The notes beneath the pieces were generated by a model. It was not told the DNA's origin. It saw only the letters and a list, made by a program, of their open reading frames with translations, and did not search any database. A program made the position numbers and the translations under genes. 64,000 nt of DNA, from NCBI RefSeq assembly GCF_009914755.1, contig NC_060947.1; one strand, written 5' to 3'. This DNA is from the human T2T-CHM13v2.0 reference genome, Homo sapiens. Shown here in pieces: positions 1 through 64,000 of the stretch; the first letter of the stretch is position 1, and every line of letters starts with the position of its first letter.

Positions 1-54
1 AATCAAAAGAGAGTATTCCTTTTTTTAATCGGTGAAACTTCAGTCTTTTTACTT

Positions 55-555
55 AAATCAAGATATAATTCATGCACCATAAAATTTGCCATTTTCAAGT
101 GAATGATTCAGTGCCTTTTAGTATACTTACAGAGTTGTGCAATTGTCACAACTATCTAATTCAATTTTCATCACTTTAATTAGAAACTCTGTACCCTCTA
201 AGCTGTCATTAGCTGTTCCCTCCTTCCCCTAGTCCCTGGGAACCACACATCTGCTCTTGGTCTCTATGGATTTGTCTATTCTGGACATTTCATATCAATG
301 TAATCATACAATATGTAGTCTTTTGTGATGGACTCCTTTTACTTAGCATAATGCTTTGAGTTTCATCTATGTTGTAGCAGGAATCAGTACTTCTTCCCTC
401 TTTATAGTTGAAAAATATGTCATTGGGTGGATGGACTACATTTTAATCATTCATCAGTTGATGGACATCTGCATCGTTTATATTTTTGGCTATTATAAAT
501 AATGTTAATATGAACATTTGTGTACAACTTTTTGTGTGAACATGTTCCTTTGATA
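55..555 (-). mobile_element. Old L1 (L1MB/L1ME-type) 3' end fragment
   Basis: Antisense L1M 3' motifs: 'agatataattcatgcaccataaaatt', 'ctctatggatttgtctattctggacatttcatat', 'gttgatggacatctg'. Confidence 0.8.
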
Positions 556-834
556 GGATTAACTTAGAAAAAAGAAAAGTAAGAGTGAAAAAGGCAGCTA
601 ACACTGTGCCAAAGACAGCAAATGGCCTATTATAAATCCACAAATCAGGATTCTAATATTCCCTAATTATTCCGAAGATAAGTCACTATGTCCTTTGCTA
701 CAGGACATATTCATGGGCCCCAAACCAGGCATACTAAATTTGAATTTCCAGGGAAGGAGGGTGAAAATCTCTATATTTAAACAAGCCTCCCAAGTGATTC
801 TAATCATTAGCCAAGTTCAGGGAACACTGGTTTA

Positions 835-968
835 GTCTTTGCAACTCAAAGTTGATTCCTGAGAATCTCTAGCACTGCATCTCCTGGAAGCTTGTTAGAA
901 ATGGAGAGTCTCAAGCCCCACTCCAAACCTACTGAATCAGAATCTCATTTTAACAAGATCCCCAGGTG
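835..968. mobile_element. MER5A (hAT-Charlie) fragment cut by an L1; a second MER5-like piece lies at ~700-830
   Basis: 'cttgttagaaatg...ccccactccaaacctactgaatcagaatctcattttaacaagatccccaggtga' matches MER5A as recalled. Confidence 0.75.
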
Positions 969-1955
969 AAAGGACTCCTTATTCAATAAATGGTGCTGGG
1001 ATAGCTGGCTAGCCATAAGCAGGTGAACGAAACTGGACCACTACTTTTCACCATACACAAAAATTAGCTCAAGATAGATTAAAAACTTAAATATAAGACC
1101 TAAAACTATAAGAACCCTGGAAAATACCATTCTGGACATGGGCCTTGGGAATGAATTTATAACTAAGTCCTCAAAAACAGTTGCAACAAAAACAAAAATT
1201 GCCAAGTGGGACCTAATTAAACTGAAGAGCTGCACAGCAAAAGAAACTATCAACAGAGTAGATAGACAACCTACAAAATGGGAGAAAATATTTGCAAACT
1301 GTGCATGTGACAAAGGTCTAATATCCAGAACCTATAAGGAACTTAAACAATTGAAAGAGTAAAAAATAAATAACCCCATCAAAAAATGGGCAAAATACAT
1401 GAACAGACACTTCTGAAAAGAAGACATACAAGCGTCCAACGAACATGAAAAAATGCTCCACATCACACATCAACAGAGAAATGTAAATCAAAACCACAAT
1501 GAGATACCATCTCACACCAGTCACAATGGCTATGTGTAAAAAGTAAAAACACAACAGACACTGGCAAGGCTGTAGAGAAAAGGGGACATTTATACACTGT
1601 TGGTGGGAATGTAAATTAGTTCAGCTACCATGGAAAGCAGTTTGGAGACTTCTCAGAGAACTCAACACAGAACTACCATTTGACCCAGCAATCCCATTAC
1701 TAGGTATATACTCAAAGGAAAATAAATCATTCTACCAAAAAGACACATGTACTTTTATGTTCACTTTGGCACTATTCACAATAGCAAAGACATGGAATCG
1801 ACAACCTAAGTGCCCATCAGTGGTGGACTGGATAAAGAAAATGTAGTTCATATATACCATAAAATACTATGCAGCCATAAAAAAGAATGAAATCATGTCG
1901 TTTGCAGCAACATGGATGCAGCTGGAGGCCATTATCCTAAGTGAATTAACATAGG
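969..1955 (+). mobile_element. L1 (L1PA15/16- or L1PB-like) ORF2 C-terminal fragment, truncated at both ends
   Basis: ORF track peptide '[32 protein letters not shown]' is L1 ORF2p; DNA 'ttcaataaatggtgctggg'; no 3'UTR or polyA. Confidence 0.92.
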
Positions 1956-1980
1956 AAAATATCGTAAGTGAATTAATATA

Positions 1981-2165
1981 AGATTCCCAACCCTAGTTGC
2001 ACATTAGATTTTACCTAGAGTGCTTTTAAGAAATATGATCCCTGTGTCCCACCCCAGGCCAATTAAAGCAGAATCTCTTAGGAGTTGGAGGTTGGGCATC
2101 AGTATTTCATTAGATTATTTTAGGTCCCAGGTGGGTTTAATGTGCAGCCAGGGTTAAGACACCTA
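1981..2165. mobile_element. MER5-family (MER5A1/MER5B-like) DNA transposon
   Basis: 'ccaaccctagttgcacattaga...ccccaggccaattaaagcagaatctct...taatgtgcagccagggttaaga' with terminal inverted similarity. Confidence 0.7.
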
Positions 2166-2187
2166 GGAAGTCGTGATCCCTCTCCGG

Positions 2188-2487
2188 CAGCAGTCCCCAA
2201 CCTTTTTGGCAAGAAGAACCAGTTTCCTGGAAGACAATTTTTTTCCACGGATTCGGGGATGGGTTTCAAGATGAAACTGTTCCATCTCAGATCACCAGGC
2301 ACTAGATTCTCATAAGGGGTGCGCAACCTAGATCCCTCACATGCTCAGTTCACAATAGTGTTTGCGCTCCTATAAGAATCTAATGCCGCTGATCTGACAG
2401 TCGGCTGAGCTCAGGAGGTAAGCCTGCCACTCACCTCCTGCTGTGCGGCCCTGTACCGGCCTGCCGCCTGGGGGTTGGGGATCCCTG
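2188..2487. mobile_element. MER1B (hAT-Charlie MITE)
   Basis: TIRs cagcagtccccaacc / ggttggggatccctg; 300 bp; degenerate 8-bp TSD ctctccgg / ctctaagg. Confidence 0.88.
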
Positions 2488-2604
2488 CTCTAAGGTAAGG
2501 CTAGGAGGTGAGTCCAAGAAGAATACTACGTTGTCACACAGCCTCTCCCACTGCAATACAGACATAAAATTTCATATACTTAATCCTTTAGTCCCACTAT
2601 TTTC

Positions 2605-2798
2605 AAAAAGGGAAAAGGGAAGGGAAGGAGGAAGGGGAAAGGGAAGGGAGAAGGGAGAAAGCGAGTGAGAAGAGAAGGAAAAGAAAAAAGGAAGGGAAAA
2701 GGAAAGGGGAAAAGGAAAAGGAAGGAGAAAGGAAAAAGGAAAGGAAAGGAGGGAAGCAAGGAGGGAGGGAGGGAAGGAGATATAAGAGAAGAAAAAAG
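2605..2798 (+). repeat. GA-rich polypurine low-complexity tract
   Basis: ~194 bp with about 5 pyrimidines; GGAAA/GGGA units. Confidence 0.95.
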
Positions 2799-2894
2799 TG
2801 TTATAATATGCTACATAAGAACCTTATAGTTTGAATCAATTGCAACAATTTTTATTGGAGCATATAAAAAATTTCCCAGTTAAGTTTTAAAAAA

Positions 2895-3630
2895 TTCTGT
2901 TGGGGTATCATTTACATACAGGGAAATTAATCCTTTTAGTGTATTGTTCTGAATTTTGACAAACCCATAAGCTTGTGTAACCACCACGGCAATCAAGGCA
3001 CAGCAATTCCTTCACTCCCAAAAATTTCACTCGTGCTGACTCTGTAGTTAGCTCTTCTTTCCACCTGAAGACAACCACTGACCACTTTTCTGTCTCTACA
3101 ATTTTGCCTTTTCAGGATGTCAAATAAGTGGAATATTGATTCTGGCTTTTTTCACATAGCATAATGAATTTCAGATTCATCCATGTTGTTTCATGTATCT
3201 GTAGTCTGTTCCTTTTATTGTTGAATACTATCCCATTGAATGGAAATGCCACTGTTTGTTTATTCACGCACCAATTATATGTTTGTGTAGTTTCACACCA
3301 GTCGATGTTTGGGTAGTTTCTAGTTTTTGGCAATTATAAATAAAGCCACTATAAACATTCACATACAGGTTTTTGTGCAAATATACATTTTAGTTTCTCT
3401 TGGGTTATTACCTAGGAGTAGGACTGTAGCATTGTATGACAATTTTGTGTTTAACTTTATAAGAAACCGCTATGCTCTTTTCAAACAGACCCCAGTGTTT
3501 TGGCTTCTCATCAGCAATATATGAGAGTTCCAGTTGTTTTGCATACTTGTCAACATTTAATACTGCCAGGCTTTCTGGTTTGTTTCTTTTAGTTTTAGCC
3601 ATTCTGTGTAGTGATATCTCATTGCGGTCC
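2895..3630 (-). mobile_element. Old L1 (L1MB/L1ME-type) 3' region
   Basis: 'gtgtaaccaccacggcaatcaag', 'ataaacattcacatacaggtttttgtg', 'cagcaatatatgagagttccagttg'. Confidence 0.8.
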
Positions 3631-4557
3631 TTTTAAGTTTTGATGCCCTAAATTATCCTCAACTGTATTTTTTTAACCTTGTTTTTTAAAATCTAGCAGG
3701 TAACCTGTTTTGTTGTTATTGTTTTTTTTCCCAGCATTAAAAAAAACTTGTACAGAATTAGACAGAAGAGTATAATAAATCTGTGTGAACTGATCACCTA
3801 GCTTCAATGGTTGTCAGTATTTGCCATTTCTTTTCATCAGTCACCACCATCAATTTTGTTTCTGGAGTCCTTTAAAGCAAATTTCATACTTTATTTCATT
3901 AGTTAATATTTCAATACGAATCCCTGGAGGAACTTCAAAAATAAAGCAAAGGTAATCACATATAACAAAATTAGCAATAATTCTTTAATATCCCCTAATA
4001 ATCAGTCTATTTTCAAATATCCTCAATTGCCTCAAGCATGTCTTTTAAAAAACTGCTTTGTTTAAATTTAATTTGCTTATGATATGAAGTGGAAGCTATA
4101 AAATCCAAGGTCCTACTTTTTTTTCAAATGATTGTGGTTCCACTCAATTTTCAGAAATAGTTTGAAGTCAGTTCAGATTTTACTGAGCTATAGTTTATCT
4201 ATTCAAATTATATTTTTGTTATACAACAGCAATTGGGAATTATAAGGCAGATATTAAGAACATTGAATTGGCATATCATTTAACTGACAGATCAAAACAG
4301 TTAAAAGATGCCTGCCACTAATGGACAGTACAGCCAATTGGTTCTGTTGGCAGTGAATATATGAGTTGGCATTACCAGTCCAGGGTAGTGGGGAGAGGAC
4401 AAATGGGTAGTAGGGGAATGGGAAGGGATTCTTTATTTGGCCAACAGACAGAAGGGATCACTTCTCTCACCTGGCATTGTTACAAATAAGGTTTGTTCAT
4501 AGTGGGCCCCTAGCACAACTATGGAATTGATAAAACACTATCAAGAGGTGTGTGTGT

Positions 4558-4767
4558 CACCAGGGCCTGTTGTGGGGTGGGGGGAGGGGGGAGGGATAGC
4601 ATTAGGAGATATACCTAATGCTAAATGACGAGTTAATGGGTGCAGCACACCAACATGGCACATGTATACATATGTAACAAACCTGCACGTTGTGCACATG
4701 TACCCTAAAACTTAAAGTATAATAATAAAAAAAAAAACAAATCCAAAATATTGGGGTTAAAAAAAAA
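4558..4767 (+). mobile_element. Short 5'-truncated young L1PA (PA3/PA4-like) 3'UTR with two A-tails
   Basis: 'gggatagcattaggagatatacctaatgctaaatgacgagttaatgggtgcagcacacc...cttaaagtataataat'; TSD aagagg(t/g)gtgtgtgt at 4543-4557 and 4766-4780. Confidence 0.93.
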
Positions 4768-4770
4768 GAG

Positions 4771-4772
<2 letters not shown>

Positions 4773-4812
<40 letters not shown>
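4773..4812. repeat. (GT)20 microsatellite
   Basis: Direct reading. Confidence 0.97.
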
Positions 4813-4813
<1 letters not shown>

Positions 4814-6324
4814 GTCCCAGAGGTTTCATCCAAATACAATTTTGGCTTTATTTTGTTTACAAGAATTTTTTCTTTCATTCACTTTAGTTAGTAAGTAGAC
4901 AAGACTTTATTGTGAATTTGTTCCATTATTGCTTTTATCTTTTTAAAATGTGGTTTAGCTCACAGCCAAGTCATATAAAAGTAATTAATATTTAGATTTG
5001 AAGATCAGCATCTTGGTGATTTCTGTTTTGATTTTTTTAAGTATATGGTTCATTTTAAATTCCAGATTGGAACAGGCTTTTTCTTCAATCCAAACCTATA
5101 TGGATTCCTACAGCCTTGAGCTCTTTTTCAACATTTGCACAAATGTATTTGCTTGCTCTGTTACCGTTTAGTACAGATAAGAAGGTTCAAGTAAATGTAA
5201 CCTGCACAATAAGAATATAATCACTGTTTAAAATCAAACTTCAGAACAGGTCAACATGGCATAATCTCCTGTATAAATGATCTGTAATTCGCCTCTTCAG
5301 ATAGTCATCTTGGCCCTGGAGTGGTTTAAAAGATAGTAGCTGCCAAAAATTGTTAACCATTAAACAAAGCTTTGCTTTTCTTTTATGTGGCAGGAACAAA
5401 GGTACACTTTTAAATCTGTCTCTGAAAAATGCATTGGTTTTGAATCCAATTCACTCTACAACCCTTGCTTTTGGGATCCAGGAGGAACCTTTCCAAAAAG
5501 GGTTTTTGGTTTGTTTTTTTTGTTTTGCCTTCATGGAGTGACCTGAGCCAAGGTATGTGGGTTTTATTTCCGGGGGCAAAGTTGACATAAAGAAAACTTG
5601 GAAAACCCAAGGGAGGCTTGAAAGGACTGTGTATTACACTGGAATGTATTCCATCAATTGTCAGAGTACTTAAGAACACTGAGTCATCATGGGGAATGTC
5701 CCCTTCATGAAGTCAACAACGGGTTGGCATTATGGAGAATATTCATCTCTCCTATTGAACCATAGTGCAATTTGGCAGTCCACATATTTGCCTTTCATGG
5801 TAGCTAAAAAGTAAACATTCGTATTTATGTTCTATTTCATAAAATTAGACCACTATATTGCTTCCAACTTCAAAGAATTCTGTAGTTTCACTTTCAAGGC
5901 AACTCTAGAAGACAGTATTTTAAGCACTAGGGGACTTGAGATGCATACACAACCAGCCTCTTATGGATTCACTTAATCACCATTAGAACCTGAAGATCTA
6001 AGTTTCTACTTAGTTGTCTGTGCTCATGGTAGGTTTCTCCCAGGGCATTTCTTTCATGGTCACATTTGGTTTCTGCCAAATTCTTCTTTTGAGATTTAGA
6101 ATGTCTTTTTAGACCTTTACCAATGGAAGGAAAATGCCAGGTATTTCATTAGCATAATGGACCTATATGCCAAAGCCAATGAGATTATCATGTTACTTAC
6201 CAAATTCCTTAGATCATACATGTTGGCAAAGTAATCACTTCCTTCCACCTATTAAATTTGTTGTTTTTAATGCCAGATGAGAGAAACAAAGATACTTGAA
6301 GTGATCTTTTATAACCAAGTGACT

Positions 6325-6520
6325 TGCTACTATGAACATTTAGGGTTAGGCAATTCTTTGTTGGGAGTGGGGACTGTCTTGTGCATTGTAGAATGCTTAC
6401 CAGCATCCCTGACCTCTACCCACTGTTCCAGTAGAAACCCCCTCTCAAGTCACGACAACCACATGTTTTCAAACATTGCCAACTATGCCATGGGGAGCAA
6501 AACTGCCCCCTGTTGAGAAC
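6325..6520. mobile_element. MER20 (hAT-Charlie)
   Basis: 'ggggactgtcttgtgcattgtagaatg...agcatccctgacctctacccact...acattgcca...ttgagaac'. Confidence 0.8.
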
Positions 6521-8435
6521 GAGTTTTATAAACAGCAAGACAGGTATTCATCTACAGTCTTTTGAATTATTTATTAATTAATACATTCCACAGTTGGCTC
6601 CTGTGTAAGGGGTAGTGCTAGACATGAGGGACTATTGGATATGATCCTTGCACAAGGCTTGTTTTCACAGAGCTTATGAGTCAGCCTAGGAAGCTCACAA
6701 TCTAACCTCATTCTTAACATCTCCCTGGCAAGAGTCATGAATCGGGTCAGTATAGGATAGGGCCCATTTGTAAACTTACACCTTGCATTGGCTCATGACC
6801 TGCCTATTTGACCCTGAATCCCCAAACCAGAGCACCTGTGTAGCCTCAGTGGGCACTCAAACAGGGTGATTCCATTCTCTTTTGAACTCTTCCAGGGTAT
6901 TAGATTTGTGTCATTGATTATCTACTGCCCAGTTTATAGACATTGTGTACAGTTCATCATTTTCTTATTTTTAATGATTAGTACCCTCTGTAAGATGGAT
7001 TTGGCTGGCTGCCTGGATGAATGGTTCGGTTGATTATTTTGGAGCATCTTGGCAGCCAAACTAAAGAGTTTGGAGACAATTTCTTTTAGTATGGGAATGA
7101 CATGACTGATTACTTAGTAATATCCACATGTCATGGTGCTGGGAAGATTTGGAGAGGGGAAAACATGAAGCCAAAGAGATAATAAAATGATTTTATATTC
7201 CTCCTATGATCAGTAAAGTACAGTAGCAGAAGAGCAGCAATGTCAATGAGGAACAAAGGAGCAAAAAGGAGAGCCATTTCAAAGAAAAAATAAATAAGAT
7301 TTTGGAAGAGAAAATGATCATTACAGAGAAATTGAGTCAAAGGACTCAAGTTCAGTGTGTGTAGATATGAAAATGTGGTTTCTCCATTAAATACAAATAT
7401 AGGTGTTAAGATGAATAAAGGATATCCTGATATACCGAGGCCATCATTCTTCATGTAACTTTCCTCATTTGAAAGTAATATTCTTATGAATTTTCTATTC
7501 TTACATTAAGTCCAGCTGTAAACTAAGAGCAACCAAACAGGAGGTAGGATGATTCACTTTTTGAACAATATCACATGTAAACAATTCTGTAAAAAGCAAT
7601 GCAATATGGATACAAGAGGCCTGAAATCAGAATCAATAAATCTGGGCTCCCCAGATGACCTAAGTGAAGCCTCACATGGCATTATTCACCACTCAGTTCA
7701 CCTCACCACATTTCTTTTTCCTCCATGTGAAAAAAGTGGCTGACAAGTGAAGATTTCCTTAAATTGTAGTATTTTTAGAAATGCCAATTATATTAATGAT
7801 ATCCTCCTTATTAGTAATCTCCAAGTAGTTACATAATGTGCAGAATCATCTCAAGCACTAATTTTAAAGTAAATGAATATTGAGTGTCTCATATATGTCA
7901 GATCACTTTTCTGGGCACTGAGAATAAAGGGGTTTATAAAATAAAGTCCTTGTTCTTTTCCTCTTGGAGTTTACATTCTAATAGGGGAGACAGACAATAA
8001 ACATATAAAGAAATAAATATGTAATAAATCATGTGGTAGTAAGTCCAATGAAGACAACTATGGCACTATAATAGGATTGAAAGTGATTGAGGTGTTATTT
8101 TTGATCAGTGAAGTGACATGTGAGGAGACTAGAAGGAAAGCAGGAAGCAGGGTATGCAATGTACTAGAGAAGACTATTCTGAGCAAAGGAAACAGCAGGT
8201 GCAATGGTCCTGGAAAGGAGGAGTGCTTGGCCCCTTAGGGAAACATCAGTGAGGCCAGGTGGCTGGAGCAGAATGAGTGACAGGGGAAGGAGAGGAAGTC
8301 AAAAGGGAGTAAGAGCCAGTTTATTAAGGGCTTTGTAGACCATGGAAAGGACTTCAGGATTTTCTCCCCAAATGTGATGGGAAGAAATTGAGAGTGTTTT
8401 GAGTAGACGATGACATAATCTGATTCAGTTTCCAG

Positions 8436-8672
8436 CAGTGGTTCTCAACCAGGAATAATTTTTGCACCCAGGGTACATTGGGGAATGAATGTCTGGAGAC
8501 ATTTTGGTTATCACAGCTGGGGAGATGTGCTCCTCGTCTCAAGTGAGCAGAGATTAGTGATGTTGTTAAACATCCTACAATGCAAAGGACAACCCCTTTC
8601 CCTTACCACTGCCCATTCCCACCACCAACACACACAGCAAAGAATTTTCTGGGCCAAAATGTCAACAGTGCC
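8436..8672. mobile_element. MER20 nested in L2
   Basis: 'cagtggttctcaacc...aatgtctggagacattttggttatcacagctgggg...aaacatcctacaatgca...ccaaaatgtcaacagtgcc'. Confidence 0.85.
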
Positions 8673-9084
8673 TGTTTACAAGATATCTCTACCATCGTGA
8701 AGAGAACAGACTGTGGTGGGGCCAGGGTAAAAGCGGGGTAAAAGTAGGAGTCAACTGCATTAGACTCAGGTGTCAGGGGTAGAGACTGGAAAGTGGTCAG
8801 ATTGGGGATACACTGTGAAGACCACATTAATAGAATTTGTAGATAAATTTAGTATAAGAGATGACTCAAGAATGACTCCAAGTTTTCTGGCATGAACTAC
8901 TGAGTTGAGGAATTTAGGGAGAGTAGCCAGTTTGGGAAGATATCAACAATTCATTTTTGAACATGTTAACCTTGAGAACTTGTTAGCTATCTAAGTGTAG
9001 ATCTCAAGTAGCCATCTATAAATATAAATCTTAGAAACGTGAATCTAAAGTTACATGTTTGGCTGCAAAGATAAAGTTGAGAGT

Positions 9085-9555
9085 GGTATTGCAAAGGATT
9101 CTTAATTGCAGACAAGAGAATCCATTCTAGCCAGTTTAAATCAAAAGGGGATGTTACATAGTTCCAATAATCTCTGGGTAGGATGGAACAAGACCTGATG
9201 CTATTTGGTCAGAAACAATACAGTCAGGGTATACATCCAACCACACCATAGGAAAGTTCTGGTAAAAAACACCACTGTTGCTACTATCCACTATGACTTT
9301 AGGGACTGGAAATTGGAGATGTACTCAATTTGCCTCAGACCAAGCAGGTGTCTTAGCCTTCATGCTAGATAATCCTATCTCTCTTAGTTACAATTGGCCC
9401 AAATCTTGCACCTGGACATTTGATGTCACATGTCTCCACTCTAGCTATTAGAAAAACGTACAGTTTTAGCTTTGCAGTTTCTGTAATATTGGAAGGTGAA
9501 CTAGAACAGTTTGGAATGAGTGTTGAATAAGTCAACTTGCTCTCTATCTGCCTCA
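9085..9555. mobile_element. Ancient MaLR LTR (MLT1K/L/M-like) nested in L2
   Basis: Start 'ggattcttaattgcagacaagagaatccattctagccagtttaaatcaaaagggg' resembles old MLT1 ends; interrupts L2 continuity. Confidence 0.5.
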
Positions 9556-10269
9556 AGAAGCCACTGGCATATAGACGGAATTTACAGTTAGGGTGTTTGA
9601 TAAGGCCACGTGGGGAGAGAAGAACATTTAGTGGGACGAGCTCTTAGGCATCCCAACACTTGGATGTCCGGTAAGGAGACTGAAAAGAATCATGTAGTGA
9701 CAGGAATGAGAACCAGGAAATTGTGATATCCTAGAAGCCAAACCAGGAGAGTGTTTCAAGGAATAAGTGATCAACTGTATTGAATGGTACTGTCAGATCA
9801 ATTATGGGCAGATAATTAACCAGTGGATTTGAAAACACTGAGGTTATTCATAGTCTGACAAGAGACATTTCTGTGGAGTGATGGGGACAAAAGCCTGATT
9901 AGAATGGGTGCAGGAGAGATTGGGAGAGGGTGAAGTGGACACAGTGAGTATAAAAGAGACAGAGATATAGTCCTGCAAGTTGGAGGCGGAAATGGGGCTA
10001 AAGAAAGGTCTTTTTTTCAAATGGAAAATATTTAAAAATTAAATATTAAAAGAAAAGCATAACAGCCACATTTTAAAGCAATCCAACCAAGTTCTATATT
10101 TTAAATTTTCTATATTTTCTATATTTTAAATTCTCTTTCACAGAAATTGGTTTATGTCTTGGTCTTTGCCAATACTGTGCTTTTAAGCATCGCTCCTAAT
10201 CATTTAGAAAGCCTCCATGGGGAATGCCAAGGGATTTCTGATGAGCAGCTCATTGCCCTCGGAGCCTTT

Positions 10270-10360
10270 TATATATATACACACACACACATATATACAT
10301 ATATATGTATATATATGTATAAAATACATGTATATATACATATATATGTATATATGTATA
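10270..10360. repeat. (TA)n/(CA)n compound microsatellite
   Basis: Direct reading. Confidence 0.95.
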
Positions 10361-10924
10361 AAAAATCATTGCCAAGATCATCCTTTCACAACTGAGATCT
10401 CTGATCTTGTTCAAGCTTTTCCTAAAACATTTTTCATTTTTCTCTACTTTTAACAAATGAGCTTCATTAGAAAATACTACCCTTTGTTATCCATAAGAGG
10501 AGTTCACTTTAGAAAGTGGTAGAATATGAAGATCTTGCTGTAATAATATATCTCTCTTCATCTGCTGAAGCACAGCTACTATGAAAACAGAATGAGTAAC
10601 TGCTTCCATTCAACACTCCCAGCTCTCCCTAAAGGGAACATGTCTGAAGAACTAAGTGATTTGGTCACCTTTAATACATTTTCATTTCCATAATATGCTC
10701 TTAACAATTCAAATGACACGTTTCTCCATTTAAGTCTCCCACTGGGCATCTCTATCTTCTCACAAACTGTTTTTAGTTATTATCATTGTATTGTCTATGG
10801 AGATTAGGTTTGCTGCTATGACAAATCAGGGGAGATTTTAAAGGATGACATTAATTTGACAATTTTAGGAGTATTTATTCATATTTTTAAATATCAAAAG
10901 GATTAGAACAGTCATTTGGTTTTT

Positions 10925-12425
10925 TCCTTATATATTTCATATTTTAACTTTTTGTCAGATACGAGGTTTGCAAATATTTTCTCCCATTATGTAAACTGCC
11001 TTTTAATTTTGTTGACTGTTTCCTTTGCTGTGCAGAAGCTTTTTAGTTTGATGTAGTCCCACTTGTTTATTTTTGCTTTTGTTGCTTGTGCTTTTGGTGT
11101 CCTACCCAAAAAACTAATTGCTAAAATCAATGTTAGGGAGCTTTTCCCCTGTTTCGTTTTCTAGGAATTTTATGGTTTCAGGTTTTACATTGAAGTAAAC
11201 AATTTTTATGAATGGTGAAAAATAGGAACCCAATTTTGTTCTTTTGCATGTGAATATTTAGTTACCCACCACCATTTATTAGAAAGACTATCCTTTTCCC
11301 ATTGTGTATTCTTGGCACTCTTGCCAAATATTAATTGACCATGTACGTGCAGACTTATTTCTGGGCTATATTCCTTTCTAGTGGTCTATGGGTCTGTTTT
11401 CATGACAGTACCATACTGTTTCGATTATTAAAGCTTTGTAATATAGTTTGAATTAAGAAGTGTGATGCCTCCTGCTTTCTTCTTCTTTCTCAAGATTGCC
11501 TTGGCTATTCTGGGTCTTTTGTGGTTCCATAGGAATTTCAGGATTTTTTTTTTTCTATTTCTGTGAAAAATGCCAATGGAATGTTTTTAGAGGTTGCAAT
11601 GAGTCTAAACATCACTTTGGGTACTATGGTTATTTTAACAATACTAATTCTTCTGATCTGTGAGCACAGGATATCTTTCCATTTTTTGTGTGCCTTTAGT
11701 TTCTTTCATCAATGTGTTATAGTTTTCAGTGTACAGATCTTTCATCTCTTTGGTTAAATTTATTCCTAAGTATTTTATTGTCTTTGATGCTATTATAAAT
11801 AGGATTGTTTTCTTTCTCTTTTAGATAATTCATTGTTAATGAATAAAAATGCAACTAATTTTTTGTACGTTGATTTTGTATTCTGCAACTTTATTGAATT
11901 CATTTATTAGTTCTAACAGTTTTTCTGGTGGAGTCTTTAGGGTTCTCTTGATATAAGATTGTGTCATCTTCAAACAGAGAAAATGTTACTTTTTCTGATT
12001 GGGATGTCTTTTATTTTTTTCTTGCTTAATTGCTCTGTCTAGGACTTCTAGTAGTATGTTGAATAGAAGTGGTGAGAGTGGGCATCCTTGTGTTGTTCCT
12101 GATCTTAGAGAAAAAGAATTCAGCTTCCCACTATTGAGTATAATGTTAGAGGTGGGCTTGTTATATATGACCTTTATTATGTTGAGGTATACATCTATAC
12201 CCAACTTGTTGACAGCTTTTATTATGAAAAAATGTTGAATTTTGTTAAATGCTTTTTCTGCCTCTGTTGAGATGCTCATATGATTTTTATATTTCATTTT
12301 GCAAATGTGGTATATCACATTTATTGATTTACATGTCAAACTCTCCTTGCATCCCAGAGACAAATCTCACTTGATCATGGTATATAATCTTTTTGATGTG
12401 CTGTTGAATTTGGTTTACTAGTATT
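10925..12425 (-). mobile_element. L1 (L1MA/L1M-type) ORF2 fragment
   Basis: Minus-strand ORF 11986-12363 'EKAFNKIQH...[21 protein letters not shown]' is the L1 RT domain; degenerate. Confidence 0.92.
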
Positions 12426-13326
12426 TGTGCATATTTTCAGTTCTTTTCAGTTTGCTGAGGTTTATTTTATGGCCCAGAATATGGTCTATTTAAATTCAAT
12501 GTTCATCATACTTAGTGAATATTCATATGTTTCACTACAGAAATATTCATATGATTTATTTCTTGGGGCTTCCCTAGTCTTTAATGTGGGTGACACACAG
12601 TATATGTAGCATATAATATTCTTAAAATTTGAAAAACTGTGAATTCTGAAATACATCTTATCTCAGGGATTTGGGATAAGAAATTCTTGGTTATATTATC
12701 ATCCTTGTGATCTAGAATAAGTTTATATTATTTTTAGATTATCACTGACAAGAAAACAAATAAATTTTAAAATTTCATAGAAGGACTTGCAGACTCAAAA
12801 GAATATTTCCATAGACCATGGGGTCTGTGGTTCCCAGCTAAAAAACTTAGCAATGATGAATTTACAGTATAATGATGTTGAGTTTTCTTTGGCTCTAGCT
12901 GCTTTCTCAGCAAAGATCTTTGAAATGCTAAACTATCTGACAGGCAAATTTGGCTGGCACTTTTGCTTTGGATTTTCTTGGATGTGATCAGAATTGCCAA
13001 AGGTAATTTTATTGCTTTTCTGTGATGAGTGCCGCAGATTGCAAGGAAATCACTGAGGAGAAAGAGATGAACAGTTCATGACAAGTATCAACCCCATTTT
13101 AGATCATAGCTATCTTGCTTATTGAAATCTGATAATTATCAATTGGAACTAAGAAAATTTCTTATTGAAACCAAGAAGGTTAGCAGTTTTAGAGAAATTC
13201 TAATGCCATTCCTAAATCTGTGGTAATGAGCCGGAGGCAAATGATATATTTAAGGGTCCTTAAAATTGCAAGCTTTAGCCCAGAATTAAATAAATAATTC
13301 CAATCTTTATTTAAAAATATAGTTTA

Positions 13327-13655
<329 letters not shown>

Positions 13656-16439
13656 AAGAGGCCTCTGTTGTGTAGGATGAGGGGGAAAGACTCAAGATCA
13701 GCTACAAAAGTTAAACCGTTAAATTCAATGGACACTGTATAGGCCAGCCAAACCTTTGGGCAAGAGAAAGACAATACAGGGAGAAAAAACAGGCAAAGCT
13801 GTGACATGATTTGCATTCTTTAAACATAAGCATTCAAGGAATCAAGAGAATCATGGGAAATTGACTAGATATTGTAAACGTTGATGCCACAACTGCTCTG
13901 CACATTTTGCACTCCTGGTTGCCCAGGAACTAAGACCTCTGCCTTATTTCAATAACATTATAGAGAAATTCATGTGCTAATTTGTAAATTCATGTGTAAT
14001 TGGGGGTGGAGCAGTACATCATCTGGTTGGCTCCACCTTGATAAAGTCTTGAACAGCAACTTGGATTTGATGTCATTAAATAGAACAATATTAAAAGTTA
14101 CTTTTAACTGGCTGCTACTGTGTTGCTTCCCCTCTGGACTCTGGGTGGACTCCATGTTAAGTAATAAAAGTGATGTGATTATTCATTCCAGTTGAATGAC
14201 AAGGTCTTCTCTTGGATACCTGCTCGAAAGGAAAAGTCCAGGAAGCTGAGACTTAGGACTGGAAACAGATGGATGAGCCATCTCACCGTGCCCTGTGCAG
14301 GCTAGAGAGTGAATGTCAGTGCCTCTATTGCTGGGATGAACCTCTCTCTCCACCCTGGGGCTGGGGAAATGTGGCACACGGAAAGTTAGTAGGCTCTACA
14401 CAGCATTCTTGACAAAGCACTTATTTTTCACTTATATGTCACCTAGATATTTAAAAAACCCAAAGAGCAGATCAGAGCTTTTGAGGAACCCATTACTAAA
14501 CACAACCCTTGGTCAGGGATGTTACCTAGAAAATCCTATTCTGATTCCACTCCCATTTCAAATTTAGGAAACATACCTGCTGGTCTGCCTCAGTCTCCTC
14601 TATATCTGAAATCAACTTCAGAGGCAGAATGGAGATTTGGTTAGGTAAATAGTGGGTATCCATAGCATTCTTTGAAGAGACAAAAAGGCCAAGCCAGGGC
14701 TGCAGGCAGTCATGAATAGAATTCTTACACCCCGTGAAAAATCAAGCTGTGCATGATTCTGTTCCAGCACTGACTACTCTTGGTTGCATTAAGTGGCTAC
14801 TTCCAGTGAATGCAAAGTTCAGCCTCCCAAACTGAACTGTGTACCTGAATACTCTGGGAAGGTATCCTTATTTTATTTTCCTTCAAAACCCTACAGCCTG
14901 CTGGCCAGGTAAAGTAAGAAAACATATGGTCTTTATTTAGTTATTTAGTGCTTACCACCAAGACTAAGAGGAGAGTGAGGAGTGAAGATTTCTTGGCTGT
15001 CTCCGATGCTTTCCTTTAATCTTACTTTATTTGCTAAGAGCTAATAAAAAATCTGAAGTGCTTAACTCTCAAGTGTTGCTTTTCTTCTGGGCATTGGTAT
15101 TTGATTTGTTTCTTGGCCTAAACTCCCTCCCTCTTTTTATCACCAAATGGGCGACTGTGAACATCCTTTTTAATGCTGTGCTCATTCTCTTTTCTTTGAT
15201 ATATTTTTCAGCTTCTTAAAGTTTATGTTTTTTTCCACTCTTATTCAAAAATTTAAGCTACAATCATATTAGATTTATACAAAATAATTTAATTATAAAA
15301 GTAATAATCTATTTTTGGAAAAGATGAGAAAATCATTTATAATTTTACTGTCCAATTGCAATAGCTCTTGATTTATTCTCTTTTAATATGTGTTGTATTT
15401 TCCATAGTGACAGAGTGTGCATAGAATTCTGCTCCAAATGTCTTTCACCCCATATTATCCTATCAATGTGATTTCATGTTCACTAATTCTGCTTTGTAAT
15501 AATTAGGTTGCTTATTCCACTGAGTGACATTGCCTCAATTTACTTAACCATCCTTTTCTCAGTGGGACATTTGGATTGAAAATATCTGCTTTTAAGGCTG
15601 TATTAACACTGACAGGAGTTTTGTAAAGCAATCAAACCTGCACAAAATTAATACGTAAAACCTAATAATGTGTGAGTCTTTGGATATGAAAATGATAAGT
15701 TATAAAAACTTCGTGACAAATAACTCAACAAGAACAACTCTCCTTGGTTATTTTCAAGACATACTTACAACTGTAGATTTGGAAAGTGAGCATATGTATG
15801 ATAATACTTAAGAATGAGTATCAGCATTCTTAAAAAAAAAAGTATCACTAATACAATCATCCATACCCATGGAGTCAATTTGCTGCCATATCTTTTCTGC
15901 AACTTACCCTTGAAAATGTGACTCTTGATATTTCCAACCTCCAGGTCAAACTAATTATATCTATATCAAAATCTTCAATATTTGTACAAGATAAGCATTT
16001 ATTTCCTCATCAATTACATAGTAAGTAGCCTCTTAAATACTTTTCCATATTCTAATATTTACACATTCTAATTTTTTTCAGAGAAAATTAGAAAATTGAT
16101 TTTTTCTTCTAGAAGGCTTGTATTTATCTGTAGACACTAAAAATGGAAACTAACAGCTTAATAAACCTGACTGCATTATTACTATCAAGCCTAATCGCCT
16201 TGTTTTGTGATAATCAGGAAATTGTAAAATAGACAAAAACATGCTCTTCATCCTTTGTTAATTAGTGACTACACTATCTCTTTTTAAATAAATAGTGCCT
16301 CTTAATCTGGATATCGATCCTTTTTCTTTTTAAAATTCTTTTGCTAATGAAATACTTGAAATATACAGAAATCCTAGAGATTCTTGATGCAATCATCTCC
16401 TAGTCAAACACATTTTACCAATACCAAAACCTTTTAATA

Positions 16440-17580
16440 ATCTTACAAGATCATTACTTTTTTTCTTACCCAATCTTTTAGTATCTCTTTTTTTCTATTT
16501 AAATATATTTTTCATAAATTCTTCTCTATATACCTGTTTTGTTTTGGTAATTGGCCTTTCTCTGGATATATATTTTTTACTCTCTCAAACTATTTAAAAA
16601 TAGTTTGTGTCACCTTGTTTTATGTGTTTCTCTTGTGGGCAGCATATGGGTACATTTAATTTTTAATCCAATCTGATAATCTCCATGTTTAATGGTTTTA
16701 TTAATCTTTTTGTGTATATTTTTACTGACATGATAAAGTTATTCATGCTGTCTTTTTTCCTTTTTCTTTATTATCTTTTGATTTGCTACTATTTTTATTT
16801 TCCTTTTCTAACATCTGTGGGATGAATAACTTTTTAATCTATTCTTCTTTTAATAAGATAAGGTTTGCATTTGTATTACTTTAGTGGTTATTCATACATG
16901 TTAGCATACACAGCGAGTTTAAATTTATCTAACAGCTTTAAGTTTATTTGGTAGTCTCACCCTCCTCCAGGACATAGCAAGAGCTATAATGCTTTAAATA
17001 GCCATAGAAACTTCCGATTCTCGTTATTCATTTCTATAATTTTACTCTTATCTCTTTCAAAAAAACATTTTTTATCAGTTATTTATGTTTATTTACATAT
17101 TTTATTAATTTTAGGCTCCCAATTGCTTCTTGTACCCCACATTTTCTTCTGGGTTTCCATTTCTTCATTCAGAAGCCCCTCACTCCTTGTAACTTTATTG
17201 AGTGTCTCTGGCTTTGAGTAACTGAAAATGTCTTGTCTTTGCTTTTGCTTTAGAATGATAGTTAACTGGGTATAAAATCCTGTGTTGGCATTTACCATCA
17301 ACATTTTGAGGTTATTAATCCATTATATTCTGGCATTCATTTCCAATTACAAAGAAATGCACTGGGAATATAACCAACAGGGTTCAGTTCTCTGTCTTTT
17401 CTCTCTGGCAGCTCTTAAGATATTTTGTATGTTACCCTTAATGTTCTGTAGTTTCATTACAAGTGTCTAGGTGTGGATTTATTTCCATTTATCCTCCTTG
17501 GTACTTGGGGCATTCTTTTAAATTGAAGACTCATGTCTTTCTCCAATTTAGATATTTTCCAGCTATAATAACAGTCATTT
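16440..17580 (-). mobile_element. Highly decayed old L1 (L1M4/L1ME-like) internal fragments
   Basis: T-rich antisense L1 motifs 'tttttaatccaatctgataatctc', 'gaaaatgtctt', 'ctctctggcagctcttaagatatt', 'ctaggtgtggatttattt'. Confidence 0.6.
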
Positions 17581-17599
17581 CCTCCATTCTTGGTGCCCC

Positions 17600-17728
17600 A
17601 CTTCTCTGATGCCACTCCAACACAGTCAAAGTGGTGGTTTGGGGCATCTCATTACAGCCTGGCCAGGATGGAAGTCTAAGCTCTGCACTCTGCCTTTGCT
17701 GGCTGGGGTAGAGGTACAGCTGCAATTT

Positions 17729-17759
<31 letters not shown>

Positions 17760-18110
17760 TGTGCAGTTTGGCTGGAGTAGAGTGGTTAGTGTCTAAACGT
17801 TCTTTATATTGCCAGTTGCCCTTTTCCTGGTTTTTGGCTAGAGAGATCTGGCTTTTCTCAGGTTTTTTGTTTTTTTGTTTTGTTTTGTTTTTGTTTTTGT
17901 CTGTACCTATTGGCATTTCCAGGTATGCAGTTTGGAATATATGTTGCAAAAAGAAAACCTCAGGTCCCAAGGTCCCTAGCTGGTCTACCTTCTTTTCTCC
18001 ACCTTTCAGAGGCTTGTTATATTTGTTTTATGTTTAATGTTCAGGATTTTTCGTGGTACTTAGCTGGAAAAATAGGAAAAAGCATGTCTACTCCATCTTC
18101 CTAGAAGCAA
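17600..18110 (-). mobile_element. Old L1 (L1MC/L1MD-type) 5' end
   Basis: Reverse complement begins 'gcttctaggaagatggagtagacatgctttttcctatt...gctaagtac', as recalled for L1MC/MD 5' ends; contains a ~28-nt T run. Confidence 0.65.
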
Positions 18111-18767
18111 AGCCTATGTATTTTAAAGTATTTGTCAGACTCCTCTATAAATTAGTTTTTAAGTAGGAAGAACTTAAATAATGATTTAATTATCAATATT
18201 TTTGCTATGTTTCTCACGTTAGATTTCTTTGCCTGTTTTTGCATTTTGGTTTAGAAGCACCTTTTGAGAAAGAGGTTTTGCTTTATTTTTCTCTCTCTCT
18301 CTTTCAATGATCCCTTGTCTTTTTCTAGTCATTTCATTATTTCTTTCTCAAGACACTAGACTTCAATTCTAGAACCAGGTTTAAAATGTAATTCAGGTTC
18401 CTGGCTTTTTTTCGGTGAGCTACAGTTATCACAGATCTGAACCCCAAGGCATTTGGTGACCTAACTAAGTTCCTAGTGGATCAGCTATCTCTGAGTTCTT
18501 CCACTGGTTTGGCCTGTAGGTAACTGTGAACTCAGTGAGTGGTAGCAGATTTTTCAGTCTGTTTTCACTGGTGGGGAAAGAGGAAGCCCCACTTCAGCCC
18601 TAGCTTTAAGCAATGACTTTGGCCCGGTGCATCCGAAGTGGAGATGAAGAACCAGAGGGCATGTTAGTCTCCCTTACTTTGAAGCGCAACTGTCTTCTGT
18701 TAGACTCAGGTTCTGAGAGGCTGCTGGGTTTTGCACTTCTGTTATTCTTTTTTTGGGCCACAGCAAT

Positions 18768-18865
18768 ATGTTGGCCAGGATGATCTCGATCTCTTCACCT
18801 CATGATCCGCCCGCCTTCGCCTCCCTAAGTGTTGGGATTACAGGCGTGAGCCACCACGCCTGGCC
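18768..18865 (-). mobile_element. AluSc-like 5' fragment (first ~98 nt of left monomer only)
   Basis: RC: ggccaggcgtggtggctcacgcctgtaatcc...ggatcatgaggtgaagagatcgagatcatcctggccaacat, then non-Alu sequence. Confidence 0.9.
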
Positions 18866-19987
18866 TATCACAAGCTTTTAAAATATTTTTGATATCTCAT
18901 TACTATGTGTTGGGAGCAGAAACTGTGCACCAAAACATGAACTTGCTGGGCTATCTTAATGGAAAATCTAAATTTTACTTAAACACCTTTGGAGACACTT
19001 GGGGGGAGTAGTTTATATAAGATAACAAACTGCAAAACCCCACATTAGCTCAGATTAGGTTAATTTCATTAAAGAACCAGTTTTCAGTTAACATCATCTA
19101 TTTATTAGCAATTTGGACATATAATTATGTCGTTTTCTTACATCCCCCTTCACATCAACCCATCATCCAAGTAACTTTGTGTTAAATTGTTATTCAGTAT
19201 TATTGGGTGAATATAAGCCAAATGTATACTATCACTAAATTTTCTTCTAACCTTCTATTCCCCTAGTGCTGATAACTGTCTCATTTTCCTGGGCATAGTT
19301 ATCTTTTTATCTATGGCTAATTCTTCCCATATCTGATTATGGGTAATAGAGATTTCCATGCAGTCAAATATCTCAGTTCATTTATCAGTTACCTTTTTCT
19401 CCTTTCTGACTTTCTTCCCAATACTCTCCAACTTCATGTCCATTAAGGCCAATTACTTTCTTGGACTTCCTTCTGACAGTTGTCTTCTGGAAACTTCTCT
19501 TTGCCATCAATCTGGGGATTCCCTTTTCCTCTTTCCTGTGTCAGATCTCCTTTCTAAGGACCTCACTACTTCTTTCTGGATTTACTATGGTGTGGCTCAT
19601 GCTCTAGAGACTTCCTAAGAAAAGATACATGAGAGATACCTTTTAAAAAACTCTTTGTTTTACTTTCACTCTCAATGAGTAGGTTGGCTGATATAGCATT
19701 CTAGGTTGAAAATTATTTTCACCTAGAATTTTTGGAAGTCATTGATCTATTTTCTTCTAGCTACTAGAGTTGGTAGGTCAAATACTTTTTTTATTCCTGA
19801 TCTTTCATATGGGACCTGATTTTTATCTCTGGAATATTTTATGATATTCTCCTAATCATCTGTATTCTGCAGTTTCACAATTGTGTGCCATAATGTGGGT
19901 TTTTTAAATTCTTCGAATTATGGTCTCAGGAGGTCTTTTCAATCTTGAGACTCAGGTACTTGAGTTCTGGAAATCCCTCTTGAATTA

Positions 19988-20372
19988 TGTGGCAGAACAG
20001 CTAAACTTCTCATTGGAATTTAGTTTGTCTCCTTCCAGAGTCCACCCCCAACCCCTGTTCTCCTTACATCCAGGTAGGCCAGATGATAAGTTCTCACCAA
20101 TAATAGGAGAAGTGACATCTGGGCTAAGGCATTGCAGAGGTAGGTGGCTTACTCTACTCTCTTTCTTCCCATTTGCCAGATGGATGCAGCAAATGTCAAG
20201 GTGCTAGGATGGTAGAGCCACAAGGCAGAAGGATCATGGGTCCCTTAGTCATCACAAGGAGACAAGTAACCATGGGCATTCATCTGTTATGTGAGTGAGA
20301 AAAGTACTTTAATTTGTGAAGCCACTGATGTTTAAAGGTTTGTTGTAGTAGTCAGTGTTCCCTGATTGATAT
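19988..20372. mobile_element. MLT1J-like MaLR LTR within old L1 remnants (~19600-20900)
   Basis: 'tgtggcagaac...gatggtagagccacaaggcagaagga...atgtgagtgagaaaagtacttt...aagccactga'. Confidence 0.7.
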
Positions 20373-21389
20373 ATTTTTTTGAAATATCCTACCAACTGCT
20401 TTCTCTGTTCCCAAATTTCTGCAATGTTGATCAGTGAGATATTTGACTTCTTAGATTAATCTTCTAATTTCTTACATTTTCTCACATCCTATCCATCTCT
20501 TTGGCCTTTTTTCCCCACTTTCAGTGAGTTTGATTTGTTAACTTCTTTCAACTATTTTATTGAAAAACTTTGGAGGGGGGATGGAGAGGGAGAGAGCTAT
20601 CATATTTTTTTTTAATTTCCAAGAATATTTTCTTTGATTCCTCTTTTATAGTATATTTCATAGTATATAGTTCAGGTTCGATTAACTCAATATTCTTCTT
20701 ATCTCTGAGGATAACAATTATAGCTTTAAATTATTTCCTGATTTTTATATCATTTATTTCCTTTTTGTATGTGTATGGGAAGCTATTTCACAATGTCTTA
20801 ATGATACAGGGCTGCCATACTTCTTTAGATTGAAGCACTAGAAGTCTGACTGAAAGCTCCATGTGGGTCAGGGAGCAACTAGTGAGCTTCCTGTAAAACA
20901 GTTGCATGGGCCACTGGCTTCTTCACTGGATGAGCTCCAATTATGAGTCATGAATTCTCCACTTGGCCCTGATTTTCCGAGAACAATACAGGGACAGGAG
21001 ATTGGGTGGGAGTGGAGAGTGGGGTTCCCATCATTTTCTATGTATACTTGCACTTCACCCTTACCTTCACCTTAACATGTGCCAGGTATCACCCCTAGTT
21101 CCAAGTCTCTCTAGTTCAATGTATGCATGGAGTAAGACTTCTAGCCTTATTACAAGGACTGGGAAGAAACAATTGCCGGATATGAAAACTAAGGTTGGGT
21201 TATGGAGGCAGAGCAAGATTGGTTGATTGGGATCTTCCACACTCCCAGAGTTTTATAAGTCAAGTGGTGTCTTAGTAATTCCTTTAGCCAAGATGTGGGC
21301 AACACAGGAGAAATAGTAAGTGGAGTATGGTTTGAGGTTCTAGCTAATTGGCTTTTTTATAGGGTAGAAGGACCCCAGTAACAAGAAAC

Positions 21390-21885
21390 GAGAGATAACC
21401 TGGATTGCCAGGGTATCTGACTTTGGAGTTGATTTGCAAAATCATACCCAGAAACAGAAGTGAGTGACTGAGGACAGTGAGACAGGGAAAGGAGAAAAAG
21501 CCACAAAATAGTGAGTTATTAAGTTGGTAAATAGTGTGGGCAACTGGGGCTCAAGCTCGATGAGTGCCATCTGGGGAACTAGTAGAATAGATCTCAGAAG
21601 TGTTACATCAAACTAAATGGAAGTAAAGTCATTTATCTATTGACTCTCATTGCGTCTCTCATTGGTTACTCTTGGGGCATCAGCATCCCCCTCATACTTC
21701 AGGGGAGTGACTGTTCAAGGCCTAAAGGGTCTCCCTCTGCTTTGGAGAAAGTCCTGAGCAACAAAGCAACGAGATGCCAAGACTGAGATATGACATGTTG
21801 GCAGTATGCATGGAATGTCCATCCCAGATGCAGGAAGATCAGTTAGGTAAGAGCACATAGTGAAAGATACCACGAGTATCTGCTA
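21390..21885 (-). mobile_element. ERVL LTR (LTR16-like)
   Basis: 'acagtgagacagggaaaggagaaaaagcca', 'gtgggcaactggggctcaa', ends 'tatctgctaca'. Confidence 0.55.
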
Positions 21886-21889
21886 CACA

Positions 21890-22480
21890 GAGTGGTGGAA
21901 GGAGGTGACACAAGTGACTAAACAGAAGAGAAAAGCACCTGCCTAGTTCAAGGGGGTCAAAGTCAGAGAGTTCAAGCAGAGATCCTCCAAGGGGCCCTCA
22001 AAAAAGGCTCACAGGACAAAAGACCAGCTTTATACATCTGCCAAGCATAAAGAAAATGAAGGCAACTCAGAAGGGACCAACTCTGTTCCCTTTTCCTTCC
22101 GTTTCCCACTCCTCCTTATGCCCAAACTCTTGACTGGTCTGCCCAACATGCCAGGGGGTTGGGGAAGAGGAGAAACTCAAGTTCATGCCCATTTCTTCAC
22201 TGGAGGATTCAAGTCTGGGAAAAGGATAAAGTGCTGCCTTTAAATCAAGCTTTCTGTTTTCATCTGTATCTTGGATTGGACAATGATCTGAGAGCTGAGA
22301 CTATTTGCAACTGTCTATAACCATAAAAACTACACGTTACCTAAGAAAGAACAGAAATTTTTTCATCTTGGGGTAGGATACATTCAACCCTTCTAAATAA
22401 AAGTTTTATCAGGAATGTAGCAGATAAGAAATAAAGTTACATTTTGATTGTAGCATTGGCTGTGCTTATTTTACCTACAT
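21890..22480 (+). mobile_element. Possible ancient Gypsy-type LTR remnant (MamGypLTR/LTR85-like)
   Basis: 3' end 'aataaagttacattttgatt...cctaca' resembles this LTR class; weak. Confidence 0.3.
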
Positions 22481-22569
22481 GTATCTTTTCTTATTTTCCA
22501 GGGTAGACCATATTTTCCAAAATGAAAAAGGTGATGAAGGATACGGCAGGCAGAAAGCTTGGCTTGAGG

Positions 22570-23060
22570 CTATGAGAATGAATCCAAATTCCTTACCACT
22601 GCTCATAAGGCTCAGTGTGGTCCTGAGCCTGCTTATCCCTCCTAGTCATGTAACACTCTCTTCTTCAAATTCTATGCTTCAGCCACAGGGAGAACCCTTC
22701 ACTTCTGGCAGAGTATCAACGTGTAGTTCCTCCCCTGTCCTCCACATTGTTGTTCTCTCTCCACTCTCCCACCTCCTCTGTTTTCTCTTATGCTCACCTA
22801 ACTTACTATTCACTAGATCTCAAATTTCGCCTCCTTCAGGAAGACCTTCAAGTACCCAAGTTCAAGGCACTCCCTGTGCTCCATCTCTCCTAGCACCTTA
22901 TCGCTACTATATTTACTTGTTCACTTTGTGGTGTACTCCTTGCCCATACCCACTATCACAATCTCTGTAAGAGATGGTCTGTCTGGCTCTTGCCTTCATC
23001 CCCAGAAGTTAGTATAGTGTCTGGCATACAGTGGGAAATTAATGTCAAATGAATTAATTT
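22570..23060 (+). mobile_element. L2 3' fragment
   Basis: 'ctccttcaggaagaccttc', 'ccccagaagttagtatagtgtctggcatacagtggg...aaatgaattaa'. Confidence 0.7.
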
Positions 23061-23219
23061 GTGTATTTACATAAAACGTCTGATAAATGTATATAAATCA
23101 AGCCACAGATTTTAAAAAATAAGCTTTACTATAAATAATAAAATGAAAAGATATAGGAACTATCCTTGAAAATTCAGGATTTATATTGGCTATATATAGT
23201 GAGTATATATCTCATAAGA

Positions 23220-23398
23220 GAGTGTTTCTCAAAGTGTTGTCTCTGGACCAGCAGCATCACCTGGGAGCTTGTTAGAAATGCAAATTATCAGCAGGGAAAC
23301 CCACCCTACCTCACTCTCAACTCAGAAACTCTGGGAGAGGGGCCCAGCATCTGTGTTTAATAAGCCCTCTGGAGCATGCTCAAGTTTGAGAACCACTG
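23220..23398. mobile_element. MER5A
   Basis: 'agtgtttctcaaagtg...ggaccagcagcatcacctgggagcttgttagaaatgcaaat...aagtttgagaaccactg'. Confidence 0.88.
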
Positions 23399-24324
23399 CC
23401 CTAATATTTGAAATGCCCCTCCCTGCAAAGAGCTTAAGTCATATTTTAAAGGAGATGGTGTGTCTATTAAACATCCCTGAAAGTTGAGATCTGTATATTC
23501 TCCTTCTCCTTGATGTCATTCAAGTTAACCATCCAAACTAAAGACTGTCCAACACAGTCCATTACAAGAGGACTCAGCTGGAAAGGATTACAAATGAGCA
23601 CTACTGTCAATATCTACAAACGGTCTCCAGGTGTGTGCATCTGGCATGACTGGCTAGGAAATCACTGGATTACTTGCTTCATTTAGTTCTGCATTTTAAC
23701 AGTCTGACATTTTAAACTTCATGGCTGGATTTTTAATCAGATGGGCTGATCTCTGTACCTATCTTGGCATGACAATTTACTTTGTGGGAGAGTTGAATTA
23801 GCAAAGGTGTTAAGCCTCAGGTTTGGCCAAGGGGAGAGGAAGTGACATTTAAAATGTATGACCATTCCATATGGGACTTAAGATCAAAGCCTCCTGTTGG
23901 ATAAGGACAGTGAAGAGCCATATAGAAATCATCCAGAACCTTCAGTGGGTATTTACTGATTCCTTCACCTGAGGAAGCTGTATATTATTAAATCCCTTTC
24001 AAGTTCAGGCAGACAGGAAGTCTTGTATCCTGGGTTAGATTCTATTTTATCCATGAGGATCACCAATAGGACCAATGGGAAAGACCTAAGACATAGGAAG
24101 GAAAATACATTTTTAAATGTAGTAAAATGACAACAGCAAAAACAAAAAACCAAGAAGAGCACAAAGAAAGAAAAAAAGAGTGAAGATTTGTTAATTAGGG
24201 TTAACAAAAAACAAATAATAAACAAATGAAAAATGCCAGACACTATGTAGAGAAGGAAAAAAAAGAGAAGAATAAAAATGCCAGCCATCTTAGGTGCTAA
24301 TGGCTGTCTACTTATTCTTTAGAA

Positions 24325-24525
24325 TTGCTCTGTCCAAGAAGGAAACTGCTAGTCATATGAAGCTACTTATATTAAAATCAATTAAAATTACATACAATTA
24401 AAAATTCAGTTTCTCCATTACACAAGACACATTTCAATTGTTCTATAGTCACATGTCGTTACCATATTGAACAGCACAGATTAGAACACTCCCATCATCA
24501 TAGAAAGTTGGATTGGACAGTGCTC
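24325..24525. mobile_element. MER3/MER33-family hAT element
   Basis: 'ctgtccaa...ctagtcatatg...aattaaaaattcagtt...accatattgaacagcacag...gaaagttggattggacagtg'. Confidence 0.75.
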
Positions 24526-26303
24526 CTATAGAACTTACTTTAAGATCAAACTTGTACTTTTCCCTGTCCTTCCAGGGGTATCTAAATCCACAGAATATGG
24601 AAAACTAAAAGGTTAAGGTCCAGGGATGCAAGTAATTTTGCTTTGTTGATGAATTAGAATTTTCCCTGAAATTCAGTGCAAACATGGTCTGGTTTGTTTG
24701 TCTACACATCTCTCAAGCATATATTCAACACAATTCAACACACCAAATGTTAACTTGGATGCCCCTTCTGGGCAAGACACTACCCTGAGCACCACCTGAA
24801 GAGTAAAGATACATAGAATATAGTCCCTGTTTTCCAGGGACATATTTGACAGAGCACGTAAGACTAGGACATAATTATAATACAAGATAAGAAAAATAGG
24901 TACATTGGGAGGGGTATAAAAAAAGGTGTGGGTCTTTAGTCTTGCTGTGCATATAATTGCCTTGTTAAAAATACAGATGTTTCAGCATCATCCCTAGACA
25001 GGTCTATTTGTTGGCTCTGAGAGAAGCTTCCAGCATCAAGCATGTACCTTCTTTATGGATGCAGATATCTGTAAGATGGCTGGTGACTTTAAGGAGGCGG
25101 GGCAGTACAAGGGAATGCACATTGGTGTGGAAGTCAACAGAAAAACGATTTATAAACTGGCTTTGGCACAGATATTTGTGTGCTGTTGATCAAACCACTT
25201 CAGCAACTTAACTAGTGACTATGGTCAAAATGGCTGATTATGATTCATGTTTGAATCTTCAAATGTCAAAAGAACAATTTAAATTCTTGAGTAGGAAAAT
25301 GAACTCAGGAATTAGTGAGATCTGAATGGAATAAAAGGGAAACCAAGTCCTGAAGTCACCAGAATTACTCAAGGGACTTAAGCCAAACCAGAAGACAATA
25401 TAGACAATCCTTTGGGGACAGATGAGTCACCTATGATACTTATCAAGTTATTAATTAATATAGGTAGATCAGCAATCCTTAAGGGAAGAGCACACTCTTT
25501 ATAGATAAATAGAACACATTTGGAATACAGGGAAGCATTCCTTGGGATACAATACATAAAGCTGAGAGTAGCTGGTAAAATTATGTACAAAGATGCTGCA
25601 TTTATTAGGTGACAAATGAGCAACTTTCTGACCACACATTGCCCATAGATAACTTCTAGCCCATTCCTTGGCAGTAATGGCTTTCACATCAATGGCTGAT
25701 TGACTTGGGCCAGTGTGATGGACACCTCTCCTGTGGCTGGGCAAAACCAGAAAAATCAATATTAAGTTTGTGGTTGACTTCAATCACATTGTAGCCTAAA
25801 AAGTACATAAGTATTTAAATTTTAACTTTTTCATCCTCATCCTTGGTTTCTTTCTTGTCCATCTATTCTAGGATATTGCAAATACTTCCTTCCTCCCTCC
25901 TTTTATTTCTCCTCTTCTCCTCCTCCTCCTCCTCCTTCAAGATTGGAGATGAAGGGGTTTGCTGTTTCTTAACTGGATATAGCAGATAAAGAACAAGAAT
26001 ATTGGCTCACTCGAAGTTGTCCTAATTTCCTTCATTTTAACATATTTCTTCACCACCACCAGAATGCCTTCTCTAATGACAAACAATTTCCTGCTACACC
26101 ATATTTCAAGACTTTAATCCTTGTGAATGGCCATGCAAATGTTAGATTTTGTAAGTCATAAGCAGTTTTCTAAGGAATTTTTAATCGAGTTTCATTGGAC
26201 ATGCAGGCTAAAATGCAATTTCTGGCTTTTATTACACACCAAAAGTCTGTCTTTCAAATAAATCATCAAAGGAAAATTGGGGTGCAATACATAGCAGATA
26301 AGA

Positions 26304-26440
26304 GGCAAGACCATCATATAAGACCATACTGGTTGTACATTGCACAACTACAGGAAAAGTCATTCATAAAGTCTTTGATGTGAATAGTGTTCCCTGGAGT
26401 TGTACAGTGTACAACCTGCTCAGCTGCTCATGACAGACAT
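26304..26440. mobile_element. MER91-like palindromic MITE (hAT-Tip100)
   Basis: Inverted arms 'ggttgtacattgcacaactacagg' / 'cctggagttgtacagtgtacaacc'. Confidence 0.7.
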
Positions 26441-26477
26441 AACAGTAAGATTTCTATATAATTATCATAGGCTATTT

Positions 26478-26860
26478 GTTCATGTAATTAAGTGTTTATT
26501 GGGTGCTGATCATATGTCAGGCTCTGTGCTAGATCCTGGTGAGCTAAAGTAATGAAGTCTCTGTCCTCATGGAGTTAATATGACATTAGGAGGGTCAAAG
26601 AATTAAGGAAGCATTCATGATGAAAGCAAGTTAGGTACTATAAGAATTATAGGGTGACATGGAGCACAGAGAAGGGAGCCTCTTTGGGAATGGGTAAGGG
26701 GAGATTCCTAAAGCAATTGACATTGTTGTGAAATATTAGAAATAAACAGGAATTAGATAAGCCAAATGAGTAATATGATTGGAATGGAGAGGGGGAAGGG
26801 GATGCTGAGGAGGGAACATTCCAGAAAGACTATTATGCATGAAAAGAACTAAATGATGTG
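26478..26860 (-). mobile_element. L2 3' fragment
   Basis: 'gtgtttattgggtgc...tatgtcaggctctgtgctag...ctgtcctcatggag', 'gagggaacattccag'. Confidence 0.75.
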
Positions 26861-28776
26861 TGATGTGCTGAGTCATCAGCTACTTCCTGATGCCAGTTTT
26901 ATTGGAGCCAAATGTGCTTGCTGTATTAGTGCTCATGGCAGAGCCAAGCCATGGATCATGCTTGGAGAAGATGTTATCTCTAGGCAGTCACATGGACAAC
27001 TGTACTTTGCACCTGCTTGGTGACACTTGTATGTAATCTTATGTTTTGCTCCAAAGTAAATGGGGTACTTTACTCCCCACTCAACTGTGGGAGCTCATTA
27101 AGAAGAGAGTATGTCTTACTTTCCGATGTCCTTTATGCTATCTTTGCATGTGGCAGGTGTCCAATAAATATTGATAGAAAATAATTAAACCATCATCTAA
27201 CAAGATAAATCAGCATAAGATAAGGAATTGGGATTCTTTTTTCCTTTTTCCAACCTTTCAATTAAGTGAAACCAACATAGACATGTAAGCTGGGAAGATT
27301 TTGAGCCTGGTTTTTCTGATTTCAATTGTGTTGTTAGTGAACACATCCTGATATTGTAATATGACAGAAAAGGACATTTAAACAAACAATGATATGTGCA
27401 GCCAAAGATCCATGATCTCATGTTTTGATTCCAATCTTATAAACACTTGAAAGTAGCTTTATAGGTATCTTGGGCTAAGACACCTCTGAGAGAGCATATA
27501 GTTCTTGTGCAGTCATTGGAAAGAAAACACAGTATCCTATTCCAATAAAAGTTTCAGACAGGGCAGTAAATCAGGCTTGCCTTCCAGAATGCAACATTAG
27601 GCCATTGGTTTGGGCATAACATTTGGTAATATCATTGAGACACTGAAGGTGATCACCATAACCCACATATATCTGCAGTTCTAAGGGCAGCTTTATGTTG
27701 AAGCCAGAACATGACGATGGCATGCAGTTTTCTGTTGTTGTTGTTGTTGTTTTACCTCATATGGTGAAGACCATAGAGACTACCAGCCAGTAACCCATTA
27801 ACAAGATTAACCTTTGCCTTGACACCAGGGGAGTGACTTTTCTCAAAGCTCATAAAATATCTTTGCATCTCCACTGATAAGTTTGCAATGACAGTGGGGA
27901 AATTTCTTAAGTTATTTCACTCAGCTTAAAAATTTTTAAGAAGTCTGATTGCAAAAATGCTCATTGACCTTTCAATTACACTACTCCTTTCTCTTATTAG
28001 TGACAATGTTGCCAGCAGCAGTGAGGATGAGTGACCTAAAAAATGTGGGCTTTCATAATTCGGCCGATATTTTCAGTTTGTATTTAGGAGATTTTACTTC
28101 CAATTTTCTCCTGGCTTTTGCACCGCTTTAATTTCTCACAAGCTCTGGTTCCAGAATAGCTATGCCAAATTTGGTCATCCATGATGACAGTGTCATAAGT
28201 CATAGAAATATTGGGCTCCAAATTTCTTTGGAGAACAAATTCAGATTTAATGCTGCCAATACCCCATATTTCTTGGGAGAAATATGTGAAAATCTTTGGT
28301 TTCACTTATAGGAATACTCAAAGAAATGAATAAACTTGCCCATTTAAGAGGTTTACATTTACTGTATAGTCTCAATACTTTAAATTCTGATGATCTTGGA
28401 TTACACTGGGCTATTTCAACACTTAATTTTTCACAGTTTCTTGAGGCTTTCAAAAAAACAAATATACTTTTCAGGTACAAATAATTGATATGTTACAACA
28501 TTGATATAAGTATCTTCATAATTGAGCATCTTTCTATATTTGCTTTGCGCATAGCTGTCCAGTGAATTTTTTGAAAAGAATGAACAGTTCTATAAATATT
28601 TCTCTATATCCATCAGCCAAAATATGTTAAGGCCAGACTGTCACCTAGATAATTTTAAAACAGCATACTTCCAATTGTAAAATGCAGTTCAAACCACTCA
28701 TCATTTTCAGTCTTTTGGCATCTCTCTGGTCCACAGGTCTATGTTCTCATAGGCCAGCCCAGCTCCTAGGAATAGT

Positions 28777-29243
28777 CAGGTTGATCACAGTATTCAGCGA
28801 CTGTGGCTACAGAAAACAGGGGCTAGAATATCCCAGTGGAATGTCTAACAACTGGAAGGAGCATGTTGACAAGCAATCCCAGGAGCAGGCAGACAAGAAA
28901 TTTCAGGAAGGTTCTTCCCTGAGCTGGTGGGGAGCAAAAAAATATAGCCCTCCACCAGTGTAGGAAAACTAGAAGGGATGAAGATGGTACAGCCCTAGGG
29001 AGGCTGAGCTGATTCTAATTTACTGAGATTCAGATTGAACTCAAGAGATGAGCCAGTACGCTACAATTTGAGGTGGCTGTCCTGGGAACAAAGAAGAACT
29101 CCAGTTATATGACCCAGGGGCAAGATCAGAGCCAAAATGGCAGCCAGGAGGGCATGAGAGGATATTCTGGGTATTAAACCAGAATTCCTTAAATCCCCCC
29201 AACAAAGATAAAGGTTGGGTCTAGAAACTAGCATGAGATTAAA
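28777..29243 (+). repeat. Left arm of 467-bp inverted repeat
   Basis: Hand alignment to the reverse complement of 29743-30209: no indels, ~26 mismatches. Confidence 0.98.
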
Positions 29244-29279
29244 GTAAAGTGACTGTGCCAGGGTGACTTCAGTGGTGGC

Positions 29280-29619
29280 TGTTTTCACACTGCTTTAAGA
29301 AACACCTGAGACTGGGTCATTTATAAAGAAAAGCAGGTTCAATTGACTCATAGTTCACGTGGCTGGGAGGCCTCAGGAAACTTACAGTCATGATGGAAGG
29401 GGAAGCAAGGCACGTTTTACATGGTGGCAGGAGAAAGAGAGAGGAAGTAGTACACCTTTAAACCATCAGATCACATGAGAACTCATTCACTATCACGAAA
29501 ACAGGATGGGGGAAACTGCCCCCATGATCCAATCACCTCCCACCAGGTCCCTCCCTCAAGACGTGGGGATTACAGTTCGAGATGAGATTTGGGTGGGGGC
29601 ATAAAGGCCAACCATATCA
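29280..29619 (-). mobile_element. THE1 (THE1C/D-like) solo MaLR LTR in the inverted-repeat spacer
   Basis: 'cctgagactgggtcatttataaagaaaag...cctcaggaaacttacagtcatg...gatgagatttgggtgggg...accatatca'; 5-bp TSD gtggc at 29275-29279 and 29620-29624. Confidence 0.92.
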
Positions 29620-29742
29620 GTGGCCCTGTTTTCCAGGCCATATGAATGTTTACCCCACGCTGCAGGGCCCTCAATAGCTCCATTTTCTCCCGCGGCTGAG
29701 CCATTGTACTTTCTAGAAAAAGTCTTTCTTCATGACTGAAGG

Positions 29743-30209
29743 TTCAATCTTGTGCCAGTTTCCAGACCCAACCTTTATCTTTGTTGGGGGGATTTAAGGA
29801 ATTCTGGTTTAATACCCAGAATATCCTCTCATGCCCTCCTGGCTGCCATTTTGGCTCTGTTCTTGCCCCTGGGTCATATAACTGGAGTTCTTCTTTGTTC
29901 CCAGGACAGCCACCTCAAATTGTAGCGTACTGGCTCATCTCTTGAGTTCAATCTGAATCTCAGTAAATCAGAATCAGCTCAGCCTCCTTAGGGCTGTACC
30001 ATCTTCATCCCTTCTAATTTTCCTACAATGGTGGAGGGCTGTATTTTCTTGCTCCCCACCAGCTCAGGGAAGAACCTTCCTGAAATCTTTTGCCTGCCCG
30101 CTACTGGGATTGCTTGCCAACATGCTCCTTCCAGTTGTTAGACACTCCACTGGGACATTCTAGCCCCTGTTTTCTGTAGCCACAGTGGCTGGATACCATG
30201 ATCTATCTG
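29743..30209 (-). repeat. Right arm of 467-bp inverted repeat
   Basis: Reverse complement of 28777-29243 (paired positions sum to 58986 throughout). Confidence 0.98.
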
Positions 30210-30667
30210 TGTATTAGTTCATATTCTCCAAGAAGCCGATACCAAGACAAGATGAAGTGTGCAAGTATTTCATTAGGGGACATGCCTACATGAAAGGAAC
30301 TAGGAGGAAAATGGAGTAGGCCAGGAGAGCATTCAGTTTGTGATGCAAATTGACTTCCAGTGAAGGAGAGAGGAGGAAAAGATGGAAGCTCCTAGACTGT
30401 CCTTCTGGCTTAGGAAGGTTTGGGAAAGCCACCAAGGGCATCTTAGCCAAAGTCACCCATCAAAAAGGTACTGTGTCTCTTAGGAAAGGACCTGCCTTAG
30501 AATCCCCTCAGCCCCAATCACATTTAGCCATTGGTAGAGAACAGCCTGTGGGAAAGGGGCCTTGGCACATACCCACTGATAGATTTCAGAGTGCACTAGA
30601 TGGAGTTTCAGTCAATTACATCCCCTGGAGTCACAGGTGTGCCAGGTGCATGCTCATGACCTTCACA
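30210..30667 (-). mobile_element. LTR16C-like ERVL solo LTR
   Basis: TG...CA termini; 'tgtattagttcatattctccaagaagccgataccaagac', 'agccaaagtcacccatca', 'cctgccttag'. Confidence 0.78.
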
Positions 30668-31997
30668 ACTTGTCAGTTTGGACTTTCTTCCAGCACCCGA
30701 AGCTGGGTCTGTACCCCAAGGTGCTAGTCTCACTCTACAAACATGCTGTTTTACCTTCAGGTCCCAGTCTCTCCTAGCCTGCTTTATCCAGCTGGAATCA
30801 ACAGACAGCCAGGTCGGGCCTTATCATGAGCAGCGTTTTCAAGTGTGAATTCCTTCCTGGCATTTCTCCAGAAATTTATATGGACTTCTAAAACCCGAAT
30901 TCCAAGAAAAATTCATTGAAACATTGAGGGAATGAGAAAAAATGTTACAATTCTCCTTGAAAAGTTAAAACTGAACAATCAACACAAAGACATAACTGGT
31001 TTGATGGAAGCCACTGACAAAAAGTCAAAAGAGCAGGAAACTCTGACATGGAGTCAAAGATCAAGGCTGGAATTTCCAGAACCATGACAGGAGTACAGAA
31101 CAGTGGTCATGAGCTAATCAGTCAGCCTTTCTTGCAGCTGTTGCCATGTTATATGTGTGTGTTTGTTGCAGATAAAGTAAATATTAATAAGTTTATATGC
31201 ATAGTATGCTTTATAGAAATCATATGATTGCTCTTCCAAAAAAAATAACAAGTTTTTTAAGCAAAATAAGTCCTTTAACTGGCAGTTTCCACATATGACT
31301 CTGGGAAGTGATGTTAATTTTATTAGGAGATCTGAATGTGAGGTTATTCGTATATTACCCAATAATATTTGTCAGCATTTTTCAGTGTTTGAATATTTGT
31401 TATAAAACATAATTCTTGGTAAAAAAAAATAGTAAACTGAAAATTCCTTTTTATTACATCATTTTAATGTCCATAATAATAAGATATGAAGAATGGTGGA
31501 AGTATTTAAAGAATAACATATGACTTAGAATAATTTGTGAAATTTCCAAGAATTCCAGTATCTCATTCCAAGTCTTGAAGACTAGAAATACTGTGAGATA
31601 AAGCTTGGGAATTCTCCAGGATTGATTAGAGAAATGATGATGACTAAAATGAGACTGCTGTTTTCGCTTTTATCCAATCAGAACTCAATCCTCTTAGCCA
31701 ATCTAAACTTTAATCTCAGTGCTGTGAGCCTAATTTAACTGCTTCTTCAGAATAAGGAAAATAATTACACCATGCAAATTTCAATTGTGAATTTTCCCAA
31801 CTTAGGAAAAGATCAATAGTTTTAAATATTTGTCCTCTATAGGGCTTGGCAACAACATGGCTAAAAATAAAAGCGATATTACAACTAAAAAGAAAAACAC
31901 ACCACTATAGCCATGCTATTGCTGCAGAAATTTTCATATACTTGACCTCTGATTAACATGTCATCTCTCTAAAGAGCTATTCTCAATTTTACTCCAG

Positions 31998-32305
31998 TGT
32001 CTTAGTCTGCACAGGCTGCCATAACAAAATACCATGGACTAAGTGGCTTAAACAACATAAGTCTATTTCTCACAGCTCTAGAGGTTGGGGAGTTCAACAT
32101 CAAGGCACTGGCCAGTAGGGTTCCTGGTGTCTCTCTGAGGTCCTTTCTTATAACATCACTAATTTCATCATGAGGGCCCTACTCTCATGGCCTCACCTAA
32201 CCCTAATTATCTCCCAAGGACGCCATCTTAAATACCATCCTGTTGGGTTGTAGGGCTTCAACATGAGAACCTGGGGTGGAGGACACAAACATTTGGTTCA
32301 TAACA
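31998..32305 (-). mobile_element. MLT1A/MSTD-like MaLR LTR
   Basis: 'tgtcttagtctg..caggctgccataacaaaatacc...ggcttaaacaaca...ggacacaaacatt...cataaca'. Confidence 0.85.
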
Positions 32306-32664
32306 TCTGACATGGCTTTCTTGAGACCAGAACCAGCTCATGAAAAGAGTCCAATCAGGTAAGCATAACTGGGCAGTTCCTACCACTTCTCCTTGGTGCT
32401 CCTTATTCCCCCAGGAACCAGTCCCTTAGGGTCCTCATGGGGGGCCTCTCTCTGGGATTTGGGGAGCAACTGAAGGGGGCAGCACATTCCCACGTACAGA
32501 GGGCAGACCATGTGCAGGGGCTTCACAAACATCATCAACTTTCACCCTTCCAGCATCCCTGCTGGGAGCACCTCTTCCATTTTCAGAAGAGAGACATTTG
32601 GGGTTGAACCAGTTTCAATAATTCATATGCCCATGTCACAGAAAAAGTAAGGACTAGAGCTAGT

Positions 32665-33250
32665 CTTTTCTTAAAGATACAATTCAGATATTAGAGAATT
32701 CACCCTTTCAAATTATACAGTTCAGCAGTTTTTAGTATATTCATAACATGCAACCATCACCCCTATCGAATTTCAGAACATTTATATCACCCCTAAAAGA
32801 AATCCCATACCCTTTAGCAGTCACTCCTCATTCTTCCCTTTCCTTGGCTCCTGGCAACCACTTATTTACCTTCTGTTTCCATGGACTTGCCTATTTTAGA
32901 CATTTCATATAAATGGAGTCATACATGTTTTTTGTTATCTGGCTTCTTTCACTTAACATAAACATTTTCAAGGGTCATCTATGTTGCAGCATGAATCCCT
33001 ACTTCATTCCTGTTTATGGCTTAATAATATTCCATTGTATGGATATACCACTTTTAATTATCCATTTATCAATTGATAAACATTTGGGTTGTTTCCACCA
33101 TTTTGGCTTTTATGAATAATGCTGTTATGAACATTCATGTACAAGTTTTTGTACTGACATATGTTTTCCTTTCCCTTGGCTATATACCTTAGGAGTTGAA
33201 TTGCTGGGTCATATGGTAACTCTGTGTTTAACTTTTTGGAGAACTTCCGA
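32665..33250 (-). mobile_element. L1MB-type 3' end inserted into a MIR (~32490-33300)
   Basis: 'catgcaaccatcacccctatcgaatttcagaacattt', 'ggagttgaattgctgggtcatatggtaactctgtgtttaacttttt'. Confidence 0.88.
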
Positions 33251-33769
33251 CAGACCTAGTTTTGAACCAAAATACGTCTATGTTCTTTCCACCACATCAA
33301 GCAGTTATCACAACTTCGCTCAATCTTTGTTGCACATTCTAAGCACTTGGAGACCTTTGAAAATACTCTGAAGCCCAGGTGTCCCCTATGCAAGCGATTC
33401 TGATTTAATTGGTCTAAGGTGGGGCTTAGACACTGGTGTTTGTTCCTACTGGGAAGTCAAGGTGGAGAATCATAGCATTCCACTTTATGCATTCCAGATC
33501 TATGGACCTTTCAGCTGAGGTCAGTCTCCCTACTGTTGATAAAGGGAAATAACAGGCTAAACCACTCTGGGAAGGTGTTGCCCCTTTCTTGGCCACATCA
33601 TATTTTAACAGAGTAAAGATGCATATGTCTTTGAGCATTAGATTTGCCTTTGAAGCATGGTGAGGCTATGGTAGGCCGGCAGGCCCCTTGGTGCCTAGTG
33701 TGCATCCATGAAGGTAAGGGCCCATTACTTTTCCTGACGTCTGGGATAACATTATTGTCTGTGAACCTT

Positions 33770-33930
33770 GCGATAACCCTCTGAGATAGTGATTGTCATG
33801 ATCTCCATTTTGTAGATGAAAATGCTAAAGCTTGGAGAGTTTGAACCCCTTGCCTGAGGTCCTCAAGTGGTGGAGCTGGAATTCAAACCGCAGGCATCCA
33901 ACTCCAGAGTCCTCAGTCATAACTGATCTG
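33770..33930 (-). mobile_element. MIR
   Basis: 'aaccctctgagatag...ctccattttgtagatgaaaatgctaaagcttggagag...ggagctggaattcaaacc'. Confidence 0.8.
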
Positions 33931-34006
33931 TGATATTGACTCTATTCTAATAAACAACTTTAACAAAATCTGTGATATTGACTCTCTTCTAATAAACAAC
34001 TTTAAC
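33926..34006 (+). repeat. 39-bp tandem duplication (period 42)
   Basis: atctgtgatattgactct(a/c)ttctaataaacaactttaac twice, separated by aaa. Confidence 0.97.
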
Positions 34007-35049
34007 TTTATTCATCTTAATTACTGAAAAAATAATCACCAAACATAGTACTCTATATGACCAAAACCAAAATGAAACACTCTGGTGAGAAATGAACCAA
34101 AGACTTTGAAATCTGGCTAAAGGCATTAAGAAAATAAGTACTGATATCAGAAAATTTCAGATGTTCTGTCTTCCAAACTTATGTTGGGAACCTGACCCTA
34201 GAGCACAAGATATATTTTCCTTGTCCCCATGATGGATATATTTAATGATTCTTTTCTGGTCTGAGAATGGGGAATCTGATAATGCACCATATACAGTTAC
34301 ATTGTTCTGAGTCTGGGAGGACTTCTGAAGATTGAAAAGCTTACTAAAAGTTTACCAGCACAGTGCAGCCTAAGCTGCCATCTCCTTCCACCGACCAAAC
34401 CATATCAGTTTCAAAACCATCTCTCTCAGTAGCCTCTGGTTTTATTTAATTTACTGCATTTGGAATTTGATAAGTTCCTGGCTAGCTTTCACATTCTTTT
34501 TCATCCTAGTAATTCACGTATTATCTTTCAGCTTTCAATTCTTCGAATCTTCTCGTTACTCCTAGAGAAAAACTGCTTTAGTGTTTTATCCATTTAATGC
34601 CTCAAAAACATAGTCAAACATGGGGATATATATTCTTACCCCAAAATGTCTCTGTGGTCCAGGAACTCCTCAATGTCCAACATTTTGGGAGGTCCATTTT
34701 TTGTGCACACCCCCCAGTGAGGATCTACAGATGAAAGAGTGTCCCTACCCTACAGGAGCTCACATTTTTGTGGGACGAACAGACAACAGCCAGTTAAAAA
34801 ATAATATAGGCATTCCAATAGAGGTATGGTATGTGGTGCTGCCCAAACTCATGATTGAGGAAGCTTGCACAGACTGTGGAGGCCAAGGAATATATTTTTT
34901 AGGAGGCTGTGGGCCATGATGAGTAAACAGGGACAACTGCATCCCAGGAGGTGGGAGGCATCCCCAAAGCAACATCTGTGAAAGTAGATGTGATCTGACC
35001 ACAGACTGTGGGACATGGAATGAAGAGATATAAAATGGCTAATCCATAT

Positions 35050-35420
35050 ATAGTCTTACCATATGCCACTCATAGTTTTTCCTGCTTAATAACTGCTTGT
35101 TAATCCTCACAACTCCTGGGATATAGGTACTACTATTTAGAGATGAGGAAATGAAGGCAGAGAGAGGTCAGAGTGCCCAGTAAGGTATAAAGCTAGGATG
35201 CAAGCCCAGGCAGCCTGGAGCCAGAGTACACAGTTTAATTCTACCAGGCAGGTATGCAGAGCATGCATGAGATCATGACTGACTTTGCCAGTTCATTCCA
35301 TTCATTCATTCACTTGTTCATTCATTCATTCAGCACATATTCATGGAATGCTACTATATGGCAAGGATGGTAATAGACTTGAGGATAAAACAGACAAGGC
35401 CCTTGAATTCTATCCTTAAG
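35050..35420 (-). mobile_element. MIR followed by L2 3' end
   Basis: 'tagagatgaggaaatgaaggcagagagagg'; '(ttca)n...cagcacatattcatggaatgctactatatggcaag'. Confidence 0.75.
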
Positions 35421-35828
35421 GCAACGGTGTGGGCAGAGCAGTGGGTGGGCTGCCGTTTGACTAAGATACAAATGGAATAATAAGACATGGGCCCTGCCTT
35501 TTGGGTGCTCAAGGTCTAACAAGAGAGAATGCTGTAAGAACAGGAAACATTCCATTAAAAAAATTCGTTCAATATTATGGAAAGAAAATTTAGACTGAGC
35601 ATTGAACCTAACAAAAATTAATCTCAAAATGAGTAAGTGAGCAAAGATTGGTAAATAATAGGTTATTACGCAAATGGGAGAAAGTTGGAGATAGCTGATA
35701 CCAATTGAAAGGGAATGCAACTTGATATGAAAAGTGAAATGGAGCAGAGGCAGGACAAGCTTACAGGGCTGGCAAATGCCACCTGGAGGCACCATGAACA
35801 TGACTTGGTTCTCTATCAAAATCCTTCA

Positions 35829-36113
<285 letters not shown>

Positions 36114-38288
36114 AAGAGCCCACAAAATACATCAAGACTTCTCTTGGAATGTTCAAGGATGTTGCCAGCACATAGTTGTACCTGGAAGCCAGCCTCAAAA
36201 AGCTCTCTGGCTGACCAAGAGAAGAACTAAAGGAAGATAGTTACAAATTCTTCCACGAACATACCCAATTCATACCCTCTGGCCTTAATGACTTTGGCAG
36301 ACTGGGCACAAAACACATGACCCATCAGCTCCTGACTGACTGACTTGCCCCAATGTGAACCCCCACACCTCCACTCACCTCCCCTATCTCTTTCAAAACT
36401 TGCCAGTGACAGGAGAGAGGAAACTACTGGGCTCAGAACATTTTTTCTTAAAAATCTTTCCAAAGTTCCTTTTTAAACCGAAGCAGGGACAACACTTTAG
36501 GAAACTCTTTCCAAAGCAGATTTTTCTGCTTGACCAAAGGTATAATTTTTCCTCCAGGAAGTGAAGGCACCTCATGCTGGTGTAATCGAGTTTCCCTGGG
36601 AAGAAGCCGCTGCCCCCTGGGTGGTCATTGCTGTTGAAAAATTAAACACAGATGTTTGGCGGGTCGCCTCCCCATGCATCCCACTCTTTGTGTGTTTCCT
36701 CTTAGAGAGATGGGAGCAGATTCAGGACATCCCTGACATGCTGGGCCTACGTACTCATCAACACATCCATGCAGTTTGCTGTTATAGAAACCTCTGAAAC
36801 TAATTGGTCATCCAGTGAATCCATTGGGCACCACCATATTGGTTATCCCTTCTCTCAACCATCGTCCCAGCCAATGAACACAGCAGTATGCCCCTTCTTA
36901 TTTGAGGAATTATGAAAAAGCTTACGAATTTGTGAAATGCAATGCAGATTTTAAAGCTATAAAGCTATGTTCTTATTTACTCTTTTGGGAAATAAATGCC
37001 AATTATTTTAACCTGTCATACGAAGGGGAAATGAAAGGGTGAAGGTTGTTTCCCCAACATGGTGCTATTAAGTGAGGATCACGGATATTGACTTGTTAGT
37101 GCAGCCATCAATTAATAGTAATTTTTGAAAAATTATGAGCGGAAATAGGAATAAGTTAAACTTTTAAATCTCACCTTTACAAATATCCTACTAAGTCTTC
37201 TATCTTAAAATAAAAACATATTTATTCCTGTCCCTCTCAAGTTAGTCCATCCTTTATTTCCTGTCATTTATAACAAAACTTTTGAAAAACTATCTGGACT
37301 CCCTGAAGCCAATTTTTCTTTTCCCATGCATTTTATACTGCTTCAATTTATTTACCTCACTATAAAACTCATTTACATGAAAACCTCCCAAACACAAAGC
37401 AAATCAGCTCTGTTTTTCAGCTAATTTCATTTTCTTTCCAGTCCTCCACTCTCTAATTTTAGGACCACGCTGTAATCAGGCTTGTGCATCAGTGCAAGCT
37501 GGCTTCCTGTACTAGCTCATTGCAATGCTCTTCCTTGGTGGGTCCTTAAACAGGCCAATAAAATCATAGTAAAAGCACTGTCTACAACTTCATTCTGCAG
37601 CACAAATATTAATCTATTGTCAGTTATTATTTGCAGGCAGCAGTATTTTCTAGTATCAACAAATCTGTCCAAATCTGGTACGATGCCAAAAAACTCATCA
37701 TGACACACAATTAAAATACTGTGTTTCCACCCATTTTAGTCAGGGCCCATAAATAGAGTATGTGTACATATGTGTGCTGTGTACCCTTTAAGTATACAAA
37801 TGTCACTTAGTCATCTTGCACTTCTATAATTGTGCTCACTGAATGTGTTGCTTCCTTAATAATAACTGTAGGCTAGGGTGATTGATTGATTTGCAAGTGT
37901 ATTCACTCTCCAGTAGTAAACCCTGCAAGCAACTTTTGAGTAATTATGGGGTAAGGGAGGGAATAAGTCAAAGCTTTAAAATCACCTTCAAAACATGCAG
38001 TTATTTCTCCTATCTCCCAATTTTTCTCCAGATAGTGACACATTTCTCAACTTCCTTTTACAAGGAGACTCCTTCCAAGTGTTGTTTCTATTTCCTCTTT
38101 CCACTTTCCTGCCTCCCAGTCTTGTGAACCTCCTCTTTTCAAGCCATTGCAGCCACCAAAGCTGTTCTAATGAAGGATCACTAGTTACTTCAACATTACT
38201 ACATCTAACATTAGTTCTCAGTCCATATCAGGTGTGGCTCATGGGCAGCATTTTACAAAGCTCATCACTATCCCTGAAACACTTTCTA

Positions 38289-38642
<354 letters not shown>

Positions 38643-38741
38643 TCAGGATAGGCACAGGAAAACCATCTTGGTTTTTGTTCTGCTCCTCTGTTTCTCCTGA
38701 GCCTGCTTCACTGATCCCTTCTCCTCTTCCTTTCTTGTTCC

Positions 38742-39438
38742 CTTTTTTTTTTCAAATTAAGGTGAAATTCACATAACACAAAAGAAACCATTTCAAAGTG
38801 AACAATTATATGGCATTTAGTACATCCACAATGTTGTCCAGCCACCCACCTCTATCTAGTTTCAAAACAATGTTATCACTCCAAGACGAGATCCTGTATC
38901 CATAAAAAGGTCACTCAACATTCTCCCCTCCACCTAACCCCTGGTAACCACTAATCTGCTTTCTGTTTCTATGGATTTTATTATTCTGGTTATTCATATA
39001 AATAGAATATGTATTTATATGAATACATATTCCTATAATAGAATATGGACCACCCAGGTCCACACTACTGTTACTCTTTTCTGGATTATCACAATGGTCC
39101 CCTGACTGGTTTCTCTGCTTCTGCCAAGGTTGGGTTATAAAACACAAAAAGACACACACACACACACACACACACACACCCCAACATCAACTCCTCAGGA
39201 CTCTGTCTTTTTGGATGTTTTCACAAACTGTTAGCCTGCTTCTGATTATAAAAGATTTCATATGTCTTTTGTGTCTGGCTTCTTTCACTTAGCACAAGCT
39301 TTTCAAGGTACATCCATGTTGTCCTATGTGTCAGTACTTCATTCCTTTATGAATGAAGACTATTCTACTGTATAGATAGACCATAACTTGTTTCATCTGT
39401 TGATAGACATCTGGGTTGTTTACTTTTGTGCTATTTTG
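38742..39438 (-). mobile_element. L1MB-type 3' end interrupted by a templated insertion
   Basis: 'aattaaggtgaaattcacataaca', 'ggcatttagtacatccacaatgttg', resumes 'tcttttgtgtctggcttctttcacttagc' after 39259. Confidence 0.88.
39046..39259 (+). repeat. Dispersed direct copy of 39872-40077
   Basis: Hand alignment: 4 substitutions plus an 8-bp longer (AC)n. Confidence 0.98.
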
Positions 39439-40604
39439 CCCCTGACTTGTTAATATCAGCATGCTCTGGGGCTTAGTCCTCCCACCTCTTCTCTCTGTTT
39501 TCCTTTCCATATCAGTCTTCAGTGGATCTATTCCAGTTGCATGATTTTATGTGATATCTGAATGCTGTATATCTCCAGCTCAGACCTCTCTCCCAGTTAA
39601 ATATACTCTTATATTTAACTGCCTGCTCAGCATCCATTGTTGGGTGTTTAATAAGCATGTCAAATGCAACATGTCCAAAATGATACTTTTTATATTCTCC
39701 CACCTACCCTTTACTACCAATCCTGCTTCTCCCAGTCTTCCCCATCTCAGTTAATGACAACTCCATCCACTTGCATGCTTTGGCCAAAGTACTTAGAGAC
39801 ACCCTTGATTCGTCCTGTATTCACATTTGATCCATTAGCAAATCCTATCACCCGCTCTCATCACCTCCACTTGGACCACCCAGGTCCACACTGCCGTTAC
39901 TCTTTTCTGGATTATCACAATGGTCCCCTGACTGGTTTCTCTGCTTCTGCCAAGGTTGGGTTATAAAACACAAAAAGACACACACACACACACAGACCCC
40001 AATATCAACTCCTCAGGACTCTGTCTTTTTGGATGTTTTCACAAACTGTTAGCCTGCTTCTGATTATAAAAGATTTCTTAGGCAAAAGCATTATGACCTT
40101 CCAGGAGAAGTTGAAATGTATCCATTATCAGCTGGCAAGAATACGCTCAGATGAAATAAATATGGAAGAAATGACTTTATTTACTCTCAAATGTGCTTGT
40201 TTTCTGGCTTTATTTTCCTTGTTTCCAATTCTTAAGGAAAAAAAAATCAACATAAATTAAGTTCCTTAGGTCCGCTCCAAGGGAAAGGAACAAATTCTTC
40301 TTTTTGCAATTTCGATAGTAATCTTCCTCCATCCATTTTAATATATGGACTAACTTCTAACCCCCTGTCCAGCTTCTATTCCATGTATGTGAATTAACTC
40401 CATGTTGCCTAAGTATTTAAAAGGACAGTAAATTAACTCTACTGAACATACTCACAGAAGTCAGCATAGCAGCACCAAAAACTTACATCAGAGTTCAATT
40501 AGCCACAAACTATTTTTTTCTTGTCAAATGTATAATTACACCACTATTATTTTCAAGAAAAGAAAATTGTGATATAATATCACTGCCAACTTATCTTTCC
40601 ATAA

Positions 40605-40825
40605 GGCAGTGATTTTCATCTTGGGGCTATTTTGTCTCCCAGGGCACATCTTGCAATAGCTGGACACGTTTTTGGTTGTTGCATGGTGATGGAGGATTGC
40701 TAATGGCATCTAGTGGGTAGAGGCCAGGGATGCTTCTAAACATCCTACAGTGCAGAGGGCAGTCTCCCATCACAAAGAACTACCTGGCCCAAAATATCAC
40801 AAGTGTCAAGTTTTAGAAACTTAGC
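40605..40825. mobile_element. MER20
   Basis: 'ggcatctagtgggtagaggccagggatgcttctaaacatcctacagtgca...ctggcccaaaat'. Confidence 0.85.
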
Positions 40826-43800
40826 TTTGAAGTTACAACACTCATTACTCCATGGGGCCATGGGAGATAAGTCCAGTTTTAAAAGATTTACATTTTATAA
40901 GTAAACTTCTGGTTTTCAGACTTTTGATGCCTTTCATTGAAGGCACAGCTTTTACATTTTCATCTCGGATAATGTTATATAAATTAACATATGTCATCTT
41001 TAAAGTCACCCATGTAGCACGAAACTGACTTTTGGAACTACTATGAGAAAAACTCAGTAACTACTAATTTCCTGAAACACTGATCTGGCACCAAACAGAT
41101 ACCCTGGAGATGAACAGAGAAGCATGAAGCATAGTCCATTGTATACAGTGTGTGTGGGAAAGATCTGGTGATATCTCGACTCCAGTTCAGGATGTGCAGG
41201 ATGTGTTTGAAATACAAGTTTCTGGATGGTTTGTTAGTGTCTACATTTATCAACCTGATATAGTATTCAAATCCTTTTTGGGTCTAATAGGGTCCCACAA
41301 TTTCTATAAATGAATGTGGTGTAAGATGACTTAGAATGCTTTTATTTCAAAACATTCAAATCAATCTCTCCCTATTACATGTATAAACATAGGTATAGGT
41401 ATAGGTATAACCCTGTAACCACTGGGGCCACATTAAATTAAAAATCTCACATCTATTGTGTTCTCTACTTTAAGAGGTTAACTAAAACATTAGCTTCCCA
41501 GAATGTGGATACTTAATGGACTTTAATGAAGATCTAGTGCAACCACTCCTTTTTATTACAAATGAGGAAAGAGAGGATCCCAGAGGATATGAGACTTTTC
41601 CAAGGCCAAAGAGCTGGTTATTGGCCAATCCTGGACAAGAGCTCCTCTTCTGTTAAAATATTCTGGGATTATTCCAACAAGCTAATCTTTCTTTGCTTAA
41701 CTTATTTGGAATCAAACTTTCCACAACTGCTGCATAAAGTTGTGTTGGCTAATTTATTGTGTCTATAAACTTGGTATAAGTCCCTGAGCAAGTTACTTAT
41801 TCCCATCCTTTTGTCTGAAGTGAAAATCTTCCACTAGGCACACAGCACAATGCTGTCTTCTCTGAGGTGAGCTGAAAAGTATTATATAATTCAGGCTTTA
41901 TAAGTGCAATGTGTGATACATAATACTTAATATATAATATGGTACAGTTAATGATTTTTTTCTCATAATGGCTTCTGAGGTATTATACCACTTTTAGAAC
42001 ACTACTTTCTTCCCAGAATATCAATTTTTTCACCCCAAAACACACTAAATGAACTAAAAGAAGTGATATGTCAACATTATTAATTTAGACAAAGATATCT
42101 TCATCAATTTACTTGACACAACAATTTTTAGTAAGAGAATATAGTAATATGAAACAAGTTTTATGTCTACCATGCTTGAACGAACTCAAAGGGTTTTGCT
42201 TGGTTTTTAAGCTAAGGAAGAAGGATAAACTGGTTGATGGCTGTTGGCCACATGTGCCATTTCCTCATTTTTGAGACACACCTTAATGTTGCCCCCTTGG
42301 TATATATTTCTTTCTGCACTATTTGTAAGTGTATTCTGAATATAATGCAACCATGAGCCCCAAAAGATTGGGAAGTTGGGAAAGAAAATGAGTCACAAAA
42401 AAATGACTCAACAAATCTTCACAACATTTATATTTATAGGTACAAAATCTACTTATGTATTTATCTATTTAGTATCCATTTAATCTAATTAGTGAACTTT
42501 TTTATTTCATGGTTTTCAGTAATGAATTACTGTTTTTAAGCAAAGAATAAAGCTGAAAGTGATTTGGGATTTTTATCATAAAGCCAAGTACTCAAGCACT
42601 CTCCACAGTTATAACTCTACAGGTTGCCGCTCCCTGTTCCCTAGTAGAATTAATTATTAAAACATTTGATTCCAGATCTTTTATTCTCTTTGTATATCTT
42701 CTCTTTTTATCTTTTCCTACAAGCTAGATACCACGGTATTGTAACAGACACTTCAAAAATGCCTGGAGTCAGGCATGGGACTTTATTAGGAGGCTCTGGC
42801 TGGAGCTTTTTGCAATGAAAACTAAATAATTCTGCATTTAAATGGAAATGAAAATATTTCATCCTGAATTATCTTTACGAGATGATTTCGGCTTTAACAT
42901 ATGAAAATAGCAGTTGAGATTGTTATCTGTGAATTTCTCAGGAGCTCCATTTTCGGACTATGTGGTCTATTTTAAACACACCATATGGATTATGTACTCT
43001 AAGAACTACTCTCGACTAAAAAAAAAAAAAAAAAAAAAACTTTGCAAACACAAACCACCCAGCTCTAAAGTCCCAGCTGGCACTTCTGTTACCCATAAGT
43101 GCTCTCTTCTGTTTATGTTTCTTACACCCACATGTATATATGTTTGCAGTTGGAACCCTTCACCCTTGTCTCTTAAAAATTCCTTGAGCAACAAGGCAAC
43201 TGCGAATGAGATTTTGCTCCATTTCTTGTAGCACGAACAAGGCCAACACTGCAGGCAGACAGCTGGTGAGAGAACACATGGTCCAGAATCTTCTCCTCCT
43301 CCTCTTCCATCTAAATTTGCTTGTCTTGTGTTCCATTCCCTTGAGGCTCAACTCTCTGCTCTCATTGATGCCACCCAGTCTGATGAACCAGCATTTCCCA
43401 AAGATGTGTGTTTTACAAGCTGTTAGCAAGAGTCCCATGAAAAGATGGGTTCCATGGTTAAAAGCATAGGAAGTCAGAACTTATCAAAACCTTTTATGCC
43501 CAGGACTTTCCATGTTATTGTTCATTATAAATATATTAGATGGGATAGCAAAGTACAGATTTTTAAAAAATGTTTAAATATTTTCATATTTTTCCCCGAG
43601 TGTCCTACAGAAAGAATAGACCATAGAACTCATTTTGGGAAATACTGCTAATGTTAATGGCATAAAGGAACTTTTCAAGATCTAACACTATATCCCAGTG
43701 GCATGGGTCTCAAGTAGGACAGGCAGGCTGCAGGGGAAGCTATTTTTAAATAAGTGGAGCTATTGGCACATATCAGGGACCACCACACAAGTGGTTGCCA

Positions 43801-45103
43801 GTTTCCGTCTGATAATAGAGTTCCCTGTGACATAGTCACATTGTCACACATCTAGGAGTGACAGCAATGATTTCAGGGATAATGAACTACACAAGAGCAA
43901 TGCAGAAAGTAGACAGAAATTTTAACTGCACTTTTCAGGGTTTATGAATTACAAATAGTAGCAATCCTTTCATCCTCCACTACACAATGATTACCTTAAG
44001 TATGGAGATCAGGTTGTTCCTTGATGTTGCCCTAGGCTCGACTATGTACAGGGTCTGGCACATGTGTGCACTCCATAAATATTTGCAGAATGACTCATTG
44101 AAGCAGTGATCACCAGATTTGGTCATTCAGCTCAGTTTTTATCTTTCTATCTTCTCTACAATTCCAATCACCTTTTCACATATGATCATGGGAATCTGTA
44201 GATACGGAAACCAGAGAGGACATCTAGTCTGCTATTTGTCATCAGTCTGAAAGCTACATCTATTAGATGAATGACAGCTCCCCTATCTTTACAAACCCCA
44301 GTAAAAGAGGCTTCAAATCTTCCTTATTACCTTGTTTGAGTTGAATTACACTCACTACTAGGAAACTCAATCTCAATCGCACCTTCTATCTTATGTAAGC
44401 ATTCAAAAGGCACTGGAGGGATGGTGGCCATTTCCCTGGATGTATCAAGTCCAACCATAACCCTTTGTCAAAAGCACCAAAGAACAATATTTTTCTTGAT
44501 GCATGATCAGATGAAGGACGTTCTCTGGAATCTAATTTCCATTCCCACCTTTTAAAAAATACACACACACATACACATATACACACATGCATATATCTGT
44601 GTGTATGAGAGTGTATTTATATGTGAGTATGTGTGCTAATATCATCACTTGGCTAATCATGTAGGTTCAAGATTTTAGCCATTTTCATATCCTCCTCCTT
44701 CTGTGAACTTTGCTTATTTAATTAACTACTGAATTGGGTTTATACTGCTTCTGAAATGATGTTCGTGCCCATTGGATCATCTCCAAATTACTACTACTAG
44801 TTCAGCCTTCTTTCTCTTTCATTTAGACTATGCAGTAGGCTTCAAACTGGTAGAGAGATGTTTCCAAACTCCCCATCCAGTATTGTATTTGTATAGCAAC
44901 TTATAACTGCTAAAATGTCTTCTAATATATTATTTTATGCATATGACAATTCTGTGGACTAGGCAGTATGGCCTCTGTGTGCAGATGAGGTAGTGGTGAA
45001 CAGTAAACAATTAGCTCAGTGTCCCACCACTATTAATTTATGTGTCAACAAATCACCTCTTTTCTCCTCCTCTTTTTTCCCCATAGACCTTAGGTATTTT
45101 TTT

Positions 45104-46605
45104 TTATTATACTTTAAGTTCTAGGGTACATGTGCACAACGTGCAGGTTTGTTCCATATGTATACATGTGCCATGTTGGTGTGCTGCACCCATTAACTCG
45201 TCATTTACATTAGGTATATCTCCTAATGCTATCCCTCCCCCCTCCCCCCACCCCACAACAGGCCCCAGTGTGTGATGTTCCCCTTCCTGTGTCCAAGTGT
45301 TCTCATTGTTTAATTCCCACCTATGAGTGAGAACATGCGGTGTTTGGTTTTTTTGTCCTTGTGATAGTTTGCTGAGAATGATGGTTTCCAGCTTCATCCA
45401 TGTCCCTACAAAGGACATGAACTCATCGTTTTTTATAGCTGCATAGTATTCCATGGTGTATATGTGCCCCATTTTCTTAATCCAGTCTATCACTGATGGA
45501 CATCTGGTTGGTTCCAAGTCTTTGCTATTGGGAATAGTGCTTCAATAAATATACATGTGCATGTGTCTTTATAGCAGCATGATTTCTAATCCTTTGGGCA
45601 TATACCCAGTAATGGGATGGCTGGGTCAAATGGTATTTCTAGTTCTAGATCCTTGAGGAATCACCACACTGTCTTCCACAATGGTTGAACTAGTTTACAG
45701 TCCCACCAACAGTGTAAAAGTGTTCCTATTTCTCCACATCCTCTCCAGCACCTGTTGTTTCCTGACTTTTGAATGATCGCCATTCTAACTGGCGTGAGAT
45801 GGTATCTCATTGTGGTTTTGATTTGCATTTCTCTGATGGCCAGTGATGATGAGCATTTTTTCATGTCTGTTGGCTGCATAAATGACTTCTTTTGAGAAGC
45901 GTCTGTTCATATCCTTCACCCACTTTTTGATGGGGTGGTTTGTTTTTTTCTTGTAAATTTGTTTGAGTTCATTGTAGATTCTGGATATTAGCCCTTTGTC
46001 AGATGAGTAGACTGCAAAAATTTTCTCCCATTCTGTAGGTTGCCCATTCACTCTGATGGTAGTTTCTTTTGCTGTGCAGAAGCTCTTTAGTTTAATTAGA
46101 TCCCATTTGTCAATTTTGGCTTCTGTTGCCATTGTTTTTGGTGTTTAGATATGAAGTCCTTGCCCATGCCTATGTCCTGAATGGTATTGCCTAGGTTTTC
46201 TTCTAGGGTTTTTATGGTTTTAGGTCTAAAATTTAAGTCTTTAATCCATCTTGAATTAATTTTTGTATAAGGTGTAAGGAAGGGATCCAGTTTCAGCTTT
46301 CTCCATATGGCTAGCCAGTTTTCCCAGCACCATTTATTAAGTAGGGAATCCTTTCCCTATTTCTTGTTTTTGTCAGGTTTGTCAAAGATCAGATGGTTGT
46401 AGATGTGTGGTATTATTTCTGAGGGCCCTGTTCTGTTCCATTGGTCTATATCTCTGTTTTGGTACCAGTACCATGCTGTTTTGGTTACTGTAGCCTTGTA
46501 GTATAGTTTGAAGTCAGGTAGCATGATGCCTCCAGCTTTGTTCTTTTGGCTTAGGATTGTCTTGGCAATGGGGGCTCTTTTTTGGTTCCATATGAACTTT
46601 AAAGT
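45104..46605 (-). mobile_element. 5'-truncated L1PA (PA4/PA5-like), ~1.5 kb
   Basis: Antisense 3'UTR and ORF2 C-terminus ('[26 protein letters not shown]'); TSD gaccttaggtattttttt at 45086-45103 and 46606-46623 with TTTT/AA endonuclease site. Confidence 0.97.
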
Positions 46606-48349
46606 GACCTTAGGTATTTTTTTAAGTAAGTTGTTAATGACTGCTAAACAAGAATGTATTAAGTGGGAAAAGACAAAATTTGTCTTTATATATAATTTTA
46701 AAAGTTATTAACCATCAAAATCTTAAAATAAATATGTATGTAAAGTTAAATAATTCTACTTAAAATTAATTAATTTATACTATGAAAAATTATGTAATTT
46801 CTAAAATTCCTATGGGCATGTGAAAAGCCATATATGGCCATGAAACGATTCTGTTATTTCCTAATTGTTGTGGTTTGTAGGTCTGACTAAGTAGAACTAC
46901 ATGTGGGGTGCAGACCCTGCATTTGTCCATTCTTTACTCCCAGCATAGGATGACTCTTTCCAGTATCTCCAATTTGCCAAATCCTGTCCACCCTCCAAGT
47001 CCCAGTTAGTATGCCATTCCCCTCCCCTACCCACTGACCCATAAGGCCTTGTCTGTTACCTTAGGTTGTTGTTTAAAACTCTCTTAGGGAATTCAACAAA
47101 TCCTAGCCTAAATCATAGTTATCTAGGTATACATTCTCCATCGTTACAGAATCATTCATTCATTCACTGATTCAACAAATAACCTTTCAGCATTGTTACC
47201 ATGCCATTCTGGGCCCTGAAAACAAAGGGAGTGAGAAGAAATAAATTCTGCCTTAAGAGTGCCATCTTGTGCAAGCAGCTGCTGTCTTTGCTATATCACA
47301 TGTATGAGTGAATAGTGTTGCTGTGTCCAGTCCAGCAAATCTGACTGCAGACCTCAGTTTACTGAGGCTGTTTATTCTACTGCCTCTCTAGTGTAGCCTG
47401 AGACTGTAAATTTATCAGAAAGAAATTCAGCATTTCAGCCTTGCATTTAGTATCTAACAGCTAACTGCACTTCAAACAGAATGGCGCTTCTTTTGAGAAA
47501 GAAGTATCTCTCACATGAGCCCAGCATTCCATGAACCAATGAACGAAAGTGTTGTTTAAACATTCTATTTCTCCCTGAATTCTTCTCTTAATTAATTATG
47601 TAGCTCAGGGTAGTAACAATAGTAAGGAAATCTGATACAGCCAGAGTTCTTTTCCACTAACAAACTTTTAGACCTTCTTATTTATGTTTATATTTACATT
47701 CATATATGGGAGTGAGTTAATTTTACAAAATACTCTGAGTTCAGTGGGAGTGAGAAGTGTCCATGGCATCCTTGAGTAATTGGGGACAATTGTTTGAGTG
47801 CTTGGTGCTAACTGTAACTGTCAGTTCATCATTTATATAACAAACTCTTATGAAGATGTCTTTCCACAGCCAGCATAAACCAATACGCTAACGTTGGAGC
47901 AAAGGGAAAAAAACTTTTAGTAGACTTTGTAAATTACAGATTCCATCACTATTTTATGGGTTGGCCAGTTCTTTCAAAGTAGGATTTGATACAGCTTACA
48001 AGTTAGTATATAAATTCCAAATAAAAATGGGAAATTGAGGTCATGGAATGAAGTAGAAAGAAAATGTACACTGGCACATTTGATGGCACTAAACAAGTTT
48101 AACTCTGAGCTTCTTGCTGGCAAGGGCAAAAAGAGAAAAATGACCAGTAACTGAGATATCATTAGCAGAATGGACAACACATATGAATGTTCTCCTTGGC
48201 TAACCTCCTCAGTTGGAGATTAGATGGTAGTTTCCTCATCTTTACCTCTCAGTTTGCTAAACTGGATCTTCCTTTCCAAGTGGAAGTTTGGGCTCCATTA
48301 AGTTTTACCAAGTTTCCTCTGTAATCGAAGACAGTATTGTGTTTATAGC

Positions 48350-49440
48350 TAATAACTGGGATGGCTGCCTTTTCTCCTGACCCTGGTAATCCATTCTTCA
48401 GAGAACAGTTAGAGTGATCTCTCACAAACAGACATCAGAGCAGGTCTGTCACATATCCACCATCCTCCCAAGACTTTCCATCACACTTAGCATAAGTCCA
48501 GACTCAGACTCCTATGCCTAACCCAGAGGTCTCCAACCTTTTTGGCACCAGGGACCAGTTTCATGGAAGACCATTTTTCCATGGACCAGGGAGGGGGTAG
48601 GATTCTTGCGCATTACATTTATTGTGCACTTTATTTCTATTATTATAACATTATAATACATAATGAAATAATTATACAACTCACCATAATGTAGAATCAG
48701 TGAGCGCCCTGAGCTTGTTTTTCTGCAACTAAATGGTCCCAGCTGGGGGTGACAGGAGACAGTGACAAATCATCAGGCATTAGATTCTCATACGGAGCAT
48801 GCAACCCAGATCCTTCGCATGCACAGTTCACAACAGGGTTCACATTCCTATTAGAATCTGATCCAGCCACTGATCTGACAGGAGGCAGAGCTCAGGCAGT
48901 AATGCAAGCGATGGGGAATGGCTGTAAATACAGATGAAGCTTCCCTCACTCGCCCGCCCACCATTCACCTCCTGCTGTGTGGCCGGGTTCCTAACAGGCC
49001 AGGAACCAGTACTGGTCCATGGCCCAGGGACTGGGGACCCCTGCTCTAACCCACATGACCCTACAAGATCTGAACACTGCCTCAGCTTCCAACTCCCTTT
49101 CCCTCTCTCAATTCTACTTTAAGCACTGTGGTCATCTATTTCTGGAATACACCAGGCTTATTTACTCCTCTGGGTCTTAGCACTTGCTCCTCCCTCTGCC
49201 TCAAAAGCTCTTCCCTAGATTTTCACATGGTTTGCTTTTTCATGCATTCAGAAATAATGCAAATGTTAAATTCTCGAGAGGTGCTTTCCTGATGACCACA
49301 AAACCAGTCTGAACATCACATTTTATCACATTACTGGGTCTTATTTTCTTCACCACACTTAGCACCTGAAGTGATCTTGATGCCTGTCTCCATTTGCTTG
49401 TTTGTCTGTGTCATCACTAGCATGTAAACCCACAAGAGAA
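48350..49440 (+). mobile_element. L2 fragment interrupted by MER1A
   Basis: 'aatccattcttcagagaacagttagagtgatct', 'gcacttgctcctccctctgcctcaaaagctcttccc'. Confidence 0.75.
48524..49043. mobile_element. MER1A (hAT-Charlie), 520 bp
   Basis: TIRs cagaggtctccaacc / gactggggacccctg; degenerate 8-bp TSD gcctaacc / ctctaacc. Confidence 0.92.
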
Positions 49441-49607
49441 GTTGTGCATGACGTGTGGTGGTGATGAAGAAATCATTAATGAAAGATATATTATAAATGG
49501 ATTTTATTATTAAAATGTATAAAATGAAAGAGAAATACAAATATATCATAGTTATTTCCTTTCCCAAACTATCTGGTTAATGTCTACATCAGTGAATTCA
49601 CTTAATA

Positions 49608-49828
49608 CAGGGGTTGGCAATTATTTTTCTGTAAAGGACCACTAAATAAATATTTTAGGCTTTGTGGGCCATATGGTCTCTGTCTCAATTACTCATCTCT
49701 GTGCTTGTAGCACAAAAGTAGCAATACATAATACATAAACAAATGGGTGTGCCTGTATCAATAAAACTTTATTTTAAAAAATAAGCAGCCATTGGATTTG
49801 GCCCTTAGGCCACAGTTTACCAAATGCT
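49608..49828. mobile_element. MER58A
   Basis: 'caggggttggcaa...ctgtaaaggacc...aaatattttaggctttgtgggccatatggtctctgt'. Confidence 0.88.
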
Positions 49829-50779
49829 AATATAGCATGTAGATCATAGTTAGTACCAAGAAAATCAGAGTTGCTGTTAAAAGTAAAAACAAATAACAAC
49901 AAAAAAATCAATGTTAAAAAGAATCCAGAACACTGGAGCAAAAATTCATATGTATAAAAAATGAAACAATAATAAGAATAATAAAAAAAACCAAATAGCA
50001 GCAATGCCAATGTCCATATCCTGGTTTAGGCCACACTCCCGAGCTTCACTCCATGGCTGTGAAAAGATGATCCTCTCTCTAGAATATGCTGATGAGATCA
50101 TACTTGGAAAAATGTAGACAGGTCCAGGCACTTCATTAAGGAGAAAATGGAAAAAAATGTCCAAAAACTTTGGAAAGCCTTCCTAGTCGCTGGAGTGCAT
50201 TCAGAAGCATGCAGCCAGAAAGGCAGCTTGGGAAGCGAACAATTGCAGAATGATTAAAAAGGCCACAGGCTATGAAACAGGGTGGAATAAAGGAAGACTA
50301 CAGGGGACACGTGAAAGCATTTATGTAAGAATGCTGCACAAGCTGCAGAAAGAGGTATGTGCTGTTCATTCTATCTGAAGATTTGAAAACATAAAATAGA
50401 ATGAAATTTGGAGATACATATTGGATCCAAATTTTCCCACCGAGTTTAGAAAAAAATAGTAATATCTCTTCTTTTAAAGTCTCTCCCAGTGATTCTAGAA
50501 AATGTTTCCAAGAATATATTTACATTTATTTAGCACTTCACAGTTTTTAAGGTACATTTGAACACTCCATTCCAATTTGATCATTGAGGCAGGCAAGAAA
50601 AATTTTACTATCCCTGTTTTGTAGATGAAGGAACAGAAGTTCAGAGAGGTGAACTGGGTTGGCTAGTAAGTAATTGGGTAAAGGGCATAAGCTTTGGAGC
50701 CATGTAGATCTGAGTAAAATTCTAGCTTAAGTCATTGGGCTTATTACTACTTAAGACAGAACTTTCTCTGAACACCTAC

Positions 50780-50969
50780 ATCTTCATGGACTCAATGTTA
50801 CACTTGGGAAATTTCTGGCTTGACATGAGATATACCTGAAGTACATTTAAAAAAATGTAGCTATTCTTGAGCTTCACCCAGACCAATTAAATAAAAATTT
50901 CTGGGAGTAGGGCTCAGACATCAGCAATATTTAAATATGCCAAGGTACCACCAAAGTTGAGAATCACTG
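50780..50969. mobile_element. MER5-family fragment, preceded by MIR pieces (~50520-50780)
   Basis: 'cacccagaccaattaaataaaaatttctgggagtagggctcagacatcag...aagttgagaatcactg'. Confidence 0.65.
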
Positions 50970-50977
50970 ATCTAGTA

Positions 50978-51199
50978 CAAGGGTTGGCAAATGTTTTCTG
51001 CAAAGGGCCAGATATTAAATATTTTAGTCTGCTTACCATTCAGTCTCTGCCACAACTACTCAACTGTACTGTTCCATGGCAAAAGCAGCCTTAGACAGTA
51101 TATAAACAAATGGGCATGGCTGTGTTCCAATAAAATTTTATTTACAAAAGCAGGCAATGGGCCAGATTTGGCCCAAGGGCCATGGTTTACCAACCCCTG
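50978..51199. mobile_element. MER58A with perfect TSD
   Basis: TIRs caagggttggcaaa / tttaccaacccctg; 8-bp TSD atctagta at 50970-50977 and 51200-51207. Confidence 0.93.
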
Positions 51200-52249
51200 A
51201 TCTAGTAGAAGATTTCTATGGAAAGAGACGTCTGGAGATGTTAAAGACCTCATCATTCATCAATAACAAAGTCAAAGCCAGGATTCTGCTGTTCTGCCCA
51301 CTGGCCTGCTGTGGTCCTACTACCAGCTCTCTCTGTGTCTTGGACATGCTGTGCTTTATTCTCAACAAGCTTAAAACATTGCTCCAGAATAACATATCAA
51401 TCATTTAATGGGAAGAGGGCTGCCTTTAGACAGAGACAGCCATGGTTTTCAGTCCCAGCCCTGCCACTCATTAGCAGAAGCAGTTCCCTCAAACCCTCTG
51501 TGTCTGACTGCCTTCATTAATAACCCAGATATGAGATTCCCCGCAGAGAATTTCTGTGTGGGTTAAATGAGGATGAAATGGCCTGGCACCACAGTTGGCA
51601 CATGGTAATTGCTTGATACTGATTCCACCACGTGCAGACTTTTATTATTTTAAGATGTGCTCTTTTACACTTCATGTAAAATATTGGAAAAAACTGAAGT
51701 CTTAGGAAAAGATATATATTTTACTAAAATTTACTCTCACAATCAGAGAGGAGAAGGAACATATTGAAAAGGGGATCGAAAGAGGGGTAAAGGAGATATG
51801 TGAAGAAGCTCCCCAAAGAGATTCTGATGGCCATGCCCAACCTTACCACCAACTGAGAATCACCAGCCTAGAGTCTGAATAGTCTTCCAGCACCCCAGAA
51901 GTTGAAACGAGATGAAGACAGTGCAAAGATTATATATATTTTAAATCAGATATATGAGAAATGTGGTGTGGGTTTGTTTACTCCATCCTCCTAGGCTTGG
52001 TGACTTAAATATGAATCTAAATACCGTAATTCATTATTTTTCATTAAATATAGGAGACATGTTAGTCAAAGTGTGACTTCAGGATTTAGTTGACATGACA
52101 AAATTGATTTATACTGATATTTGTGAATTTAGTGACTTTTTAAAATACCCTAGGGTGGTCATCAAGCTACCTATCTTTCCACTGAGGTTTAGAAGATTTC
52201 TATGTCACATATTCTAAAAGATTGGGATACTAATTCCTATGAGCAGGAA

Positions 52250-52790
52250 TTGTTGGTTGACTGTACAACATCCATTTCCTTCCTTGCTTGCTAAGGGATC
52301 CCTATATCATTCAAAGATTTCTTGCTCCTAGGCCATCATGTGTTTCACGTGAGGGAGTCTGAACCTATCCTCAGCTCTACCTGTGGGCCTGATTGAGGTA
52401 GAAATAATGTATGTCTTCTCACTTGTGATTGGATAGAAAATGGGTATGTGACCTTATTCTGGCCAATGAGAGATGAGAGGAAGTCACATAGGGCTTCTAG
52501 GACAAGTTTCCTAATTCTTTTGAGAGGGCAACAGAAGAGACGGTCTCTCTTCTTTCTTTGGAAAGCATTGTTTCTGTAGGCGATGCCAAGATCCATCATC
52601 TTGCCTAAAGTTAATCTGATAATAAAGGTGGCCATGGGGCAAGTGGTATCAAGAACTTGGATCTTTGTTGACATCATTATGTCGTGGAATCAACCACCCT
52701 GAACATGCTCCATCTATGGATGTTTCTTTATGTGAGTTAATACCTCTCCTTCTGGTTCAAGTCAATTTGATTGAGAATATCTTGGTTCCA
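52250..52790. mobile_element. Old MaLR LTR (MLT1J/K-like)
   Basis: 'gggtatgtgaccttattctggccaatgagagatgagaggaagtc', 'ttatgtgagttaatacctctcc'. Confidence 0.7.
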
Positions 52791-53309
52791 AAAGCATGCT
52801 CCTGAAGCCAAAGTACAGCATGGAGTAGCATATTTGCTACATTTGGTAACCTGAGGCTTCATAAGGAATGCAAGTAGTCTGGCATTTTGAAGATTTTAGA
52901 AGAGACATGTTCTTTATTAACAAATTTCTACGGACAAATCTCACAGCTGGATGACAATATACCCAGAAGTAATACCATTAATCTTTAGGGAAAGCAATGT
53001 CTTTGGAGTTCAGACCACTTGAATGCACACATATTTGCCAATCTTGTACACAACTCAAAATTTTGGTTTTAATTCATCATTTCAAAGTACAATAAAATGT
53101 TCACCAGAGCAACCAAATAAATGAGAAAAACTTAAATTTACGGCTTCAAAATAATATAGGTTATAAATTATTTCTCTTAGCTCAGCATTTGAACTTCCTG
53201 TACTCATTCATCCCGTAAATACTTATTGAGCTCCTATTATGTGCTAGGTGTACGGAATATAGAAATAAAAAGGGCAAAAATCAGTCCTTTAAGGGAATCA
53301 GAGGCTATC

Positions 53310-53520
53310 AGAGTCCTGTACAGTAAACCTTTCTGCAATGATGGAAATGTTCTATATCTGTACTGTGCAGTACAGTAGCCCTAGCCACCTGTGGCTAAAG
53401 ACTACTTAAAATGTTGCTATTGCAACTTAAGAACAGAATGTTTAATGGAATTTAATTTTAATTAATTTAAATATAAATAGTCACATGTACCTCGTGGTTT
53501 CCATATTGGACAGTACAGTC
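53310..53520. mobile_element. MER3-like hAT element inside an L2 fragment (~53200-53725)
   Basis: 'ctttctgcaatgatggaaatgttctatatctgtactgt...ctagccacctgtggct...ccatattggacag'. Confidence 0.82.
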
Positions 53521-54979
53521 TAGATGGTAATGCAGACAAGAAAATCAAAGGTGATTATATACTATTATCTGTACCACAAAAAGAGATGCACCTGGCTCTA
53601 AAAAGTAGGAATCCAGGGGAACAGTGCCTAAGTAATTCAGCCTGGGGCTAGAGGGCAGGATAAGAAAATATATCCAAGGAAAGCGGACCGTTAAACCAAG
53701 TCCTAAAGGACAAAGAGAAGTTAATCACTGAATCCACTTTCTGTCTCTATGACATTAAAGAATTATATTTGCATATTCTAGTATGTCATGAAATTAGCAT
53801 ATTCATTTTATGTATACATTGGAGCTTTCCTGAATCACTTACTCTACATTTGATCCAGAAGGATTTCTACTTGACATTTTATGTTACATACAAAATATTT
53901 TATGTTAATACAAAAGCACTCATGTGCCAGTTTGAATAGGATATCTACAAACTTGTTTTTGAGCACATGCTACCAAAATAATTTTATCTGATCCTATGCA
54001 TGTTTTCCTCTTTCATCTATTCTAAATAGTGGTTTTCAGGTTACCATTCAAAATACATATCTGAAAAAGTAAACCTCCAGTTATATAAATAGTATGTGCA
54101 TGGAGATTCATTTTTCTTTCTGTTGCTTATAGTTCACTGAGAGAGTCATTTCTGACTCTTGAGCTCTTTCTGAAGCTGTGAGGTGCACTTGTCTCTGGAG
54201 CAGAACTGAGTGCCCACCTCTGTGAATTGATTCCAGGTCCTATCATACCCTGCATGGTTCCTAAGCACAACATTCTGTCTCTCCCAAAGGAGAGGAGCTG
54301 GGAAAATCTGTGTGTGGCTCTAGCTGGCTCTAGAAGATTAATGGCTGAGGAGTGAAGAGGACAAATGCAGGCAGGGGTACTGCTGTGGAGCAGAATCACC
54401 AGGAGGCCTGGACAATGAGGAAATGGAGAGGTAATTGGATCTCAGGTGATAACAACAGAATGGACAGGTTTGGGGCAGAGTTGAGGAGAAAATGAGAGCA
54501 CTACTGGGTTGGAAACACATTGAATACTGGAAGGCAAAGATGGTCAAGGCTTTAAAGTAGGTGACTGAACAAATAGTGTAATAATTTGTGTAAAAAATGT
54601 GGAGGATGGCTTGGCTTCTTTTGGGAGTTAGGTGGGGTTCTGTTGGATTCGAGGAGTAGTGGGGTATGGAAAACACAAATTCGGAGGTCAGTGATGCCAC
54701 ATTTAGAGAGATCACTGAGGGGGTAAGGCAGATGGGAAGGAGAGCAAAGTAAGGGGCAAGAGACTAGACAGGGAGCAACCACACAGAAGAACTAATGTGC
54801 TTGGAGGTTCTCAGGTCTTGGAAGAGGCTGTGAAGCCCAGATTAAGGTATTGAATGAGACAGTCAGGACAGAAAGAGACCTGGAATGGGGATAGATTGGG
54901 AACCACACGTCCGTGATTCACATTAAACAATGGAGAATATGTCCCAAGAGTGCCTTGCTCCAGGAGAGGAAATACGATG

Positions 54980-55170
54980 CCATGGTTAAGATCCCAGCCT
55001 CTGCCACCATTTAACCTGTTTTGGAATTCTGTCTCTGTGACTTCCGGGCCGTGTGACCTTGGACAAATCACATCGTTTTCCTGTGCCTCAGTTTCCTTCT
55101 TTCTAAAACAGCAATAGCAACAGTGCCTTGTGTGTCATTGTGAGGATTAAGCGAGTTAATATATGTAGTA
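54980..55170 (+). mobile_element. MIR
   Basis: 'gtgtgaccttggacaaatcac...ctgtgcctcagtttcctt...ttgtgaggattaagcgagttaatatatgta'. Confidence 0.85.
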
Positions 55171-58100
55171 TATGGGAGAGGCGGAAGAAGGGAAATGGTC
55201 TTTCCGAGCTGGAGATCTTGAAGCTTGGAAAGCTTTGATTACTAATGGTGGTGGCAGGGACAGGTATCAGGGGTGAGGTGAAAATGGAGGCCCAGGAAGT
55301 GCTGGAGATTGAGGAACTGGCAGATTAGTCTGTTAGGAATAACCTCAACATAAATGTTAAAGGAGAGCAAGCATAAAAAAAAGCAGAAGGAAGACTAAGT
55401 TTTTCTTGACAACATTTGAAATTTTAATATTAGCAGATATTACTGATCAACCAGCCTCTATGGTTGGCAGTTTATGTTCCTTTACCTCATTTTCTGCTCA
55501 TGACAACTCTGCAAAGTCAATGTTTTCTGCCTTTTCAGAAAAAAGAAATTGAGACTGAAGTGGTTTATGTACAATGCCAAAGCTCCCACACGTAGTGCAT
55601 GGAAAAGGAGCCCTCAGAACCTGGGCTTTTCGAACTACAGCTATGTCATTGGAGGAAAGAGAACAGCTCAGCTCTCCAAATTGCAGTAACTGTTGAGCTA
55701 AGGTGATGACGTCAAGGGGAAGGTAAGGAAGAATGCAGAAAAGATGAGTTTGCAAGACTGAAAGCTATTCAACATTGTAATCTGTATTTGCAAATCTAAA
55801 AGAGAACCAGTCGGTTTGTATCAGTTCTTTTGGGTTCATTGCAGTTACCCTCTGAACTGAGGAAGCTCTTTTCTTTTCTTTCTTTCTTCTTTCTTTCTTT
55901 TTTTTTTTCCGTTGGAGAATAGCATTATCATTCAGATTGGTTTGAGTGTCTGACAATGTTTTATGTAGTCTTCTTATTTCCAAGCCTGAAAAGTTATTCC
56001 CCATGTAATAGTTCCATATTCCTTTTGGAATGTGTAGCATGATATCCCTCCCTCCCTCCTAGCAGCTTGTCTTCTATGATATATGCCATTTCATCCCTTT
56101 AGCAATTGGAAAATGTATTTCTAGAAGCCAGTCTCTTGGCAATTGGTGCATTATCCATTAAAGAGAATATCCATGCATTCACTAAGAATTGCAGGTTTAA
56201 AGTGTTTGGTAATAATCGCTGGTTGTTTGTCAAGCAGAATTTTTGTCTGAACATGAAAATACAACATGAATATGATTTGCAACCATTCCACAGGGTTCCT
56301 AATTTCCTCCAGCAACACAGAGTTATTTTTCTTCATGCTTAAAATCCACTACAGGTGCTTAGTGCATTTGGTCTCCTTTGGAGGTACATGTTCTAAGTTT
56401 GACACAGGAAAAAGCTGAAAATGTTCTAACCAAGTAATCCCCCCATTCCACAATCTTTTAACTCTGATTTATTCCAAAGCTGAAAGTATTCATCACTAGT
56501 TGAGCTAAAATAAACTAACTCTTATGACATATAATTAAATTACTGGCAGAAAGAAAATCTAAAATTCCTCCACAGTACTTCACATAAACATCAGCAGCAT
56601 AATTGAGTTGAGGTAAAATATTTTGTTGAAAGGCCAAAAAATGTCACCTGAAGGAATTTGTTTCCCTAATCTCTGACGTTGTTTAATTTTCTTCATAATT
56701 ACCAAAAAATTCACTTTCATGTAAAATCCTCTTTTCTTTTAGCTATTCTTTACCTCACTTCTCTTTCTATGTCTTTACCAGAAACTGGGAATAAAAACAT
56801 TAGAAAAATGTTTACACTTTTAGCTAACTGATAGTCTCTCCAGATCTGGCTAAAAGAAATTATGCATATACTCAGTATTCACAATTTCTAAGTTTAAATT
56901 CTAGAAAGGGGGAGTGTTACATTTCCGTTTTGTCCATCTGGGTTTTCTTTTCAGTTGACCCAAGAACAGACTCGATTATCCTCAAGACTTTGTAACCAGG
57001 GCATGTTAATTTGGGGAGAATAGTGATTTCTCGTTTCCTAATTAAATAGCCCTAGGGAGAGGGCCAAAAATTGCCTATTAGAAGCAGCTGTGGAGTAAGG
57101 CACTCATGGAGAAGAATGAAAGGGGCAAGTGAATATAGCACCTTCAACTGAAATATCCAGGTGCACTCGCATTGGGACTGATCAGGGAAACAACTACCCA
57201 CAGAGAACGAAGAAAAAGCAGGGTAGGGTGACAGCCCTCCCAGGACTGACACGGAGCCAAGGGAAACCCCACCCCCAGCCAAGGGAAGCAGTGAGTGATT
57301 GTGCAACCCTGGGAAACCACCACTTCTCCCACGGATGTTTGCAACCCGTGGATCAGGAGATCCCCTCATGATCCCCTGCCACTAAGGCCTTGGGTCCAAC
57401 ACAAAGAGCTGTATGGAGTCTCAGCAGGGCAATTGCTCAGGAATGCACAGAGATCAAGGAACTTTACATAGTCTGGGCCCAGGATCCCCAACAAACATGT
57501 CTGCAACTCAGGCAAGGCAAGAGGTCCATACACATCCCCAGGAAGGGGACTGAATCCAAGGAGCTGAGCAGCATCAGTCTGCAGACTCCACTTCCACTGC
57601 CCCTCTAAGACCCACTGGCTTGGAATTCCAGCCTGCCACTGGCAACAGGGTGAAGCCTGCCTGAGATGTGACAGTTCCCTCAGTGGGAGGGGCAGACCAC
57701 CATCTCTGCTGTTTGGTAGACTCAGCCATTCCAGCCTGTGGGTCTTGGAGAGTCTAAGCTGACAGAGGCAGAGGCAGTTCCCCAGCATGACATGGCTGTT
57801 TTGTCGAGCATAGCCAGACTGCTTCTTTCAGTGGGACCCTGGTCCACTCCTCCTCTGAGGTGGGTCCTCCCAGCCAGGGCCTCCGGCCATCCCTGCCCAT
57901 GTTCTAAAGCAGACAGAGTTCTCACTTCACCCTGGGACCGAGTGCCCAAGCAGTAGGGCAGGCTGCCACCTCAGCTGTTTGGGCGTCTCAGCCAGTCCAG
58001 CCTGTGGGCCTTGGAGAGCCAAAACTGATCAGGGGCTGAAGGGATCCCCAACACAGCACAGCTGCTCTACCAAAAAAGCAGCCAGACTGCTTCAAGTGGG

Positions 58101-58473
58101 TCCCTGATCCCATTCCTCTTGACTGGGTGAGACCTCCCAACGGGTCTCCAGTCACCTCCTACAAGTACATTTGGGCTGGCAACAGGTCAGAACCCCTGGG
58201 ATGGAGCTTCCAGAGGAAGGGGCTGGCTGCCATGTTTGCTGTTTTGCAGACTTCACTAGTGATACTTCCAAGTATGGGAAAAACCAAGGTATGGGAAAAA
58301 CCAAGGTGACTAGGGTCTGCAGTGGACCCCCAGCAAACCACAGCAGCCCTATGGAAGAGTGGCCAGACTGTTAAAAGAAAATCAAACAAGCAGGAAAACA
58401 ACAGCAACAACCCATAAAAACCCCATCCAAAGGTCAGCAACCTCAAAGATAAAAGGTAGATAAGCCCACAAAG

Positions 58474-59490
58474 ATGAGGAAGAATCAACCCCAAAACACT
58501 GAAACTTCAAAAAGTCAGAGTGCCCCTTTTCCTTCAAATGACCACAACACCTTTCCAGCAAGGGCTCAGAATCAGGCTGAGGCTGAGATGGCTGAAATGA
58601 CAGAAGTAGGCTTCAGAATGTGGATAAATCAAACTTCACTGACCTAAAGACGCATGCTGTAAGCCAATGCAAAGAAGCTAAGAATCATGATAAAACAGTG
58701 CAGGAGCTGAGAGCCAAATAGCCAGTTTAGAGAGGAGCATAACCAACATGATAGAGCTGAAAAACACACTACAAGAACTTCATAATGTACTCACAAGTAT
58801 TAATAGCAGAATAGACCAAGCAGAGGAAAGAATCTCAGAGCTTGAAGACTATCTTTCTGAAATAAGACAGTCAGACAAGAATAGAGAAAAAAAGAATGAA
58901 AAGGAATGAACAAAACCTCTGAGAAATATGGGATTATGTAAAGAGACCAAATCTATGACTGATTGGAGTACCTGAAAGAGACAGGGAGAATGGAACCAAT
59001 TTGGAAAACATACTTCAGGATATCATCTAGGAGAATTTCCCCAACCTAGCAAGATAGGCCAACATTCAAAGTCAGGAAATGCAAAGAACTCCAGTAAGAT
59101 ACTCCACAAGAAGATCAAGACACATAATCATCAGATTTTCCAGTGTCGAAATGGAAGAAAAAATGCTAAGGGCAGTCAGAAAGAAAGGCCAGGTCACCTA
59201 CAAAGGGAAGCCTATCAGACTTACAGCGAAACTCTCAGTGGAAACCCTACTAGCCAGAAGAGATTGGGGGCCAATATTCAACATTCTTAAAGGAAAGAAT
59301 TTCCAACCCAGAATTTCATATCTGGCCAAACTAAGCTTCATAAGTGAAGGAGAAATAAGATAAATGCTGAGGGAATCTGTTACCACCAGATCTGCCTTAC
59401 AAGAGATCCTGAAGGAAGCACTAAATATGAAAAGGAAAAACCTTTACCAGACACTACAAAAACACACTGAAGTACACAGACCAGTGACAC
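58474..59490 (+). pseudogene. L1 ORF1p remnant (frameshifts and stops)
   Basis: ATG AGG AAG AAT CAA start; ORF fragment 'RHIIIRFSSVEMEEKMLRAVRKKGQVTYKGKPIRLTA'. Confidence 0.85.
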
Positions 59491-59537
59491 TATGAAGCAA
59501 CCACATAAACAAGTCTGCAAAATAACCAGCTAGCATC

Positions 59538-63342
<3,805 letters not shown>

Positions 63343-64000
63343 ATGATGAGAACACATGGACACATGGTGGGGGGCAGAGAGGAACAACACAAACTAGGGC
63401 CTGTTGGAGGGTGGGAGGAGGAAGAGCATCAGAAAGAATAGCTGTTGGATGCTGGCTTAACACCTGGGTGATGGGATGATCTATGCAGCAAACCACCATG
63501 GCACATAGCTACCTATGTAACAAACCTGCACATCCTGTACATGTACCCCTGAACTTAAAATCAAAGTTGGAAATAAAAATAAATAAATAGCCCTGAGGAA
63601 CACACCACCCACCTGCCACCCCCCCATCCCCACACACACATATGCTACTCAATCACTCTGTACTTCAACCCATTCAGGAACTTGTTAGGATGACTTCAGC
63701 TTTGTTTTGCTTGGGAGTTTGTCCTTTCTGTCACTTCAAATTTCAAAATGATATGGTCATTTCAGAAGCCAAAATTGCAGTGCCCACACCACATGGAAAA
63801 TTTGTAGGCCAACACTTTCAGGATTCACCACAATATGAACAACAAGTCAACACAATGGTGGTTTACAAGGCAATAAATTTTTCCTTCAAGTTTTCGTGGT
63901 ACCATTTTCATATTAACTTCTAAGTTTGAAAAATTCTCTTAACCACCTCCTCCCTTTTCCTGTTGAACACCAATTTTTAAATTATCTGGTGGTTTAATAA

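What the first reader, a model, noticed from the sequence alone, without database searches (positions are those of the whole stretch)
28777..30209. 467-bp indel-free inverted repeat around a 499-bp spacer, with a homogenised core
Seen: 28777-29243 is the reverse complement of 29743-30209, with about 26 mismatches and no gaps. Identity is uneven: 29018-29222 has 1 mismatch in 205 bp, 28801-29017 has 14 in 217 bp, and the terminal ~20-25 bp at both ends are only ~75-78% identical. I do not recognise the arms as a transposon. Established: close inverted repeats undergo arm-to-arm gene conversion and mediate recurrent inversion of the spacer. Inference: this is an old palindrome kept similar by repeated conversion, and it may be a recurrent or polymorphic micro-inversion that short reads would miss.
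Basis: partly seen in the sequence, partly recalled or inferred. Interest (0 to 1): 0.85.

Follow-up and report, generated by a model that had tools for sequence, protein, structure and literature searches.

The report
Small one-off inverted duplication on Xp22.2
A 467-base stretch of non-coding DNA on the human X chromosome is present twice in opposite orientation around a 499-base spacer, and part of it looks freshly copied from one arm to the other; this is a real but fairly ordinary kind of structure.

Summary
The arms are 28777-29243 and 29743-30209: 467 bp, 26 mismatches, no gaps, 499-bp spacer.

The arms are not a known repeat. A search of the whole assembly finds only these two copies.

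- About 340 bp of the spacer (29280-29619, minus strand) is a solo LTR of a high-copy family.
- The right arm ends exactly at the terminus of a much older LTR-like repeat, 30210-30668.

Divergence comes in three tiers: 25% in the terminal 21-23 bp, 6.4% in the outer body and 0.5% in a 205-bp inner core. Random placement of the mismatches does not explain this (P about 5e-5).

The best reading is a locus-specific inverted duplication with at least one recent arm-to-arm gene-conversion tract of typical size. "Ancient and repeatedly converted" is plausible but unproven, because error-prone synthesis at the original junctions could also explain the divergent ends.

Spacer inversion could not be tested, because no other haplotype or primate genome was available. 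No coding, Pfam or Rfam signal was found. Interest is modest.

The parts
28777..29243 (.). Left arm of the inverted duplication (467 bp)
   Evidence: Unique in the assembly apart from its partner.
29743..30209 (.). Right arm, the reverse complement of the left arm. 26 mismatches, no gaps.
   Evidence: 94% identity, E 1e-207.
29018..29222 (.). Near-identical inner core of the left arm (partner 29764-29968). 1 mismatch in 205 bp, at 29126. Inferred to be a recent gene-conversion tract.
   Evidence: permutation P 5.5e-5. Fisher test of outer body (14 of 218) against core (1 of 205): P 0.0009.
28800..29017 (.). Outer body of the left arm (partner 29969-30186). 14 mismatches in 218 bp (6.4%).
28777..28799 (.). 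Divergent outer end of the left arm: 6 mismatches in 23 bp. The inner end, 29223-29243, has 5 in 21.
   Evidence: Fisher test of ends (11 of 44) against outer body (14 of 218): P 0.0007.
29244..29742 (.). Spacer, 499 bp. Unique sequence at 29244-29279 and 29620-29742, with a solo LTR in between.
29280..29619 (-). Solo LTR of a high-copy family of about 350 bp. I recall it as MaLR, THE1/MST-like; no tool named it. It is flanked by GTGGC at 29275-29279 and at 29620-29624. Its last ~10 nt are missing or diverged.
   Evidence: 10,673 first-look candidates, 40 scored. The 39 hits other than the self-match are 81-84% identical over spacer positions 36-380; alignment with 11 copies shows shared termini and 5-bp target-site duplications in several copies; about 0.086 substitutions per site on the window copy's own branch.
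30210..30668 (.). Old LTR-like interspersed repeat with TG...CA ends that abuts the outer end of the right arm. It is not part of the duplication but marks its boundary.
   Evidence: Blast alignments to 5 other copies are 61-72% identical, and two of them (L015, L019) start exactly at 30210; the others start at 30200, 30226 and 30242; branch about 0.26 substitutions per site.

Best explanation
This is a locus-specific inverted duplication (a micro-palindrome) of otherwise unique, non-coding DNA. It lies inside introns of the lncRNAs HCCS-DT and LOC124905244.

The two 467-bp arms still recombine with each other. At least one non-crossover event, a gene conversion, copied about 205 bp next to the spacer from one arm onto the other recently. 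It left 1 difference in 205 bp beside an outer body that is 6.4% diverged.

The terminal 21-23 bp at both ends of each arm, which a conversion tract can rarely include, are about 25% diverged.

The spacer was originally about 154 bp and now carries a 340-bp solo LTR.

Shown: the structure, its uniqueness, the three divergence tiers, the LTR in the spacer and the old LTR-like repeat at the right boundary.

Inferred: conversion as the cause of the core, the order of events, and that a crossover between the arms would flip the LTR-bearing spacer.

I find no evidence of a function. I treat it as a neutral structural feature.
For: - Structure.
- Uniqueness: 2 of 2 genome matches are the arms themselves. 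The same tool does detect 65-72% identical old repeats in the right flank, so a moderately old repeat family would probably have been seen.
- Heterogeneity: ends 11 of 44, outer body 14 of 218, core 1 of 205. Permutation P is 5.5e-5, and both Fisher tests give P below 0.001.
- Local mutation rate does not explain the tiers: CpG counts in the arm segments are 0-1.
- Tract size and equilibrium divergence fit published estimates for human non-allelic conversion: mean tract 250 bp, 2.5e-7 per nucleotide per generation, plateau about 4.5% under continuous conversion (10.1101/135152, passages).
- Arm GC is 45-50%, against 35-44% in the 1-kb flanks and 38.5% for the window. This is compatible with GC-biased conversion but not specific to it.
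- No coding or RNA-family signal: no frame open for more than 104 aa, stop to stop; 0 Pfam hits for the 6 of 24 listed frames that were scanned; 0 Rfam hits at E up to 1 in 28000-31000.
Against: - Only one genome was examined. Conversion is inferred from a pattern, not from a tree of arms across species.
- The core could instead be a strongly constrained element present in both arms. That cannot be excluded without orthologues.
- The divergent ends rest on 11 mismatches, and other causes are possible.
- The GC excess of the arms may simply reflect the composition of the sequence that was duplicated.
- Among the 14 outer-body mismatches, 9 have the weak base (A or T) in the left arm and the strong base (G or C) in the right arm, and 5 the reverse. 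This is my own count from the list and it shows no clear bias.
- The coincidence of the right-arm boundary with an LTR terminus is unexplained.
Confidence: 0.7

Rival explanations
1. A middle-aged duplication rather than an ancient one. The inverted duplication formed by a replicative template switch (FoSTeS/MMBIR type) at about the time implied by the 6.4% outer-body divergence, after the LTR was already in what became the spacer. The highly divergent 21-23 bp at the arm ends are errors made by low-fidelity synthesis next to the junctions. Only one later conversion, the core, is then needed.
For: - BIR/MMBIR is described as error-prone, with point mutations arising alongside the rearrangement (PMC4352052, passages; it cites Carvalho et al. 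2013, which I did not read).
- Three of the 13 mismatched sites in the ends of the 473-nt arm form adjacent pairs: 28775/6, 28788/9 and 29234/5. The first pair lies outside the 467-bp arm.
- Outer-body divergence per arm (0.034) is less than the spacer LTR's own branch (0.086).
Against: - Divergence is raised at all four arm ends over 20 bp or more. This is also what is expected if conversion tracts rarely reach the ends of the homology.
- No microhomology or inserted bases were identified at the junctions.
- This rival still needs a conversion to explain the core.
Confidence: 0.3
2. Constraint rather than conversion. The 205-bp core is a functional element, for example a regulatory site or part of a structured RNA, and purifying selection keeps it nearly unchanged in both arms.
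For: - Either transcript strand is predicted to fold into a stem of about 467 bp (minimum free energy -1014 and -1041 kcal/mol).
- The region lies in introns of two lncRNAs (annotation supplied with the finding).
Against: - No Rfam family, no open frame longer than 104 aa and no Pfam hit in the 6 frames scanned.
- It would require near-total constraint over 205 bp in two copies, with a sharp step to neutral-looking divergence.
- Transitions that would keep a G-U pair are not significantly enriched on either strand: 14 against 7, P 0.19.
Confidence: 0.08
3. A mobile element: either a DNA transposon with very long terminal inverted repeats, or two independent insertions of one repeat in opposite orientation.
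For: The arm termini read CAG...CTG. I recall this as common at the ends of human DNA transposons; no tool confirmed it.
Against: - There is no third copy anywhere in the assembly.
- There is no target-site duplication. The 8-bp flanks differ, and no TA dinucleotide abuts the ends (read).
- The left 1-kb flank is unique.
Confidence: 0.04

Closest known systems
Inverted-repeat (NAHR)-mediated polymorphic inversions in humans (InvFEST HsInv series; Giner-Delgado et al. 2019, PMC6748972; Moreira-Pinhal et al. 2026, PMC13629690)
   Same: Two inverted repeats more than 90% identical flank a short unique segment. [quoted passage not shown]
   Different: - The validated NAHR inversions of 2019 have inverted repeats of 654 bp to 24.2 kb. 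These arms are 467 bp at 94%, and their longest perfect run is 108 bp.
- The 2026 catalogue accepts repeats down to 140 bp and inversions from 197 bp, so a locus of this size is within its scope.
- Neither orientation polymorphism nor recurrence is shown here.
- I did not find the locus among six of the seven chrX inversions of the 2019 set. I also did not find it by coordinate prefix in the 2026 supplement, but the coordinate format there was not verified.
Large sex-chromosome palindromes maintained by arm-to-arm gene conversion (Jackson et al. 2021, PMC8327919; Hallast et al. 2013, PMC3723533, abstract only)
   Same: Inverted arms around a spacer on the X chromosome, with a signature of arm-to-arm conversion.
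   Different: The 26 X palindromes were defined by arms of 8 kb or more and 99% or higher identity, and most carry testis-expressed genes. This structure has 467-bp arms at 94%, no gene, and is about 20 times shorter than the threshold.
Non-allelic gene conversion between small duplicates (Harpak et al. 2017, bioRxiv 10.1101/135152)
   Same: The tract size (205 bp against a mean of 250 bp), and an overall divergence (5.6%) close to the predicted plateau of about 4.5%.
   Different: Those estimates come from gene duplicates, mostly in direct or dispersed arrangement, compared across species. Here there is one non-coding inverted pair in one genome.

Membership tests
IR-mediated (NAHR) inversion locus | Inverted repeats more than 90% identical flank the segment | tested here: met
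   94% over 467-473 nt.
IR-mediated (NAHR) inversion locus | Both spacer orientations observed among haplotypes or species, with breakpoints inside the repeats | not testable with these tools
   Only one human assembly is held and it has no relatives (header). Catalogue look-ups found nothing.
Sex-chromosome palindrome (criteria of Jackson et al. 2021) | Arms of 8 kb or more and arm-to-arm identity of 99% or more | tested here: not met
   467 bp at 94.4%. Criteria from PMC8327919.
Concerted evolution by gene conversion | Block-like, non-random distribution of differences between paralogues | tested here: met
   Permutation P 5.5e-5. Fisher tests P 0.0009 and 0.0007.
Concerted evolution by gene conversion | Arms cluster within species rather than by side in a cross-species tree | not testable with these tools
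   No primate genomes could be reached.
Concerted evolution by gene conversion | GC-biased outcome | tested here: inconclusive
   Arm GC is 45-50% against 35-44% in the flanks. The direction of change cannot be told without an outgroup.
Interspersed repeat or long-TIR DNA transposon (for the arms) | Further copies elsewhere in the genome | tested here: not met
   2 of 2 matches are the arms themselves. Very old families, below roughly 65% identity, could escape this search.
Interspersed repeat or long-TIR DNA transposon (for the arms) | Target-site duplication flanking the element | tested here: not met
   The flanks at 28769-28776 and 30210-30217 do not match (read).
Solo LTR of an LTR retroelement (spacer element 29280-29619) | High copy number with shared, defined termini | tested here: met
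   10,673 candidates. The 39 scored hits other than the self-match are 81-84% identical. The 5' terminus is shared with 11 aligned copies.
Solo LTR of an LTR retroelement (spacer element 29280-29619) | 5-bp target-site duplication directly next to intact TG...CA ends | tested here: inconclusive
   GTGGC lies on both sides, but the last ~10 nt of the LTR, including the terminal CA seen in other copies, are absent. The family name (MaLR, THE1/MST-like) is recalled, not returned by a tool.

The most novel reading that the evidence does not exclude
The micro-palindrome is ancient. It predates the solo LTR in its spacer and possibly the old LTR-like repeat at its right boundary, which would then have cut a once longer arm. 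On this reading, 467 bp of it have been held together by arm-to-arm conversion for many tens of millions of years, and the LTR-bearing spacer flips repeatedly and is still polymorphic in orientation among humans or apes. It would be one of the shortest long-lived, conversion-maintained invertible segments in a primate genome.
Probability: 0.1. Interest if true: 0.55.

Novelty: new member of a known kind. Interest (0 to 1): 0.28.

Why it matters
If conversion and inversion are confirmed, this locus would be a compact natural example of homologous interaction between very short (467 bp, 94%) inverted repeats in the human germ line. That is below the repeat length of the well-validated NAHR inversions. 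The clean 205-bp tract and the divergent ends could help calibrate conversion models.

The practical points are smaller:
- A 499-bp inversion here would be invisible to short reads.
- The arms would give mis-mapped paralogous variants.
- Intronic transcripts from either strand could form a double-stranded RNA stem of about 467 bp.

No gene, exon or annotated regulatory element is affected. The RefSeq enhancer at 26673-26967 lies 1.8 kb away.

Tried and rejected
- Longer arms interrupted by the old LTR-like repeat. I looked for residual inverted homology between the left flank and the sequence beyond 30668. The local alignment score was reached by 18 of 300 shuffles. No diagonal stood out clearly: the best was 0.34 identity against a mean of 0.24, SD 0.035, over 211 diagonals. 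In a semi-global comparison, 18 of 31 control blocks scored as high or higher. I rejected this as undetectable. It is not excluded, because 40% or more divergence would be expected.
- Arms as the internal part of the neighbouring LTR element. I saw no primer-binding-site-like or polypurine tract at the junction (my own reading). No arm-like sequence lies next to five other copies of the repeat.
- Coding or pseudogene origin. No frame is open for more than 104 aa, and Pfam gave 0 hits for the 6 of 24 listed frames that I scanned.
- Known RNA family. Rfam gave 0 hits at E up to 1.
- RNA-level selection. The excess of A in the left arm against G in the right arm (12 against 4, P 0.08), and of changes that keep pairing on the minus strand (14 against 7, P 0.19), are not significant.
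- Published inversion catalogues. The locus was not found. However, my hg38 and hg19 coordinates were extrapolated from the MID1 offset using recalled gene coordinates. HsInv0397's position was not seen. The 2026 supplement text contained no "chrX" string, so its coordinate format is unknown. The bioRxiv supplements of Porubsky et al. are closed. These look-ups therefore do not show that the locus is absent.

Full report
**Observation**

The window contains one inverted repeat at the stated place. The repeat finder gives arms 28771-29243 and 29743-30215 (473 nt, 94% complementary) with 499 nt between them. A blastn comparison of 26000-33000 against the whole window finds this pair and nothing else, apart from four weak old-repeat matches.

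A scan of the full 64 kb for inverted repeats of 120 nt or more within 10 kb returns this pair alone.

- 26 mismatches and no gaps over 28777-29243
- 1 in 205 for 29018-29222
- 14 in 217 for 28801-29017
- 6 in 23 at the outer end
- 5 in 21 at the inner end

The six extra bases that the tool adds at the outer end are an AATA match into the terminus of a neighbouring repeat.

**What the arms are**

A DNA search of the whole assembly (3.1 Gb, the window's own genome) with the left arm returns two matches, the arm itself and its partner. The 1-kb left flank is also unique.

The same tool picked up 65-72% identical copies of old repeats in the right flank. It can therefore see moderately old families, although a very old one could escape.

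The arms contain no frame open for more than 104 aa, stop to stop. There was no Pfam match for the 6 of 24 listed frames that I scanned, and no Rfam match in 28000-31000 at E up to 1.

No target-site duplication flanks the structure (read). I conclude that the arms are a locus-specific inverted duplication of unique non-coding DNA, not two copies of a transposon.

First, the spacer is mostly a repeat. Spacer positions 36-380 hit 10,673 first-look candidates. Of these 40 were scored; apart from the self-match, the other 39 are 81-84% identical over about 345 bp.

Aligned with 11 of those copies, the element lies on the minus strand at 29280-29619. It shares the family's 5' terminus, and several other copies show 5-bp target-site duplications. 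This is the behaviour of a solo LTR. I recall the family as MaLR (THE1/MST-like), but no tool named it.

In the window copy, GTGGC lies on both sides (29275-29279 and 29620-29624). The last ~10 nt of the LTR are missing, however, so the target-site duplication is only probable. Without the LTR the spacer would be about 154 bp.

Second, an older LTR-like repeat of about 459 bp with TG...CA ends occupies 30210-30668. Two of the five blast alignments to other copies start exactly at 30210; the others start at 30200, 30226 and 30242. The multiple alignment places the terminus at the same point. That is the first base after the right arm.

A further old repeat lies at 30835-31490.

**Divergence tiers**

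Differences between the arms fall into three classes: ends 11 of 44 (25%), outer body 14 of 218 (6.4%), and core 1 of 205 (0.5%).

When the 28 mismatches of the 473-nt arm are placed at random, a window of 205 bp or more with at most one mismatch arises in 5.5e-5 of 200,000 trials. Within 28800-29222 alone the figure is 0.008.

Fisher tests give P 0.0009 for body against core and P 0.0007 for ends against body.

CpG content is 0-1 per segment, so local mutability does not explain the steps.

The ends are nevertheless real homology (P about 2e-6 each).

**Relative ages**

I used Jukes-Cantor distances and a star-tree subtraction on pairwise distances, without building any consensus. Two cautions apply: the LTR copies used were the best matches, so their branches are probably underestimated, and the old-repeat alignment is noisy. 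I give relative ages only. Absolute dates would depend on recalled rates.

| Feature | Substitutions per site per lineage |
|---|---|
| Old flank repeat (window copy) | about 0.26 |
| Arm ends | 0.15 (95% interval 0.07-0.29) |
| Spacer LTR (window copy) | about 0.086 |
| Outer body | 0.034 (0.018-0.057) |
| Core | 0.002 (0-0.014) |

**Mechanism**

The best-supported reading is that the arms exchange sequence by intrachromosomal homologous recombination. The 205-bp core is the footprint of a recent non-crossover event.

Its length fits the published mean tract of 250 bp. The overall 5.6% divergence is close to the ~4.5% plateau predicted for continuous non-allelic conversion (bioRxiv 10.1101/135152, passages).

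Raised divergence at all four arm ends is what is expected if tracts seldom reach the edge of the homology. If so, the duplication is considerably older than 6% suggests, perhaps older than the spacer LTR.

An alternative is that the ends were mutated when the duplication formed. BIR/MMBIR-type synthesis is described as error-prone (PMC4352052, passages). In that case the duplication is of middle age and only one conversion is needed.

I cannot separate these two readings with one genome.

Constraint on the core is a weaker rival. There is no family or coding signal, and changes that preserve pairing are not significantly enriched on either strand (14 against 7, P 0.19).

**Inversion**

A crossover between the arms would flip the spacer and with it the LTR. 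This would leave no trace in a single sequence, so it could not be tested here.

Validated human NAHR inversions had repeats of 654 bp to 24.2 kb (PMC6748972, passages). A 2026 catalogue includes repeats down to 140 bp and inversions from 197 bp (PMC13629690, sections 4 and 13).

I did not find this locus among six of the seven chrX inversions of the 2019 set. I also did not find it by coordinate prefix in two other supplements. These look-ups are weak, because my hg38 coordinates were extrapolated and the file formats were not verified.

With a longest perfect run of 108 bp, I expect a low inversion rate. I put present-day polymorphism at roughly one in ten.

**The right-hand boundary**

The end of the homology coincides with the terminus of the old repeat. 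One idea is that this repeat inserted into a once longer arm, after which the distal part diverged. I tested for residual inverted homology across it and found none above controls. At the expected divergence it might simply be undetectable.

Chance coincidence of a breakpoint with a repeat edge is not rare in a repeat-dense genome. That is my own rough estimate, not a computed one. This point remains unexplained.

**Other properties**

Either transcript strand is predicted to fold into a stem of about 467 bp: minimum free energy -1014 kcal/mol for the plus strand and -1041 for the minus strand. The locus lies in introns of two lncRNAs, according to the annotation supplied with the finding. No exon or annotated enhancer overlaps it.

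**Verdict**

The conversion reading is reasonable, at least for the core.

The claims that it is old, repeatedly converted and recurrently inverting are untested.

It is a new example of a known kind, a small inverted duplication with a conversion signature, and of modest interest.

Noticed in passing
window 29280-29619 (minus strand): Solo LTR of a very high-copy family inside the spacer. It is flanked by GTGGC on both sides and its 3' terminal ~10 nt are missing. I recall the family as MaLR, THE1/MST-like; no tool named it.
   Followed up: yes
window 30210-30668: Old LTR-like repeat of about 459 bp with TG...CA ends. It starts at the first base after the right arm. Why an arm boundary coincides with a repeat terminus is unexplained.
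   Followed up: partly
window 30835-31490: Another old interspersed repeat, 64-70% identical to copies on three other chromosomes. It was not identified.
   Followed up: no
window 28777-29243 against 29743-30209: Of the 21 transition differences, 12 have A in the left arm where the right arm (read in the same sense) has G, against 4 the other way (P 0.08). The right outer body is slightly richer in GC (0.50 against 0.48). This could reflect strand-asymmetric mutation in oppositely oriented arms of one transcription unit, or chance.
   Followed up: partly
window 28775-28776, 28788-28789, 29234-29235: Three pairs of adjacent mismatches, all in the divergent arm ends (the first pair lies just outside the 467-bp arm). 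There are none in the arm body.
   Followed up: no
window 32758-32997: Weak matches (71-80% identity) to 222-385, 3141-3199 and 38847-39321 in the same window. This is probably an old dispersed repeat.
   Followed up: no
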